NCBI GenBank assembly: GCA_041391405.1
Contig: JAWKOB010000007.1
Coordinates: 845 to 64,844, forward strand
DNA from: Bdellovibrionota bacterium
Lineage (GTDB): Bacteria; Bdellovibrionota_G; JALEGL01; JAGRMV01
DNA length: 64,000 nt
Reading direction: 5' to 3'
How positions within the stretch are numbered: position 1 is the stretch's first letter; each line of letters begins with the position of its first letter. Made by a program: the position numbers and the translations under genes. The notes under the pieces were generated by a model. The model had not been told where the DNA came from and searched no databases. It worked only from the letters and a program-made list of their open reading frames with translations. Positions 1-64,000 of this stretch are shown here, piece by piece.

Positions 1-214
1 TCGCAACGCACCGACCAAGCTCATGAAAAATTTGGGGTATGGAAAAAATTATCAATATGCGCATGATGCCAAGGAAAAGACGACCAGCCTTCAATGCCTG
101 CCAGATAAACTCAAGGATCGTGTTTACTATCATCCCACGGATCAGGGACAAGAAGCCAAAATCGCAGAGCGATTGAATTACTGGAAATCCGTTCGTAAAA
201 AACTTGAGAAGTAA
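1..214 (+). CDS. rarA: Replication-associated recombination protein A (RarA/MgsA), C-terminal fragment entering from upstream of the window
   Basis: The frame is open from base 2. [22 protein letters not shown]...[17 protein letters not shown] resembles the conserved RarA C-terminal region. Stop TAA at 212-214. Confidence 0.8.
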
Positions 215-700
215 CTATCTTTTTAATTTTTTCAAGAAGTGCGTGATGGCGTGAACGACAAGGCCCTCGCCTCCCAGCGCTCCCATTTTTTCTGGGCGTA
301 GCTTTGACACCGACTTGGCTCCGGATGAATATTCATCGTTTTGGCCAGAATGCTCGTCATTTGTTTGATGTGCGGACGAAGTTGATTTTCCGTCATGATG
401 GTTGAATCAATGTTTGAAATTTCCCATCCATTTTCGGCATGAACCATTTGGGTGATTGAGGTCAAAAAATTCCAAGCTGTTGCGATTTTTGTTTTCTTTC
501 GCGGTATCCGAAAAGTACACACCGATATCGCCTTTGGCAATCGCACCCAACAGCGCATCGCAAATGGCATGGGTCAAAGCATCGGCATCGGAATGTCCTT
601 GCAATCCATATTCATGCGGCACAGTAACGCCACCCAAAATCAAAAGACGGCCTTTCACAAATGGATGCGTGTCGATGCCCTGCCCGATTCTGAAATTCAT
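215..700 (-). CDS. ispF: 2-C-methyl-D-erythritol 2,4-cyclodiphosphate synthase IspF, with apparent frameshifts
   Basis: N-terminus [53 protein letters not shown]. The middle ([23 protein letters not shown]) and C-terminus ([25 protein letters not shown], stop at 215-217) lie in the two other frames. At least 2 indels are needed to join them. Confidence 0.8.
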
Positions 701-1385
701 TATCGAGATGTCTTTCGTGGAGAATCATTTCCGCCATGACCAAATCTTCCGGATAGGTGATTTTGATGTTGGTGGTTTTGCCTTGAATCACACATACGCT
801 GGCGCTAAAATGTTCGGCGATTTGCGCATCGTCGGTGGCTTCTTGAAATGATCGGCTTTGGCCTTATCATAGCTTTTTGATCAATTCATATTTGAATACT
901 TGTGGTGTTTGCATACCCCAAAGATGTTCGCGCGGTTGCGTGCTCACAATCCTTTCACCATCGACTTTTTCAACAGTATCGCGAATCGGAAGAGCGCAAT
1001 GGCTCCTTCCCAACCGTTCACGCATTTCTGAATGGTGCTCGTGATTTCACTTGGTGTGATGAGGCAGCGAGCTGCAATGACGACCACAAAATCTGATTAT
1101 TTTCAAGGCCAGAATTCCGGCATGAACCGAATATTGACGAGTAGATCCTCCCACCACGATGGCTTGGATTTTTTTCCGAATCCGTGTTTTTCGCATTTTC
1201 AAAAAATGCGATTTCCGTTTCCGGAAGAACAACCACGATTCCAGTGATCATTGGATGTTGATCAAACGCCTCGATCGTATGTTCGATGAGCATTTTGCCC
1301 AAGACCGGAATGAATTGTTTCGGACGTGTGTGGCACCGAAGCGAACTCCAGTTCCCCCTGCTGTGATGACTTCGCTGTTGTTAAG
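699..1385 (-). CDS. ispD: 2-C-methyl-D-erythritol 4-phosphate cytidylyltransferase IspD, with multiple apparent frameshifts
   Basis: Fragments [41 protein letters not shown] and [14 protein letters not shown] are spread over three minus-strand frames. A TAATG stop/start overlap with ispF lies near 700. The start is not resolved. Confidence 0.65.
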
Positions 1386-1387
1386 GA

Positions 1388-1927
1388 TTACACCGTTGGT
1401 GGTGGGTCGGGAAACGAAAAACAAGATGTTGATCTTTTTTCGATCTCTTCTTCATTGGTCGATTTTGCGATTGCGAGCTCTTTCACCAATAGACTTGGCT
1501 GTATCAAGCATTTTGCGTTGCCGAAAGAAAGGGTTTTTGTTTTTTTTTCTAAAACATAAAGGTCGCGCATCACTTGTGCAATTTCATAAACCGAACCGCT
1601 TGATTTTTTCCATGTACTCGCGATAGCGGCGGTTCCATGTCGTTGTGTTTGATCGCCATTTGATTCGAAAATTTCGGAAAACCTTGCTGACTTGGTGATG
1701 GGAAATGATTTTGAAGACCTGCGTTGGCGATAAGAAGGAATCATCACCGTCATGTCTGTATCGAGAATGCGCATCACATAGAAAGAGAGAATCGTTCCTG
1801 AAATTTCTTTATTGTCGATACGTTCGATGATGCCCACACCATGCGCCGGATAAACGGCTTTATCGCCGATTTCAAAGGTCGTTTTGCTGGTGCTGCGCAT
1901 TTGAGGTGCTTTCTTCTTTTTTTTCAA
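1388..1927 (-). CDS. carD: CarD/CdnL-family RNA-polymerase-binding transcription factor, with probable internal frameshifts
   Basis: FEIGDKAVYPAHGVGIIERIDNKEISGTILSFYVMRILDTDMTVMIP matches the CarD N-terminal (TRCF-RID-like) domain. The C-terminal part includes SVYEIAQVMRDLYVLEKK. The carD-ispD-ispF order is a widely conserved arrangement. A possible Lys-rich N-terminal extension from ATG at 2028 lies in another frame. Confidence 0.75.
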   Translation of the reverse strand: MKKKKKAPQMRSTSKTTFEIGDKAVYPAHGVGIIERIDNKEISGTILSFYVMRILDTDMTVMIPSYRQRRSSKSFPITKSARFSEIFESNGDQTQRHGTAAIASTWKKSSGSVYEIAQVMRDLYVLEKKTKTLSFGNAKCLIQPSLLVKELAIAKSTNEEEIEKRSTSCFSFPDPPPTV

Positions 1928-2461
1928 AGAAGGATTTTACTCTTTTTTTCGGGCTTTACGGCCGACTTCGCAGGCGGTGTTTTCTTTTTTGTGCTGTCAT
2001 CGCTCTGATTTTTTTGAAGTAAAGTCATACCAGAATTTACTCCTCCCCGTACATAAACCTGTCTGCTCGGTTGATTTTTGAGTCGGATTTTGGTTGATAA
2101 CCACCTTTTAAAACAAGCGCAAAACGAGCTTCGTTTTGATTATAAATATTTAATATTATTAATAAATTTAACTTTATCCACAGCTGTAGATAAAGTCGCA
2201 AATATAGGGTACCCATATGCGGCTGTCACTCTTCTATTCTTGTTTTTTCAAGTTTTAGACAGTAGCTGGTGGTCAAAACCATCTTCGTTGATGTTGATGT
2301 TTTGCTGGCTGAAATATTTTAAATATTCTTCTAACCACTGATCCGGCCACGGCCAAATCCTATCTTTGCAGTCATTTCCATGATCTTCAACTGCCAGGTA
2401 ATTCTCTCGCTATCAATCCATCATGAATGGTGATGCGGATTCCCTCTTCTTTTACATCTGA

Positions 2462-2674
2462 TTAAGCTGAATATGGGGTACCTTTATTTTCGAAGTGTTC
2501 GATTTCTACAGGTTCAAAACGCTTCAAATCAGGATTTGAAGCACGAAGCATCTTTTGTTTGACTGTTGTTGGCGCTTTGAATTCATAGCCTTCAAGTTGA
2601 TAGTCAGGCACATGTTCCTGGGCGAATGATAATGCCGGAACAATAAGGAATAACATACCGATCACATGTTTCAT
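2462..2674 (-). CDS. Small secreted hypothetical protein (70 aa)
   Basis: N-terminal signal peptide MKHVIGMLFLIVPALSFAQE. No recognisable domain. Confidence 0.5.
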   Translation of the reverse strand: MKHVIGMLFLIVPALSFAQEHVPDYQLEGYEFKAPTTVKQKMLRASNPDLKRFEPVEIEHFENKGTPYSA

Positions 2675-2883
2675 GAAGTCCCCCCTAAATTACCCTATCA
2701 TTTTTAGTACATTCTGCGTTGCGGCACAAGAAAAAAGATGCTGCTACGACCTCCCCTCTATCGACCCTGTGGACAAATGTATAAACTACGTAAAATTTTA
2801 ATATAAACCATTGATATTCAAGCAATAATTTCTGTCCACACCTGTGAATTACCTTATCATATATGGCAACATATGTTGGCCAC

Positions 2884-3870
2884 TTATTGGTTTCTGTGAA
2901 AACTTTCCAGGTAGTCCAGATAGGTGTCGGCGATGGAAATTTTAAAATGATGGTCAAGTTCTACAAAACCCGTTGCACTGGTGATGTTGATTTCTGTCAC
3001 ATCATCGCCAATGAGGTCCAATCCAACAAAATGCATTCCATGTTGAATGAAAAATGGCTTCAAGGAATCCACGATTTTCTTTTCGTGGGATGTAAGTTTT
3101 CCAAAATTCGCTGAAGCGCCGGCCGCTAAATTTCCGCGATGATCTGTTTTGGATGGTTTGCGAATCAAAACATGGGGGACGGCTTCACCGCCAATCACGA
3201 TGATCCGTCGATCACCTTTGGAAATTTCAGGAAGATATTTTTGAAGCACGATGGTTTTGGTGAAGTTGTTGGTGAGCGTTTCCAAAATCACGGCTTTGTT
3301 GAGATCTTTGTGATCAATCACGAAGACGCCGCGCCCACCCATTAAATCCATGGGTTTGGCAACGATCTTGCGATGTTTATCAATAAATTCCATCATTTTT
3401 TCTCGGTTGCGTGTGAACAGAGAAGGGGGCATGAATTCAGAAACGTAATTGATCAAAAATTTTTCATTGAAGGAGCGCAGACTTTCAGGACGATTGCTGA
3501 TGATCGTTTTATTTTGATCGACCAAGTCCAAAATCGAAGTCGCAAAAATATACTCGATGTCATACGGCGGATCTTTGCGCATTAATATGAAGTCGAGTGA
3601 ATTGAGTGGTTTTTTCGAACGAGAATGAACCTTGAAATAGGGCGTTTTTTTGCGGTCCATGGTGATATTTTCCATCATGGCCATAGGCTGGGCACCTTCG
3701 ACAAACAAATCATCCAAAGTCATGGCATATACATCCCAACCGCGGTTCTGAGCGGCTTCAATCATGGATAGGGTAGAATCTTTTTTGACGTTCAACGTGG
3801 GAAGAGGGTCGAGAATGACGCCCATGGATCGCTTTTTCATGGTCAAAATGTAACCCGGAACCCCATCCAT
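2884..3870 (-). CDS. gshB: Glutathione synthetase (prokaryotic ATP-grasp type)
   Basis: MGVILDPLPTLNVKKDSTLSMIEAAQNRGW..., MRKDPPYDIEYIFATSILDL, and an ATP-grasp C-terminal half (RRIIVIGGEAVPHVLIR, GLDLIGD). The true start is probably an internal Met (MKKRSMGVILDP, near 3840). Confidence 0.85.
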   Translation of the reverse strand: MDGVPGYILTMKKRSMGVILDPLPTLNVKKDSTLSMIEAAQNRGWDVYAMTLDDLFVEGAQPMAMMENITMDRKKTPYFKVHSRSKKPLNSLDFILMRKDPPYDIEYIFATSILDLVDQNKTIISNRPESLRSFNEKFLINYVSEFMPPSLFTRNREKMMEFIDKHRKIVAKPMDLMGGRGVFVIDHKDLNKAVILETLTNNFTKTIVLQKYLPEISKGDRRIIVIGGEAVPHVLIRKPSKTDHRGNLAAGASANFGKLTSHEKKIVDSLKPFFIQHGMHFVGLDLIGDDVTEINITSATGFVELDHHFKISIADTYLDYLESFHRNQ

Positions 3871-3941
3871 GGATAGACTTTATTGTGTGAAAATAGTGAG
3901 TTGACACGCCTTAAAATCAATATATATTCCGGGCTCATTGT

Positions 3942-4016
3942 TCCCCGGTAGCTCAGTGGTAGAGCAATTGGCTGTTAACCAATGGGTCGGCGGTTCGAGC
4001 CCGTCCCGGGGAGCCA
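3942..4016 (+). tRNA. tRNA-Asn (anticodon GTT)
   Basis: Cloverleaf: acceptor TCCCCGG/CCGGGGA, D-arm GCTCAGTGGTAGAGC, anticodon loop CTGTTAA, T-arm GGTTCGAGCCC, encoded 3' CCA. Confidence 0.95.
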
Positions 4017-4150
4017 TTCTAATCGTTAGCTTTTAAGGATTAAGGCTTAGCCCTTACTAATGATTAACCATCAAGCCTTAACGCCAATCCTTCCAATCTT
4101 TATTCTCTCATCAAATTGAAATCCATTTAAATCTATGAAAGGGTGGCCGT

Positions 4151-4789
4151 ATGAAAAAAACCACCTTACTGCTGCTCATATTATTCATGGCAACGCCACT
4201 TGCGTTCGCGGGTGACTCCAAAAAATCCAAAAAGGAACTCGCGGAAGAGCAAAAACAACTCAACCACGGCTATTCATTGCTATACCAAGCCTCCAAGGGT
4301 TTTCAAAAGCTCAATACATTGGTCGCCTTGAAAAAAGAGAACCAATCCGTCCACGACTACGTAAAAGATCTGACCGGAACTATGGAAAAAATTCAGGCCC
4401 AACTGGATGAATATAAAAAAACGTATCCCAACCTGAATTTTGAAGATACGGGCAAACCGTGGGTGATGGAAATCAAAAGCAAAGACCAAAAAGACGACCG
4501 GGTAAGTGAATTTTTCCCTATATTCGGGAAAACTGGGGACGAATTTGAGCGATCGTTGATGCTATTCGTTTCCTTTTCGCTCAATGAGCTCAAATACATC
4601 GTTCAAGCCCTTGTGGATCTTGAAAAAAATGAATCCTTGAACCAATTTAACAGAGAAACATTCAATCAGTTGTTGCGTTTGGAAGATGGTTCCTTGAAAT
4701 TGTTGAACCAACGATATTTCAAGAAAAATTATTACAAACCGCAGACCGAAGATAAAAAGGAAATTAAGAACAAAGCTGACGATCAATGA
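4151..4789 (+). CDS. Secreted hypothetical protein, Lys/Glu-rich helical
   Basis: Signal peptide MKKTTLLLLILFMATPLAFAG. Intact 212 aa ORF. No confident family assignment. Confidence 0.55.
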   Translation: MKKTTLLLLILFMATPLAFAGDSKKSKKELAEEQKQLNHGYSLLYQASKGFQKLNTLVALKKENQSVHDYVKDLTGTMEKIQAQLDEYKKTYPNLNFEDTGKPWVMEIKSKDQKDDRVSEFFPIFGKTGDEFERSLMLFVSFSLNELKYIVQALVDLEKNESLNQFNRETFNQLLRLEDGSLKLLNQRYFKKNYYKPQTEDKKEIKNKADDQ

Positions 4790-5591
4790 AATCAAGTATT
4801 TCCGGACGATATTTTCCTTTGGACACATTGCCGATGCTGGTGTGTTCCGGTTCTTCTATGAGCTTCAAACACTTTGTTTCGACCTCAAGTTTGTCATAAA
4901 TTTTCTGACTTTGTCGGTAAGGAATGATCGGATCTTGTTTGCTGTGCAAAAGTAAAACAGGAATATTCGGAAAGTCCTTGGCGATTTTTTTGAAATTGTA
5001 TTTGTGAGACACCAAAACATGGCCCATGGGTTGAAGCAACCATGTCAACCAATGTCTGGATAAAACCTCGGCTGAAACTTGATTGAGAGAGTAAATCGCT
5101 CCTTCCAAAATTAGTTCATTCACTTTCACCTGGGTATGCCGAACCGTATTGGCTGCGATCACGCTTCCCAAACTCTGTCCGTAAACAATTAATTTGGTTT
5201 CAGCCGGATAAAGTCCGCGAACAAATTCCAATATTTTGAAGCTATCGCTGACAACCTCAGGAAAGCTTGGAACCCCTGTAGACTGGCCATATCCACGATA
5301 ATCAAACGTCACTAAATCATAGCCATGATTGATCAGCCATGCGATCGATACATAATGAGACGACATATTTTCCGCATTGCCATGAAATTGCACCACAACA
5401 CCTTTGCGGTCTTGTTTGGTTTTGAATCTCCATGTATGCAAGGAAACTTTGTCATTGATCAAAATACGGTATTCATCCGGCACCATCCCCACGGCTTGTT
5501 GCGGTGAAAAATAAAACTGCTTTGATGGTTGAAAAACCACAGCCGTACATGAACTCAAAAAAATAATCGTAATGATTAAAACTTTTTCCAT
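4764..5591 (-). CDS. Alpha/beta-fold hydrolase (serine aminopeptidase S33-like)
   Basis: HGNAENMSSH...FDYRGYGQSTG, nucleophile elbow GQSLGS, N-terminal signal/lipoprotein-like segment IIFLSSC. Confidence 0.8.
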   Translation of the reverse strand: MEKVLIITIIFLSSCTAVVFQPSKQFYFSPQQAVGMVPDEYRILINDKVSLHTWRFKTKQDRKGVVVQFHGNAENMSSHYVSIAWLINHGYDLVTFDYRGYGQSTGVPSFPEVVSDSFKILEFVRGLYPAETKLIVYGQSLGSVIAANTVRHTQVKVNELILEGAIYSLNQVSAEVLSRHWLTWLLQPMGHVLVSHKYNFKKIAKDFPNIPVLLLHSKQDPIIPYRQSQKIYDKLEVETKCLKLIEEPEHTSIGNVSKGKYRPEILDFIDRQLCS

Positions 5592-7404
5592 TAGAAATAA
5601 TAAAGCAGGCTTCCGCCATACTCTCTAAATCCTTTATATTGATTTGCCCAGCTGCGCAAACTCACCCGCTTACTCAAGTCCAGCGCGCTTTCCAGCGTTC
5701 CTCTGTATATGAAATTGGGTTCACCCCACGGTGAATACCGAACATTGCCCACCAGCTGCAGTCGAAAATCTTTGCCGATATCCAGCAACTATCATGGACG
5801 TACCCGATGGTCCAATTTGATAATTTGTGGCATTCCATGACAGTAGCTTGAAAAAACGCGTTGGCGAACGTAGTGAAATAAAATCTCCGCGCATTTGAAT
5901 TTCCCAATGTGAATCCGGCACCACCTTCAACATACATAGCGCCGCAATTGAAACACGCATTGGAATAATTCTTCTCCAGCCAAAACCAATGTTCCAAGAC
6001 TGTTTGGTAAGATATTTTTTCACGGGAGATATGGAAACCACCTCGATAATTTTCAAATGCTCCAAATCCACATCGCCATTATCAGTGGAAACGCGAATAC
6101 GACCTTCCATACCCTGAATCTGCGCAGCAGGATCAAAACCGCAGGATTATCCAAAAAGATCATGATAGGCGCCTCGAAAAATCCAAATGCAGCAAAGTTA
6201 CCGCCCGCTAATCTAGACCCAGCCCCATACGCATGGACGGATGGCTTTTGAGTGGATTTTCTGGGCGTTCAATCTCAGGTTCAGCTGCCGGTATAGAAAC
6301 TTCACTTCTTCACAAGGAGCTGTTTTTGAAATTCCGTTTTGGTGTTTTGTTTTTCTTTCATCGCTTCAAAATCGATCATGGAATCATAAACTTTGGCTTT
6401 TGATTCATCGCTCAAATCATTTCCAAAAGCTTCTAGATTCTTGCTTTTTTGTATAGATCATGAAAAGCTCTTTGCTCTTTGGAGTTCAAAAAAACCATAT
6501 TTTTTCATACTGCCTACGTAGCGAAGGTCGATAATCCGTGTCTCCGATCCATTTTGTATGATCGGAAACCACTTTCAAGGTGTCGACCGGAATCGTGAAA
6601 ACGGCAAATGCTTTCGAAGCAAGGTTGAATCATCAACTATCAACAAAGCCAGCAAAAAGTAAGAGCAATTTTCGTCTCCAAAGAAATAATTGAAATGGGT
6701 AGAGCCCATTTCCCACAAGTGAAGGATGACTTTATAGTTGTTCTTCATTTAAGTCCAAATTGTATTCCCAGATATCCCTCGACTCCCAATTGCTGTATTG
6801 GATTTTTTGATAATACGGAAAAGTTGAGAATTGCCCGATACGCGCCAAATAAGCCTTTGATCGTATAAAGCATTCCTTTACTTCCCGTTTCAGCGGCGAA
6901 GTTCACCGTGTAGCTCAAAAGTGGCGGCATTTCCTGTCCATTTTGAACCCGTTTCACACGCAGAAATGTGTGACCAAACATCGAAGCTGGATTGTTGGTA
7001 TAGCTGCTTGCGAAAATTAAACTTATATCCGTAGCACCCAACCGCTGTTTCCAAGAATCGAAAATCAGCATTCAGTTTTTTGATTCGAGATTCAATTTTG
7101 ATTTGAGCCACTCATATCGCAGCGGGAATTTGCATGCTGGATGATCATTGATTTTTATATTCTTTTCGCACCAATAGCAATTCGATGTTTTTCAATAGCT
7201 CGATTCTGGATTTTCCTTTTCCCGTCGGGTGCGAGGAAAAAGTGGATACCATCGGCTTGGCTTTCATATCCACGCCATGTTTTCTCATAGTGAAGAAGTT
7301 TGTGCCAGTAAGGATCGGAAGCGAGTTTTGGATCAGCTGTATAGCCTGGAGAAGAAAAAGAAAAAAGCGCACTGGCCAGACAGACAAGTGCGCTTTTTTC
7401 TCAT
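5591..7404 (-). pseudogene. DUF4105 (Lnb N-terminal periplasmic domain) family protein, heavily frameshifted
   Basis: Fragments lie in all three minus frames. These include the signal peptide MRKK(K)SALVCLASALFSFSS, then DPYWHKLLHYEKTWRGYESQADGIHFFLAPDG and SYTNNPASMFGHTFLRV...KGLFGAYRAI. The C-terminus ends GGSLLYYF. Confidence 0.6.
7361..7399. terminator. Perfect 12 bp inverted repeat flanked by A/T runs (bidirectional terminator-like hairpin)
   Basis: AAAAAAGCGCAC (7361-7372), a 15 nt loop, then GTGCGCTTTTTT (7388-7399). It starts 13 nt downstream of the DUF3015 gene stop on the minus strand. It overlaps the putative signal-peptide codons of the next gene. Confidence 0.5.
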
Positions 7405-7411
7405 AAGACAA

Positions 7412-7928
7412 TTAACGAAGAGCTACGGTTTTGCAGTCCTTGTAGAAAGTGCAGAATCTTTGATCGTGGTTTTCGTCACGCTGTTCGCGACCCAACAACC
7501 AGAGCCATTGTTGGCAGCCGCTGAGATGTTCTGTAGTTGGATTGAAGACCTTGCTCAAAACTTTGGAATCAGAGCAACCCAAAAGATTGGAGAAGCTTGC
7601 CAAGTGTTTCTGCCTCCTTTGCCTGGGAAATTTCTTTTGAAGAACGTCATAGTTCACTTCAACAAACATTTCGGTTTCTTTTTCGATTTTGGGCCAAACC
7701 GCCAGCTGTACAGCTGGATGTTCCAGAAGAAAATACCGAAGGTTTGTACCGGAATGTTCCGTTGGTTGTTGCAGCAAGTACTTGGTTGATTTTGGTGTTT
7801 TCACCGAAAGCCATGCTACCCAAACCGCAACCAGCCATACCGTAGTGTCCGGTTCCTTGAAGACCATTTTGTGCAAATGCAGATACGCAGATCAAAGATA
7901 CTGCGAAAAAAGCTACCAAATTTTTCAT
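7412..7928 (-). CDS. Secreted DUF3015-like protein, apparent frameshift
   Basis: Signal peptide MKNLVAFFAVSLICVSAFA followed by GMAGCGLGSMAFGENTKINQVLAATTNGT. The C-terminal half continues in the frame of ORF 7412..7876. The family assignment is from memory of the GCGLGS...LAATTNGT signature. Confidence 0.5.
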
Positions 7929-8019
7929 GTTGAATCCTTTGTGTGAGGTTAAAAATTAACTCGTTGGAAAAAGGTATATTGAAGAGTTTGGTTTGAAAAG
8001 AAAAATTGATATGAATTAA

Positions 8020-8701
8020 ACTCTAATAATACCCTCTACGACGCTTGAAAAATCCATACACGAATCACCGAATGCACTCATTGTGCGCGGTTGACAGCAT
8101 GGTGTAAAAAATCGCGAAAGAAAAGCGAAAATCTTTTATGAACGAGACCTATTGGGGCAAGCCTGTGCCTGCCTTTGGGGATCCAAACGCGCAAATTTTG
8201 ATTTTAGGGCTGGCTCCAGCTGCCCATGGAGCAATCGCACCGGAAGGATGTTCACAGGGGATAATTCGGGATTGTGGCTTTATCGTGCACTCTATGAAAA
8301 TCAACTGTCGAATTTACCTCCGAATCGATACACAAGACAGATTCATTAAAATTGTCTAATGCATATATTACGGCCACGGTTCATTGCGCGCCACTGATAA
8401 CAAACCCACGACGGATGAAATTCAAACCTGCATGAATTGCGTGAAGAATTGGATATGATGAAAAGGTAAAAGTGATCATCGCACTAGATCGATCGCATGG
8501 AATGCATTTTTTCAAATTGCGAAAGAAAGCAGATTGATACAAAAGAAGGAAAAATTGGACACGGTGTTGTCATAAATATCGGGCCTTATAAATTACACTG
8601 GTTCGTATCACCCAAGTCAGCAAAATACATTCACCAAACGTCTGACGCATGAAATGTTCGACTCGATATTTAAAAGCAAATCACTTTTGTTCACCAAATA
8701 A
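8020..8701 (+). pseudogene. Uracil-DNA glycosylase superfamily (family 4/5 type), multiply frameshifted
   Basis: ECTHCARL, then [27 protein letters not shown] and [20 protein letters not shown], lie in different frames. Later fragments run to TAA at 8699-8701. The start coordinate is approximate. Confidence 0.6.
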
Positions 8702-8702
8702 A

Positions 8703-8727
8703 AAAAGGCTCCGGAAGAGCCCCTTTA
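8703..8727. terminator. Short bidirectional terminator-like hairpin between convergent genes
   Basis: AAAAAAGGCTC-CGGAA-GAGCCCCTTT. The stem is 5 bp, flanked by an A-run and a T-rich tract. Confidence 0.35.
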
Positions 8728-8750
8728 AACTTCACTATCTAAGTTATAGC

Positions 8751-9267
8751 TTAGAAGTAGTAGTGTGCGCCAGCTAAATACAGCACCAACGCCACCGTTC
8801 GTTCCGAAGTTCCAGGTTTTTGCACCTTGGGTAGCGTAGTTGAAGGTAGCACCATTTCATGAGAACGCAACTGTTGAGTGTTAGCTGAAGCTGAATTCAA
8901 ATCCCAATGGGATGTTGAAAGAAAGGGAGTCGTCACCAACAGCACCAATTGGGCCAGTTGTAGCTGTACCTTGGTAGTTGTAAGCGATACCTAGACCAGT
9001 GTAGAAGTCAGAGTTTTCTGCTTCAGAAAGGTCATAAAGAAGACGAGCACCAAAAGAAGCGTTGGTGTTTGCAGATCCGCCTTTAGCGAAACCGAAACCA
9101 ACTGTTCCTTGAAGTGTGGTGTTGGATGACAAGCCGTATTTTACGGACCAGTCGCCAGCGCCAGCGAAAGACGTTTGATAACCCAATGCAAGTGCACCTG
9201 TTCTGTCAGTAGCGTTTGCAACTACTGCAAAAGTAAGAACTGCAAATGCAGCCAATAGTTTTTTCAT
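8751..9267 (-). CDS. Small outer-membrane beta-barrel protein, apparent frameshift
   Basis: Signal peptide MKKLLAAFAVLTFAVVANA, alternating Gly/aromatic beta-strand pattern. The C-terminal fragment in a second frame ends LAGAHYYF (terminal aromatic OMP signature). Confidence 0.6.
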
Positions 9268-9736
9268 TATAATCCTCCAAAATTTCTGGTTGAATACTAA
9301 CTAACTTAACTAACTCAAATACCAAGGGAATTTCTTCCCCTAACTCCAGAAACTAAACCAGTTCTCATTTCATTTGTAAAGAAAACGCAAAAAATTTCAA
9401 AGGGGTCACAGATAACTTCTCAATCCTTTTTCCAGGGGAGAAACTCAATGGAAAATCTTTTTCAACCTTTTTCGTGAGCTTTCAGAAATCTCAACATTCA
9501 TCGTAATGAAGTCCAGGAGCGGCTCTGGTGGACGATTGATCCTGAACTTTTTCAAGAATTGAAAATAAAATCGCAGCCAAGAATTTGGGTATAGAACGTA
9601 CAATTTTCGCTTGTTTAGAATTCGCGCAACCGTATGTAAAATTTGTCATGGTGAGGATTCAGGCCCCCCAATTCAAAAACTTGATTGAAGGCTATTGGAA
9701 ATTGAACCGATTAGTCGGCAATATTGGCCACGTCTA

Positions 9737-10303
9737 CTATATGTATCGGCTGGATACGGATAGCCTCTTCCAAGAATGAATACGACGGGTGAATATTTCA
9801 CCATTGGAATCATTCGATTCAAAACTTTCCATGATCACCTTTTCCATAAATCCATGACGGTCGAAAGATCGTGGTAATTGGATTCCGGAATTCCTGATTG
9901 ATTTTTCTGCGCGAAGTTTTGCAACAAACCAATTTTCTGTTTTTCCTTCTTCGACCCCAGCACCGCTAATATAAAGGATTTGCGAGATGTTCATTTTTTT
10001 GGAAGCTGCAACTACATTTTCGGTTCCTTCAGCATCTACTTTTTCATATGTGAGATTTTTTTTTGGATTTTCAAAAGGTGCATTGTTGAATTGAGCCGCA
10101 TTGATGACGACATCACAATTTTCCATCGCATGTTCCAAATCCGAAACGCTGGAGATATCTCCCTGAACATAGTGAACACCAGCAATCGGATTTTTGGGAT
10201 GGGCAGATCGTGTTAGGACTTTGACTTGATGTTGATCAGTCAGTTTTTTGGCAATCGCCGATCCAACAAATCCTGTACCGCCACAAATCAAGATATTGGC
10301 CAT
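9737..10303 (-). CDS. NAD(P)H-binding Rossmann protein (NmrA / complex I NDUFA9-like SDR), C-terminus frameshifted
   Basis: MANILICGGTGFVGSAIAKKL...DVVINAAQ. The frame is lost near 9870. A likely continuation runs to a stop near 9445. Confidence 0.65.
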   Translation of the reverse strand: MANILICGGTGFVGSAIAKKLTDQHQVKVLTRSAHPKNPIAGVHYVQGDISSVSDLEHAMENCDVVINAAQFNNAPFENPKKNLTYEKVDAEGTENVVAASKKMNISQILYISGAGVEEGKTENWFVAKLRAEKSIRNSGIQLPRSFDRHGFMEKVIMESFESNDSNGEIFTRRIHSWKRLSVSSRYI

Positions 10304-10634
10304 ATGGATTTTCATACCATTTTTCAGGGCATTGGCTAGAAATATCATATATAAGTCATTGAAATAAAAGGGATGATTTTAAATGACGCGATACGTATAA
10401 ATGTGGTATGTATGGGGTCGGAATTTCATCATGCTGCTGAAATCATCACGAATTTTCATCCTGAGCTTATTGTTGATTCAAGCGGTGGGTGCTCCAAAAA
10501 AGCCAAGATTGAAGGTGAGACACTCACCTGGCCCGACCATCAAAGCACCAACACCACCACCACACAACCAGCATTGATTTTCCCTCCACCGAAGTTTCTT
10601 TGGTTTCATCGAAGTTGCCGAAAAAAGTTATGTA

Positions 10635-12146
10635 GTGGATCAACAAACCGACATTGAACGAACGCTACAAAATTTAACCAAGCTGTTTGTCGAACAGGAA
10701 CTAAATAAAAAATTTAACCTGAATATGGATGGAATCGAGAAAAAGCCGATCAAACACGGGGACTGTTCAGTATTCTTGGAACTTGCGGACAAAATCAAAG
10801 GCAATGTAGCGATCATGAATTTGTACGATGAGACTGAGGAAACTTTTGATCCGATCGCCTATATTTTCGATCACATCCTTTATTACTATTTCGACTCCTT
10901 TGACTTGGTTTCTTCTTACGAAGGACATTACACAGAAGAATACAATCACGCGTCATCCACCTTGAACTCAGGACTACGACTACTAATCAAAGCGGATTAT
11001 TATGACAACTGGGCCAGAAAAATTGATGGGAAAACCGTGCCTGCGCGCAATCCGCAATATCTCGTCGTAGAACACTCTCCGGAATACTTAGAAAAAATTC
11101 TTCCAAGAAAAACTCGAATCTACAAAGTCAACGACATGAATGTTCGTGAACATAAATATAGGGATGCATTGGCTGAATTAAGCAATTCAAAATCAGCAGA
11201 ACTCACTGTTCGATTTTGGGATGAATCTCAAAACACCTACAGCAAAGAAGTTAATGTCATGGTTGAGTTCCATAAAAACGAAAATTCACGTGAAATTTCA
11301 TACACACATTTAAAACTGGGGCAAAACATCGCCTACATTCAAATTCCAACCTTCCTAAAGCAAAACTTGGAAAAGGAATTATTCAAGTCTTGGATCGAAT
11401 ACATACAGACCGTATCCAGCAATTCCCAAGGTACAATCATCGATTTGAGAAACAACGGTGGTGGTCGTGCCTACGAAGCCGCAAAAATTTTGGGGACCAT
11501 TCTGCCTGAGAATGCTGTTATTTCACATTACATTCAAAAAAACCCCGTTTCCAACGCTCACGAGCTCAAATCCAACACCATTGAAGATCATTTCCCGATT
11601 CACTTTGGCAAGATTATCGTTTTGATCAATTCTCATAGCGCAAGTGCTTCCGAAGTTTTCGCACAAGCCATCAAAGATTATCGCGCAGGTATTGTCGTGG
11701 GTGAACGAAGTATCGGAAAGGGCATCGGACAAAATTCGCTGCAAATCGCCGAACCTCATCTTCAAGGTGAAGCATCGCTTACAAATTTTTATGTTTTTTC
11801 GCCCCGAGGAGATACTTGGTATCAACGAGGTGTGATTCCAGATATCGAAGTTTTGGAACCTTCCCAACAACGATACGCGTGGAATTTTAGCGATGTGGCA
11901 AAATCGTTGCCTAATCCTTATCCCAACAAACCCAATGTTAATTTTGATGCAGATATCGACATTCGAAATAAGGTTAGTGAGGAAGTCATAGTAAAATTGC
12001 GTGACTTCAAGAAAGACTCAGCCAATGAACCTTCCACATGCAAAAAAAGTGTGGATCAATTGACGGAAGAAGAAAGTTGCATCCTTAGCTGGGGCGTATC
12101 GATCATGCAAAAATGGATCGAGCTCGAACCTGAAACCCAAGGTTAA
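10635..12146 (+). CDS. S41-family (C-terminal processing/tail-specific-like) serine peptidase
   Basis: IIDLRNNGGGRAYEAAKILG and INSHSASASEVFAQAIKDYRAGIVVGERSIGKG. A same-frame upstream segment from ATG 10431 encodes a signal peptide (MLLKSSRIFILSLLLIQAVGA) but is interrupted by TGA at 10575-10577. Confidence 0.75.
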   Translation: MDQQTDIERTLQNLTKLFVEQELNKKFNLNMDGIEKKPIKHGDCSVFLELADKIKGNVAIMNLYDETEETFDPIAYIFDHILYYYFDSFDLVSSYEGHYTEEYNHASSTLNSGLRLLIKADYYDNWARKIDGKTVPARNPQYLVVEHSPEYLEKILPRKTRIYKVNDMNVREHKYRDALAELSNSKSAELTVRFWDESQNTYSKEVNVMVEFHKNENSREISYTHLKLGQNIAYIQIPTFLKQNLEKELFKSWIEYIQTVSSNSQGTIIDLRNNGGGRAYEAAKILGTILPENAVISHYIQKNPVSNAHELKSNTIEDHFPIHFGKIIVLINSHSASASEVFAQAIKDYRAGIVVGERSIGKGIGQNSLQIAEPHLQGEASLTNFYVFSPRGDTWYQRGVIPDIEVLEPSQQRYAWNFSDVAKSLPNPYPNKPNVNFDADIDIRNKVSEEVIVKLRDFKKDSANEPSTCKKSVDQLTEEESCILSWGVSIMQKWIELEPETQG

Positions 12147-12466
12147 CGGTAGTCGGGAATCTGCTCGAGAAGTTCTTCGATTTCCGGAATCATGCCCATG
12201 TGATTTTGACGTGCTGCGAGTTCTTTCGCTGTGTGCAAAGAATCTCTGGCCTGGCTGTACTGTTCCGATTTCATCAAGCACTCCCCAAGCATGATGTGAA
12301 CCACCAAATAATCCGGTTTCAAATGCAATATTTCCTGGCAGGCTGTGGTGCATTCCGTCCACATCTCGTGTTCATGGTACATTTTGGCCAAAACAAAGCG
12401 ATCCAGGACATTTTTCGGATGTTTTTCGATTCGGGAAAGCAAATCTTGCAAACGTTTTTGATCCAT
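12143..12466 (-). CDS. Small TPR-like repeat protein
   Basis: 107 aa intact ORF with TPR-like helices (FVLAKMYHEHEMWTECTTACQEILHLKPDYLVVHIMLGECLMKSEQYSQA). Confidence 0.55.
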   Translation of the reverse strand: MDQKRLQDLLSRIEKHPKNVLDRFVLAKMYHEHEMWTECTTACQEILHLKPDYLVVHIMLGECLMKSEQYSQARDSLHTAKELAARQNHMGMIPEIEELLEQIPDYR

Positions 12467-12513
12467 GATGAAAAGTAGTATAGTCGTTTAACCCCAACTC
12501 ACAAGAGGCTTTC

Positions 12514-13335
12514 ATGAGATTTTTGCTCGCAACCTTTCTCGCTTTCACATTGGTTTCCTGCGCCAATCACAAAGCTCCGAATTCACCGGCAACCGGTGAA
12601 AAAATGGTGAAAATGGATCCGAATTTCGAATTTCTTCCGGCCAATGTCGAAACCGCATTGGGAGAAGCAATTCACATTCGAATTCTCAAGACCTACAAAA
12701 ATCTGGATGTATCGGAGGAATTCAAAACTTATGCAAACGAGATCACCAAAAAAGTAGGTGAAAATTCTCACCGTTCTCAATTGAAATATGAAGTGTCTTA
12801 TTTGGATACGAAAGAAATTTTGGCTTTTGGTTTGCCGGGTGGGAAAGTTTTACTGTCGAAAGGTTATCTCGACATCGTAAGAAATGAATCTGAATTTGCC
12901 AATCTGATTGCCAACCAAGTGGCTCACATCGCCAATCAACATTTGATCCATGATCTTTTCAAAGACGCAGAACATGCAAAATATCTCGAAAAAGGAGAAG
13001 TCACGGAGCGTGCCACGCAGCAAGCTGTTTTCATTTTGTTTGAACTCGGGTTCACTACGGCATTTATCAACACAGCTGACCGCTTGGCACCCACCTATGC
13101 CATGCACATCGGTTACGATATCAATGGTCTATTGAATCTTCTTGAGCGTGTGAATGAATCGATGTCCAAAAGCGGAAAATATGGAAAATCTGATCTGACA
13201 TTCAATATGATCAGTCATCGCACGAGCATGAACAAGGTTTTCGTAAAATCCCTAGAAGCAAAAGACCGGTCCGGATTCCCAAAATCAGAAGATCGATTCG
13301 CTATGATGTTCAAAAAATCAAACCCGTTCCAGTGA
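12514..13335 (+). CDS. M48-like lipoprotein with degenerate zinc motif
   Basis: Lipobox FTLVSC. EILAFGLPGGKVLLSKGYL...EFANLIANQVAHIANQH resembles the M48 (BepA/LoiP-like) core, but HExxH is replaced by HIANQH. Confidence 0.55.
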   Translation: MRFLLATFLAFTLVSCANHKAPNSPATGEKMVKMDPNFEFLPANVETALGEAIHIRILKTYKNLDVSEEFKTYANEITKKVGENSHRSQLKYEVSYLDTKEILAFGLPGGKVLLSKGYLDIVRNESEFANLIANQVAHIANQHLIHDLFKDAEHAKYLEKGEVTERATQQAVFILFELGFTTAFINTADRLAPTYAMHIGYDINGLLNLLERVNESMSKSGKYGKSDLTFNMISHRTSMNKVFVKSLEAKDRSGFPKSEDRFAMMFKKSNPFQ

Positions 13336-13441
13336 AAAAGAAATAAGGGGCGGCCATGACCGATGAAAAAAACAAAAAGACTATTGGGACAAACCAACCT
13401 GGTCGGAAAGAGACGCAGCCAACAAAGCCAAGGAACAAGGC

Positions 13442-13849
13442 TTGGCTCCTGGAAAAGTGGCCAAACCCAACAGCCGTCAAAAACGTGAAGAAAATCTCGC
13501 CAAAAAGGATCTAGACGATCTTTTCAAACCGAAAATCTCCAAAGAAGAATCCAAAGCTTGGGAAGGGGTGATGAAAGCTTCGTCTTCTGCGTTTTCGCAA
13601 ACGGCTTCCGAATTTGTAGACAAATTCGGGTATCCAAAAAATTGGAACGATCAAATCAAATTGCTCGATCACAACGATGCAGAATTCGTCGGCAGTCTAT
13701 TGACCGATATGAAATCTCATTTGGCAGAGCAAACTCCAACCAAGAAGGAACTGTTTCAGGGCAAATTAAAAGTTCTTTTGGCAGCATGCGACGACTACGC
13801 TTTGAGCAAACAAATCCAGTCGATTCTTGCATCAGAATTTCCCTCGTAG
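13442..13849 (+). CDS. Lys-rich hypothetical protein
   Basis: ORF with no recognisable domain. The probable true start is ATG 13356 (MTDEK...), joined through an A-homopolymer indel. Confidence 0.4.
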   Translation: MAPGKVAKPNSRQKREENLAKKDLDDLFKPKISKEESKAWEGVMKASSSAFSQTASEFVDKFGYPKNWNDQIKLLDHNDAEFVGSLLTDMKSHLAEQTPTKKELFQGKLKVLLAACDDYALSKQIQSILASEFPS

Positions 13850-13853
13850 TTGT

Positions 13854-16722
13854 ATGGCTGTTGGATTTCAAAAGCTTTATTTTTCATTCGACGCCACTGC
13901 ACTTCAAGAATCGTTCCTTGACGAAATTAGCCAATCTCAGAGGGATTTGGCTCCAATCCACGTTCTAATTCCGAATTATTACGTAGCTGCACATTTAAGG
14001 CATTTGATCGCACAGAAAAAAGCTTTGCTTAACATTCGATTCATCACGACACGCGATCTATCTAAATTTTTACTTCGAACAGAAGAGCCGTTTCTGTCCA
14101 AAATTCAAATGACCCCTGAAATGGAGCAATTTCACATCGGATCCATCGCAAAGAAAGTTTTGCGCGGCACAGAATTGGAAATCATCAGCAACAAACGTGG
14201 TTTTCATCAAAACATGAAAAATATTTTTCATCACTAGATATGACAGCGATCCAACAAAATTCCAGCAGTCAACTCCAAAACCCAATTCCTCAACCAAATT
14301 TTCCAGGAATATCTGAAATTAAAAGACAATTTTTACAATGACCCATGGTTGGTCGAAGCTTCTTCCATGATTGACTCAGCTGATATTTCGAGACTTTACA
14401 TTTTTGGAATCACGAAGTTTTCCCCGCTGGAAATGCGCTGGTTGCATCAAATTGCAAAAAACTCTCGGATTAATTTTTGGATGGAACGTGGTTTTTTTGA
14501 GGATCATCAAGATGAAATTTTCACATGGGCCGGTGAAACTTTCGATCAAGCAAGTGACTGTATCCGGAAGTCATATTCATCGTCAGATGAATATGAAGCG
14601 GGGACTGTCACTGTCCAACCTTGCACCAACATTCAAGACGAATCAGCCTGGATCGCTCAGAAAATTTTGACGTCAAAAAATAGTCTTCATCGAACAGCGA
14701 TTTTTCTCAACGATTTTCGAAATCAAAGAACGTACATTGAACATTCTCTTAAACAATTCCATATTCCTTACGTTGTTTATGGCGGTGAACCGTTGAGCGC
14801 AACACCTTTGGGGCAGGCTCTCGAACAATTGACTGAACTTTTTTTCCAAAACTGGAAAAGAGATTCCTGGATTCGTTTTTTACAGTCATTTCCATTCAAT
14901 CCTCAGCTTGTAGAAAAAAATGGAACACCCGATCAATGGAACCAGTGGACCATTCGGGCAAATATCACAGATAAGAACACTTTATTTATTCAACGATTGG
15001 AACATCTGGCGAAAATTCAACCTGATTCAAAACTACAAGCTTTCATTGATTGGCAAAGAGAACTTCTTTCCTCTTTGAATAAAATTGAGCGATCATTTTC
15101 CAACGACTCCACGATGTTTTTCAAAAATTTATTCGATTGGGTTCAATCTCATGCGCATATTGACCAAATAGCCGATGAATTTTCTGTGTTTTTCGATGAC
15201 TTGATTTATTTTTCAAAAAATTCGATCGCGCTGGAGTGGAATGAAATCAAGCCTATTATCGTGGAAAAACTTCATGCTCCTGCAATACAGAACAAAGTAT
15301 TTGAATCGGACGGCGTATTTATAGCTCCTATCCACGTTATGCCGGGTTTATCTTTTGACACGATATTCTTTCCACACATGAATGAGGGCTACTTTCCAAA
15401 GCCGTCGTCGCAAAATTTCGATATTACTTCTCAAGAAATGTTCAAAATTTCTCAAATTTTGCGAATCAAATTTCCATCCGCAGAAAATGATTTCAATCTT
15501 CAGAAAGTTTTGTTCGATACAGCGATCTCCAGGACCATGAATCTTTTCATTTCTTATGCTTTGACGTCACTTCCAAATCAGGAAGAACTTCGACCTTCGG
15601 TTTTCATTCACGATTTTTCAAAAGAGAAGATGTTTATTCCACACATCAAATTTACATCTTCGGCAAAATTCGATTCAAACTTTTCCAAGCAGGTTGAAAA
15701 ATATGTCGCGGAATCACGAACCAAATCATGGTCTGAATACAACGCCCTGATCAGCAGTCCCCAAAGAAAAAGTCATACTCTTCGCGCGACATTCAGTTGT
15801 ATTTGACGTGCCCTCGACAATATTATTTATCGCAGGTGCTTCGCCTGTCAGTCGAAGATTATCCTGAAGATCAATTTCAAGTGAACCCTTTGGATAAGGA
15901 AATCTAGTTCATGAAATTCTTTTTAAGATATTTTCCAGACTCAAATCTGAACAACTTTTTCCTTTGGAATCCAAAAATGAAAAAAATCATTGATGTGGCT
16001 ACATCTGTAGCCCATGCATGTTTTGATCGATTTGTATTAGCTCATGCTTACGGTTCCGAAGAATTGTGGAACATTGACCGTGATGAACTTCTTCATGATG
16101 TCACTCAATACATGAAGCATGAAATCAAAGAAGGAAAGTATTGGATTCCATATGCTCTAGAATACCGATTTGGCATGCCTTCCAGGGGTGACGATGAGGA
16201 TATTCGATCAACCGAGTCCCAGTCGAACTCCCTGTTTTGGGAAAACATCTCGCTTTTCGAGGAAAGGTCGATCGAATCGATCTTTCGCCTGATAAAAAGC
16301 AAATGCGAATCATTGATTATAAAACGGGCGCCTTTAAGCATGTGAATTGGAATTACGAAAAGGGCACGAACCTGCAAATTCCATTGTATATGCTTTTATC
16401 GAAGAATTTCTTTCCTGATATTGAGCCGGAAAGAATTGAAGGTTCATTGGTACATGTCAAATCGTTTTCAAAATTCGATCGAAGAACGCTGCCTCATGAA
16501 AATTTAGTTGAGGCCGAAGAAAAAATTCTGGAACTTTTGGATTTGGCTGACGATGGAATCAATCAAGGAAAGTTTTACCCAAATTCCGGATATGGAAAAT
16601 CAAATTGTCGTCTTTGCGATTTTCGACCTTTCTGTGGGGATAACATAGACCGCGACATTGAATCCATTCCAGTGGATGAATTCATGAACCAATATAGAGA
16701 AAGGAAGGAGTCCATCAAATGA
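13854..16722 (+). CDS. addB: AddB-type helicase-nuclease subunit B (PD-(D/E)XK nuclease with Fe-S cysteines), at least 3 apparent frameshifts
   Basis: Four consecutive ORF pieces (13827-14237, 14349-15806, 15911-16345, 16237-16722). The C-terminus has RIIDYKTG...IPLY and CRLCDFRPFCG. It sits immediately upstream of addA and overlaps it. Confidence 0.7.
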
Positions 16723-19700
16723 TGATGCCTTCCGATCAAATCAATCGTACCCGCGTCATCGAGGAAGTCGATCGCACCATTTCTGTATTTGCCGGTGCAG
16801 GCACGGGAAAAACGACCCTTTTGACAAAACGTTATCTATCACTTCTTCAGCAAAAAAAGGTTTCTCCCAAGCAAATCGTTGCGATCACCTTCACCATCAA
16901 AGCCGCAGGAGAGCTTCGTGAACGAATTTTGGATGGATTGAAAAAAGAGGGTTTGCAACATCTCACTGCTGCCGTTGAAACTTCACCGATCGGGACGATT
17001 CACTCGTTCTGTGCCAATATCTTGCGACAATTCGCCCTGGAAGCGAATTTGGATCCACAATTTGCAGTCATCAGTGAGCTTGAACATCGCACTTTTTTGA
17101 ACGATGCTTTTCAATCCTGGTTTATTCAGTCTCTCTCCACGCACGCCCATATTTTCAAAAAAACCAGAGCTGCGGAAATATCATTTTCCAAGATCAGGCA
17201 GTTGGCATCAAGATTTTATGATTACAGGGATCTTCTCCCAAAAATCACCGTTAATCCGATAACTATCGAACCAGAAAGCTTGAAAAGTTTGATGTCCGAA
17301 GTGAATGAACTTTATCAATTTGCGATGCAAAAATGCAACGATCAGGAAGACAAGGGTTTCACAGTCATTCATCACTTCAATCAAACGCTTCTATCCCTGC
17401 AGAATATGGATTTTGATTCCCAGATCGAATCCTTAATGCGCGAAAAATTACCCAAATCTCCCGGTGTGCAAAAAAATTGGAGCTCACCCAATGATTGCAA
17501 GGAATTCAAGGCCAACTATGAATTGATGCGTGAAAAATTTCTGAGAATCCAGCAGGCCTATGCAAAAAATCTTTTTTTAGATTTGATTGAATGGATCAAA
17601 GGGTATGTCGATCATGTTGAGAAAGAAAAACAAAGTCGATCACTTCTCGATTTTTCAGATCTGCTTTTGCTTACCCGTGAATTGCTGCGCAGCAATTCAT
17701 CGGTACGCAACGAACTTCAACAACAATTTCAATATTTTTTGATCGATGAATTCCAAGACACCGATCCCATTCAAGCTGAAATATTTTGGACACTGGCCAG
17801 AGATGAAAATCGTTTTGATTCCAAAAAAAATTGGGACGATCAACCTTTGGTCACTGGAAAACTTTTTACGGTAGGGGACATGAATCAATCCATCTATCGT
17901 TTCAGAGATGCAAGCGTAGAGACCTATCAAAAAGCTGTGGAATCCATTCAAACACAAGGCGAGCTTCTGGATATTCTCCACAATTTCCGTTCTCATCCTC
18001 GAATCATCCAAACCGTGAATGAATTTTTCACGCAAATTCTGCCAAATCAGTTCAAACCGCTGCTAACCCATGACGCTCTGATAACTGAACCTGCCGTACA
18101 TGCGCTTGAAATGAATCAAAGCGTGGAAAGAAAAGATGAATCTCGTGCTCTGGAAGCTCATTGTATCGCTTCGCATATTCGTTATCTGATCGATTCAAAG
18201 ATTCAGATTCAGGATCCAAAAACCAAAATCCAACGAGCTGTGCAATACGGTGATATTTGCCTTCTATTTCCGACGATCAAAACCAGCCTGAGCATCTATC
18301 AAGCAACATTCAGAGAACATGGCATTCCTTTTTTGGCGTACAAAGCTGGATCGTTCTTTGAAACACCTGAAGTTCGTTCCGTCGTTTTGACTCTGACGTC
18401 CCTGTTGTATCCATTCGACAAATTGGCTGTTCCAGCGGCTTTGTCATCTGTTTGGTTTGGATGTTCATTGGATGATTTGACAGCAATCAAAAATCGATTC
18501 GGAACCTTCGACTATCGTGAAATCGAATCAAGCAATGAACTGTCAAAAAAACATCCCCAAATCAAGGTTTTGAAAGAACTTCACGATGGCATTTTAAAAC
18601 TTTCCCCAGTTCAGTTTATGGATGAATTCTTGGCTCATACACATGCCATGGATCATGCGGATTTCCATGCCAATGCTTCGCAAGTGAAAGAAAATTTGAA
18701 AAAGCTTTCCTGGATGGCTCACGATTTTGAAGTAAATCATTCCAAAAATATCGGTGAGTTTTATAAATGGATTGCCCATTTGTCGGAACAATCGAATGAT
18801 ACAACTGAAGCCACTCCTTCCGACGAAACCAACTCGATTCAAATGATGACGATTCACACGTCCAAAGGTTTGGAATTTCCGATCGTATTCTTGGCCAATT
18901 TCGTCTCAAGAATTCAAGAAACTTCCCCTGTGTATGCAAATCGTTTCAATCAAAAGTTGGAGATTCGAATCGGTGACAAGGAAACATTGTATCGAACGGA
19001 AGGTTTCGATGAATTGGCCGAACAAGAAAAAGTCCACATGATGGATGAAAAAAAACGTTTGTTATATGTCGCCATGACACGTGCGCGGGATATCATCGTC
19101 GTTCCATCGACCTTGGAAGCCGATGGATATCAAGAATTGCTTGAACCTTTGATGGAACAAGCACACAAATTCAAATCATTCGATTACAGCAAATCTGTTG
19201 GAAATCCTGTCGCAAGTTTCAAGGATCGAAAGACCTTTGAAAAGCAATATGCTTCCACAGACATCATCCATACTGCATCGATAGCAAATATTCCTAAAGG
19301 TTATCCGCGTACGACAGCCACAGAAAAAAAGGAAGACGTCGTTGTTCGTTCCGAAAACAAATATCCTTTCATCCAACGACCTAAGCTCGGTATCGCATTT
19401 CATGCATACGTTGAACGCTCAACGCAATCGATCATTCAATCCAATTTGATCCATCAAATTGTCGTTGAAACCGGAATTGAGCACCAAAAAGATGATTTGA
19501 GGGATTTGGTAAAAACTTATTTGAGCAGCGATCTTTATCATCGAATTCAAAAATCGAAACAGATCCTCAAGGAAGTCCCGTTTTCATATTTCAAAGGTGA
19601 TGTTCTATTTGAAGGATATATCGATCTGATGTTTGAAGAAGCCGATGGTTGGGTTGTGGTTGATCTAAAAACGGATCGAATATCCCCCAATGATCTTCAA

Positions 19701-19820
19701 AGCCGAGCTAAATTTTACAAAAATCAACTGGACATCTACCAATTAGCAATCGAAGAACTGGGAATTCAGCTCAAAGGCAGGATTTTGTACTTTGTAAGGT
19801 TGGATAAAATGGTGGAATAA
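16719..19820 (+). CDS. addA: AddA-type UvrD/Rep-family helicase with C-terminal PD-(D/E)XK nuclease
   Basis: Walker A FAGAGTGKTTLL, DEFQDTD, TIHTSKGLEFP, RLLYVAMTRAR. C-terminal nuclease motif EGYIDLMFEEADGWVVVDLKTDR. Intact 1033 aa. Confidence 0.85.
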   Translation: MMMPSDQINRTRVIEEVDRTISVFAGAGTGKTTLLTKRYLSLLQQKKVSPKQIVAITFTIKAAGELRERILDGLKKEGLQHLTAAVETSPIGTIHSFCANILRQFALEANLDPQFAVISELEHRTFLNDAFQSWFIQSLSTHAHIFKKTRAAEISFSKIRQLASRFYDYRDLLPKITVNPITIEPESLKSLMSEVNELYQFAMQKCNDQEDKGFTVIHHFNQTLLSLQNMDFDSQIESLMREKLPKSPGVQKNWSSPNDCKEFKANYELMREKFLRIQQAYAKNLFLDLIEWIKGYVDHVEKEKQSRSLLDFSDLLLLTRELLRSNSSVRNELQQQFQYFLIDEFQDTDPIQAEIFWTLARDENRFDSKKNWDDQPLVTGKLFTVGDMNQSIYRFRDASVETYQKAVESIQTQGELLDILHNFRSHPRIIQTVNEFFTQILPNQFKPLLTHDALITEPAVHALEMNQSVERKDESRALEAHCIASHIRYLIDSKIQIQDPKTKIQRAVQYGDICLLFPTIKTSLSIYQATFREHGIPFLAYKAGSFFETPEVRSVVLTLTSLLYPFDKLAVPAALSSVWFGCSLDDLTAIKNRFGTFDYREIESSNELSKKHPQIKVLKELHDGILKLSPVQFMDEFLAHTHAMDHADFHANASQVKENLKKLSWMAHDFEVNHSKNIGEFYKWIAHLSEQSNDTTEATPSDETNSIQMMTIHTSKGLEFPIVFLANFVSRIQETSPVYANRFNQKLEIRIGDKETLYRTEGFDELAEQEKVHMMDEKKRLLYVAMTRARDIIVVPSTLEADGYQELLEPLMEQAHKFKSFDYSKSVGNPVASFKDRKTFEKQYASTDIIHTASIANIPKGYPRTTATEKKEDVVVRSENKYPFIQRPKLGIAFHAYVERSTQSIIQSNLIHQIVVETGIEHQKDDLRDLVKTYLSSDLYHRIQKSKQILKEVPFSYFKGDVLFEGYIDLMFEEADGWVVVDLKTDRISPNDLQSRAKFYKNQLDIYQLAIEELGIQLKGRILYFVRLDKMVE

Positions 19821-19867
19821 ACCCTCAAAATGAGGTAATAATAACGGCCTGTTAGGGGATTTTTACA

Positions 19868-20541
19868 ATGAAACTTCTTTGCGAATACACCAAGTCCACG
19901 GTCGGACAAAAAACCATTGTTGCGGTGACAGGTTTGATGCTCGTTGGTTTTCTTTTCTTTCACATGCTGGGAAACATTCAAATGTTTGCCGGCGCTGGGG
20001 AAACTCCTGAACTGACTAAAATGAACGAATATGCCGCTCTTTTGAAAAGAGAGCCTGCACTTTTGTGGATGGCACGTCTTGGACTTTTGGCTGCTGCTGC
20101 AGCGCATATTTTATTCACCATCTCGCTTACACGTCGCAATCGCGCATCTCGCCCGGTGAGTTATGCGAACAAAAAAACCTATTCGACCTTACAATCTCGT
20201 ACGATGATTTATGGTGGATTGTTTTTGTTGTTCTACATCATCTATCACTTGATGCATTTCACTCTTGGTACCGTTCACAAGGATTTGCTCCACGGTCATG
20301 ATGTATATCAAAGCGTGGTTGATTCTTTCCAACAACCATCCATTGCAATTGTTTACATTTTGGCAATGGTGTTTTGTTCATGCATCTATTGCATGGCGTA
20401 CAAAGCTTGTTTCAAACCCTTGGTATGACCAATCCAACGCATGTTCAGCTTGCTAAAAAATTGGGATGGATCATTTCCTTGGTGATCTGCGGTGGATTTA
20501 TCTCCATCGTGCTTGGCGTATGGATGGGGTGCATCAGTTAA
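19868..20541 (+). CDS. sdhC: Succinate dehydrogenase cytochrome b558 subunit, frameshift near 20360
   Basis: [26 protein letters not shown]. The C-terminus [20 protein letters not shown]...[10 protein letters not shown] (stop 20539-20541) is in another frame. Confidence 0.8.
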
Positions 20542-20572
20542 TGGCGATCCCGTCGGATCGCATGGAGAAATT

Positions 20573-22486
20573 ATGAAATTAGACGCGAAAATTCCTGCTG
20601 GTGATATCAGAGAAAAATGGGACAAACATAAGTTCAACATGAAGTTGGTGAATCCGGCCAACAAGCGAAAATATAACGTCATTGTCGTGGGAACTGGCCT
20701 GGCAGGCGCTTCGGCAGCGGCCACCATGGGTGAACTCGGATACAATGTTTCTGCATTTTGTTTTCAAGACAGTCCACGTCGCGCACACTCCATTGCCGCT
20801 CAAGGTGGTATCAACGCTGCAAAAAATTATCGTAACGACGGCGACAGCATCTGGAGACTTTTTTATGACACCGTAAAAGGTGGTGATTATCGCGCACGTG
20901 AAGCCAACGTGTATCGTCTGGCTCAAGTGAGCGTGAACATCATCGATCAATGTGTTGCGCAAGGTGTTCCATTCGCGCGTGAATACAGCGGTCTTTTGGA
21001 CAATCGTTCTTTTGGTGGAGCGCAAGTTCAACGTACGTTCTATGCAAAAGGCCAAACCGGTCAGCAATTGTTGATTGGTGCTTATCAAGCCCTTGAGCGT
21101 CAGATCAACGCTGGCACTGTGAAAATGCATACTCGGACGGAAATGCTTGATTTGATCATCGTCGATGGCAAAGCGCGCGGTATCACCGTTCGCAACTTGG
21201 TGACCGGTGAAATCACCACGCACATCGGTGACGCAGTTGTTCTTGCAACGGGCGGATATGGAAACGTGTTCTATCTTTCGACGAACGCCAAAGGTTGCAA
21301 CGTAACCGCGACCTATCGTGCGTTCAAAAAAGGTGCGGGCTTCGCCAATCCATGTTTCACGCAAATTCACCCGACTTGCATTCCTGTATCGGGCGATTAT
21401 CAATCAAAGCTGACACTCATGTCCGAATCGCTTCGCAACGACGGACGAATCTGGGTTCCCAAAAAACAGGGCGATACCCGTCATCCAAATGAAATTCCTG
21501 AAGAAGAACGCGATTACTATTTGGAACGCCGTTATCCAGCATTTGGAAATCTCGTTCCTCGCGACGTTGCTTCCCGTGCAGCCAAAGAGCGCTGTGATGC
21601 CGGATACGGTGTAGGTGAAACCAAACTTGGCGTTTATTTGGACTTCAAAGATGCGATCAATCGTTTGGGTCGTGATGCTGTAGCTGCTCGCTATGGTAAC
21701 CTGTTCGATATGTATTACAAGATCACCGATGAAAATCCATATGAACGGCCGATGAGAATTTATCCGGCCATTCACTACACCATGGGCGGGCTATGGGTGG
21801 ATTACAATTTGATGAGCAACATCGATGGACTCTTTGTCATTGGCGAAGCGAACTTCTCTGACCACGGTGCAAACCGTCTGGGTGCAAGTGCTCTGATGCA
21901 AGGTTTGGCAGATGGTTATTTTATCCTGCCGTATACCATCGGCAATTATTTCGCCTCTAATCCACAAACCAAAGTGGACAACGGGCATCCTGAAGTTCAA
22001 AAATCACTCAGCAGTGTGCAAGCGCGCATCAATCGTTTTCTTGAGATCAAGGGAAAACAAACTGTGGATTCATTTCACCGTCGCCTTGGGAAAATCATGT
22101 GGGACGATTGTGGCATGAGCCGCACGAAGGAAAGCCTCACAGATGCATTGAAGAAAATTCCGGCGCTTCGCGAAGAATTCTGGAGAGATGTATCCGTTAC
22201 AGGTGAAGGCGAAGAGCTGAATCAAAATTTGGAACGTGCTGGTCGTGTCGCTGACTTCTTGGAATTTGGCGAACTTTTGATCCGTGATGCGCTTACCCGC
22301 GAAGAATCATGTGGCGGCCATTTCCGTGAAGAATATCAAACCGATGACGGTGAAGCCAAACGCGATGACGAAAATTTCGCATTTGCTTCAGTCTGGGAAT
22401 ATAAAGGCGACAATGTTGCGCCAGAACTTCACAAAGAAAAACTCGAATTCGAGCATGTGAAGCCATCGCAAAGGAGTTACAAATGA
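20573..22486 (+). CDS. sdhA: Succinate dehydrogenase/fumarate reductase flavoprotein subunit
   Basis: FAD-binding [39 protein letters not shown]. The likely start is [10 protein letters not shown] at 20573, within ORF 20492..22486. Confidence 0.9.
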
Positions 22487-23322
22487 ACCTGACGTTGAAA
22501 GTATGGCGCCAGAAAGACGCCAAATCCAAGGGCGATTTCCAAGAAATCAAAGCTGAAGGCATCAGCGAGCACTCTTCCTTTTTGGAAATGTTGGACGTTG
22601 TGAATGAAAAACTCGAAACCAAAGGTGAAACACCGATTGCTTTTGATCATGATTGCCGAGAAGGTATTTGTGGTATGTGTTCCTTGATGATTAATGGTTG
22701 CGCGCACGGACCTGAAGGTGGCACCACCACATGCCAATTGCATATGCGTCACTTCAAAGACGGTGACACGATTGTGATTGAACCATGGAGAGCCAAAGCA
22801 TTTCCTGTGATCAAAGATCTTTGCGTGGATCGCGGCGCATTCGATCGTATTATTCAATCAGGTGGTTATGTGAGTGTGTCCACAGGTTCTGCTCCAGATG
22901 CCAACGCGATTTTGGTTCCAAAAGACAATGCCGATGCGGCATTCAACGCAGCAGCCTGCATTGGTTGCGGTGCTTGTGTTGCTCAATGCAAAAACGCCAG
23001 CGCGCATTTGTTTGTGTCAGCAAAGATCACTCATTTGAATTTACTTCCGCAAGGGCAACCTGAGGCAAAATCTCGTGTATTGAACATGCTTACCCAAGCT
23101 GACAAAGAAGGTTTCGGGGCATGCACAAACACTGGCGATTGCGAAGCGGTCTGTCCAAAAGAAATCAAAATGAACAACATTTCTTTCATGAACAGGGGCT
23201 TCATGAAAGCGATATTCTCAAATAACTTATCGCTGATTTTGATGGATGTAGTCCTGCATGTCTTGAGGAATGGGGGCTTCGAAATGTACTCTTTCGTTGG
23301 TGACCGGGTGTTGAATCGATAA
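22483..23322 (+). CDS. sdhB: Succinate dehydrogenase iron-sulfur subunit
   Basis: Cys clusters [33 protein letters not shown]. The 3' tail overlaps the convergent rluA-like gene, so the true stop may be near 23225 (AAATAA). Confidence 0.85.
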
Positions 23323-24189
23323 TTTCCAGAATGCAACAGCTGACGTGGATGATCCCAATCACCTCCACCATCCATGGCGCCACGCTTTTCCAAATGCTTG
23401 AGATAATTCAAATACTCTTCGTCTTTGCGCCCATAAAGTTTGTCGCCGACGATTGGGTATCCCGCCGCCTCCAAATGAACGCGAATTTGATTGGTACGAC
23501 CCGAATGCAATTGTCCTTCAAGTAAACTGCATCCTTTGAGTTTTTGTTGAAGGATGAATTTCGTTGCGCTTGGTTTGTAATTTTCCCGTGGTTCCTGAAC
23601 CAATTCCCAACGCCGGTTGATCACACTGTTGTAACTAGGTCCCATCCAACCTTGAATCAGCTTTTCCTCGAAATCCACTTCGCCACGAACCACGGCCAGA
23701 TAACTTTTCTCTGCGTTCGAATCTTCGATACGCGCCATGAGCTTTCAGTGAGTTCACGATGCTTGGCAAGCACGATGATTCCGGTGGTTTCACGATCGAG
23801 ACGGTGTCCCAATCCCAAATCCTGATTGTTGGTTTTTTGCCGAAGCATATAAATCAGCGTGTGCAGAATAAAAACGCCTTGTGCATGAACAGGAAGCGGG
23901 GCAGGCTTGTTTACAACCAACAAATGTTCATCTTCAAAAATGGTTTGAATGTTTGTTGCTACTGGAGGTTCGCTACGTTCAGATGTGTAGCTAATTTGAT
24001 CTTTGAGTTTCAAGATTTGTGATGGCGTTGTTTTTGTCCATTGATTTCAACATGACCATCTTGAATGGATTCAATCCAAGATTCTTTTGTTTTGTAGGAA
24101 AAGCGCTTGCACAAGTAGTCCAAGAGAGTCATGCCATCTGGATTGTTGTGAATTTTACTGGTCAATGTGACCATTTGCCCGATCATAGG
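23227..24189 (-). CDS. RluA-family pseudouridine synthase with N-terminal S4-like segment, about 3 apparent frameshifts
   Basis: Pieces [25 protein letters not shown]..., [16 protein letters not shown]...[18 protein letters not shown] and [27 protein letters not shown]. The terminal [17 protein letters not shown] has its stop at 23227-23229. Confidence 0.75.
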
Positions 24190-24247
24190 GCTGTATCTAC
24201 CTGATTACAGGCTATTTCCGCAAGGCCCTTTTGGTGTATAAGAAGCC

Positions 24248-24883
24248 ATGAAGAAGCAAATCATCCATGCTGATGCCATTGAGTGGCTGAACACCAATGA
24301 ATTGAAGGATGTATCCATCATCACATCGCTTCCTGATATTTCAGAATTTCCTAAACTTACAATCACGGCATGGAAAAATTGGTTCATTGAAACAGCAAAA
24401 CTCGTGATGACAAAATGTTCGTCAGAAGGAATCACGATTTTTTATCAATCGGATATCAAGCGCGACGGTATTTGGATCGACAAAAGCTTCCTCCTTCAGC
24501 AAGCTGCCGAGCAAATTCACCAAACATTGATCATGCATAAAATTGTCTGTCGTGTACCTGCGGGAATCAATACACAAACCAAGGTCGGCTATTCTCACTT
24601 GCTTTGCTTTTCACAGGCACCAAATCCTACACTAATCAAAAGCTGCACTGATGTTCTTCCTGAAGCGGGCGAAACGACTTGGGAGCGCGGTATGGGCATC
24701 AATGTTTGTAAACTTGCCTGTGAAATGGTGAAGAATCATACTGTGACTCGAACCATACTCGATCCATTTTGTGGACATGGTGGAGTGCTGGAAGTTGCAA
24801 ATCAACTCGGCTTGAATGCGATCGGAATCGATCACAAACTTAAAAACACTTTGATTGCCCAAAATTTTTCCGTTCAATTTTAA
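24248..24883 (+). CDS. Small beta-class methyltransferase-like protein (motif IV degenerate: SLPD)
   Basis: HADAIEWLNTNELKDVSIITSLPD resembles the (D/N/S)PP(Y/F) region. The C-terminal ILDPFCGHGGVLEVANQLGLNAIGID resembles the FxGxG SAM-binding motif. 211 aa, with no obvious target-recognition domain. Confidence 0.55.
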   Translation: MKKQIIHADAIEWLNTNELKDVSIITSLPDISEFPKLTITAWKNWFIETAKLVMTKCSSEGITIFYQSDIKRDGIWIDKSFLLQQAAEQIHQTLIMHKIVCRVPAGINTQTKVGYSHLLCFSQAPNPTLIKSCTDVLPEAGETTWERGMGINVCKLACEMVKNHTVTRTILDPFCGHGGVLEVANQLGLNAIGIDHKLKNTLIAQNFSVQF

Positions 24884-24977
24884 ATCAATTTGACTCTTTA
24901 ATTTACCTTCAAAATTGTTTCCCTGCTCATTTAGGCCATGGTACAGCTAAAATGTTCAATTTTACTGGAGGGACACT

Positions 24978-25397
24978 ATGCTAAAAGAGTTTAAAGAATT
25001 CGCACTCAAAGGAAACATGCTGGACATGGCCATTGGTATCATTCTTGGTGCTGCATTTGGTGGTTTGGTCAAATCATTGGTAGATGACATTTTCAACCCT
25101 GTGATCGGTCTACTTACGGGTGGAACTGATTTCAGCAACAAATTTTTGGTGATCAAAGATGTTGCTGGTGGCGCAGGCGATTATGCAACTCTTGCAGCCG
25201 CCAAAGCCGCAGGTGCGGTTGCAGTTTCCTATGGTGTTTTCGTCAACACCTTCATCAATTTCTTGATTGTTGCTTTTGTTCTGTTCCTTCTTGTCAAAGC
25301 CGTGAACAAAATGAAGAAAAAAGAGGCAGCGGCTCCTGCAGCTCCGTCTGCTCAAGAAGTTTTGCTCACTGAAATTCGTGATTTGTTGAAGAAATAA
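24978..25397 (+). CDS. mscL: Large-conductance mechanosensitive channel
   Basis: [46 protein letters not shown] is a canonical MscL N-terminus. Confidence 0.95.
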
Positions 25398-25414
25398 TCC
25401 GATCAGATCGTTTT

Positions 25415-25449
25415 TAAAAAGCCTCGCTCTTAAGGCGAGGCTTTTTTTA
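25415..25449. terminator. Bidirectional rho-independent terminator shared by mscL and dnaJ
   Basis: AAAAAGCCTCGC-tcttaag-GCGAGGCTTTTTTT. The stem is 8 bp, with an A-run upstream and a T-run downstream. Confidence 0.8.
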
Positions 25450-26523
25450 TTTCTTTTTAATGTTTTCTCCAGACTCAGCCGCAAACTGGCGAAGCAATTC
25501 TTCTTGTTTTTTGCTCAGTCGTTTTGGAATCAAAACTTTGACTTCAAAGAAAATGTGTCCTCTTTTTTTGGTACGAAGATTGGGAATTCCTTTTCCTTTG
25601 AGCGTGACGATATCCCCACTTTGTGTTCCCTTTTCAATTTCGACTTCTTCTTTTCCTTCGAGTGTTGGAACTGAAATTTTGCAGCCGAGGGACGCTTGAA
25701 CCATGCCGATTTCGATCTTTCCAAAAAGATTTTCTTCTTCTCTTTGAAATGTCGAATGAGATTGCACACGTAGTTGAATATAAATATCTCCCGCAGGGCC
25801 GCCTTTGTAACCTGCGTTTCCTTGGCTTGGAACACGCATGTTCATGCCATCATCCACGCCTCCAGGGATGCTGACTTCTACTTTTTTCTTTTCTGCAATC
25901 CTTCCATGCCCTTTGCAGTCTTTGCACGGATTCTTCACGACTCGACCAGCTCCTCGGCATTCTGGGCAGGTGGTCGCAATGGATAAAAAACCTCGACTTT
26001 GTTGAACTTGTCCATAGCCTTGACAAGTTGGGCAGGTGGTCGGCATTTCGCCTTTTTGGGCTCCACTTCCTTGGCATGTATCGCACTCAGCTTCTCGTGA
26101 AATTTCGATTTCTTTTTCACATCCAAATGCTGCTTCTTCAAATGTGATTCTCAAACCGACTTGCATGTCGGCACCCTTGCGAGGAGCATCCGGATTTCTT
26201 CGGCTTCCACCTCCGAATCCGAAAAATGAATCGAAGATATCCCCGAAGTTGGAGAAAATGTCCTGCATGTTCGAGTAGCCGTGATGCATGCCACGACGAT
26301 CAAGTCCTTCATGACCATATTGATCGTAGATGGAGCGTTTTTCACCATCCATCAAAACTTCATAGGCTTCTGCGCATTCTTTGAATTTTTCTTCCGCTTC
26401 TTGATTTCCAGGATTCAGATCGGGATGATATTTTTTGGCCAAGTCGCGATATGATTTTTTAATTTCGACTTCAGTCGATGTGCGTGTGACGCTCAGAATT
26501 TCATAATAATCGCGTTTGCTCAT
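25447..26523 (-). CDS. dnaJ: Molecular chaperone DnaJ (no adjacent dnaK)
   Basis: J-domain DYYEILSV...[10 protein letters not shown]. Four CxxCxGxG repeats ([32 protein letters not shown]). Confidence 0.95.
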
Positions 26524-26569
26524 GGAAATTGCCTTTGAACTACATGTCCTAGAATATAGGAACGAGCTT

Positions 26570-26608
26570 CAAAAAGAAAAGGCCACGGAACATGAAATTC
26601 CATGGCCT
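26570..26608 (-). terminator. Rho-independent terminator of atpI-atpB-atpE
   Basis: Minus-strand RNA AGGCCAUGGAAUUUCAUGUUCCGUGGCC followed by UUUUCUUUUUG. A second GC hairpin (GCGAGGC-GAAG-GCCUCGC, 26621-26638) precedes it. Confidence 0.7.
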
Positions 26609-26661
26609 CTGTCATCTTTCGCGAGGCCTTCGCCTCGCATTAATCTAACAAAGTCAGTGGG

Positions 26662-27027
26662 TTATATTTTACCAACCAACATGATCGAAATAACGAAGGT
26701 CAAAAGAACCAACGACTCGATCAACGCCAAACCGATGATCATCGGGGTTTGAACAGCTGATTTAGCACCTGGGTTACGAGCGATACCTTCAAGGGCAGCA
26801 GCAACGGCTCTACCTTGACCCATAGCACCACCAAGGGATGCGATCGCCATACCAAGACCAGCAGCAAGTGCGATCAACATTTTTACTTTGTCACCCAAAC
26901 CTGTAGCTGCTTCAGCGGTTGCAGCTGCAGCTTCGTGTCCTTCTTGGGCCGATGCAAAAGAAGCCACAAGCGCAACAACTACAAAGCTCAAGGCAACATT
27001 TAGATTTTTACGGTTCAACATTTTCAT
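26662..27027 (-). CDS. atpE: F0 ATP synthase subunit c with a signal-peptide-like N-terminal extension of about 45 aa
   Basis: The core is [63 protein letters not shown]. The extension is [43 protein letters not shown]. Confidence 0.85.
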
Positions 27028-27085
27028 TCTCCTTTATTAATTAACTTATGCAAAGCACGGCTTTGCAAAACTTTTTAAAATTCTT

Positions 27086-27835
27086 CTAGTGTTCGTGCGC
27101 TGTGGCCATGGAAATATAAACCATGGTCAACATCGTAAATACGAATGCTTGAATGAAGCATACGAACAATCCCAACACCATAAATGGCAATGGTACCAAG
27201 TATGGAATCAAGCTGCTGAAAATCCCCAGCACGGTGTGGTCCGCTGAAATGTTTACCATCAAGCGGATGGTAAGCGTGATCGGGCGGAGGATCGTACTGA
27301 TCGATTCAACACTGATAAACAAAACTTGGAACAACAAAAGCGGAACATAGAGTGCCAAAAGGGCGATTGGGTTTTTGATTCCTTCGATTTTCACCGGAGC
27401 CACGAAATGTTTCAAATAACCGATGCCGTGTTCCTTGAATCCATAATAGTTAAACGTGATGAATGAAATCAATGCGAGTGCTGCACCACTTTGCCAAACT
27501 TCAGTTGGTGGCAAGAATCCAGGAATCATTCCGATTAGGTTGGAGGTCAAAAGAAAGATGAAAAGTGTTCCGACATAAGGGAGGTATTTTCTTCCACCAT
27601 GACCAATAACGTCATCGCAGGTGTTGGCCAAAAATTCGAAAAGAATTTCGCCGATGTTGGATAAGGACATTTTTTTGGAAGGCACCACATTTTTGGCTGC
27701 ATTTTTGATGCGTGGGTAGATTACAAATCCAACCAAAATCAAAAGAATGGTTACAAAAATGGAGGTCACCAAGAAAAGATTTTCGTGGGTTACACCGGGA
27801 ATGTAGTGCTGAAAAAATGTAAATGGATGTTTCAT
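27086..27835 (-). CDS. atpB: F0 ATP synthase subunit a
   Basis: Multi-TM protein with the conserved Arg region ILRPITLTIRLMVNISADH. Confidence 0.9.
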   Translation of the reverse strand: MKHPFTFFQHYIPGVTHENLFLVTSIFVTILLILVGFVIYPRIKNAAKNVVPSKKMSLSNIGEILFEFLANTCDDVIGHGGRKYLPYVGTLFIFLLTSNLIGMIPGFLPPTEVWQSGAALALISFITFNYYGFKEHGIGYLKHFVAPVKIEGIKNPIALLALYVPLLLFQVLFISVESISTILRPITLTIRLMVNISADHTVLGIFSSLIPYLVPLPFMVLGLFVCFIQAFVFTMLTMVYISMATAHEH

Positions 27836-27852
27836 CTATATATCTGGTTCGA

Positions 27853-28260
27853 TTACTGTTTTTGCATGCCTGATGTAGCGTATGTTGCAGAAATTGCAAC
27901 AATAAAAAAGCCTATTCCAAAGGCCAAAAGATCCAGATTCAGAAAACGATAAAGGCCGTAAATTGCTGCTGCCAGAATCAGGAATTTTCCTGTCAAAAGG
28001 GCGGTAAAAGCGGCAACTTTTCCCGTTCCCCCCTCCATGATTCCTTCCAAAAGATGGAATAGGCTATAAAAGTTCAGAAGCATCACCAGGCAACCTATGG
28101 AAAATGATCCAACCCATCTTCCTGGAAGGAAAAATAGCAAAATCAGGCTAAAAATCGCCGTTATCATCAAAAGTTTTTTGAAAAACTGGCGGTGATTGAG
28201 CGAATTCATGCGCAGTTCATACACGTCTTGACAAAAAGTGTCAAAACTGGAACTATTCAC
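27853..28260 (-). CDS. atpI: ATP synthase protein I (AtpI-like small membrane protein)
   Basis: Small hydrophobic ORF directly upstream of atpB with 3-4 TM segments. The assignment rests on position and topology. Confidence 0.6.
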   Translation of the reverse strand: MNSSSFDTFCQDVYELRMNSLNHRQFFKKLLMITAIFSLILLFFLPGRWVGSFSIGCLVMLLNFYSLFHLLEGIMEGGTGKVAAFTALLTGKFLILAAAIYGLYRFLNLDLLAFGIGFFIVAISATYATSGMQKQ

Positions 28261-28263
28261 GCC

Positions 28264-28971
28264 ATGATTCGCTTTCTTTTGATCGCTTTACTGATTGGAT
28301 TTTCGACAAATACGTTCGCAAATTCAGATACTTATTATGACACTTACCCCGTGGGATACATCGCGGAAAACCCATTGTATGATTTGATGAACCAAAATCG
28401 CGATAAACTTCGCCAGTGCCACCAAACCTATCTTGAAAAAATTCCGGGTGCCTTTGATTCCCTCGCTTTGGAATTTCAAGTTGATCCACAAGGCTATGCC
28501 AAACCTTTGAAATCTGAAGTCGCATCCTCACCGAAAGATGAAGCGCTGAATTGTCTAAAGACCTTGATTCGCTCGCTCAAATTTCCAGCACCTGTCTACG
28601 GTATTGTCTTTGTAAAATTTGAATCCGATATCGATCTTCAAAATATGGGGACCATTTCAACCCAGGAACTTTCCCGCAATTCCGTGACCTTGGTTCCGTA
28701 TGTTCCTCAAAAAATGATCGCTTCGGTTGTGGAAATGTACATGCCGTATTATCGCGGATGTTTCGGCAAACCTTTCGTTGAGAAAAAAGAAAATGGAAAA
28801 ATCACCGTAAAATGGAATGTGTCCGAAGATGGAAGACCAGTCGATATTCAGATTACTTCCTCGATCGACAATCCGAAAATGACCCAATGCTTAACTCAGG
28901 TCACCGAGCAACACCGTTATCCATCCGGCTATGTCAAAACCGCCGTCGAACGCTCGTTTTCAATCAAGTAA
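28264..28971 (+). CDS. Secreted protein with two AgmX/PglI (TonB-C-like) C-terminal-type domains
   Basis: Signal peptide MIRFLLIALLIGFSTNTFA. Two repeats have Cys pairs: LRQCHQTYLE...ALNCLKTLIRSLKFPAP, and YYRGCFGKP...GKITVKWNVSEDGRPVDIQI...MTQCLTQV...RYP. Confidence 0.55.
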   Translation: MIRFLLIALLIGFSTNTFANSDTYYDTYPVGYIAENPLYDLMNQNRDKLRQCHQTYLEKIPGAFDSLALEFQVDPQGYAKPLKSEVASSPKDEALNCLKTLIRSLKFPAPVYGIVFVKFESDIDLQNMGTISTQELSRNSVTLVPYVPQKMIASVVEMYMPYYRGCFGKPFVEKKENGKITVKWNVSEDGRPVDIQITSSIDNPKMTQCLTQVTEQHRYPSGYVKTAVERSFSIK

Positions 28972-28978
28972 TCAAAAA

Positions 28979-29554
28979 TTACTTCATCAATTCTTGAGCT
29001 TCTTGTTTGCTGATTTGATTTCTACGATTGTATAGGTCAATCCAAGCATTGTATTCCTCTTGTGTGAAATTGTTGTCATTGAATTGAGTTTCACCCATCG
29101 CAGCTACGGACCCTAACTGATAAAGCTTTTTGAATTGAACCACGCTTGTCTTTTGAATTTCATTGTTCAAATTTTCGTATGATGCAATCAATGTTTGAAT
29201 TTGATCTGGTCGTAAGGTTGTTTCCAAAGTGGTCTGATTGGCTTTGAATTTTACCAATGTTTGTCCTGTTCCGCTTTTGGCCATGTTGATCGACCACATG
29301 AACACTCCAGCAATGATCATGATAAAAATCGTCGAGAGTACGCCTTGCAGTTTATGAAATCCGCTGACTGGATGTTTGAATAGATAGACCATGCTACCAA
29401 TCCAGCCTGTGAAAAAGATAAACGCTGCCCAAACGAATTTCTGAGCACCTGTAAATTGATCATTCCCCGCCGCCTTAACAATAGAGTAGATCGGAAAAAT
29501 ACAGAATGTGAGCAAACCTAAAAACCCAAATGTTAGACCAATGATGATTGACAT
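28979..29554 (-). CDS. Membrane protein (PLD-nuclease N-terminal-like TM pair plus soluble C-terminal domain)
   Basis: TM segments IIIGLTFGFLGLLTFCIFPI, FVWAAFIFFTGWIGSMVYLF and LSTIFIMIIAGVFMW. Confidence 0.5.
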   Translation of the reverse strand: MSIIIGLTFGFLGLLTFCIFPIYSIVKAAGNDQFTGAQKFVWAAFIFFTGWIGSMVYLFKHPVSGFHKLQGVLSTIFIMIIAGVFMWSINMAKSGTGQTLVKFKANQTTLETTLRPDQIQTLIASYENLNNEIQKTSVVQFKKLYQLGSVAAMGETQFNDNNFTQEEYNAWIDLYNRRNQISKQEAQELMK

Positions 29555-29597
29555 GTTTATCTCCTATTGAAATAATATAATTATTTCAGTTATTTAC

Positions 29598-29623
29598 AAT
29601 CAATACAAAAATAAGTATTGATT
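29598..29623. promoter_or_regulatory. Perfect 9 bp inverted repeat (candidate operator) in the AT-rich leader of the RHH-NfeD-SPFH operon
   Basis: AATCAATAC (29598-29606), 8 nt spacer, GTATTGATT (29615-29623). The centre is about 46 nt upstream of the RHH start codon. Confidence 0.45.
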
Positions 29624-29656
29624 TATATATATGAGTATATATAATTATAAAAATAT

Positions 29657-29983
29657 ATGCAAGAACGCGGATTAAAAAGAATTAGCCTGATGATTGGGGA
29701 AGACCAATACGAGGCTTTGTCCAAAAAGGGCGTCAATGTCAGTTGGCTCGTTCGAGACATGATCGATCAGTATCTGAACGAAAAGAAGATTGTTTTGGAC
29801 GTCAGCGATGAAACCCTTAAAATATACCAAAAGGTTTCTGGCCTCACAGGCGGTAAGAACGAAGGATTTGAAACCTATTTCAAGCAGGCCCTTCATGAAT
29901 TTTTGAAGTCGAAAATTGATGAAATGCAACAACTTGAAAAGAACGTTTCCAACAAACTTGAACTGATCAAGGGGAAGAAATAA
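29657..29983 (+). CDS. Ribbon-helix-helix (CopG/Arc-like) small DNA-binding protein
   Basis: N-terminal KRISLMIGEDQYEALSKKGVNVSWLVRDMIDQYL fits the beta-strand/helix/helix pattern. Its stop overlaps the nfeD start (TAATG at 29981-29985). Confidence 0.55.
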   Translation: MQERGLKRISLMIGEDQYEALSKKGVNVSWLVRDMIDQYLNEKKIVLDVSDETLKIYQKVSGLTGGKNEGFETYFKQALHEFLKSKIDEMQQLEKNVSNKLELIKGKK

Positions 29984-30411
29984 TGGATCCTTCAATCATC
30001 TGGGTGGCGCTTGGATTGGTCCTTCTGATTCTGGAAATGACCACAGGCACCTTTACTCTCATTTTTATTTCAATTGGTTGCTTTGCGGCAGGTCTGCTTT
30101 CCATCATTTCCAATATGAATTTCAATTACACAGCGCAAATCATCACATGTTCTGTGATCAGCGTTCTGGGTGTTCTTTTGCTTCGCAAACCGCTCCAAGA
30201 AAGAATGCTTCGATCCATTTCCATCAAATCCGATATCGGAAAAGAAATTGTGATTGATCACAATCTTCACCCGCACAGCACCGCACGGGTAACATACCAA
30301 GGTTCTACGTGGCAAGCGATCAATCTTGATCCTGAAGAAATCAAGAAGGGTGATCGTGTGTGTATCGTGGGAATGGACGGCAACACGTTACTCATTCGCA
30401 AAGTTTTTTAG
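29983..30411 (+). CDS. NfeD-family membrane protein
   Basis: Three N-terminal TM segments plus a C-terminal OB-like segment (RVTYQGSTWQAINLDPEEIKKGDRVCIVGMDGNTLLI). Canonical pairing with the downstream SPFH gene. Confidence 0.8.
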   Translation: MDPSIIWVALGLVLLILEMTTGTFTLIFISIGCFAAGLLSIISNMNFNYTAQIITCSVISVLGVLLLRKPLQERMLRSISIKSDIGKEIVIDHNLHPHSTARVTYQGSTWQAINLDPEEIKKGDRVCIVGMDGNTLLIRKVF

Positions 30412-30434
30412 TTTTAATAATAAGGAGAAATAAC

Positions 30435-31363
30435 ATGGGTCTATTTACAATTGTACTTCTGGTCTTTGCAGTCGTGTTTGTTCTGATGACGGTGAAAATC
30501 GTACCGCAACAACATGCTTACATCGTCGAACGTCTTGGAAAATTCAGTAAAATTTTCGAGGCGGGTTTGCACTTCATGATTCCATTCATCGATCGCATTG
30601 CCTATCGCACATCTCTTAAGGAAGTGGTTCTGGACGTTCCTCCGCAAGTTTGTATCACACGCGACAACGTGCAGGTTGAAATCGATGGGGTGATTTTTTA
30701 TCGTGTTACCGATCCAAAAAATGCTTCGTACGGAGTAAACAATTTTGAATACGCCATCATTCAATTGGCCCAAACCACACTTCGTTCTGAAATTGGTAAG
30801 ATCGATTTGGACAAAGCTTTTGAAGAACGTGAAAAAATCAACAGTGCCGTGATCATGGCGATCGATGCCGCTACCCAACCTTGGGGTGTGAAGGTGCTTC
30901 GATACGAGATCAAATCCATCGATCCACCAGCCGCTGTGCTTGAATCCATGGAAAAACAGATGAAAGCCGAACGTGAAAAACGCGCCAAGATTCTGGAATC
31001 CGAGGGTAATCGCGACTCCCTGATCAACAACGCTGAAGGGCGCAAACAGGACATGATTAAACAGTCCGAAGCGGATCAACAACGCCAGATCAACCAGGCG
31101 CAAGGTCAGGCATCGGCCATCACAGCCGTGGCAGAAGCTACAGCCAATGGTATCAAAATGGTCGCAACGCACTTTCACAGCAAGGTGGTCACGAAGCAGC
31201 TACATTCAAAGTGGCTGAAGAGTACGTAAAACAACTCGGCAATATGGCCGCCAACTCTGAAATTTTGATCGTGCCGAACAATGTTTCCGACCCAAGCTCC
31301 ATGATTGCCACTGCGATGGGTGTATTTGAAAAGGTTAAAGGTACATCCAAAGCCATTAAATAA
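30435..31363 (+). CDS. SPFH/band-7 (stomatin/QmcA-like) protein, frameshift near 31165
   Basis: MGLFTIVLLVFAVVFVLMTVKIVPQQHAYIVERLGKF...ITRDNVQVEIDGVIFYRV...LRSEIGKIDLD. The C-terminus QQGGHEAATFKVAEEYVKQLG...KGTSKAIK is in another frame. Confidence 0.85.
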
Positions 31364-31367
31364 TTGA

Positions 31368-31877
31368 ATGACTTTTTGGGAACGATATAAACTTGCTTGG
31401 AATAGAAGAGTTCCATTTTATCGAATCATTGGCCCGCTTTTGTTGGTATTCGGTTTGGTAAGACTTTATCCTCTTGCAAACTTATGGATAGGTTCACATG
31501 AGGCCATAGGTAGAGTGGTTGATGTTATTGCTACGACCGGCACTTGCGACGCCGGCAGACGAACCTATTACGAATGCACCAAGTTCAACGCTAAGGTGGC
31601 TTACAGTGTCGATCCGAGCAAAAAATATGTTATCGATGCAAAAGCTGGGGATACAAAGGGATACAATCAACCCATTGAATTGGCCAATTTGAAAAAGGGA
31701 GATGTTGTTCGAGTCCTGCACAACCAAAAATTAATGCAGGCCTTTCCAGCCAAAGAATTGTACGGTCATATACGTTTCTTTTTGATACCGTTTTTCTTTG
31801 GAATCTTTTTCACCATCGCAGGTTATTGGAAATATTTAAAAAGAACGTCTCCGGTAAACTTAACGAGTGTTACGTGA
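31368..31877 (+). CDS. DUF3592-like two-TM membrane protein
   Basis: An N-terminal TM segment, a beta-rich middle (GRVVDVIATTGTCDAGRRTYYECTKFNAKVAYSV) and a C-terminal TM segment. It starts 5 nt after the SPFH stop. Confidence 0.45.
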   Translation: MTFWERYKLAWNRRVPFYRIIGPLLLVFGLVRLYPLANLWIGSHEAIGRVVDVIATTGTCDAGRRTYYECTKFNAKVAYSVDPSKKYVIDAKAGDTKGYNQPIELANLKKGDVVRVLHNQKLMQAFPAKELYGHIRFFLIPFFFGIFFTIAGYWKYLKRTSPVNLTSVT

Positions 31878-31991
31878 CCATAAAGATGGATTTTATCTTA
31901 GTCTTGCTATGATTATACTGTGTTCTGTTGGAATTTATTTCGGATATTTCAAAAAAGATTAAATACTGCCAAATTTAAACAACCAGAAGAT

Positions 31992-32081
31992 TTTTGATTC
32001 AGCCAAGGCCACAGCAACCGAAGTGTACGTCGAGGCCGCAGGCCGGTACATGAGGTTGCGAGAACGCAGGATGAATCAAAA
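31992..32081. repeat. Imperfect long inverted repeat / GC-rich nested hairpin of about 90 nt
   Basis: Outer arms TTTTGATTCA (31992-32001) and TGAATCAAAA (32072-32081). Inner stems GCAACC/GGTTGC (32014-19 / 32054-59), TGTAC/GTACA (32024-28 / 32046-50), GGCC-gca-GGCC (32034-44). Confidence 0.6.
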
Positions 32082-32088
32082 GATTCGG

Positions 32089-33375
32089 TTATAGTTCTTT
32101 CATCACTTGTTCGTGGGAGTGAATGGTATGATGCAAATCCTCTTCCCCATGCGCGGTCGAGACAAACCAAGCTTCATATTGAGATGGTGGAATGAAAACA
32201 CCACGCTCTAGCATTCCGTGAAAATATTTGGCAAAGCGTTTGGTGTCAGATTTTTTGGCATCAGCGAAATTGGTCACTGGATCTGGTGTGAAAAAGACGG
32301 TGAACATCGAACCCACACGATTGATGGTGACGGGAATGTTGTGTGTGTCGGAGCGTTTCTTAAGTTCATCCACCAAATACTGACTTCTGTATTCCAGATT
32401 TTGATATTGCTGTTCGTCTTTGAGAATCTTCAGCGTCTTGATTCCTGCGGACATGGAAACCGGATTGCCCGACATGGTACCAGCTTGATACATCGGACCT
32501 GCTGGAGCAACTTTATCCATAATCTCAGCTTTACCGCCGTATGCACCCACCGGCATGCCGCCACCAACGATTTTTCCAAGACACGTGATGTCGGGCGCAA
32601 CATTGTATCTTTCTTGGGCGCCACCAAAGGCCACACGAAAACCTGTCATGACCTCATCAAAGATCAAGAGCGAATCATATTCTGTACAAATTTCGCGAAG
32701 GGCTTCCAAAAAACCCTCATCAGGCGGAACAACGCCCATGTTGCCGGCCACAGGCTCGACAATCACGGCTGCGATTTCTTTTCCGTATTTTTCAAAACAT
32801 TCTTTGATTTTTTCGACGTTGTTGTAGGGAAGACTAATCGTTTGTTTGGTTATTTCTTCCAAAACACCAGGAGAATCTGGAATGCCCAGTGTTGCTACAC
32901 CTGATCCGGCTTCGACCAAAAATGAATCTCCATGACCGTGATAGTCGCCGTCGAATTTCACGATTTTTTTACGATCGGTGTGCGCACGCGCCAAACGAAT
33001 GGCCGACATGGTGGCTTCGGTTCCTGAATTTACGAAACGAACTTTTTGAATCGAAGGAATGGCACTGGTGACCAGTTTGGCCAATTCCAGTTCAAAACCA
33101 TTGGGCGCGCCAAAGGCCATCCCTTTTTCAATCGTCTTTTGAACTTTTTCTAGAACGTCTGGATGTGCGTGGCCGAGAATCATCGGACCATATCCCATCA
33201 CATAGTCGACGTAGTTTTTTCCATCGGCATCGGTGATGCGTGCGCCTTTTCCACGTTCCACAAAAAAGGGTGTTCCACCCACGGATCGAAACGAGCGTAC
33301 GGGCGAATTCACTCCGCCAGGAATGAGATTTAAGGATGCGTGAAATAATTCTTTGGATAGAGGTCCTGTAGACAT
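32089..33375 (-). CDS. hemL: Glutamate-1-semialdehyde 2,1-aminomutase
   Basis: GGVNSPVRSFRSVGG, NSGTEATMSAIRLARA, LIFDEVMTGFRVAFGGAQ. Intact 428 aa. Confidence 0.95.
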   Translation of the reverse strand: MSTGPLSKELFHASLNLIPGGVNSPVRSFRSVGGTPFFVERGKGARITDADGKNYVDYVMGYGPMILGHAHPDVLEKVQKTIEKGMAFGAPNGFELELAKLVTSAIPSIQKVRFVNSGTEATMSAIRLARAHTDRKKIVKFDGDYHGHGDSFLVEAGSGVATLGIPDSPGVLEEITKQTISLPYNNVEKIKECFEKYGKEIAAVIVEPVAGNMGVVPPDEGFLEALREICTEYDSLLIFDEVMTGFRVAFGGAQERYNVAPDITCLGKIVGGGMPVGAYGGKAEIMDKVAPAGPMYQAGTMSGNPVSMSAGIKTLKILKDEQQYQNLEYRSQYLVDELKKRSDTHNIPVTINRVGSMFTVFFTPDPVTNFADAKKSDTKRFAKYFHGMLERGVFIPPSQYEAWFVSTAHGEEDLHHTIHSHEQVMKEL

Positions 33376-33430
33376 ACTCCAAGAACTATAAGAGAGAATT
33401 TAAATTGTCTATGAATTTTCTGGGAATCGA

Positions 33431-33853
33431 TTATTCGCCATTTTGCGAATCACGAACCAATTTTCCGTTCGGCAGAATTCGATAGGTCGCAACACCGAAA
33501 TGGCCTTCTTTTTCATGCCATTGCAGTTGAACCAATCTCGATCCTTCCATAACACTCATTCTGAATTCTTGACCAATATCGGCTGAGTCAGTCATGGTGA
33601 TATATTCGGATGTTGTTGTATCTTTTTGATATTTATCATGAGCTTTGATCAAAGTTGTTGTTCCGCTGCGTGTGACTTTTAATTTCAAGGCTGCTACTGC
33701 CGGATTATCGCGGCTGCGTTCACCAATGACAAACTCAAGTTTGTCGGCTTTGCCGTCGCCGTTGATATCGCCTTGATAACAATTGGGTCCACAGTCGCCT
33801 GCGAATACCGATGATGTAAGTAAAATGGATAGGATGAATGCGAATTTGTTCAT
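33431..33853 (-). CDS. Small secreted protein with FG-GAP/EF-hand-like Ca-binding loop
   Basis: Signal peptide, then AGDCGPNCYQGDINGDGKADKLEF. Confidence 0.5.
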   Translation of the reverse strand: MNKFAFILSILLTSSVFAGDCGPNCYQGDINGDGKADKLEFVIGERSRDNPAVAALKLKVTRSGTTTLIKAHDKYQKDTTTSEYITMTDSADIGQEFRMSVMEGSRLVQLQWHEKEGHFGVATYRILPNGKLVRDSQNGE

Positions 33854-33937
33854 ATGATTTTTTTCCCCTTTAACCTATGTGCGAATTATAGGATATTATA
33901 ATGCACCAAGTCAATATGATTTGGTTTTTCTTTGTAA

Positions 33938-35764
33938 TTATTTGATTTTATTGATTTTTTTATCAACTCGATTGCGTACCATTGGAGAATAGAAGGTTTT
34001 GTTCTTTTCAAAGGTCGCTCGCGCCAATTTCTTACCTTGCTTGCTGGCCAACAGCGCATCATAGATCGGATAAACAAATTTACCTCTTCCCACACGACCC
34101 AAAAAGTTAGGAGCCGTGGCCAACGTAGTGGAATAATTTTTAGGAAGCGTAACCTGGTACCAAACCGTCAATACTTCTGGATCCTGTGTGCTGGAAAACC
34201 CGAAGGCTTGATCCAATTGTTTGATTTGTTCCAGATTCACTTTTCCAAGAATGGCTTGCAGAAAATAGCAGCGATCTTTACTGGTCATGTCAGCAATATC
34301 AACATCCGTGGGTAATTTTTTGTTTTCCAAAAACTCTTTCACCAGCAAATTCCAGCGATTGATCTTTTCGGATTCGATCGGTTTCATATCCGATGGAAAA
34401 TATTCCTGATTGATCCACTTGGTCAAAAAATCGCGATCCACAATTTTGGAAAGTTCCGCAACCACCTGATCGGTATTCACCGATTTGAATTTGTATTTTG
34501 CAAAATAACCTTTCAAAAATTTATCGAACGCAGATTTGCCAACTTTTTCCTCGATGGCATTCAAGAAGAGTGCGCCTTTGGTATATGGAACCAAAGAAAA
34601 CGCATCATCCGATGAACGACCTTCAAAATTGGTTTTGAGAACCGTGTCTCTGGGTTGCAATGTTTCTTTGTCCAGAAAATCATTTTCCAATGTGATTTTG
34701 TCAAGCGCCATATCACGACGACGGGTTGCCGTGTCGTGCAAGCGTTCGATAATACGATATTGAACGTAGGTTGTGAAACCTTCGTTAATCCATGTGTCGT
34801 CCCATTGTGCGTTGGTCACTAGATTTCCGGACCATGAATGCGCAATTTCATGCGCGACCACATCCACCAAATCTTTCTTTCCAGTGATCAGTGTCGGTGT
34901 GACAAAGGTCAAACGTGGATTTTCCATTCCGCCCCACGGATAGCTGGCTGGAAGGACAAGCAAGTCATAACGACCCCAGACATATTTTCCATAGAGGCTT
35001 TCAGCCGCTTGAATCATTTTTTCGGTGTCTTCGAATTCTTTGGCGGCAAGTTCGATCACTTCTGGTTCTGCGTACACACCAGTACGCGGTCCGGTAGATT
35101 TGAAGCTGAGTTTTCCTGCACCCAATGCAATCAGATAACTTGGAATCGGAATTTCCATGTTGAAGGCGTATTCGCCGTTGGCATTCACGCTCGTTGGATT
35201 GTTCTTTGCGCTCATCACCACCATCAAGTCCTTTTGAGCAAGGTGAACTTTGGCCGAATAGGTTGTTCGAATCACAGGTGTATCCTGGCAAGGAAAGAAC
35301 GATCTTGCAGCAATCGTTTCACTGTTGGTGGTGAGAAAAGGTCGCTTGGAAACGGTTTGAAGAGCCGTGTTCCATTGAAGTGCAACTGCGTCTTTCATCG
35401 CTGCATATTTAATTTTCACAGCTTTGACGTTTTTATTTTTTGGAAGTTCGATTTCGAGTTTCGATCCTAAGATTTCATCGATGTTGCCCATGGTGTATTT
35501 GGCATCAATCCATTTGTTTTTGGATTCTTGAATCTGAACAGATTCAATTTTGAGCGCCATGGTATCCAAAATCAAATTGGCTGATTTGTCCGAGCGGTTG
35601 AATGTAAGAACCGCTGTTCCATCGAGCGATTGTTTTTCAAGATCGATGTTCCAATCGAAATCCATGTTTGTGACTTGAACGCGGTGAGGTTCGGAATAGG
35701 AGTGTGGGTCAGCAGCAAATACTGCTGTGGTCAAAAGAAGTGTGGCAATGAATGATCTGATCAT
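33938..35764 (-). CDS. M1-family aminopeptidase (leukotriene A4 hydrolase / cold-active aminopeptidase-like), secreted
   Basis: GGMENP, HEIAHSWSGNLVTNAQWDDTWINEGFTTY (HExxH+E), a helical C-terminal domain, and a signal peptide. Confidence 0.9.
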   Translation of the reverse strand: MIRSFIATLLLTTAVFAADPHSYSEPHRVQVTNMDFDWNIDLEKQSLDGTAVLTFNRSDKSANLILDTMALKIESVQIQESKNKWIDAKYTMGNIDEILGSKLEIELPKNKNVKAVKIKYAAMKDAVALQWNTALQTVSKRPFLTTNSETIAARSFFPCQDTPVIRTTYSAKVHLAQKDLMVVMSAKNNPTSVNANGEYAFNMEIPIPSYLIALGAGKLSFKSTGPRTGVYAEPEVIELAAKEFEDTEKMIQAAESLYGKYVWGRYDLLVLPASYPWGGMENPRLTFVTPTLITGKKDLVDVVAHEIAHSWSGNLVTNAQWDDTWINEGFTTYVQYRIIERLHDTATRRRDMALDKITLENDFLDKETLQPRDTVLKTNFEGRSSDDAFSLVPYTKGALFLNAIEEKVGKSAFDKFLKGYFAKYKFKSVNTDQVVAELSKIVDRDFLTKWINQEYFPSDMKPIESEKINRWNLLVKEFLENKKLPTDVDIADMTSKDRCYFLQAILGKVNLEQIKQLDQAFGFSSTQDPEVLTVWYQVTLPKNYSTTLATAPNFLGRVGRGKFVYPIYDALLASKQGKKLARATFEKNKTFYSPMVRNRVDKKINKIK

Positions 35765-35826
35765 GAAAGCTCCTCAATGGGTTTTTCATGAAGTATCGAA
35801 GTGCCAGAGGAAAGTCTATGAATTGA

Positions 35827-36195
35827 TTATTTTTCAGACCCGGTTACGTCTTTGAAATTGGCCTTGCCATCGTTTTGAAAGATCTTGGTTCGGTCCATTT
35901 TGGATTTGTTTTCAATCCAATTCACAGTGATGTCGAAATCCCCATCATTGTCACGATCGATCACACTCAATGTATAAATATCGTCCAAATCAGCTGTGGT
36001 TGTGACTGGAATCGAAGTTTTTCCGACGATTTTCACCTCAATGGTTCCTGGTTTGGTGATGTCCAATTTAATGGTTTCCTTTTCGGGAGTATCATCCAGG
36101 TTTTTTTCAAAGAAGTTTTCACCACATTCCCCGGCCCATGCAGATCCGCAGATCAAAAGTGAAAGTATCAAAAATTTCTGAATCATTTTCATCAA
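35827..36195 (-). CDS. Small secreted protein with DxDxDG-like loop
   Basis: Signal peptide, then AGECGENFF...VIDRDNDGDFDITV. Confidence 0.5.
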   Translation of the reverse strand: MMKMIQKFLILSLLICGSAWAGECGENFFEKNLDDTPEKETIKLDITKPGTIEVKIVGKTSIPVTTTADLDDIYTLSVIDRDNDGDFDITVNWIENKSKMDRTKIFQNDGKANFKDVTGSEK

Positions 36196-36276
36196 TTAGC
36201 TCTGATCTTTATTGTACTGCCTCTAAAGCCCGCATGTCAACGGAACCCGCGGGGTTACACCCTTAACTTATTGAAA

Positions 36277-37071
36277 TTACAGCTTTGTATCCTTGTAGGA
36301 TTTCTTAATTTTGCGCTTTTCCATTCCCTTGAGGCGAATTTCAATCACCTTGGGAGAAGGGTAAACATTTTCGATTTGTTTGTAATACGTCTTGGCACGT
36401 TCAAAATCATCCAATTCATCATACGAGCTCGCCAATCCAAAAATCACGTCTGTCTTATATTTAGTATCCGGAAACAGTTGCAGGACCTTTTGATAATCCT
36501 GCAATGCTTGATCATATTTTCCGGCAATATAGGCATTGGTTGCTTTCTTTACATAGACATCTTCCATGCGTTCATACGCAGGATATTTTTCAACCAAGGT
36601 TTCATATTCAAGATTGGCCTGATTGTAATCATGCAATAGTGTGTAGCAATCGGCGATTTCAAATTGAACTTCCGGCGCGCTTGAATCATTGGGTACTGCG
36701 CGAATCAGTTTGTCGTATTCGGTCAAGGCTTGCCGGTAATTTGAAAAATTATTTTTGAAGATATCGGCGATATTTCGTTGAGCCTGGACGGTGTATTTGT
36801 TGATGGGATAGCTTGCGACAAGTTTACGATAGGTTTCGATGGCTTTATCAAGTTCGCCAAGCATCATCTGCTGAATATTGCCGATTTCCAGCAATGCTTC
36901 GGGAGCGCGAGGGTGTTCCGGATGTTTATAGACGAAGGAAAGATAATACTCGATCGCGTTGTAAAATTTTCGTTCACGAACCAGATCTTTGGCTTTCTTG
37001 AAATCCGAAAAATTCGAGCATGCCACCAACATCAGGGCCATTATGAAAACTGCGCGTTTCATTGCCCACAA
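36277..37071 (-). CDS. TPR-repeat lipoprotein (BamD/YfiO-like)
   Basis: Lipobox LMLVAC. Repeated TPR-like units (KFYNAIEYYLSFVYKHPEHPRAPEALLEIGN..., YRQALTEYDKLIRAVPND..., YDQALQDYQKVLQLFPDT...). Confidence 0.6.
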   Translation of the reverse strand: MWAMKRAVFIMALMLVACSNFSDFKKAKDLVRERKFYNAIEYYLSFVYKHPEHPRAPEALLEIGNIQQMMLGELDKAIETYRKLVASYPINKYTVQAQRNIADIFKNNFSNYRQALTEYDKLIRAVPNDSSAPEVQFEIADCYTLLHDYNQANLEYETLVEKYPAYERMEDVYVKKATNAYIAGKYDQALQDYQKVLQLFPDTKYKTDVIFGLASSYDELDDFERAKTYYKQIENVYPSPKVIEIRLKGMEKRKIKKSYKDTKL

Positions 37072-37105
37072 TTGTAACTCTCAGTGCCAGAAGGTCTAGA
37101 GATTT

Positions 37106-39577
37106 CTATGCTGAACCCACGGGCTCAGCCGCAGCCGCTTCCTCTTCATCCTCAGTGATGATCTTCGCGAAAGAAACGAGCTTTTCATTTGGGTCCATAT
37201 GGATCAAACGAACGCCTTGGGTCGCACGACCAATCACGGAAATATCCTTCGCTTTCATGCGAATGAGTTTTCCTTGATCAGAAATCAGCATCACGTCGTC
37301 ATCGTCGGTGATTTGAGTAATACCGACCACGGCACCGTTTTTCTCAGTCACACGAATGGTCATGACACCTTTGCCGCCGCGGGTTTGACTGCGATATTCT
37401 GTGGTGTCGGTTCGTTTGCCGTAACCACGTTCAGTGGTGGTCAGAAGTGTTCCTTCATTTTTCAGAACTTCCATGCCCACGACATAATCGCCTTTGTCCA
37501 TACGGATACCAGTCACGCCGGTGGCGGTACGGCCCATCGGACGAACTTGTTTTTCATCAAAGCGAATGGCTGAACCTTCCTTGGTTGCAAGGAAGATGTT
37601 GCATTCACCATCGGTCAAACGTGCCGAGATCAGGCGATCGCCATCGGAAACGCCAAGTGCGATGATTCCGGATGCGCGCGGATTGGAGTACGCCATCAGA
37701 TCCGTTTTCTTCACAACGCCTTCTTTGGTCGCCATGATGATGTATTGACCCAGTGCGAATTCTTTCACTGGCAAAATCGCTGCGATTTTTTCACCTTGAT
37801 TCATTTGAAGCAAGTTGATGATTGGTTTACCACGGGCCACACGTCCGACTTGTGGAAGTTCATGCACGCGCAACCAGAAACATTTACCGCGATCGGAGAA
37901 GACCAGAAGGAAGGAATGCGTGGAAGCCACGAACACATTGGTCACGAAATCTTCTTCTTTGACGCCTGTGCCGACTTTGCCCTTACCACCGCGTTTTTGG
38001 CTGCGGTACAGGGAAAGTGGATTGCGTTTGATATAACCGGCATGGGTCACGGTCACAACCATCTCTTCTTCTTCGATCAAATCTTCATCCGACATCTCAG
38101 TCAATGAACCTTTGATATCCGTGCGACGAGCATCACCGAATTGTTTTTTGATCTCTTCGGTTTCAGAGACGATCACTTTGTCGATCAGATTCGGGCTTGC
38201 GAGGAGTTTTTCGAGCTCTTCGATCAGCTTCATGATCGCTTTGTAATCTTCGATGATTTTGTCACGTTCAAGGTTGGTTAAACGTTGCAATCTCATTTCC
38301 AAAATCGCATTCGATTGAATTTCGGATAATTCAAATTTCTCCATCAATCCTTCGCGAGCAACAATTGGATCTTTGGAAGCGCGGATCAATTTGATGACCG
38401 CATCTAGATTATCAAGAGCGATTTTCAAACCTTCCAAGATATGCGCTTGCGCTTTGGCTTTGTTCAATTCGAACATTGTTCTGCGTGTTACGATCTCGCG
38501 GCGATGTTCGATAAATTGGGTCAGTGCTTCGCGAAGCGAAACGATCTTTGGACGACCATTTACAATCGCGAGCATGATGACACCAAATGACGTTTGCATT
38601 TGGGTCATGTTGTACAAATTGTTCAGAACCACCGCAGGAGTTGCATCACGGCGAAGTTCGATCACCACGCGCATACCGTCGCGATCGGATTCATCACGCA
38701 AATCGGAAATTCCTTCGAGCTTTTTGTCACGAACAAGATCTGCGATCGATTCGATCAAGCGAGCTTTGTTCACTTGATATGGAAGTTCTGTGATGATGAT
38801 CTGGCTGCGATCATTTTTCAGGGTTTCAATCGTTGCTTTTGCACGAACGGTGAATTTCCCACGTCCTGTTTCATAAGCTTCTTCGATTCCCTTTTTACCG
38901 TGGATGGTTCCAGCTGTTGGGAAGTCCGGACCTTTGATGATCTTATATAGATCTTTGTTGGTCATTTCCGGTGTTTGAATCAAACCAACCAATCCATCGC
39001 AAAGTTCATTCAAGTTGTGCGGTGGAATGTTGGTGGCCATGCCCACGGCGATACCGGAGGCACCGTTCAACAATAGACTTGGAATTTTGGTCGGAAGAAC
39101 CAGAGGTTCGTCCAACGTATCGTCGTAGTTGCGGCCAAATTGAATCGTGTCCTTTTCAATATCGGTCAGAAATTCTTCACCGATTTTGGAAAGGCGGATT
39201 TCTGTGTAACGCATGGCCGCTGCGGAGTCACCGTCGACCGAACCGAAGTTACCTTGACCATCCACTAGCGTTGCACGAAGTGAGAAATCTTGCGCCAAAC
39301 GAACGATGGTGTCGTAAATCGCTGAGTCACCGTGCGGGTGATACTTACCCATGACGTCACCCACCACACGAGCCGATTTTTTGTGCGGTTTATTGTGGGT
39401 GTTGCCCATTTCGTACATGCCGTAAAGAACACGACGATGCACCGGTTTCAAACCGTCACGGATGTCTGGAAGCGCGCGTCCGACGATAACACTCATCGCG
39501 TAATCGAGATACGATGTGCGCATTTCCTCGATAATGGATTTTTGTACGATCTTTTGTTTGCTTACTTCTGTTGCCAT
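37106..39577 (-). CDS. gyrA: DNA gyrase subunit A
   Basis: [44 protein letters not shown]-terminal beta-pinwheel repeats and an acidic tail. Intact 823 aa. Confidence 0.97.
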
Positions 39578-39579
39578 AA

Positions 39580-42051
<2,472 letters not shown>

Positions 42052-42160
42052 TCAAGGGTAAAAACTGCAAAAACAGTATCAGGAAACGTGGGCCGTGCAA
42101 ACGAAAAAAACGCGTTCCAAATGGCTCTGAAGCCTAGTGTTTTCAGGTGTTTGCGGTTGA

Positions 42161-43246
42161 TTATTTCCAAAAAACGGGGGTTTGAAAATTCACCTTTTCT
42201 TGTGTCAAAATTCGAGCTCCGATTCCACGGGCATTTTCCACAATCGACGGATTTGGCGTCGTAATTAGGGTTTGTGGTTTGAGTTTTTCGAGTCTTTCAA
42301 ACAAATGGCTTCGTCGTTCATCATCCAGAGTGACACCCACATCATCTAGCAACATCACAGGGATCGAATCCTCGTGAGACAGATGATTCATTTCTGAAAA
42401 CTTAAGGGACAGCAGAATGGAGGCGCGTTCACCTTGACTGGCTGTTGTTTCCGCGGGGAGTCCTTTGAGTTGGATCTCGAAATCATCCCGATGCGGTCCG
42501 GCCAATAGACGTTTGATTCGATGTTCCTGAAATTCGATTTCTTTCAGACGATTGGGAATTGAATCTTCCCGTTGATGATAAATCAAGTCGACTGGGGCAG
42601 AAGTTTGGCTGATTTCCTCGTATTCAGATCTTACCCCTGGAAGAAGGTCCAAAAGAAGTTGTTTGCGTCGATTTCGTATTTCTTCACCAAAATGGATAAG
42701 TTGCTGGTTCCAGGGTTCAATTTGGTTTTTATAGTCTGAGAAGCTCAGGTTTTGCTTCAGAAGCGCTTGTTTTTGTTTCACCGTCTTTCGGTATGACTTG
42801 AATGTGTCGATCAAAATCGGGTGCTTTTGACAAAGCAAGTGATCCAAATAATTCCTTCGTTTTTCGCCACTGCCTGAAATCAAATTGATATGTTCAGGTG
42901 CCAAAACAACGACTTTGGTTTCGTGCAGAAACTGCGATGTACGCGTGACACGATCGCCGTTTTTGGAAAAAATGTGTTTTCGCGGAAGAATGTCGACCTG
43001 AACCGTGTCAAAGTCGGTGGTTTCGCCCTGAATTTGACCGATGGGTTGTTCGTGACTGACCAAGTCGAAAAGTTTAGTTGCTCGATAAGATTTGGTTGTG
43101 GCAAGCACATACATCGCTTCCAGGATTGTGGTTTTCCCAGCCCCGTTGGCGCCGAACAAAACGTTGATCCCACGCTCAAAGTCCACGCTGACGCGCCCAT
43201 ACGGACGAATGTGATGTAAGGATATTTTCTGAAACACTTTCAGCAA
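42161..43246 (-). CDS. recF: DNA replication and repair protein RecF
   Basis: Walker A FGANGAGKTTILEAM. SMC-like signature ASQGERASILLSLKF. Walker B MLLDDV. Confidence 0.9.
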   Translation of the reverse strand: MLKVFQKISLHHIRPYGRVSVDFERGINVLFGANGAGKTTILEAMYVLATTKSYRATKLFDLVSHEQPIGQIQGETTDFDTVQVDILPRKHIFSKNGDRVTRTSQFLHETKVVVLAPEHINLISGSGEKRRNYLDHLLCQKHPILIDTFKSYRKTVKQKQALLKQNLSFSDYKNQIEPWNQQLIHFGEEIRNRRKQLLLDLLPGVRSEYEEISQTSAPVDLIYHQREDSIPNRLKEIEFQEHRIKRLLAGPHRDDFEIQLKGLPAETTASQGERASILLSLKFSEMNHLSHEDSIPVMLLDDVGVTLDDERRSHLFERLEKLKPQTLITTPNPSIVENARGIGARILTQEKVNFQTPVFWK

Positions 43247-43276
43247 AGTGTCAGACTATTCTGGAACTTGCAAGGG

Positions 43277-44452
43277 TTACAAAATGCAAGGAACTGCATC
43301 GACGAAATAAGATTCGGCTGAGTATTCAAAAACCCCCATTAAAGGTTCAACGATTTGGGTTTTGATTTCATTTTTCAGTTTTTTGAGAACACTTTGAAAT
43401 TCATTTTCTCTGGATATTGGCCCTGCAACGTTGATGTATATTTTGTAGAGTTCAAATGGGTTGTTGGGTTGGCGTAGCATGGCAAATTGGTGAACATGAC
43501 CCAATTCATGCACCAAAACACGTGATAATACAGGCAATGTTGGAAAATCGTGGTCTTGGCTTCCGTCGCGGTTGTATCTTAGATTTACCGTTTCACTGGC
43601 TTCGGTCATTGGTTCATCATTTAGAATAGGTTTTGTTTCTTCGATGGTTTTATCCATGAGGTTTTCCAACATAAATGTTCCAAGAACGATTTTAATCCCG
43701 TTGTCGAAAATATTGGTTTCTGCCAAAAGTCGGCTGTTTTCCATTTTTCTTTTCACAATCATGTTATCGGTGAAAACTTGATTGTAATTTGCTGCAACCG
43801 TTGGATTACATTGGGTAATGCTCATTTTTTGATTTTTTGAATCAACCAAATGGGCACGAACTTTAACTCTTTCTGTGGTGGTAAGTTCTTCTAGTGGAGG
43901 ATTGATGGGTTTGGCTTGGTTGGTTTGATTGATTTCGTTTTGAAGGTAATTCAACTTTTCAATGAATGTTCTTTCATAGAACTCAGGATCAACCTGTTTT
44001 TGTTGTCTTGATAGATATTCTTCTGTGGTTTGATTGATAAAGTCGTGCTGTTTTTTTTCTGAAGGATAAAAACTCGAATAAGTTGATCCAAGGGTTTGAT
44101 TTGATTTACTTTTAAAAAGATCAATCAAGACCGTTCCATGAAAATGTTTTGACGTTACAAGTTGGGATTCTCCTTCTGGGACACCGGCAAAGCCATAAAA
44201 CTTTTTACCAATTAAAGCACCTTCAGCATATTTTTGTTTACCGATGACTAAGTCAGGAATTGCATTGTAAGAATATTCAACGGCTTTTTTTCCTCCAAAA
44301 TTTACACAACGAACCACGTCTTTTTCATCGCGGTAAACCGTTCGACTTGCTCCATGTTCTTTTTTGCACGCTGTTAAATCAAAATTATCAGCGGAATGGG
44401 CCGTTTGTGCAGTTGACAAAAACAACAATAAAATTAGGTATTTGTACTTCAC
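43277..44452 (-). CDS. Secreted hypothetical protein with C-terminal HExxH motif (putative zinc metallopeptidase)
   Basis: Signal peptide MKYKYLILLLFLSTAQTAHSA. VLVHELGHVHQF lies near the C-terminus. No other recognisable domain. Confidence 0.5.
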   Translation of the reverse strand: MKYKYLILLLFLSTAQTAHSADNFDLTACKKEHGASRTVYRDEKDVVRCVNFGGKKAVEYSYNAIPDLVIGKQKYAEGALIGKKFYGFAGVPEGESQLVTSKHFHGTVLIDLFKSKSNQTLGSTYSSFYPSEKKQHDFINQTTEEYLSRQQKQVDPEFYERTFIEKLNYLQNEINQTNQAKPINPPLEELTTTERVKVRAHLVDSKNQKMSITQCNPTVAANYNQVFTDNMIVKRKMENSRLLAETNIFDNGIKIVLGTFMLENLMDKTIEETKPILNDEPMTEASETVNLRYNRDGSQDHDFPTLPVLSRVLVHELGHVHQFAMLRQPNNPFELYKIYINVAGPISRENEFQSVLKKLKNEIKTQIVEPLMGVFEYSAESYFVDAVPCIL

Positions 44453-44496
44453 TTAAATCCCCCGAAGAGGACTATACACGATATGGATGCGTTGAG

Positions 44497-45621
44497 TCAA
44501 ACACGCATCGGCATGATCACGCCGAAGAAGGTTGGGTCATCCGCCATACGGAATACGCCAGGGCTTTGTTCGTGGTTGAGCTCCAGTACAACTTTGTCAC
44601 CATTGGTTGCGTTGATGACATCCATCACATAGCGGGCGTTGAATCCGATGTTCATTTCTCCACCATTGAATTCGCCTTGAATTTCTTCTTCCGCTTCACC
44701 AAGCTCCGGTGAGTTTGCTTTGAGCAAAACGCCTTTGCCATGAATTCCGAATTTGACGCATTTGGATTTTCCTTCTGAAAGGAGCGACACGCGACGAAGT
44801 GAATCGGAGAACTGATTTCGATCAAGTGTGAGTTTTTTGTCGTTATTTTTGGGAATTACGGCGGTGTAATCCGGAAATTCTCCGACAACCAGTCTCATGA
44901 ATAAAAATGTGTCGTCGAATTGAAAGGCGACGCTTCCTTTGGAGAATCCAAATTGAATCAATCCCTTTTTGGATTCCGACAACAGCCTTTTCAATTCCAT
45001 GATTCCTTTGCGGGGAAGAATGATGCCTTTTTCAAGCTCGACATCTTCATCGTCCGCCAAAACCATGTTGTAAAAGGCAAGGCGGTGCCCGTCTGTGGAG
45101 ATCATTTTGAACAGAGTTTTTCCGTTTGGGGTGGTTTCTGTTTCAACCAATGATCCATTGAGGTTGTAGCGCATTTCATCCATGCAAATGGCAAAAGATG
45201 TTTTATCAATGGCGTTTTCAAAGGTTTCGGCTTTGATTTTTTGGAATTTGAATTCTCGGGCGGTTGGAATTTTTGGGAACTCATCTCCGATGACGCCGGC
45301 GATTTTGAATTGGGCCTTGCCAGAAGAAATAGTGACCCATGAGTTCGCGTTGGTTTCGAATTTTACATCATCTGCTGGAAGTTCTTTAATGATTCCAATG
45401 AGGTGTTGTGCAGGAATGCAAATTTGTCCTTCTTCTTTCACTGTGCAAGGAACTTCTCCGTGCATTCCAATTTCCAAATCAGTTGCTGTGATGAAAAGTT
45501 TGTCTTTGTCAGAACGAAGAAGAATATTTCCGAGAATTGGCATGGTGGTCTTCTTTTCCGCAATTGCAGATGCACGTTGAAGACTTTTGAGAATGTCTTT
45601 TTTCTGAAAACCAATTTTCAT
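44497..45621 (-). CDS. dnaN: DNA polymerase III beta sliding clamp
   Basis: MKIGFQKKDILKSLQRASAIAEKKTTMPILGNILL...; ends MPMRV. Intact 374 aa. Confidence 0.95.
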   Translation of the reverse strand: MKIGFQKKDILKSLQRASAIAEKKTTMPILGNILLRSDKDKLFITATDLEIGMHGEVPCTVKEEGQICIPAQHLIGIIKELPADDVKFETNANSWVTISSGKAQFKIAGVIGDEFPKIPTAREFKFQKIKAETFENAIDKTSFAICMDEMRYNLNGSLVETETTPNGKTLFKMISTDGHRLAFYNMVLADDEDVELEKGIILPRKGIMELKRLLSESKKGLIQFGFSKGSVAFQFDDTFLFMRLVVGEFPDYTAVIPKNNDKKLTLDRNQFSDSLRRVSLLSEGKSKCVKFGIHGKGVLLKANSPELGEAEEEIQGEFNGGEMNIGFNARYVMDVINATNGDKVVLELNHEQSPGVFRMADDPTFFGVIMPMRV

Positions 45622-45875
45622 GGGTACTCCCTAAATACAGAATGAATATATAAATCAGTAATAATAGAAGGTCTTGTGGATACAAAGCAAAATTTTCTAA
45701 AAACCGCAAAAATACTGGATGAACGGAAAAACAAAGTTGTGGAATAATCTTTGATAAACCTCGAGTGATTCACAGAGACACCAATTATTTTCGGAAATAA
45801 AAAGTTATTCACAAAGCAAAAACCTACCTAACCCACATGGTTATCAACAGAGGATAAAGAAACTGAATGGTGCGA

Positions 45876-47197
45876 TTAACTTTGAAGAGATTTTTCGATC
45901 GCCATGATGGTCGAGCGAAGTTGGGCGTTGGTTTCCAACTCTTTTTGGATCTTGGAATGCCCATGCATGATGGTTGTGTGGTCTTTTCCACCAAACTTTT
46001 GACCCAACTCCGGAAAAGAGAGTGTGGTGAGTTTTCTGGAAAGATACATCGCAATTTGGCGAGGCTGAGCAACCACCTTGTGTTTTCTGGATGACTTTAA
46101 GTCCGCGGATTTCAAATGAAAAAACGAAGACACAGCCTTTAAAATATCATCCGTAGAAATTACCTTTTCCTGAGAAGAAATCGAAAAACAACCTCTTTCA
46201 CCAAGCTTTCATCAATCGGACGGTTGGACAAAGAAGAAATCGCACAAAGTTTGGTCAAACAACCTTCCAAAATACGAATGTTGGAATCGATCGAATCGGC
46301 CAGCAAGAACAACATGTCGTCTCTGATGACCAAACCAACCTGATCCGCCTTTTTTCTTAAGATGGCCACGCGGGTTTCAACATCAGGTTTTTGAATATCG
46401 CAAAAAAGACCGGCTTGAAAACGAGAGCGAAGGCGCTCATCCAAATCCGGAATTTCATTCGGCATTCGATCCGATGACAGCACAATCTGCTTTCCGTTTT
46501 GATATAAGGCATTGAAAGTGTGGAAGAATTCTTCCTGGGTTCGTTCTTTTCCTGTGAAAAAGTGAATGTCGTCCAAAAGCAAAACATCACAGTAACGATA
46601 CAACGAACGAAACTCTTCCATTTTGGAAAGACGGATCGAGTTGATCAACTCATTCATAAACTGCTCGGAAGAGCGGTAAACAACCTTAAGTCTTTGTTTT
46701 GATTGGTAAACTTCGTTTCCAATGGCCGACAATAAATGGGTTTTTCCAAGGCCTACACCACCATATAAGAAAAGAGGATTGTAGGTTTTGCCAGGGGCAT
46801 TGGCCACCGCTTGGCAAGCTGCGTGTGCAAACTGATTGGCGTTTCCAACCACAAATGAATCAAACGTGTATTTCGGATTCAGAAAAGAATCTCTTTTGAT
46901 TTCTCTTTCTTTGGTTTCAACAGGAAGAGAAATATTTTCCACCGTCGAACTTTTTTCATCCGAAAGAACGAAAGACATTTGAACGTTTTCGTTCATCGTA
47001 ATTTTTCGAAGTCGCGACAAAAGAATTTCTGAGTACTCTTTTTGGATTTTATCTTTGTAATAGGTATTTGGAACTTCGATGAGAAATTTGTCCTGCTCGA
47101 AAGTCTTGCACTGTAAGGGTTTGAACCATGTATTGAACGTGTGTGGCGATACCTCTGATTTCAGTGTATCCAGCGTTTGTACCCAAGAATCCATCAT
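45876..47197 (-). CDS. dnaA: Chromosomal replication initiator DnaA, frameshift between domains III and IV (near 46140-46200)
   Basis: AAA+ region GGVGLGKTHLLSAIGN and LLLDDIHFF. Domain IV (KVVAQPRQIAMYLSRKLTTLSFPELGQKFGGKDHTTIMHG) lies in a separate ORF, 45876..46133. Confidence 0.9.
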
Positions 47198-47787
47198 GAC
47201 AGTGTTCGTTAAATCCCTTTCGTGAACTTTGGTAACTACGTTTTGTGTTGAATGATCGTCAAGAAAGAAAATTCATTTTTTGAAAATATTTTTTGAAATG
47301 AATTTTTCTGCATATTTCTTACAGTTTTTCACTCTAAAAAATTTTTTTCACTGAAGAAAATTTTTTTTCGATGGGTAGTTTTCACAACCGATTGATTGTC
47401 ATGATATCTTTAATCTCGGTCTCATCATGACAAATTCACTGGGTTTGCGGCTGTGGATGATATCGAACGCCCTGTGGATAACTATTGTGTAAATTCATAT
47501 TCGCAAAACCCTTGTTCAGCCCAGACTTTACAGGCAGTATGTTAAAAAACTCGATCAAACCGAGAAAAAATCCACATTAACGTGTTTTTAACAATTCTGT
47601 AGCCCCCTAAATCGTTCAGGATCAAGGATATCCAAGATAAACCCTGATTTTGAAGGGCTTCGATGACCATATATTCGTCTTGACATGGCCCTTCGAGTAT
47701 GATGAAAACAGCAGACTAATTTTTCGATTTTGCTGAAAATAACGTAGAATCATTTTTAGAAAAGATTAATAAAATCTAGGACTTACA
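47198..47787. other. Candidate oriC (dnaA-rpmH intergenic region) with AT-rich unwinding region and DnaA boxes
   Basis: Gene orientation diverges here. Tandem ATTTTTTGAAA at 47275-85 and 47288-98. TTTTTCACT at 47325-33 and 47344-52. DnaA boxes TGTGGATGA at 47452-60 and TGTGGATAA (perfect) at 47473-81. Confidence 0.6.
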
Positions 47788-47937
47788 ATGAAAAGAACAT
47801 ATCAACCTAGTAAGGTTAAAAGAAAAAGAACGCATGGTTTTAGAGAACGTATGGCTACAGTGTCTGGCCGTAAAGTTTTGGCTCGTCGCCGCCGTAAAGG
47901 TCGCGCTCGTTTGGTCGTAAGCGTTCCAAAGAAGTAG
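47788..47937 (+). CDS. rpmH: 50S ribosomal protein L34
   Basis: [49 protein letters not shown] (49 aa). It falls below the ORF-track length cutoff. Confidence 0.95.
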
Positions 47938-47941
47938 TGGA

Positions 47942-48296
47942 ATGGTAGAAGCGGGGTCCTTGCTATTGAGACCTCAGCACCGAATTCGAAAAGCGATTGA
48001 ATTTCAAGAGTGTAGGGAAAAGGGAAAAAGGTTTTTAGTAAAAACCTGATTTGTGTATTTCACAAAAACACCTTTCCACATTCACGAATCGGTCTGATCG
48101 TCACAAAGAAAACAGGTTCGGCCACAGTAAGAAATCGTTGGAAAAGAATCATTCGTGATTTTTTTCGCACCAATCCGAATCATTTTCCCAAACCCATGGA
48201 CTACGTCTTTGTGGTGAAATCCACCACCAAGAATCTGCCACCGAAAGATATTCGCTCCGAGCTTTTGAGCTTAGTAGGAAGAATAAAACCAAATGA
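47942..48296 (+). CDS. rnpA: Ribonuclease P protein component, apparent frameshift(s)
   Basis: MVEAGSLLLRPQHRIRKAIEFQECREKGKRF, then in another frame RIGLIVTKKTGSATVRNRWKRIIRDFFR...MDYVFVVKS. The 3' end is uncertain: either an ATGA overlap with yidD at 48293-96, or the ORF continues to 48396. Confidence 0.7.
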
Positions 48297-48505
48297 AACA
48301 AATCTTTGTATATCTGATCCGAGGGTATCAACGACTGATTTCCCATGTTGGGAACCAGATGTCGATTCCACCTTCGTGTTCGGCCTATGCAATTGAGTCC
48401 ATCGAGAAAAATGGAGTGGTTTCTGGTGGTTTTCAAACACTTCGAAGATTATCCAAATGTCATCCATTTCACGATGGCGGATTTGATCCCGTGGAGAAAA
48501 TGTAA
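48293..48505 (+). CDS. yidD: Membrane protein insertion efficiency factor YidD
   Basis: IRGYQRLIS...PPSCSAYAIESIEKNGVVSGGFQTLRRLSKCHPFHDGGFDPV. Confidence 0.85.
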   Translation: MKQIFVYLIRGYQRLISHVGNQMSIPPSCSAYAIESIEKNGVVSGGFQTLRRLSKCHPFHDGGFDPVEKM

Positions 48506-50146
48506 TGAATAGTGAAGCAAGAAGATTGTTGTTGGCCATGTTCCTGACCTTCGGATTTTGTTCGTTTGGTCCAAATATATGACTCCGCAACCTGCACCGG
48601 TTGCACAAACCCAACTTACCAACACATCCTCTTCCGAAGTTGTTGCGCCAACAACCACAACAGTGGCTCGACTTCAGCAATTCCTTCCAAATCTCAAACA
48701 CCAACCGTACAAAATGTCGTTGTTGAAACGTACGAAGTTTCCAACCCTGACTTTGTTGCAAAATTTTCCAATCAATCCGGTGTGATTTCTTCCGTTGATT
48801 TGCTCCATTATTTCAAGGAACAGAAAAAAGATTCCAAACCGATTTCAGTCATTCCGCTCGGCCAAGCTGCTTCTGCACCGCTTTTGTGGGACATTTCTTT
48901 CAAAAGTTCCTCAACATCCACTCCGAAAGCCGTCTTGGATGATCGTCAAACCATGTATCAATGGACGGAAAGAACTCCAAATCAGGTTGGATTCAGCACA
49001 CAAGTCGCCCCAGGCATTCAAGTTCAAAAATATTACCGTTTTGGAAAAGATCCATATGTCATTGAACACGTACTTCACATCGACAATCAATCCAGCGAAA
49101 CACTTTACGTCGATGCCAACACATCCATGTATTCGGCTCATATTCCGAAAGAAGAACAATCTTCATCTTTTCTTTCTCCGCAACATCCGGATGTCATGGC
49201 TGTGGCCTATGCACATGATGAAGAATACCATCTGAAACTTGCCAAACTTTCGGATAAGAAAGCTCAAATCACCACAGGTCCGATTTCTTGGGCCGGATTT
49301 TCTTCTCAATATTTCTTGATGACGGCGATTCCAACGGAAAGCATGTGGAATTCGATGGGTGGAAAATACGAGAATGAAATCGGTTCCTGGACCATGAACT
49401 ACGCGCAAAGAACAGTCGCAGCCAAATCCAACCTCGAATATGTCATGAAGTTTTACACAGGACCAAAGCAAATGGAGCTTTTGGCAACCGTAACCCCAAC
49501 CTTGGATCGCTCAATCGATTTGGGTAGTTGGATTGGTGGTTTGGCGCGCATGATTCATAAACTTTTGGGGTGGATCTATGGATTCATTCCTAATTACGGA
49601 TGGGCAATCATCATCTTGACGGTGTTGGTTCGCTTGGCCGTGTTCCCGCTAGCTCAAATGCAGGCGCGTTCGATGAAACGAATGACGTTGCATAAGCCAG
49701 CGATGGACGCATTGAAGGAAAAGTACGGAAAGGATCGCGAAGCATATTCGCGTGAATTGATGAGCTATATGAGAACCAACAAAATCAATCCAGCCAGTGG
49801 TTGTTTACCACTCTTGATTCAATTTCCGGTTTTCATCGCTTTGTACCGCGTGCTCTACAACTCAATTGAGTTGAGACATGCACCATTTGGTTTGTGGATT
49901 CATGACCTATCGGCTCATGATCCATTTTTTGTGCTGCCCGTGTTAGTGGGCGTCACGTTTTATTTGCAAACAAAACTGAACCCGACTCCGATGGCAGACC
50001 CGGCTCAGCAGACCATGATGAAAATCATGCCTGTGATGTTCTCGGTATTCATGATCTTCCTGCCTTCGGGACTCAATCTGTACATCTTTGTGAGTACGCT
50101 TTGGGGAATTGTCCAACAGTATATGGTTCAGAAACAATCAACCTAA
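48505..50146 (+). CDS. yidC: Membrane protein insertase YidC, N-terminal frameshifts (near 48555 and 48665)
   Basis: The C-terminal core GWAIIILTVLVRLAVFPLAQMQARSMKRM...GCLPLLIQFPVFIALY is intact. The N-terminal TM segment (MNSEARRLLLAMFLTFG...) and linker are in other frames. Confidence 0.9.
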
Positions 50147-50158
50147 TAGAGGTATAGT

Positions 50159-51445
50159 ATGGGTGTATTCAACCTGTTCAGAAGTAAGAAAAAAGAAGAA
50201 GTCAAAGCGACTTCGAAATTCATCGATGATGAATGGCTAGAAGTATCAGCTAGTTCAAAAGACGAAGCCATTGAACGCGCATGCGTAGCGCTCAACACCA
50301 ATCCAACTCACCTGGAAGTGAAATTCCTTTCCAAAGACGGAAAAAAGATTCGCGCTCGCAAATCAACCGGTGAATCGGAAGTGACCGATGAACAACCAGT
50401 CAAACAACCTAGACAAGGTCAGGGTCGTGGACGTGGTCGTGCTGCAAACCGTGAAGGTGGTTCGCGTGATGGTCAACAAGCCCAAGGTCGCGGACGCGGT
50501 CGTGGCACTCGCTCCGAATCTTCAGATCGCAACGAATCCCGCGGTGATTCTAGAAATGAATCGCGTGGTGGTCGCGGACGCAATCAACGCAACAATCGTC
50601 GACAAGATGAACAAACCGACGAAATGATGATGCGTGATGGTGAAGAAGAAAACTTCAACACAGAAGGCAACAGCGGTGAAGGTCGTTACAACGATTACAA
50701 TGATGGTTATGAACCTCAGGAAAGCCGTTCTCGTCGTCATGAAGAACCGGAAGAAGATTTCGTAGAAGAGATCGAGGAAGAAACCGATTTGGGCCGCAAA
50801 GCCAAAGAAATTCTTGAACAAATCGTTCAGAAAATCGAAGCGAATGCAAAAATCGAATTGTTTGAAACCAACAAGACCATCCGTTTGGAAATCATCAGTT
50901 CTGAATCCGGATTGTTCATTGGAAAATTCGGTCAAACTTTGGATTCGATCCAACATCTTTTGAAGAAGATTTTGGAAATCAAATTTGAAGAAGGCAAAAA
51001 CTTGGTTGTGGACGCAGAAGAATATCGCGTTCGCCGTGAAGAATCGATCGAAACCAAAGCACGTAAGCTAGCAAAAAAAGCACGTCAAGAAGGTCGTCCA
51101 GTCAGTGTTGAACCGATGAATGCGATGGATCGTCGCATCGTTCACATGGCGCTCAAAGGCGAACCTGGTATCGAAACCAAAAGCGTAGGCGAGGGTTCAA
51201 GCCGTCGCGTGCTCATCGTACCTAAACGCCGTGCTTCCGGTCGCAATGAAGGCGGACGTGGACGTGGTGGTCGCGGAGGCCGTGGTCGTGATCGCGATCG
51301 TGGCAACGAAAGACAAGGCGGACGTTCGTTCGACGGAAATTCCCGTATGCACGACTCGTACGATGTTCCTGCACTTCCAAAGAGTGAAGTGTTCGGTGAC
51401 AATCCCGAAGAGTATTTTGAAAATGCCTTCGACGACGAAAAATAG
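50159..51445 (+). CDS. jag: Jag/KhpB (Jag_N + KH + R3H) RNA-binding protein with large Arg/Gly-rich insertions
   Basis: Jag_N-like EVSASSKDEAIERACVALNTNPTHLEVKFL. KH-like ELFETNKTIRLEIISSESGLFIGKFGQTLDSIQHLL. R3H MNAMDRRIVHMALKGEPGIETKSVGEG. RG-rich tracts QGRGRGRAANREGGSRDG...GRGRGRG...RGGRGRNQRNNRR and C-terminal GRGRGGRGGRGRDRDRG. Confidence 0.85.
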   Translation: MGVFNLFRSKKKEEVKATSKFIDDEWLEVSASSKDEAIERACVALNTNPTHLEVKFLSKDGKKIRARKSTGESEVTDEQPVKQPRQGQGRGRGRAANREGGSRDGQQAQGRGRGRGTRSESSDRNESRGDSRNESRGGRGRNQRNNRRQDEQTDEMMMRDGEEENFNTEGNSGEGRYNDYNDGYEPQESRSRRHEEPEEDFVEEIEEETDLGRKAKEILEQIVQKIEANAKIELFETNKTIRLEIISSESGLFIGKFGQTLDSIQHLLKKILEIKFEEGKNLVVDAEEYRVRREESIETKARKLAKKARQEGRPVSVEPMNAMDRRIVHMALKGEPGIETKSVGEGSSRRVLIVPKRRASGRNEGGRGRGGRGGRGRDRDRGNERQGGRSFDGNSRMHDSYDVPALPKSEVFGDNPEEYFENAFDDEK

Positions 51446-52796
51446 AACGACTATCGTAGCGATTTCGACACCACCAGGAATTGGTGGTGTCGGAGTCATA
51501 CGACTTTCGGGTCCTGATTCTCTTTCAATCTCCCAAGCCCTTTTTCAAACCTCCGCTTCTTTTAAACATTCCCAACTTTGTTACGGCTATTTACTTAATC
51601 CCATTACCCATGAAAATGTAGATGATGGATTTGCAGTTTATTTTGAAGCTCCGAACTCATTCACAGGTGAAGATGTTGTGGAGCTTCAGCTTCATGGCAA
51701 TCCCTTTTTGCTTTCCAGCGTTGTTGAGCTTTGCTTGGCGCAGGGTGCGCGCTTGGCATCACCTGGAGAGTTCACCAAACGTTCCTATCTCAACGGCAAA
51801 ATGGATCTGCTTCAAGCAGAAGCTGTATCTGAATTGATTCACAGCCAATCGGTGATGGAAGCCCGTCAATCGCGCATGCGCTTGGATGGAAAACTTTCTT
51901 CCCATCTTGAAAAACTTCGGGATGATGTCATTGATGTTTTGGCCGAAATCGAAGCCGATGTAGATTTTCCAGAAGAGGACATCGATCCCAAATCCCAAGC
52001 AAAACTACTTTCAAGCATTCAAAATATTTCAGCTACGACTCATTCTCTGTTGTCGACGTACAATCAAAATCAAAAAATATCCTCTGGGTTTCGCATCGCT
52101 TTGGTCGGAAAACCAAATGTTGGAAAATCATCTCTTTTCAATGCAATTTTGCAAAATGATCGAGCCATTGTGAATGCTCAAGCCGGCACCACGCGCGATG
52201 TACTATCTGAAGAAATTATTCTCAATGGTTACCGAGTGAAGTTTTTTGATACGGCAGGCCTTCGATCAGATACTTCGGATGAAATTGAAAAAGAGGGAAT
52301 TACCCGTTCGAGCCAAGAAATAGAAAAAGCAGATTTGGTTTTATGGCTTGGATCAACATTGGAAAAACATTCTGAAACGGAACTAGAAGTTTTACGAAAT
52401 GTGGAAAAATCGAGACGTTGGCTTGTGTGGAACAAGGTTGATTTAGAAAAAGCTCCAAAACAGTTTGATGGTTTTTTTGAAAAAACATTCAAAATTTCTG
52501 CAAAGACCGGTCTTGAAGTCGCTTCACTGCTGGAAAATATCAATGACCTTTTAAAATCGTCACAGAACGAAGATTTTGGTGGCGGCATATCCAACGACAG
52601 GCAAAAAGAGTTGATCGAAGAGATGATTCAAGCATTGAATCGTTCGATGGAGATGATCAAGTCCAAACAACCCCCTGAACTCACAGCTGTAGAGTTTCGT
52701 CAGATTTATCATGCGCTCAACCGTATCCTTGGCAAAGAGGAAAATATGGAAGCCATGTACGACCGAATTTTCTCTAAATTTTGCGTCGGTAAATAG
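51423..52796 (+). CDS. mnmE: tRNA modification GTPase MnmE
   Basis: TIVAISTPPGIGGVGVIRLSG, G1 GKPNVGKSSLFNA, DTAGLR, C-terminal FCVGK. Start ATG 51423 lies within ORF 51231..52796 and overlaps the jag 3' end. Confidence 0.92.
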   Translation: MPSTTKNRTTIVAISTPPGIGGVGVIRLSGPDSLSISQALFQTSASFKHSQLCYGYLLNPITHENVDDGFAVYFEAPNSFTGEDVVELQLHGNPFLLSSVVELCLAQGARLASPGEFTKRSYLNGKMDLLQAEAVSELIHSQSVMEARQSRMRLDGKLSSHLEKLRDDVIDVLAEIEADVDFPEEDIDPKSQAKLLSSIQNISATTHSLLSTYNQNQKISSGFRIALVGKPNVGKSSLFNAILQNDRAIVNAQAGTTRDVLSEEIILNGYRVKFFDTAGLRSDTSDEIEKEGITRSSQEIEKADLVLWLGSTLEKHSETELEVLRNVEKSRRWLVWNKVDLEKAPKQFDGFFEKTFKISAKTGLEVASLLENINDLLKSSQNEDFGGGISNDRQKELIEEMIQALNRSMEMIKSKQPPELTAVEFRQIYHALNRILGKEENMEAMYDRIFSKFCVGK

Positions 52797-52829
52797 ATAA
52801 GTATTTGATATTATTGTTTAATATTCATT

Positions 52830-52845
52830 TGTTCCACGTGGAACA
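52830..52845. promoter_or_regulatory. parS centromere-like site 1
   Basis: TGTTCCACGTGGAACA is a perfect 16 bp palindrome. It has one change from the TGTTNCACGTGAAACA consensus. Confidence 0.75.
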
Positions 52846-53095
52846 TCGGAATCAAGTGATGGCCCTAAAATATGAATTACAATCTTGAAACACTTCATTT
52901 CTATGATCCTAAAAATTTTGTGGTTTATTTGATCCCTGCAATTGTTTTGCAAAGCCCTTCAGCTTTGCAGTGAGAAAAAATTTGAATGTATCCTCTTTAA
53001 TTGTCTAATCATAATTCACTCATTCAAATTTTCTCCTGTTTCATTTTAAATTCCCTACGTTTACTTTCACTGATCGATAAAAGTTGAAAATTAAT

Positions 53096-53203
53096 CCTCG
53101 AGGAGTTTGCGGTTGGGTGGCGCGATGGGTGGGATACCCGAGGAGCTGCGCACCGGAGGGTATGGAGTCCCGATCGCGACCGGGCCCGACCGACACCGAC
53201 GTG
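53096..53203. other. GC-rich structured island (candidate small RNA or foreign remnant) in an AT-rich intergenic region
   Basis: There is a sharp local GC rise. Stem CGCGATGGG (53121-29) pairs with CCC-g-ATCGCG (53169-78). It encloses the hairpin ATACCC (53134-39) / GGGTAT (53158-63). Confidence 0.3.
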
Positions 53204-53214
53204 TTGTTTGAAGG

Positions 53215-53230
53215 GATTTCACGTGGAACA
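53215..53230. promoter_or_regulatory. parS-like site 2 (degenerate left half)
   Basis: GATTTCACGTGGAACA. Confidence 0.6.
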
Positions 53231-53317
53231 TTTGAAAAGAAAACAAAGGGAGCTCATTTTGTTCTTTTCAAACCCGAATGAGTCGATTATTGTCCTTTTC
53301 AACGAGAAAAACACCAT

Positions 53318-53333
53318 GGTTTCACGTGAAACA
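53318..53333. promoter_or_regulatory. parS centromere-like site 3
   Basis: GGTTTCACGTGAAACA matches the consensus at 15 of 16 positions. Confidence 0.75.
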
Positions 53334-53402
53334 TTTACACACTGCATTATATAAATATTGATAATCTTTGGTTTCTTCCCGATTTTTCGACTGTTGAACA
53401 TC

Positions 53403-54044
53403 AGTAAGTGCTAAAGCCCAAATTCAAGAAGAATGGATCGCCCAACACGGTCACTTCAATGCCGATCAGATTCAAACCCAAGATGGCTTGGTAACCAAAA
53501 CCCAAGAAATTGCGACCAAAACGGGATTTTCACAATAATTTTTCAGGTAGTTACATTGCTTCGACATTATCGGGTTAAGAAGACAATGTGGTGGTGGAGC
53601 AGGAGCTTATGTCCATGGGCCAGCCATTATCGGGGAAGGAACAGTGATTCGTCAGGGGGCTTACATCCGTGGCAGTGTCATTACGGGTAAAAACTGTGTG
53701 ATTGGTCATACCACCGAAGTCAAATCGTCTATTTTTTGTGATGAAGCCAAAACCGGACATTTTGCTTACATTGGTGATTCGATTCTTGGCGCCGTCATGT
53801 GAATCTTGGCGCCGGAACAAAAATTTCAAATCTAAAAATGACGAACGACGAAATCGTGCTTCGCATTGACACTGAAGTTGTGAAAACAGGACTTCGAAAA
53901 ATGGGAGCAGTCATTGGTGATCATTGCGAAACGGGATGCAACTCAGTTTTGAATCCGGGAGTTTTGCTTGCCAAATGCATGGTGTATCCGGCCATCGCCG
54001 TTCGCAAAAAATATTACGCGCCAAAAACGGTAATCAGAGAGTAA
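53403..54044 (+). pseudogene. Left-handed beta-helix (hexapeptide-repeat) transferase, multiply frameshifted
   Basis: Hexapeptide pattern GAYVHGPAIIGEGTVIRQGAYIRGSVITGKNCVIGHTTEVKSSIF...GHFAYIGDSILG, then NLGAGTKISNLK...GAVIGDHCETGCNSVLNPGVLL in another frame. The start is approximate. Confidence 0.55.
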
Positions 54045-54046
54045 TT

Positions 54047-55910
54047 ATGAAGCGGAACATAATTGTCATAGGCGCCGGACACGCCGGCATCGAAGCTCAC
54101 TGGCAGCAGCCCGCATGGGCCTGCAAGTTTACAACGCTTACCAGCAACCTCGATCGCATTGGTTTTATGTCTTGCAATCCGGCCATCGGCGGACTTGGAA
54201 AATCTCATCTTGTGAAAGAGATCGATGCGCTCGGCGGTGAAATGGGAAAGGCTACCGATGCAACTGGAATTCAATTTCGAATTCTGAACGCGAGCAAAGG
54301 ACCAGCAGTTTGGGCAACGCGCGTACAATCCGATAAACATTTGTACGCCAGCTACATGAAAACCGTCGTGGAAAACACACCCAATCTTTCCGTGAAGCAA
54401 GGGATGGCGGAAAAGCTTCTGGTCGAGGATGACAAAATCATCGGCGTCCAAACTCAAATGGGCGAAAGATTTTGCTCCTGCTGTGATCATCACTACAGGT
54501 ACATTTTTGCAAGGATGATTCATATCAGCACCTACACTGAGTCTGCGGGCCGTGCAGGCGACAAAGCTTCGATGGGCCTGAGCGATAGCCTCTTTAGGCT
54601 TTCGTGTGGGTCGGTTGAAAACCGGAACGGTTCCACGAATTGATGCGAAAAGCATCGATTATTCAAATCTTGCTGAGCAGCCTGGAGATATCCCGACACC
54701 CAAAGTTTCATTTTTCCATCCACGCACCCTCGTGAAACAGGTTTCTTGCCACATCACCTACACCAATGAAAAAACGCATGATCTGATCCGCAGCAATTTG
54801 CATCTGTCGGCGATGTACAGTGGAAAAATCAAAAGTACCGGTCCACGCTATTGTCCATGCATCGAAGATAAAATCACGCGTTTTGCGGATAAATCACAAC
54901 ATCAAATTTTCTTGGAACCCGAAGGTTTGTCCACACAAGAAGTTTATCCAAACGGACTTTCCAATTCACTTCCTTTGGATGTTCAAATCGCTTTTTTGAA
55001 AACGATTTCTGGTCTTGAAAATGTGGAAGTCATGCGACCTGGCTACGCAATCGAATATGATTATGTGGATCCAACCGAGTTGCATCCTTGGCTTGAAACC
55101 AAAAAAATCAAGGGACTCTTCCACGCAGGTCAGCTCAATGGAACCACTGGTTATGAAGAGGCCGCAGCTCAAGGTCTTCTTGCAGGCATCAACGCCGTAC
55201 TTTCATTAGATGCTCAAAAAGAGCCATTCGTTCTTTCGCGTGCAGAAAGTTATATTGGCGTGATGGTGGATGATTTGGTGACCAAAGGAGTGAACGAACC
55301 GTATCGCATGTTCACTTCCCGCGCAGAACACAGATTGCACCTTCGTGAAGACAACGCCGACCAACGCGTTCTTTCATATGGATATAAGCTTGGAACCGTT
55401 TCTCAATCCATGTTCAATCAGTTTGAACAAAAGATGATGAATATCAAATCTGCCGTAGAGCGTTTGGAATCCCTTAAATTGAAACCAAATTTTGAAACCA
55501 ATCAAAAATTGGAAAACATGAATTTGACACCGCTTCGTTCGCCAAACACCTATTATGAATTTTTAAAACGTCCGGAAATGAATTGGCAAACACTGGTTCA
55601 AATTGACCCTTCTTTGAAGGACATTGATGAAACCATTTTCAATCAAGTTGAAATCACATCGAAATATGAAGGCTATATTCAAAAAGAACGCGATGAAGTT
55701 GCCCGCACTCTTCGTGATGAAGAACAAGTGATTCCAATGGAGTTCGATTATTCCATGCTTCCAAGCATCACAGCGGAAGTTCGCGAAAAACTTACACGCA
55801 TCCAGCCGCGAACCCTTGGGCAAGCGTCACGCATTTCAGGAATCACACCGGCAGCGATCGGCGTGCTCAGCATTTACCTAAGAAAATTTCGCGAGGAAAA
55901 AGAAATATGA
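54047..55910 (+). CDS. mnmG: tRNA uridine 5-carboxymethylaminomethyl modification enzyme MnmG (GidA), several apparent frameshifts in the N-terminal third
   Basis: [38 protein letters not shown], then [12 protein letters not shown]... through to the C-terminus in ORF 54606..55910. Confidence 0.9.
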
Positions 55911-55913
55911 AGT

Positions 55914-55996
55914 CGCAAAGGGTGAATTGGTTTGGGCTTTGCTCAAACCAAGAGGGAAAAGCGTTTTTCCATATGTCGAGCCGAGGAGGCGAGACG
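55914..55996 (+). promoter_or_regulatory. Conserved modular 5' leader element, copy 1 (upstream of parA)
   Basis: Box A CGCAAAGGGTG (55914-24). Inserted hairpin TTGGTTTG/CAAACCAA. Box B AGGGAAAAGC (55953-62). Box C CCATATGTCGAGCCGAGGAGGCGAGACG (55969-96). Box C ends 19 nt before the parA ATG. Confidence 0.55.
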
Positions 55997-56015
55997 TTAA
56001 ACAGTAAGGAAGTAC

Positions 56016-56825
56016 ATGGCTAAAATTATTACAATATCCAATCAAAAAGGTGGCGTAGGCAAAACCACGACATCGGTGAACTTGGCAGCATCGCTGGGAG
56101 CGCTTGAGAAAAAAATTCTGCTTGTGGATCTTGATCCGCAAGGTAACGCTTCGAGCGGCGTCGGTATTCATCTTGAGCCAGAAGGTCTTCAAATCTATCA
56201 TGCGCTTTTGGGTGAAAAAACCATGAAAGAAATCATGGTTGAAACCCAAGTTCCATTTGTGACGCTTGCACCGTCCAGCGGAGATTTGATTGGTTTTGAA
56301 ATTGAAGGCATTGAGCTCGAAGAGCGTGAGCAATGTTTGAAAAAAGCGTTGGCCACGGTGAGCGATCAGTTTGACTATATTATTATCGATTGCCCTCCGT
56401 CCCTTGGATTGCTCACAGTGAACTCACTTACAGCCGCGGATCATGTGATTGTTCCACTTCAATCGGAATATTATGCGCTCGAGGGGCTAAGCCGCCTTTT
56501 GCAAACCATTGAATTGATCCAACAGTCGGTCAATCCAAACCTGACATTGGAAGGTATCGTGTTGACGATGTTCGATTCACGCAACAGTCTTTCCCATCAG
56601 GTGGCCAATGAAGTGAAAGAACATTTTCCTGAAAAATTGTGGGAAACCAAAATTCCTCGAAACGTTCGTTTGTCCGAGGCCCCAAGTTTTGGAAAGCCAG
56701 TTCTATTGTATGACGTGCGTTCCACCGGAGCGACCAGTTATTTGAATCTCGCCCGCGAATTTCTCGATCATTTCGAACGCAAACAAAAAACAATTTCCAA
56801 CCATGTAGTAACGGAGAACGTATGA
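56016..56825 (+). CDS. parA: Chromosome partitioning ATPase ParA (Soj)
   Basis: Deviant Walker A NQKGGVGKTTTSVNLA. LLVDLDPQGNASSG. Confidence 0.95.
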   Translation: MAKIITISNQKGGVGKTTTSVNLAASLGALEKKILLVDLDPQGNASSGVGIHLEPEGLQIYHALLGEKTMKEIMVETQVPFVTLAPSSGDLIGFEIEGIELEEREQCLKKALATVSDQFDYIIIDCPPSLGLLTVNSLTAADHVIVPLQSEYYALEGLSRLLQTIELIQQSVNPNLTLEGIVLTMFDSRNSLSHQVANEVKEHFPEKLWETKIPRNVRLSEAPSFGKPVLLYDVRSTGATSYLNLAREFLDHFERKQKTISNHVVTENV

Positions 56826-57763
56826 GCAAACCAAAGAAACCAGGAAAGCACTTGGCCGCGGAATTTCTTCATTGATTCCTGGTCCAAAATCCAAACCTGC
56901 AGTAACCGCTGCACCGGTTGTAACAACGGCAGCGACTGTAGTCCCCGTTCCAACCGAAGCACCTGCGACGGACATCGCGTTGAATGAAAAATCGCTCTTC
57001 GTTGAAATCGATCGCATTCGAATGAATCCACGACAACCACGCAAAACTTTCGAAGAAAAGGCGCTTGCCGATCTGGTTGAATCCGTGAAAGAAAAGGGCG
57101 TGCTTCAACCTTTGCTCGTTTGTCGCAAAGGTCTGCACTATGAACTCATCGCAGGTGAACGCCGTTATCGCGCATCCAAAGAGGCGGGCCTTAAACTCGT
57201 ACCTGTTCGTATTTTAGCCAACGATCAAGAGCAACTTGAAATCGCTTTGATTGAAAATTTGATCCGTTCCGATTTGAATCCGATCGAAGAAGCCAAAGGC
57301 TACGAAAAACTCCAAAAAAGAGTTCAATCTGACGCACGAACAAATTTCTCAGAAGGTTTCCAAAGATCGTACAACCGTGACCAATGCTTTGCGACTTTTG
57401 AAATTGCCTCTTGTGGTTCAACAAGAACTTCAGCGAGGAAATTTGTCGATGGGCCATGCTCGAGCTTTGCTTTCCCTTGAAAAAGAACATGTCCAACTGG
57501 AGCTTGTTCGAGAAATTCTAAGTCACGGTCTTTCGGTTCGCGCAACGGAACGACGCGTTTCCGAATTGAGCAAGCCAGCCAAACCGACATTGGTGGCCAA
57601 ACGTGAAAATCCAAATGTGACCTCAGTTCGCGAAGAAATTCAGAGAAAACTTGGAACCAAAGTTGAGATTAAGGAAAAATCGGCCGGCAAAGGTGAGATT
57701 CGCATTCAGTATTTCTCAACCGCGGATTTAACACGCATCGTCGATTTGTTGAAAAATATTTAA
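56822..57763 (+). CDS. parB: Chromosome partitioning protein ParB (Spo0J), apparent frameshifts near 56850 and 57330-57375
   Basis: MSKPKKPGK(A)LGRG... then PRQPRKTFEEKALADLVESVKEKGVLQPLLV, IAGERRYRASKEAG, and the HTH region TNALRLLKLP...GHARALL in ORF 57377..57763. Confidence 0.9.
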
Positions 57764-57846
57764 TCAATTAAATTAAATAGTTACGTGGTTTGATTGTGGC
57801 CCACCGCAATTTCATATATATAGAGGACCTTCTTTAAGGAGAGCGC

Positions 57847-59388
57847 ATGAAAAAAGTCGTCGTTTTGACCTTCATTTCTTTTTTGGCAGCCTGTGGATTG
57901 CAAGTTCGCGGAACAGGAACAAACACCAATAATAATCCCAATACAGCCAACCCTAACGGAAACTCCTTCACAGTAGGTGGCCAAGCTTCAGGCATTCCAG
58001 TGGGCAAAGATGTCAAGGTAACCATTGATGGAAATGAATATTCGATCGATGAAAACGGCAGCTTCACCTTTCCACTGACTTTTCCAAATGGTGCATCTTA
58101 TGATGTGGATGTTGTAACGGGACCTGGCGGAGCTTACACGTGTTCTCTTGAAAACGACGCGGGCACCATCAACAATGCCAATGTCACCAACGTTTTTTTG
58201 GATTGCCAATGCGCCATCGGCTCTTTGGGTACAGGATCTGGAACAATGGCGGATCCAACGCTTGTATATACAGCGCAGCAACTCAACAACATCGCCGTTG
58301 CCGCCACTCCAAGCAGCTTCACCAAAAAATACAAACAAGTTTGTGATTTGGATTACGGAGATATGTCTCCGAAACCAATCGGCCAACAATCCAACCCTTT
58401 CATGGGCGTCTACGACGGAAACGGGTTCTACATTCTGAATTATACATCAGATGAAAACACGCCTTCATTGGCACGCAAAAAAGGTTTGTTTGGACATACT
58501 TTTGCCGCGTGGCTGAAGAACATCAATCTGAAAAACTTCACGCTTGTGGGTGACGCAAACATGGGAACCGTCGCAAATCCAGCGAATATGGGAGCTTTGG
58601 GCGGATCGATCACGGACAGCGCCGTCGATCATATTTACGCTGAAGATATTTCCATCCGCAATCATGGAAACTATTTTCACGGTATTGGTGGTTTGATTGG
58701 CAACCAGACTCAAAATGATTTGTCAGGCACAAGCACGGTCGTTGGTTTGAGTTATGTTCATATGAAAAATGTGGATGTAAAAGGTGGAATATCCAACAAA
58801 GTCGGGGGCATCGTAGGTTATTCCCAAGTTGGAAGTGAAAATCTGGAAATCACGGATTCTCACATCCACTCATGCGCGTATCGTTGCGGCGGCATTGCAG
58901 GGGCAATTTTCAACAAAGCGGTCTTTGCAGATATCAACGCATTGAACATGACGGTGGAAGGTGACGAAGCTGTCGGAGGAATTACCGGTGAAAATATCGG
59001 ACTTTTGGATCGCACCGCATTCGTGGGAACCGTCAATGGCTTGACCAATTTGGGTAAATTCGGCGGCATCATCGGAAAAGGAAACGCAAGTGATCCAGCA
59101 TTCAACAGTTACACCGTATCGGATGTTTTGTCGGTTGCAGGAACAACAGCAGCTGGAAGAATCAATGGATCAACTTCCTTGATCACCAACATTGCTTATG
59201 ACAGCACACAAACTTGCCAAAACTGTACCGTGAATTCCGGAACAGCGTATGCCGGTAACAACGCTTTTCAATCCGGATCCCATGCTTCTCAAACGTCCTG
59301 GGATTTCACAAATACATGGTGTTTGACGACTTCTTATCCACGTTTGTCAGGTGTGCCAAATGCGGTTTGTGAAGAGCCTGAATTATAA
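57847..59388 (+). CDS. Surface lipoprotein with GLUG-motif repeats
   Basis: Lipobox SFLAAC. FMGVYDGNGFYILN, KGLFGH, repeated GGLIG/GGIVG/GGIAG/GGITG/GGIIG units. The C-terminus has SWDFTNTW...YPRL. Confidence 0.6.
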   Translation: MKKVVVLTFISFLAACGLQVRGTGTNTNNNPNTANPNGNSFTVGGQASGIPVGKDVKVTIDGNEYSIDENGSFTFPLTFPNGASYDVDVVTGPGGAYTCSLENDAGTINNANVTNVFLDCQCAIGSLGTGSGTMADPTLVYTAQQLNNIAVAATPSSFTKKYKQVCDLDYGDMSPKPIGQQSNPFMGVYDGNGFYILNYTSDENTPSLARKKGLFGHTFAAWLKNINLKNFTLVGDANMGTVANPANMGALGGSITDSAVDHIYAEDISIRNHGNYFHGIGGLIGNQTQNDLSGTSTVVGLSYVHMKNVDVKGGISNKVGGIVGYSQVGSENLEITDSHIHSCAYRCGGIAGAIFNKAVFADINALNMTVEGDEAVGGITGENIGLLDRTAFVGTVNGLTNLGKFGGIIGKGNASDPAFNSYTVSDVLSVAGTTAAGRINGSTSLITNIAYDSTQTCQNCTVNSGTAYAGNNAFQSGSHASQTSWDFTNTWCLTTSYPRLSGVPNAVCEEPEL

Positions 59389-59519
59389 AGCTAAGCAGCT
59401 GAATTTATTTTGTTTTTAGGAGTGTCGCCAAAGGCTGAAAACTTCCTGAAATAGTCTTGACAAGCGGTCCCTAGTTTATTACTTGAGGCTGAAGAAAATT
59501 AGGTTTTTCAAGTATTTAC

Positions 59520-60045
59520 ATGTTTAGCAAGAACACCAAAAACGAAGCCAAGGAGAAACCCATGGGCCTACTCACAAAAGACGAACCATCTACCTCCACC
59601 AACAATCGTACATACGGAACATCCACACCATCTTCAAATGCAAGCGGTTTTAATGCAGTTCTAGATCGTGGAAGTGAATTTGAAGGAAAATTGACCTTCG
59701 AAGGAACTGTTCGAATCGATGGAAAATTCAAAGGCGATATTTTCTCCGAATCCCACATGGTGATCGGTGAAAGTGGACGTGTTGAAGGTACGGCAACGGT
59801 TGGTTCCGTTTCCATCAGCGGAAATTTCAATGGTGATATTCCTTAAAACAAAAGTCGAACTTCACAAAGGTGCGGTTGTCAAAGGTGACATTTATACACC
59901 ATCCTTGACGATTGAAGACGGCGTGAAATTCGATGGAAGAGCCGTGATGGATTCCAACAGTTTGAGCAAAGAATTGGGCCAATTCAAGAACACAAATTCT
60001 GAAAAAGCCAAAATTACAAGCACAGGCCTTACAGCTTCTGCCTGA
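59520..60045 (+). CDS. Bactofilin (DUF583) cytoskeletal protein, frameshift near 59840
   Basis: FEGKLTFEGTVRIDGKFKGDIFSESHMVIGESGRVEGTATVGSVSISGNFNGDI, then VELHKGAVVKGDIYTPSLTIEDGVKFDGRAVM in the next frame. Confidence 0.8.
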
Positions 60046-60064
60046 GTAGAGATTAATTAGAAAA

Positions 60065-60151
60065 CGCAAAGGGTGGGTTTTTAGGGAAAAGCATGCAGCC
60101 CGAAGGGTTGCAAAACGCTAGATCCATGTGTCGAGCCGAAGAGGCGAGACG
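60065..60151 (+). promoter_or_regulatory. Conserved modular 5' leader element, copy 2 (upstream of atpF')
   Basis: Box A CGCAAAGGGTG (60065-75). Box B AGGGAAAAGC (60083-92). Inserted hairpin TGCAGCCC-gaa-GGGTTGCA (60094-112). Box C CCATGTGTCGAGCCGAAGAGGCGAGACG (60124-51). Box C ends 17 nt before the TTG start at 60169. Confidence 0.55.
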
Positions 60152-60168
60152 AACAAAAAGAGGGTTCC

Positions 60169-60735
60169 TTGTTTCGTAAAAGTTTAGATACGGTTGTAAT
60201 TGCGCTGATCTTTGTCGGCGCAGCGATGCTTTTGGAAAAATTCAATTTTTGGGGTGCGCTTGGTCTTGAAGCTCCCCACTTCTTCATTTATTCCGGCCTG
60301 ATGTTTTTAACTTTGGTCGTGATTTTTCAGCACACGATCTTCGATCCATACGGTGCAATTTCCACGGAACGACTGGAACAAACCACTGAAAAAAGAAAAC
60401 GCGCAGATGAACGCAAACTTCACGCCGAATCAATTCTAAAATCTTATGAAGCCAGCATTTTGAATGCGCGTATGGACGCTCTCAAGCAGCGTGAGCGCAT
60501 TGCCATGGAAGCTGAAAGCAAAGAACGCGAAATCATTGAAGCTGCAAAACAAAAATCTCAAGCATCGATGGACGCAGCGATGAAAGAAATTTCCGCTAAA
60601 ATCGAAATCACACGCAAAGAATTGGTCACGGCCAGCACGCCGCTTGTCGCGCAGCTTGTGGACGAAGTACTTTCTGGTGAAATGGGCAAAAAACCAGGCT
60701 CGGCATCCTCCAAATCCGTAGAATCGAGAATGTAA
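60169..60735 (+). CDS. atpF: F0 ATP synthase subunit b' (b-like)
   Basis: A TM segment (FFIYSGLMFLTLVVIF) followed by a long charged coiled coil. The start is uncertain: TTG 60169 or an internal Met. Confidence 0.7.
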   Translation: MFRKSLDTVVIALIFVGAAMLLEKFNFWGALGLEAPHFFIYSGLMFLTLVVIFQHTIFDPYGAISTERLEQTTEKRKRADERKLHAESILKSYEASILNARMDALKQRERIAMEAESKEREIIEAAKQKSQASMDAAMKEISAKIEITRKELVTASTPLVAQLVDEVLSGEMGKKPGSASSKSVESRM

Positions 60736-60736
60736 T

Positions 60737-61214
60737 ATGCACCCTTCACATCCAGAAATTTCAGCCATCTTCAATTTCTTGTTTCTTGCCATCGCCTTGG
60801 CTTTCCTTTTGAAAAAGCCGCTGAAAGCTTTCATGTCCAATCGTAGCGATGTCATTCGTCAAAATGTAGAAGAGAGCGAACGTCTTCAGCAAGAAGCGCT
60901 CACCATGCTCAAAAACTACGAAGGCAAACTCGCGAAGCTCGATGCTGAAATCAAAGAAATGATGCAAAACGCCCGCAACGAAGGTGAACGCGAGAAAAAA
61001 GAAATCCTCGAACGCGCCGAAAGAATGTCAGGTCAAATCATCGAAAATGCCAAGAACATGGCTGATCGCGAACTTTTGAAACAAAAAGATACATTGCAAC
61101 GTGAGTTGATGTCCAAAGTGATCGCTGAAGCTCTCAAAACTTTGAAGGACAAAGCCTCCGAAAAGGATCACAAAGCCTTCACCACACAATTCATCACCCA
61201 AATGGAAAAACAAA

Positions 61215-61231
<17 letters not shown>
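60737..61231 (+). CDS. atpF: F0 ATP synthase subunit b
   Basis: TM segment IFNFLFLAIALAFLLKKPL, then a coiled coil (RSDVIRQNVEESERLQQEAL...). Confidence 0.85.
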
Positions 61232-63268
<2,037 letters not shown>

Positions 63269-63278
63269 GGACACCTAA

Positions 63279-64000
63279 GTGGCAAACTTAAGAGCGATCA
63301 GAAACAGAATCCGAAGCGTGAAATCCACGCAGAAGATCACCAAAGCCATGAAAATGGTTGCGGCTGCTCGTTTGCGCAGAGCTCAGGAAAAAGTTGTTCA
63401 GTCGACACCTTACAAATTGAAGATTGAAGAACTTTTCGTGCGCTTGACTCAAGCGACAACCAATCATCCATTGCTGCAAAAGCGTGAAGTTCAAAAACGC
63501 TTGGTGATTGTGATGGCATCCGATCGTGGCCTTTGCGGAGCATTCAACTCCACATTGTTCCGTACCGTGATGAGAGATTTGAATAAACCAAATGTTCATA
63601 CCGAAGTTATGCCAGTGGGCAAACGCGCTGCAGGGTTTTTTGCTAGCAAAGGTATGAAGATATTTGACAGCCAAAAAATGTTTTGGACTGGATTCGATCA
63701 CACCAAATCGCATGAACTTGTTCAGCGTCTTGTTGAATTGTACATGAGCAAAACATTCGATCAGATCGATGTTTACTACAACGAGTTTGTTTCGGTGATG
63801 TCTCAAAAACCAAAATTGATGACATTGATTCCGATTGCACCGGATGCTTCGAATCAAGCAGCGCCAGCGAACTATATTTTCAAACCAGACCAAGCCACCA
63901 TTTTGAATGAGCTTGTGCCGAAAGCGATCGACATTCGTTTTTATGTCGCCTGCTTGCACTCACTTGCGGGTGAGTTCGGTGCGCGCATGGCAGCAATGGA
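63279..64000 (+). CDS. atpG: F1 ATP synthase subunit gamma (5' part, runs off the window)
   Basis: From the GTG start: ANLRAIRNRIRSVKSTQKITKAMKMVAAARLRRAQ...ASDRGLCGAFN. The frame is open to the window end. Confidence 0.9.
   Translation, partial: MANLRAIRNRIRSVKSTQKITKAMKMVAAARLRRAQEKVVQSTPYKLKIEELFVRLTQATTNHPLLQKREVQKRLVIVMASDRGLCGAFNSTLFRTVMRDLNKPNVHTEVMPVGKRAAGFFASKGMKIFDSQKMFWTGFDHTKSHELVQRLVELYMSKTFDQIDVYYNEFVSVMSQKPKLMTLIPIAPDASNQAAPANYIFKPDQATILNELVPKAIDIRFYVACLHSLAGEFGARMAAM

Follow-up and report, generated by a model that had tools for sequence, protein, structure and literature searches.

A hairpin-rich element upstream of parA and atpF' in a Bdellovibrionota bacterium is probably a low-copy interspersed repeat

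We have analysed 64,000 nucleotides of DNA (the window) from a Bdellovibrionota bacterium, in which two similar sequences precede parA and the atpF'FHAG operon. Both are probably paralogous copies of an interspersed repeat of ~83 nt that is non-coding, hairpin-rich and low-copy, in an uncultured Bdellovibrionota-like clade; their positions upstream of parA and atpF' would then be incidental. The family, described here for the first time, is low-copy. It can be placed only in the broad class of REP, BIME, ERIC, BOX and MITE elements because the defining tests for MITEs and REPs failed.

According to an open reading frame and Pfam scan, the window covers the origin region of the chromosome, and the dnaA/oriC region is 8–12 kb from both copies of the element. 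The closest relatives of the encoded proteins are found in metagenome-assembled genomes. Remoter protein matches carry the labels Bdellovibrionota, Bdellovibrionales or Oligoflexia. A search for a protein identical to ParA of the window returned no record. The coordinates of all features are listed in Table 1, where relatives and their loci are designated by L numbers.

Table 1. Genes of the window, parts of the element, and the loci at which the element is found.
Feature	Position in window (nt)	Strand, or orientation to neighbours	Remarks
gyrA, gyrB, recF, dnaN, dnaA		−	
rpmH, rnpA, yidC, jag, mnmE, mnmG, parA, parB, 513-aa ORF, bactofilin, atpF'FHAG		+	
atpB	27086–27835		second ATP synthase locus of the window
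Copy 1 (type 1, 83 nt)	55914–55996	+	between mnmG stop (55908–55910) and parA ATG (56016)
Copy 2 (type 2, 87 nt)	60065–60151	+	between bactofilin stop (60043–60045) and atpF' TTG (60169)
Box A, CGCAAAGGGTG	55914–55924 and 60065–60075		
Box A, full form CGCAAAGGGTGAAT	55914–55927	+	unpaired; invariant in 9/9 aligned type 1 copies
hp1, 11-bp stem TTGGTTTGGGC/GCTCAAACCAA, TTT loop	55927–55951	+	8/11 pairs changed on both sides
Box B, AGGGAAAAGC	55953–55962 and 60083–60092		
hp2, GGGAAAA-GCG-TTTTTCC	55954–55970	+	contains box B; sequence invariant
Box C, 28-mer CCATRTGTCGAGCCGARGAGGCGAGACG	55969–55996 and 60124–60151		
hp3 of copy 1, GTCGAGCC-GAGGA-GGCGAGAC	55975–55995	+	core of box C; 8 bp, central tandem G.A mismatch
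hp3 of copy 2, GTCGAGCC-GAAGA-GGCGAGAC	60130–60150	+	from sequence reading and fold
Type 2-specific hairpin, TGCAGCCC-GAA-GGGTTGCA	60094–60112	+	TGCAACCC-GAA-GGGGTTGCA in the L008 ortholog
parA	56016–56825	+	downstream of copy 1; own ribosome-binding site AAGGAAG retained
atpF' (ATP synthase b' subunit)	60169–60735	+	downstream of copy 2
Locus: parA junction		sense	
Locus: atp junction		sense	
Locus: L009 = L020		antisense	between 54-aa membrane ORF and rhomboid gene
Locus: L010		antisense	between SDR gene and AdoHcyase
Locus: L013		antisense	between PilZ and MsrB
Locus: L025 = L035		sense	10 nt past ABC substrate-binding-protein gene; convergent with next gene
Locus: L037		antisense	abuts kinase stop codon; followed 52 nt on by the substrate-binding-protein gene also present at L035

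An initial annotation of the window had described three blocks shared by the two copies (boxes A, B and C). We found all three where they had been placed. With up to one mismatch allowed, box A matches only these two sites in the window. The 28-mer of box C, with up to three mismatches allowed, is found twice, compared to 0.00 expected from 100 shuffles. The hairpin described between boxes A and B of copy 1 (TTGGTTTG/CAAACCAA) is present, as is that between boxes B and C of copy 2. The distance from the end of box C to the start codon is 19 nt for parA and 17 nt for atpF', again as described. The shared blocks are therefore real, and well above chance. A covariance model built from related copies (R1) and run over the window detected only copy 1 (105.9 bits) and copy 2 (30.5 bits); the next match scored 12 bits. 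Neither the remainder of the window nor that of the relatives' loci gave any further copy in covariance-model searches.

The anatomy of the element was derived from alignments of copies from relatives, with nine type 1 copies aligned. Type 1 copies consist of box A, hairpin hp1, the dinucleotide AG, hairpin hp2, ~5 nt, and hairpin hp3, which is the core of box C. Two points refine the initial description. Box B is the 5' arm of the small hairpin hp2, and box C is itself a hairpin (GTC-GA-GCC/GGC-GA-GAC, with a tandem G.A mismatch) in both window copies. In relatives, hp3 can be fully paired; the arms are GTCTCGCC/GGCGAGAC in L004, GTCGAGCC/GGTTCGAC in L008, GTTGCGGCC/GGCCGCAAC in L010, GAATCGCC/GGCGATTC in L027 and GTTCGTGAC/GTCACGAAC in L037. 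All four combinations of GA and TC occur at the centres of the two arms (GA+GA, TC+GA, GA+TC and TC+TC). This alternation looks like the outcome of quasi-palindrome template switching at the DNA level. Only two architectures were found. Type 2, seen in copy 2 and its L008 ortholog, has a 7-nt spacer instead of hp1 and an additional hairpin after box B, and is confined to one site, the atp junction. Boxes A and B are separated by 28 nt in type 1 copies but by 7 nt in type 2.

Copies range from 83 to 88 nt. The boundaries of the element are sharp, the left one being CGCAAAGGGTG and the right one the end of hp3 plus a few nucleotides, and its GC content is 52–55%, compared to 43% for the window. 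The most divergent copies are instructive with respect to what is kept. In L027, from a distant metagenome-assembled genome labelled 'Deltaproteobacteria', box A and AGAGGGAAAAGCGTTTTTCC are unchanged to the letter. In L037 the conserved segments are slightly altered (CGCAAAGGGGTGAA and GGGGGAAAGCGTTTTCCC), and the pairing of hp2 is retained by means of a shifted G.U pair (GGGGAAA/TTTTCCC). The hp1 and hp3 sequences of these two copies are wholly different from those of the others, and hp1 is still a hairpin.

We examined base pairing across the nine type 1 copies. Paired cells account for 92.7% of the total, compared to 82.5% in shuffles. Changes on both sides occur in 12 of 26 pairs (8 of 11 in hp1, 4 of 8 in hp3 and 0 of 7 in hp2). 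This covariation was matched by none of 500 shuffles and approached by no slid register. The description of a discrete element, structured and made up of conserved blocks and variable hairpins, was thus borne out. DNA palindromes also pass the covariation test, so the result is not specific to a leader RNA. Reading the box A strand, the alignment contains 15 G.T cells, which correspond to only about five independent events, and 0 A.C cells. Hence, the box A strand is the strand whose fold is kept. The predicted RNA folds have energies of −29.8 kcal/mol (plus strand) and −21.6 kcal/mol (minus strand) for copy 1, and −29.9 and −20.5 kcal/mol, respectively, for copy 2. Both strands of copy 1 fold better than shuffles (z-scores of −3.2 and −3.3).

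Such properties raise the question of whether the element is a strand-specific functional non-coding RNA. This could be a family of sRNA genes, or an RNA element with its own transcription, of which the parA and atpF' copies would be two members. In such an RNA, box A and box B/hp2 would carry the function, as single-stranded or protein-binding parts, on a scaffold made of hp1 and hp3. We consider this unlikely, but treat it as the main rival explanation because invariant boxes, freely covarying stems and a low copy number are unusual for selfish repeats. Invariant segments and covarying stems are found even in the very divergent L027 and L037 copies; all of the wobble cells are on one strand, with no A.C cells, and this strand has the more stable fold. 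A low copy number fits RNA genes better than selfish repeats, and indifference to the orientation of neighbours is normal for small RNA genes. However, homology between copies begins exactly at box A, with no common promoter-like motif in the upstream flanks, and hp3 has no U-tract terminator. In addition, type 2 copies do without hp1, no Rfam family matches, and the element has been lost or shortened in close relatives at every site examined.

Loci carrying the element were found by DNA pattern scans, and in contigs of relatives fetched by means of ParA and GlyRS homologs; flanking genes were checked with Pfam. The element is present at seven non-homologous loci, each intergenic and near a stop codon, and L027 supplies an eighth copy. 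At the seven loci, on which our copy-number and orientation statistics are based, the element is sense with respect to its neighbours at three and antisense to both co-directional neighbours at four. In the four antisense copies, 0–5 nt separate the end of hp3 from a stop codon; in sense copies, box A follows the stop codon at a distance of 3–23 nt. Orthologs of the genes flanking the other loci were not found in the window. The L036/L035-type loci are at about 1.78 Mb on a 2.06-Mb contig, far from the origin.

A tree of five proteins has the form ((window,L001),L004),(L031,(L028,L008)),L034. The parA junction is filled in two of seven lineages (the window and L004) and empty in L001, L008, L028, L031 and L034. 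L001 is the lineage closest to the window, with 96% ParA identity. The mnmG gene overlaps the start of parA in L001, L008, L028 and L031, and ends 5 nt before parA in L034. At the atp junction, the element is of type 2 in the window and L008, of type 1 in L004 and L022, absent in L028, L031 and L034, and shortened in L001. Here, box A and part of hp1 are fused to the atpF' ribosome-binding site, and hp2 and hp3 are gone. AAGAGGG occurs both in box B and in the Shine–Dalgarno sequence, and a deletion between these two sites could account for the L001 remnant. Next to the substrate-binding-protein gene, the copy of L035 is downstream and on the plus strand and that of L037 is upstream and on the minus strand; this site is empty in L036 and L038. 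Presence and architecture at both junctions disagree with the protein tree. Hence, repeated gain, loss, conversion or exchange is required.

In lineage L034, both junctions (parA and atp) are occupied by a palindrome of unrelated sequence, GGGTCAGACC(Y)CGTCTGRCCCC. Thus, these spacers accept small repeats in general.

The initial annotation had interpreted the two window copies as a common 5' leader, that is, a cis-regulatory RNA, riboswitch-like or protein-binding, coupling parAB and atpF'FHAG to one input. We now regard this as extremely improbable. Both window copies are sense and end 17–19 nt before start codons, their conserved structure covaries, and L004 has the element at the same pair of sites. 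However, five of seven lineages have no spacer before parA at all, since mnmG overlaps or abuts it, the element is missing before atpF' in three lineages, and hp2 and hp3 have been deleted there in the closest relative. Both operons do without the element in close relatives, and a single regulatory input to them is therefore not supported. Nor is the second ATP synthase locus of the window, atpB, accompanied by a copy in the covariance-model scan. Elsewhere, four loci (L009/L020, L010, L013 and L037) have the element antisense to both neighbours, and at L025/L035 it occupies a convergent spacer. The downstream genes (rhomboid, AdoHcyase, MsrB and ABC substrate-binding protein) are functionally unrelated. 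Copies scattered without regard to gene starts or orientation, which had been named as the sign of a generic repeat and not a leader, are what we observed. Of the proposed structured cis-regulatory RNA, the structure therefore stands, in the form of covarying hairpins, but the sense placement in 5' UTRs and the conservation upstream of orthologs do not.

Placement in either orientation is expected of a DNA site. The element might thus be bound as duplex DNA by a chromosomal protein, such as a factor of the nucleoid or one acting near the origin, which would recognise boxes A and B. Both boxes contain a motif resembling RGGG(W)RAA, and the window copies are close to the dnaA/oriC region. Conversely, the spacing between the boxes differs between types, other copies, such as those of the L036/L035-type loci, are far from the origin, and neither compensatory changes in stems nor wobble pairs on one strand would be expected of such a site. 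We therefore think this explanation very unlikely.

A further explanation is suggested by the distance of 0–23 nt that always separates one end of the element from a stop codon. As a domesticated stabiliser of mRNA at 3' ends or between cistrons, or as a processing site, the element could have been selected at each locus for protection of the upstream transcript. Either orientation would work, as hairpins would form on both strands; both strands of copy 1 indeed fold better than shuffles, and REP, ERIC and Correia elements provide a precedent (PMC3049150). On the other hand, the strand asymmetry of wobble pairs indicates that only one strand's fold is selected, a simple exonuclease barrier needs no invariant unpaired boxes, and the element is freely lost in relatives. 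This role is, in our estimation, quite doubtful.

No match was obtained with Rfam (Rfam 15) at the element (window positions 55800–60400, E up to 10; the gathering threshold was also tried) or at six other element-bearing loci (E up to 0.1). This agrees with the earlier statement that no known riboswitch or leader class could be recognised. A scan of a genome collection with the exact box C core produced 0 matches; a scan for box A to box B with the type 1 spacer produced one locus, L027. In a metagenome scan, 12 of 18 matches were chance co-occurrences of boxes A and B, scoring 15 bits or less. These 12 pattern-only matches served as negative controls; true type 1 copies score 51–106 bits. 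The element had no match in plasmids, phages or viral contigs, and a literature search for the sequence string returned nothing relevant. A promoter and terminator scan detected no σ70-like promoter or terminator-like site at the element.

Several specific identities were considered and rejected. An intrinsic terminator is excluded by the missing U tract, hp3 being followed by TTAAAC or AACAAA. Copy 1 contains a σ54 promoter-like sequence (TGG-N9-TTGC) inside hp1, but the GG is not conserved and takes part in the covariation of the stem. The GGA that might make hp3 a CsrA-type loop is similarly inconstant; loops of GAGGA, GAAGA, AAAGA, GAT, GTG, GACG and GTAG are found. Neither strand has a conserved ORF, as a small protein or type I toxin would require. 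Ends resembling those of IS200/IS605 elements were discounted, with hp1 and hp3 unlike each other and unlike between copies, and with no common target sequence in the left flanks. Direct repeats around the L027 copy were considered as a tRNA or tmRNA attachment site; no tRNA or tmRNA was found.

Signatures of mobility by duplex ends were also sought. Terminal inverted repeats are absent; the left end (CGCAAAGGGTG) and the reverse complement of the right end (CGTCTCGCCTC) agree only at their first two bases. No target-site duplication was found above chance, the longest words shared between flanks being 3–5 nt, as in the chance distribution. The upstream flanks share no motif, and homology begins with the initial C of box A. 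A scan of 28 window ORFs revealed no transposase, and no RAYT gene was seen in the window.

Taken together, these data are best explained by a small structured repeat. We infer that the repeat moves between permissive spacers, either by spreading or through exchange by gene conversion or recombination, and that it would be tolerated only where the gene or ribosome-binding site stays intact. Such tolerance would account for both window copies ending just upstream of a Shine–Dalgarno sequence. Wobble pairs confined to the box A strand, together with the lack of terminal inverted repeats and target duplications, make it most likely that a structure-dependent step acts on one single strand. This could be DNA, during replication or mobilisation, or a transcript. 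The one-strand wobble pairs and the invariant unpaired boxes, together with the missing duplex-end signatures, suggest that a single strand is recognised in folded form; a transposase that cuts and pastes at the ends of a duplex seems unlikely. Within the mnmG-parAB and bactofilin-atp transcripts, the element would form intercistronic hairpins, which may alter the stability or processing of the mRNA in the manner of REP, ERIC and BOX repeats. Any effect on expression of parAB or atp would probably be a by-product and not a shared regulatory input.

Some observations count against a repeat. The copy number looks far below that of the classical REP, BOX and ERIC families. There are no terminal inverted repeats, target-site duplications above chance or window transposase, so any mechanism of mobility is putative. 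The element is GC-richer than the window, unlike most MITEs. Finally, box A and box B/hp2 of L027 are 100% identical to those of other copies while the stems have fully diverged, which is more typical of a functional RNA. A bolder proposal, which we consider unlikely but worth stating, is that the element is not decaying junk but a hitherto undescribed strand-specific functional module kept by selection across divergent Bdellovibrionota lineages. It might be a small structured RNA, with box A and box B/hp2 as active or protein-binding parts. Alternatively, it might be a non-autonomous mobile element, without inverted repeats or target duplications, whose copying enzyme reads those boxes and two hairpins and works through single-stranded DNA or RNA as an intermediate.

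The interpretation as a repeat has consequences for annotation. The regulatory link between chromosome segregation and ATP synthesis fails, and a tempting but wrong annotation is thereby removed. More generally, two operons may be preceded by conserved blocks and variable hairpins that belong to a repeat and not to a riboswitch. The family is a possible marker of genome plasticity, in the form of insertion polymorphism, possible local spread and inversion of a flanked gene, in a clade described as uncultured and predatory-bacteria-like. If the invariant boxes are recognised on one strand, they may point to an unrecognised mobilisation or RNA-binding activity.

The element can be compared with several known systems. 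Conserved unpaired blocks, covarying stems of variable length, and two copies directly before ribosome-binding sites are reminiscent of leader RNAs and riboswitches. However, the element is not confined to 5' UTRs or to the sense orientation, is not conserved in orthologous leaders, and has no Rfam match. Mycobacterial MIRUs are intercistronic repeats of operons, with a fixed orientation to transcription and tiny overlapping ORFs. They resemble the element in being short repeats between a stop codon and the next start inside an operon, as at mnmG-parA, but the orientation of the element varies and it has no conserved ORF. Within a genome, REP palindromes are very numerous and conserved in sequence; they have a conserved head of the GTAG type and are associated with a RAYT gene (REP-associated tyrosine transposase). 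Like REP, BIME and REPIN sequences, the element is extragenic, close to stop codons, present in both orientations and polymorphic for insertion between relatives, and may be recognised as a single-stranded hairpin. Unlike in REPs and REPINs, its stems vary, only its unpaired boxes are fixed, and there are 2 copies in 64 kb. Background on BIME and ERIC repeats is available (PMC3049150), as is the definition of MITEs (PMC3049150). With MITEs such as Correia, RUP and Nezha, the element shares a length below 200 bp, absence of coding sequence, a high degree of base pairing, dispersal, and presence or absence that differs between relatives. It differs in having no terminal inverted repeats or target-site duplication, in being GC-richer than the genome and not AT-rich, and in having no identified parent insertion sequence.

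BOX elements, composed of boxA, boxB and boxC, are present in over 100 copies per pneumococcal genome. They too are small, non-coding and intergenic, with extensive predicted secondary structure. Their modules are ordered, and one may be absent or replaced, a design that the two architectures seen here, with type 2 at one site only, may parallel. They may also sit between a gene and the next start, and be co-transcribed. In Streptococcus pneumoniae, BOX elements are abundant across the chromosome, end in inverted repeats and generate target-site duplications (PMC3049150). Conversely, the present element has neither of these terminal features, shows no sequence similarity to BOX, and was found in only 2 copies in 64 kb and in none of the other flanking DNA searched.

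The element's third hairpin, hp3, holds the core of box C. Its arms were compared in the two window copies (55975-55995 and 60130-60150), the atp-site copy of L004, and the copies at L008 and L022, all three loci of relatives. The centre of each arm is either GA or TC, and all four combinations are found. Most copies have the mismatched GA+GA. TC+GA and GA+TC are perfectly paired, and TC+TC, seen in L022, is again mismatched. On sequence comparison, this pattern suggests that the centres would have changed by quasi-palindrome template switching, not point mutation.

Pieces of the element also occur beside full copies. At one site, present in both L009 (299-355) and L020 (157-213), the full copy is followed 268 nt further downstream by a second box A, CGCAAAGGGTGAA, which matches at 13/13 positions. 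A different small hairpin comes next, and the segment scores 16 bits with the covariance model. This segment may be a left end of the element, either partial or solo. At L013 (3672-3692; 1709-1729 in reverse-complement orientation) the full copy has a degenerate second hp3-like segment, GTCAAGCCGAAGAGGCGAAAC, ~10 nt ahead of its box A. Over the 19 positions that run from CGAGCC to GAGAC, the segment agrees with the hp3 consensus at 17; it falls within or beside the 5' end of an MsrB ORF on the opposite strand. This segment may be the leftover of a tandem copy.

We also inspected the flanks. Three atp-site copies, those of the window (60051-60058), L004 and L022, have the 8-mer ATTAATTA 2-7 nt ahead of box A, and the non-orthologous copy in L037 has it there too. 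This 8-mer may extend the element optionally on its left side, or it may be a coincidence in AT-rich sequence. The copy in the distant metagenome-assembled genome (L027) is bounded on either side by ~40-nt direct repeats, GGAGCGCGA(A)GTGCGACCCAGAAAACAGACGAACCTTGG, at 7748-7787 and 7952-7991 (reverse-complement orientation). An AT-rich stretch lies upstream, and a search for a tRNA or tmRNA found none.

An ABC substrate-binding-protein gene is in opposite orientations among close relatives: L035 and L037 carry it one way, L036 and L038 the other (see table). In L035 the element comes after the gene and is on the plus strand; in L037 it comes before the gene and is on the minus strand. Inverted element copies on both sides of the gene could have mediated its inversion. 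A candidate relic at L036 8655-8729, scoring only 8.8 bits with the model (E = 0.59), may be a degenerate remnant of the element.

Coordinates of genes in the window and at related loci
Feature	Location	Strand	Remark
ABC substrate-binding-protein gene	L035 7546-8463	+	
ABC substrate-binding-protein gene	L037 5705-6625	+	
ABC substrate-binding-protein gene	L036 7701-8636	-	
ABC substrate-binding-protein gene	L038 7614-8540	-	
rnpA	window 47942-48288		frame-split vs L001 ortholog
yidC	window 48516-50143		frame-split vs L001 ortholog
hexapeptide-transferase gene	window 53339-54041		frame-split vs L001 ortholog
mnmG	window 54047-55904		frame-split vs L001 ortholog
parB	window 56827-57760		frame-split vs L001 ortholog
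bactofilin	window 59520-60042		frame-split vs L001 ortholog
513-aa ORF	window 57847-59388	+	between parB and bactofilin
atpB (ATP synthase a-subunit)	window 27086-27835	-	

Six of the 17 window genes compared with orthologs in L001, the closest relative, are broken across two or three reading frames, all within 47942-60045. These splits are probably indel errors of an error-prone assembly, or else mark a decaying genome. Run lengths within the element, such as the hp2 T-run, should thus be read with caution. The 513-aa ORF is found in 6/7 related lineages, being absent from L034, a more distant relative. A Pfam search with the window ORF gave no match, and its product in related lineages is likewise without a Pfam hit on record. 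The atpB gene is not grouped with atpF'FHAG but is found ~33 kb away, across the origin, and the model scan of the 64-kb window placed no element copy there.

A small palindrome unrelated to the element, GGGTCAGACC(Y)CGTCTGRCCCC, is present in L034 at 9965-9990 and 12345-12370. It occupies both junctions used by the element, mnmG-parA and bactofilin-atpF'. A related sequence, GACGACCCCGTCTGGTCGCC, lies between the kinase and substrate-binding-protein genes of L035 (7465-7490; same site in L025), and in L037 this same spacer holds the element. The palindrome is a second repeat family with the same landing spots as the element.
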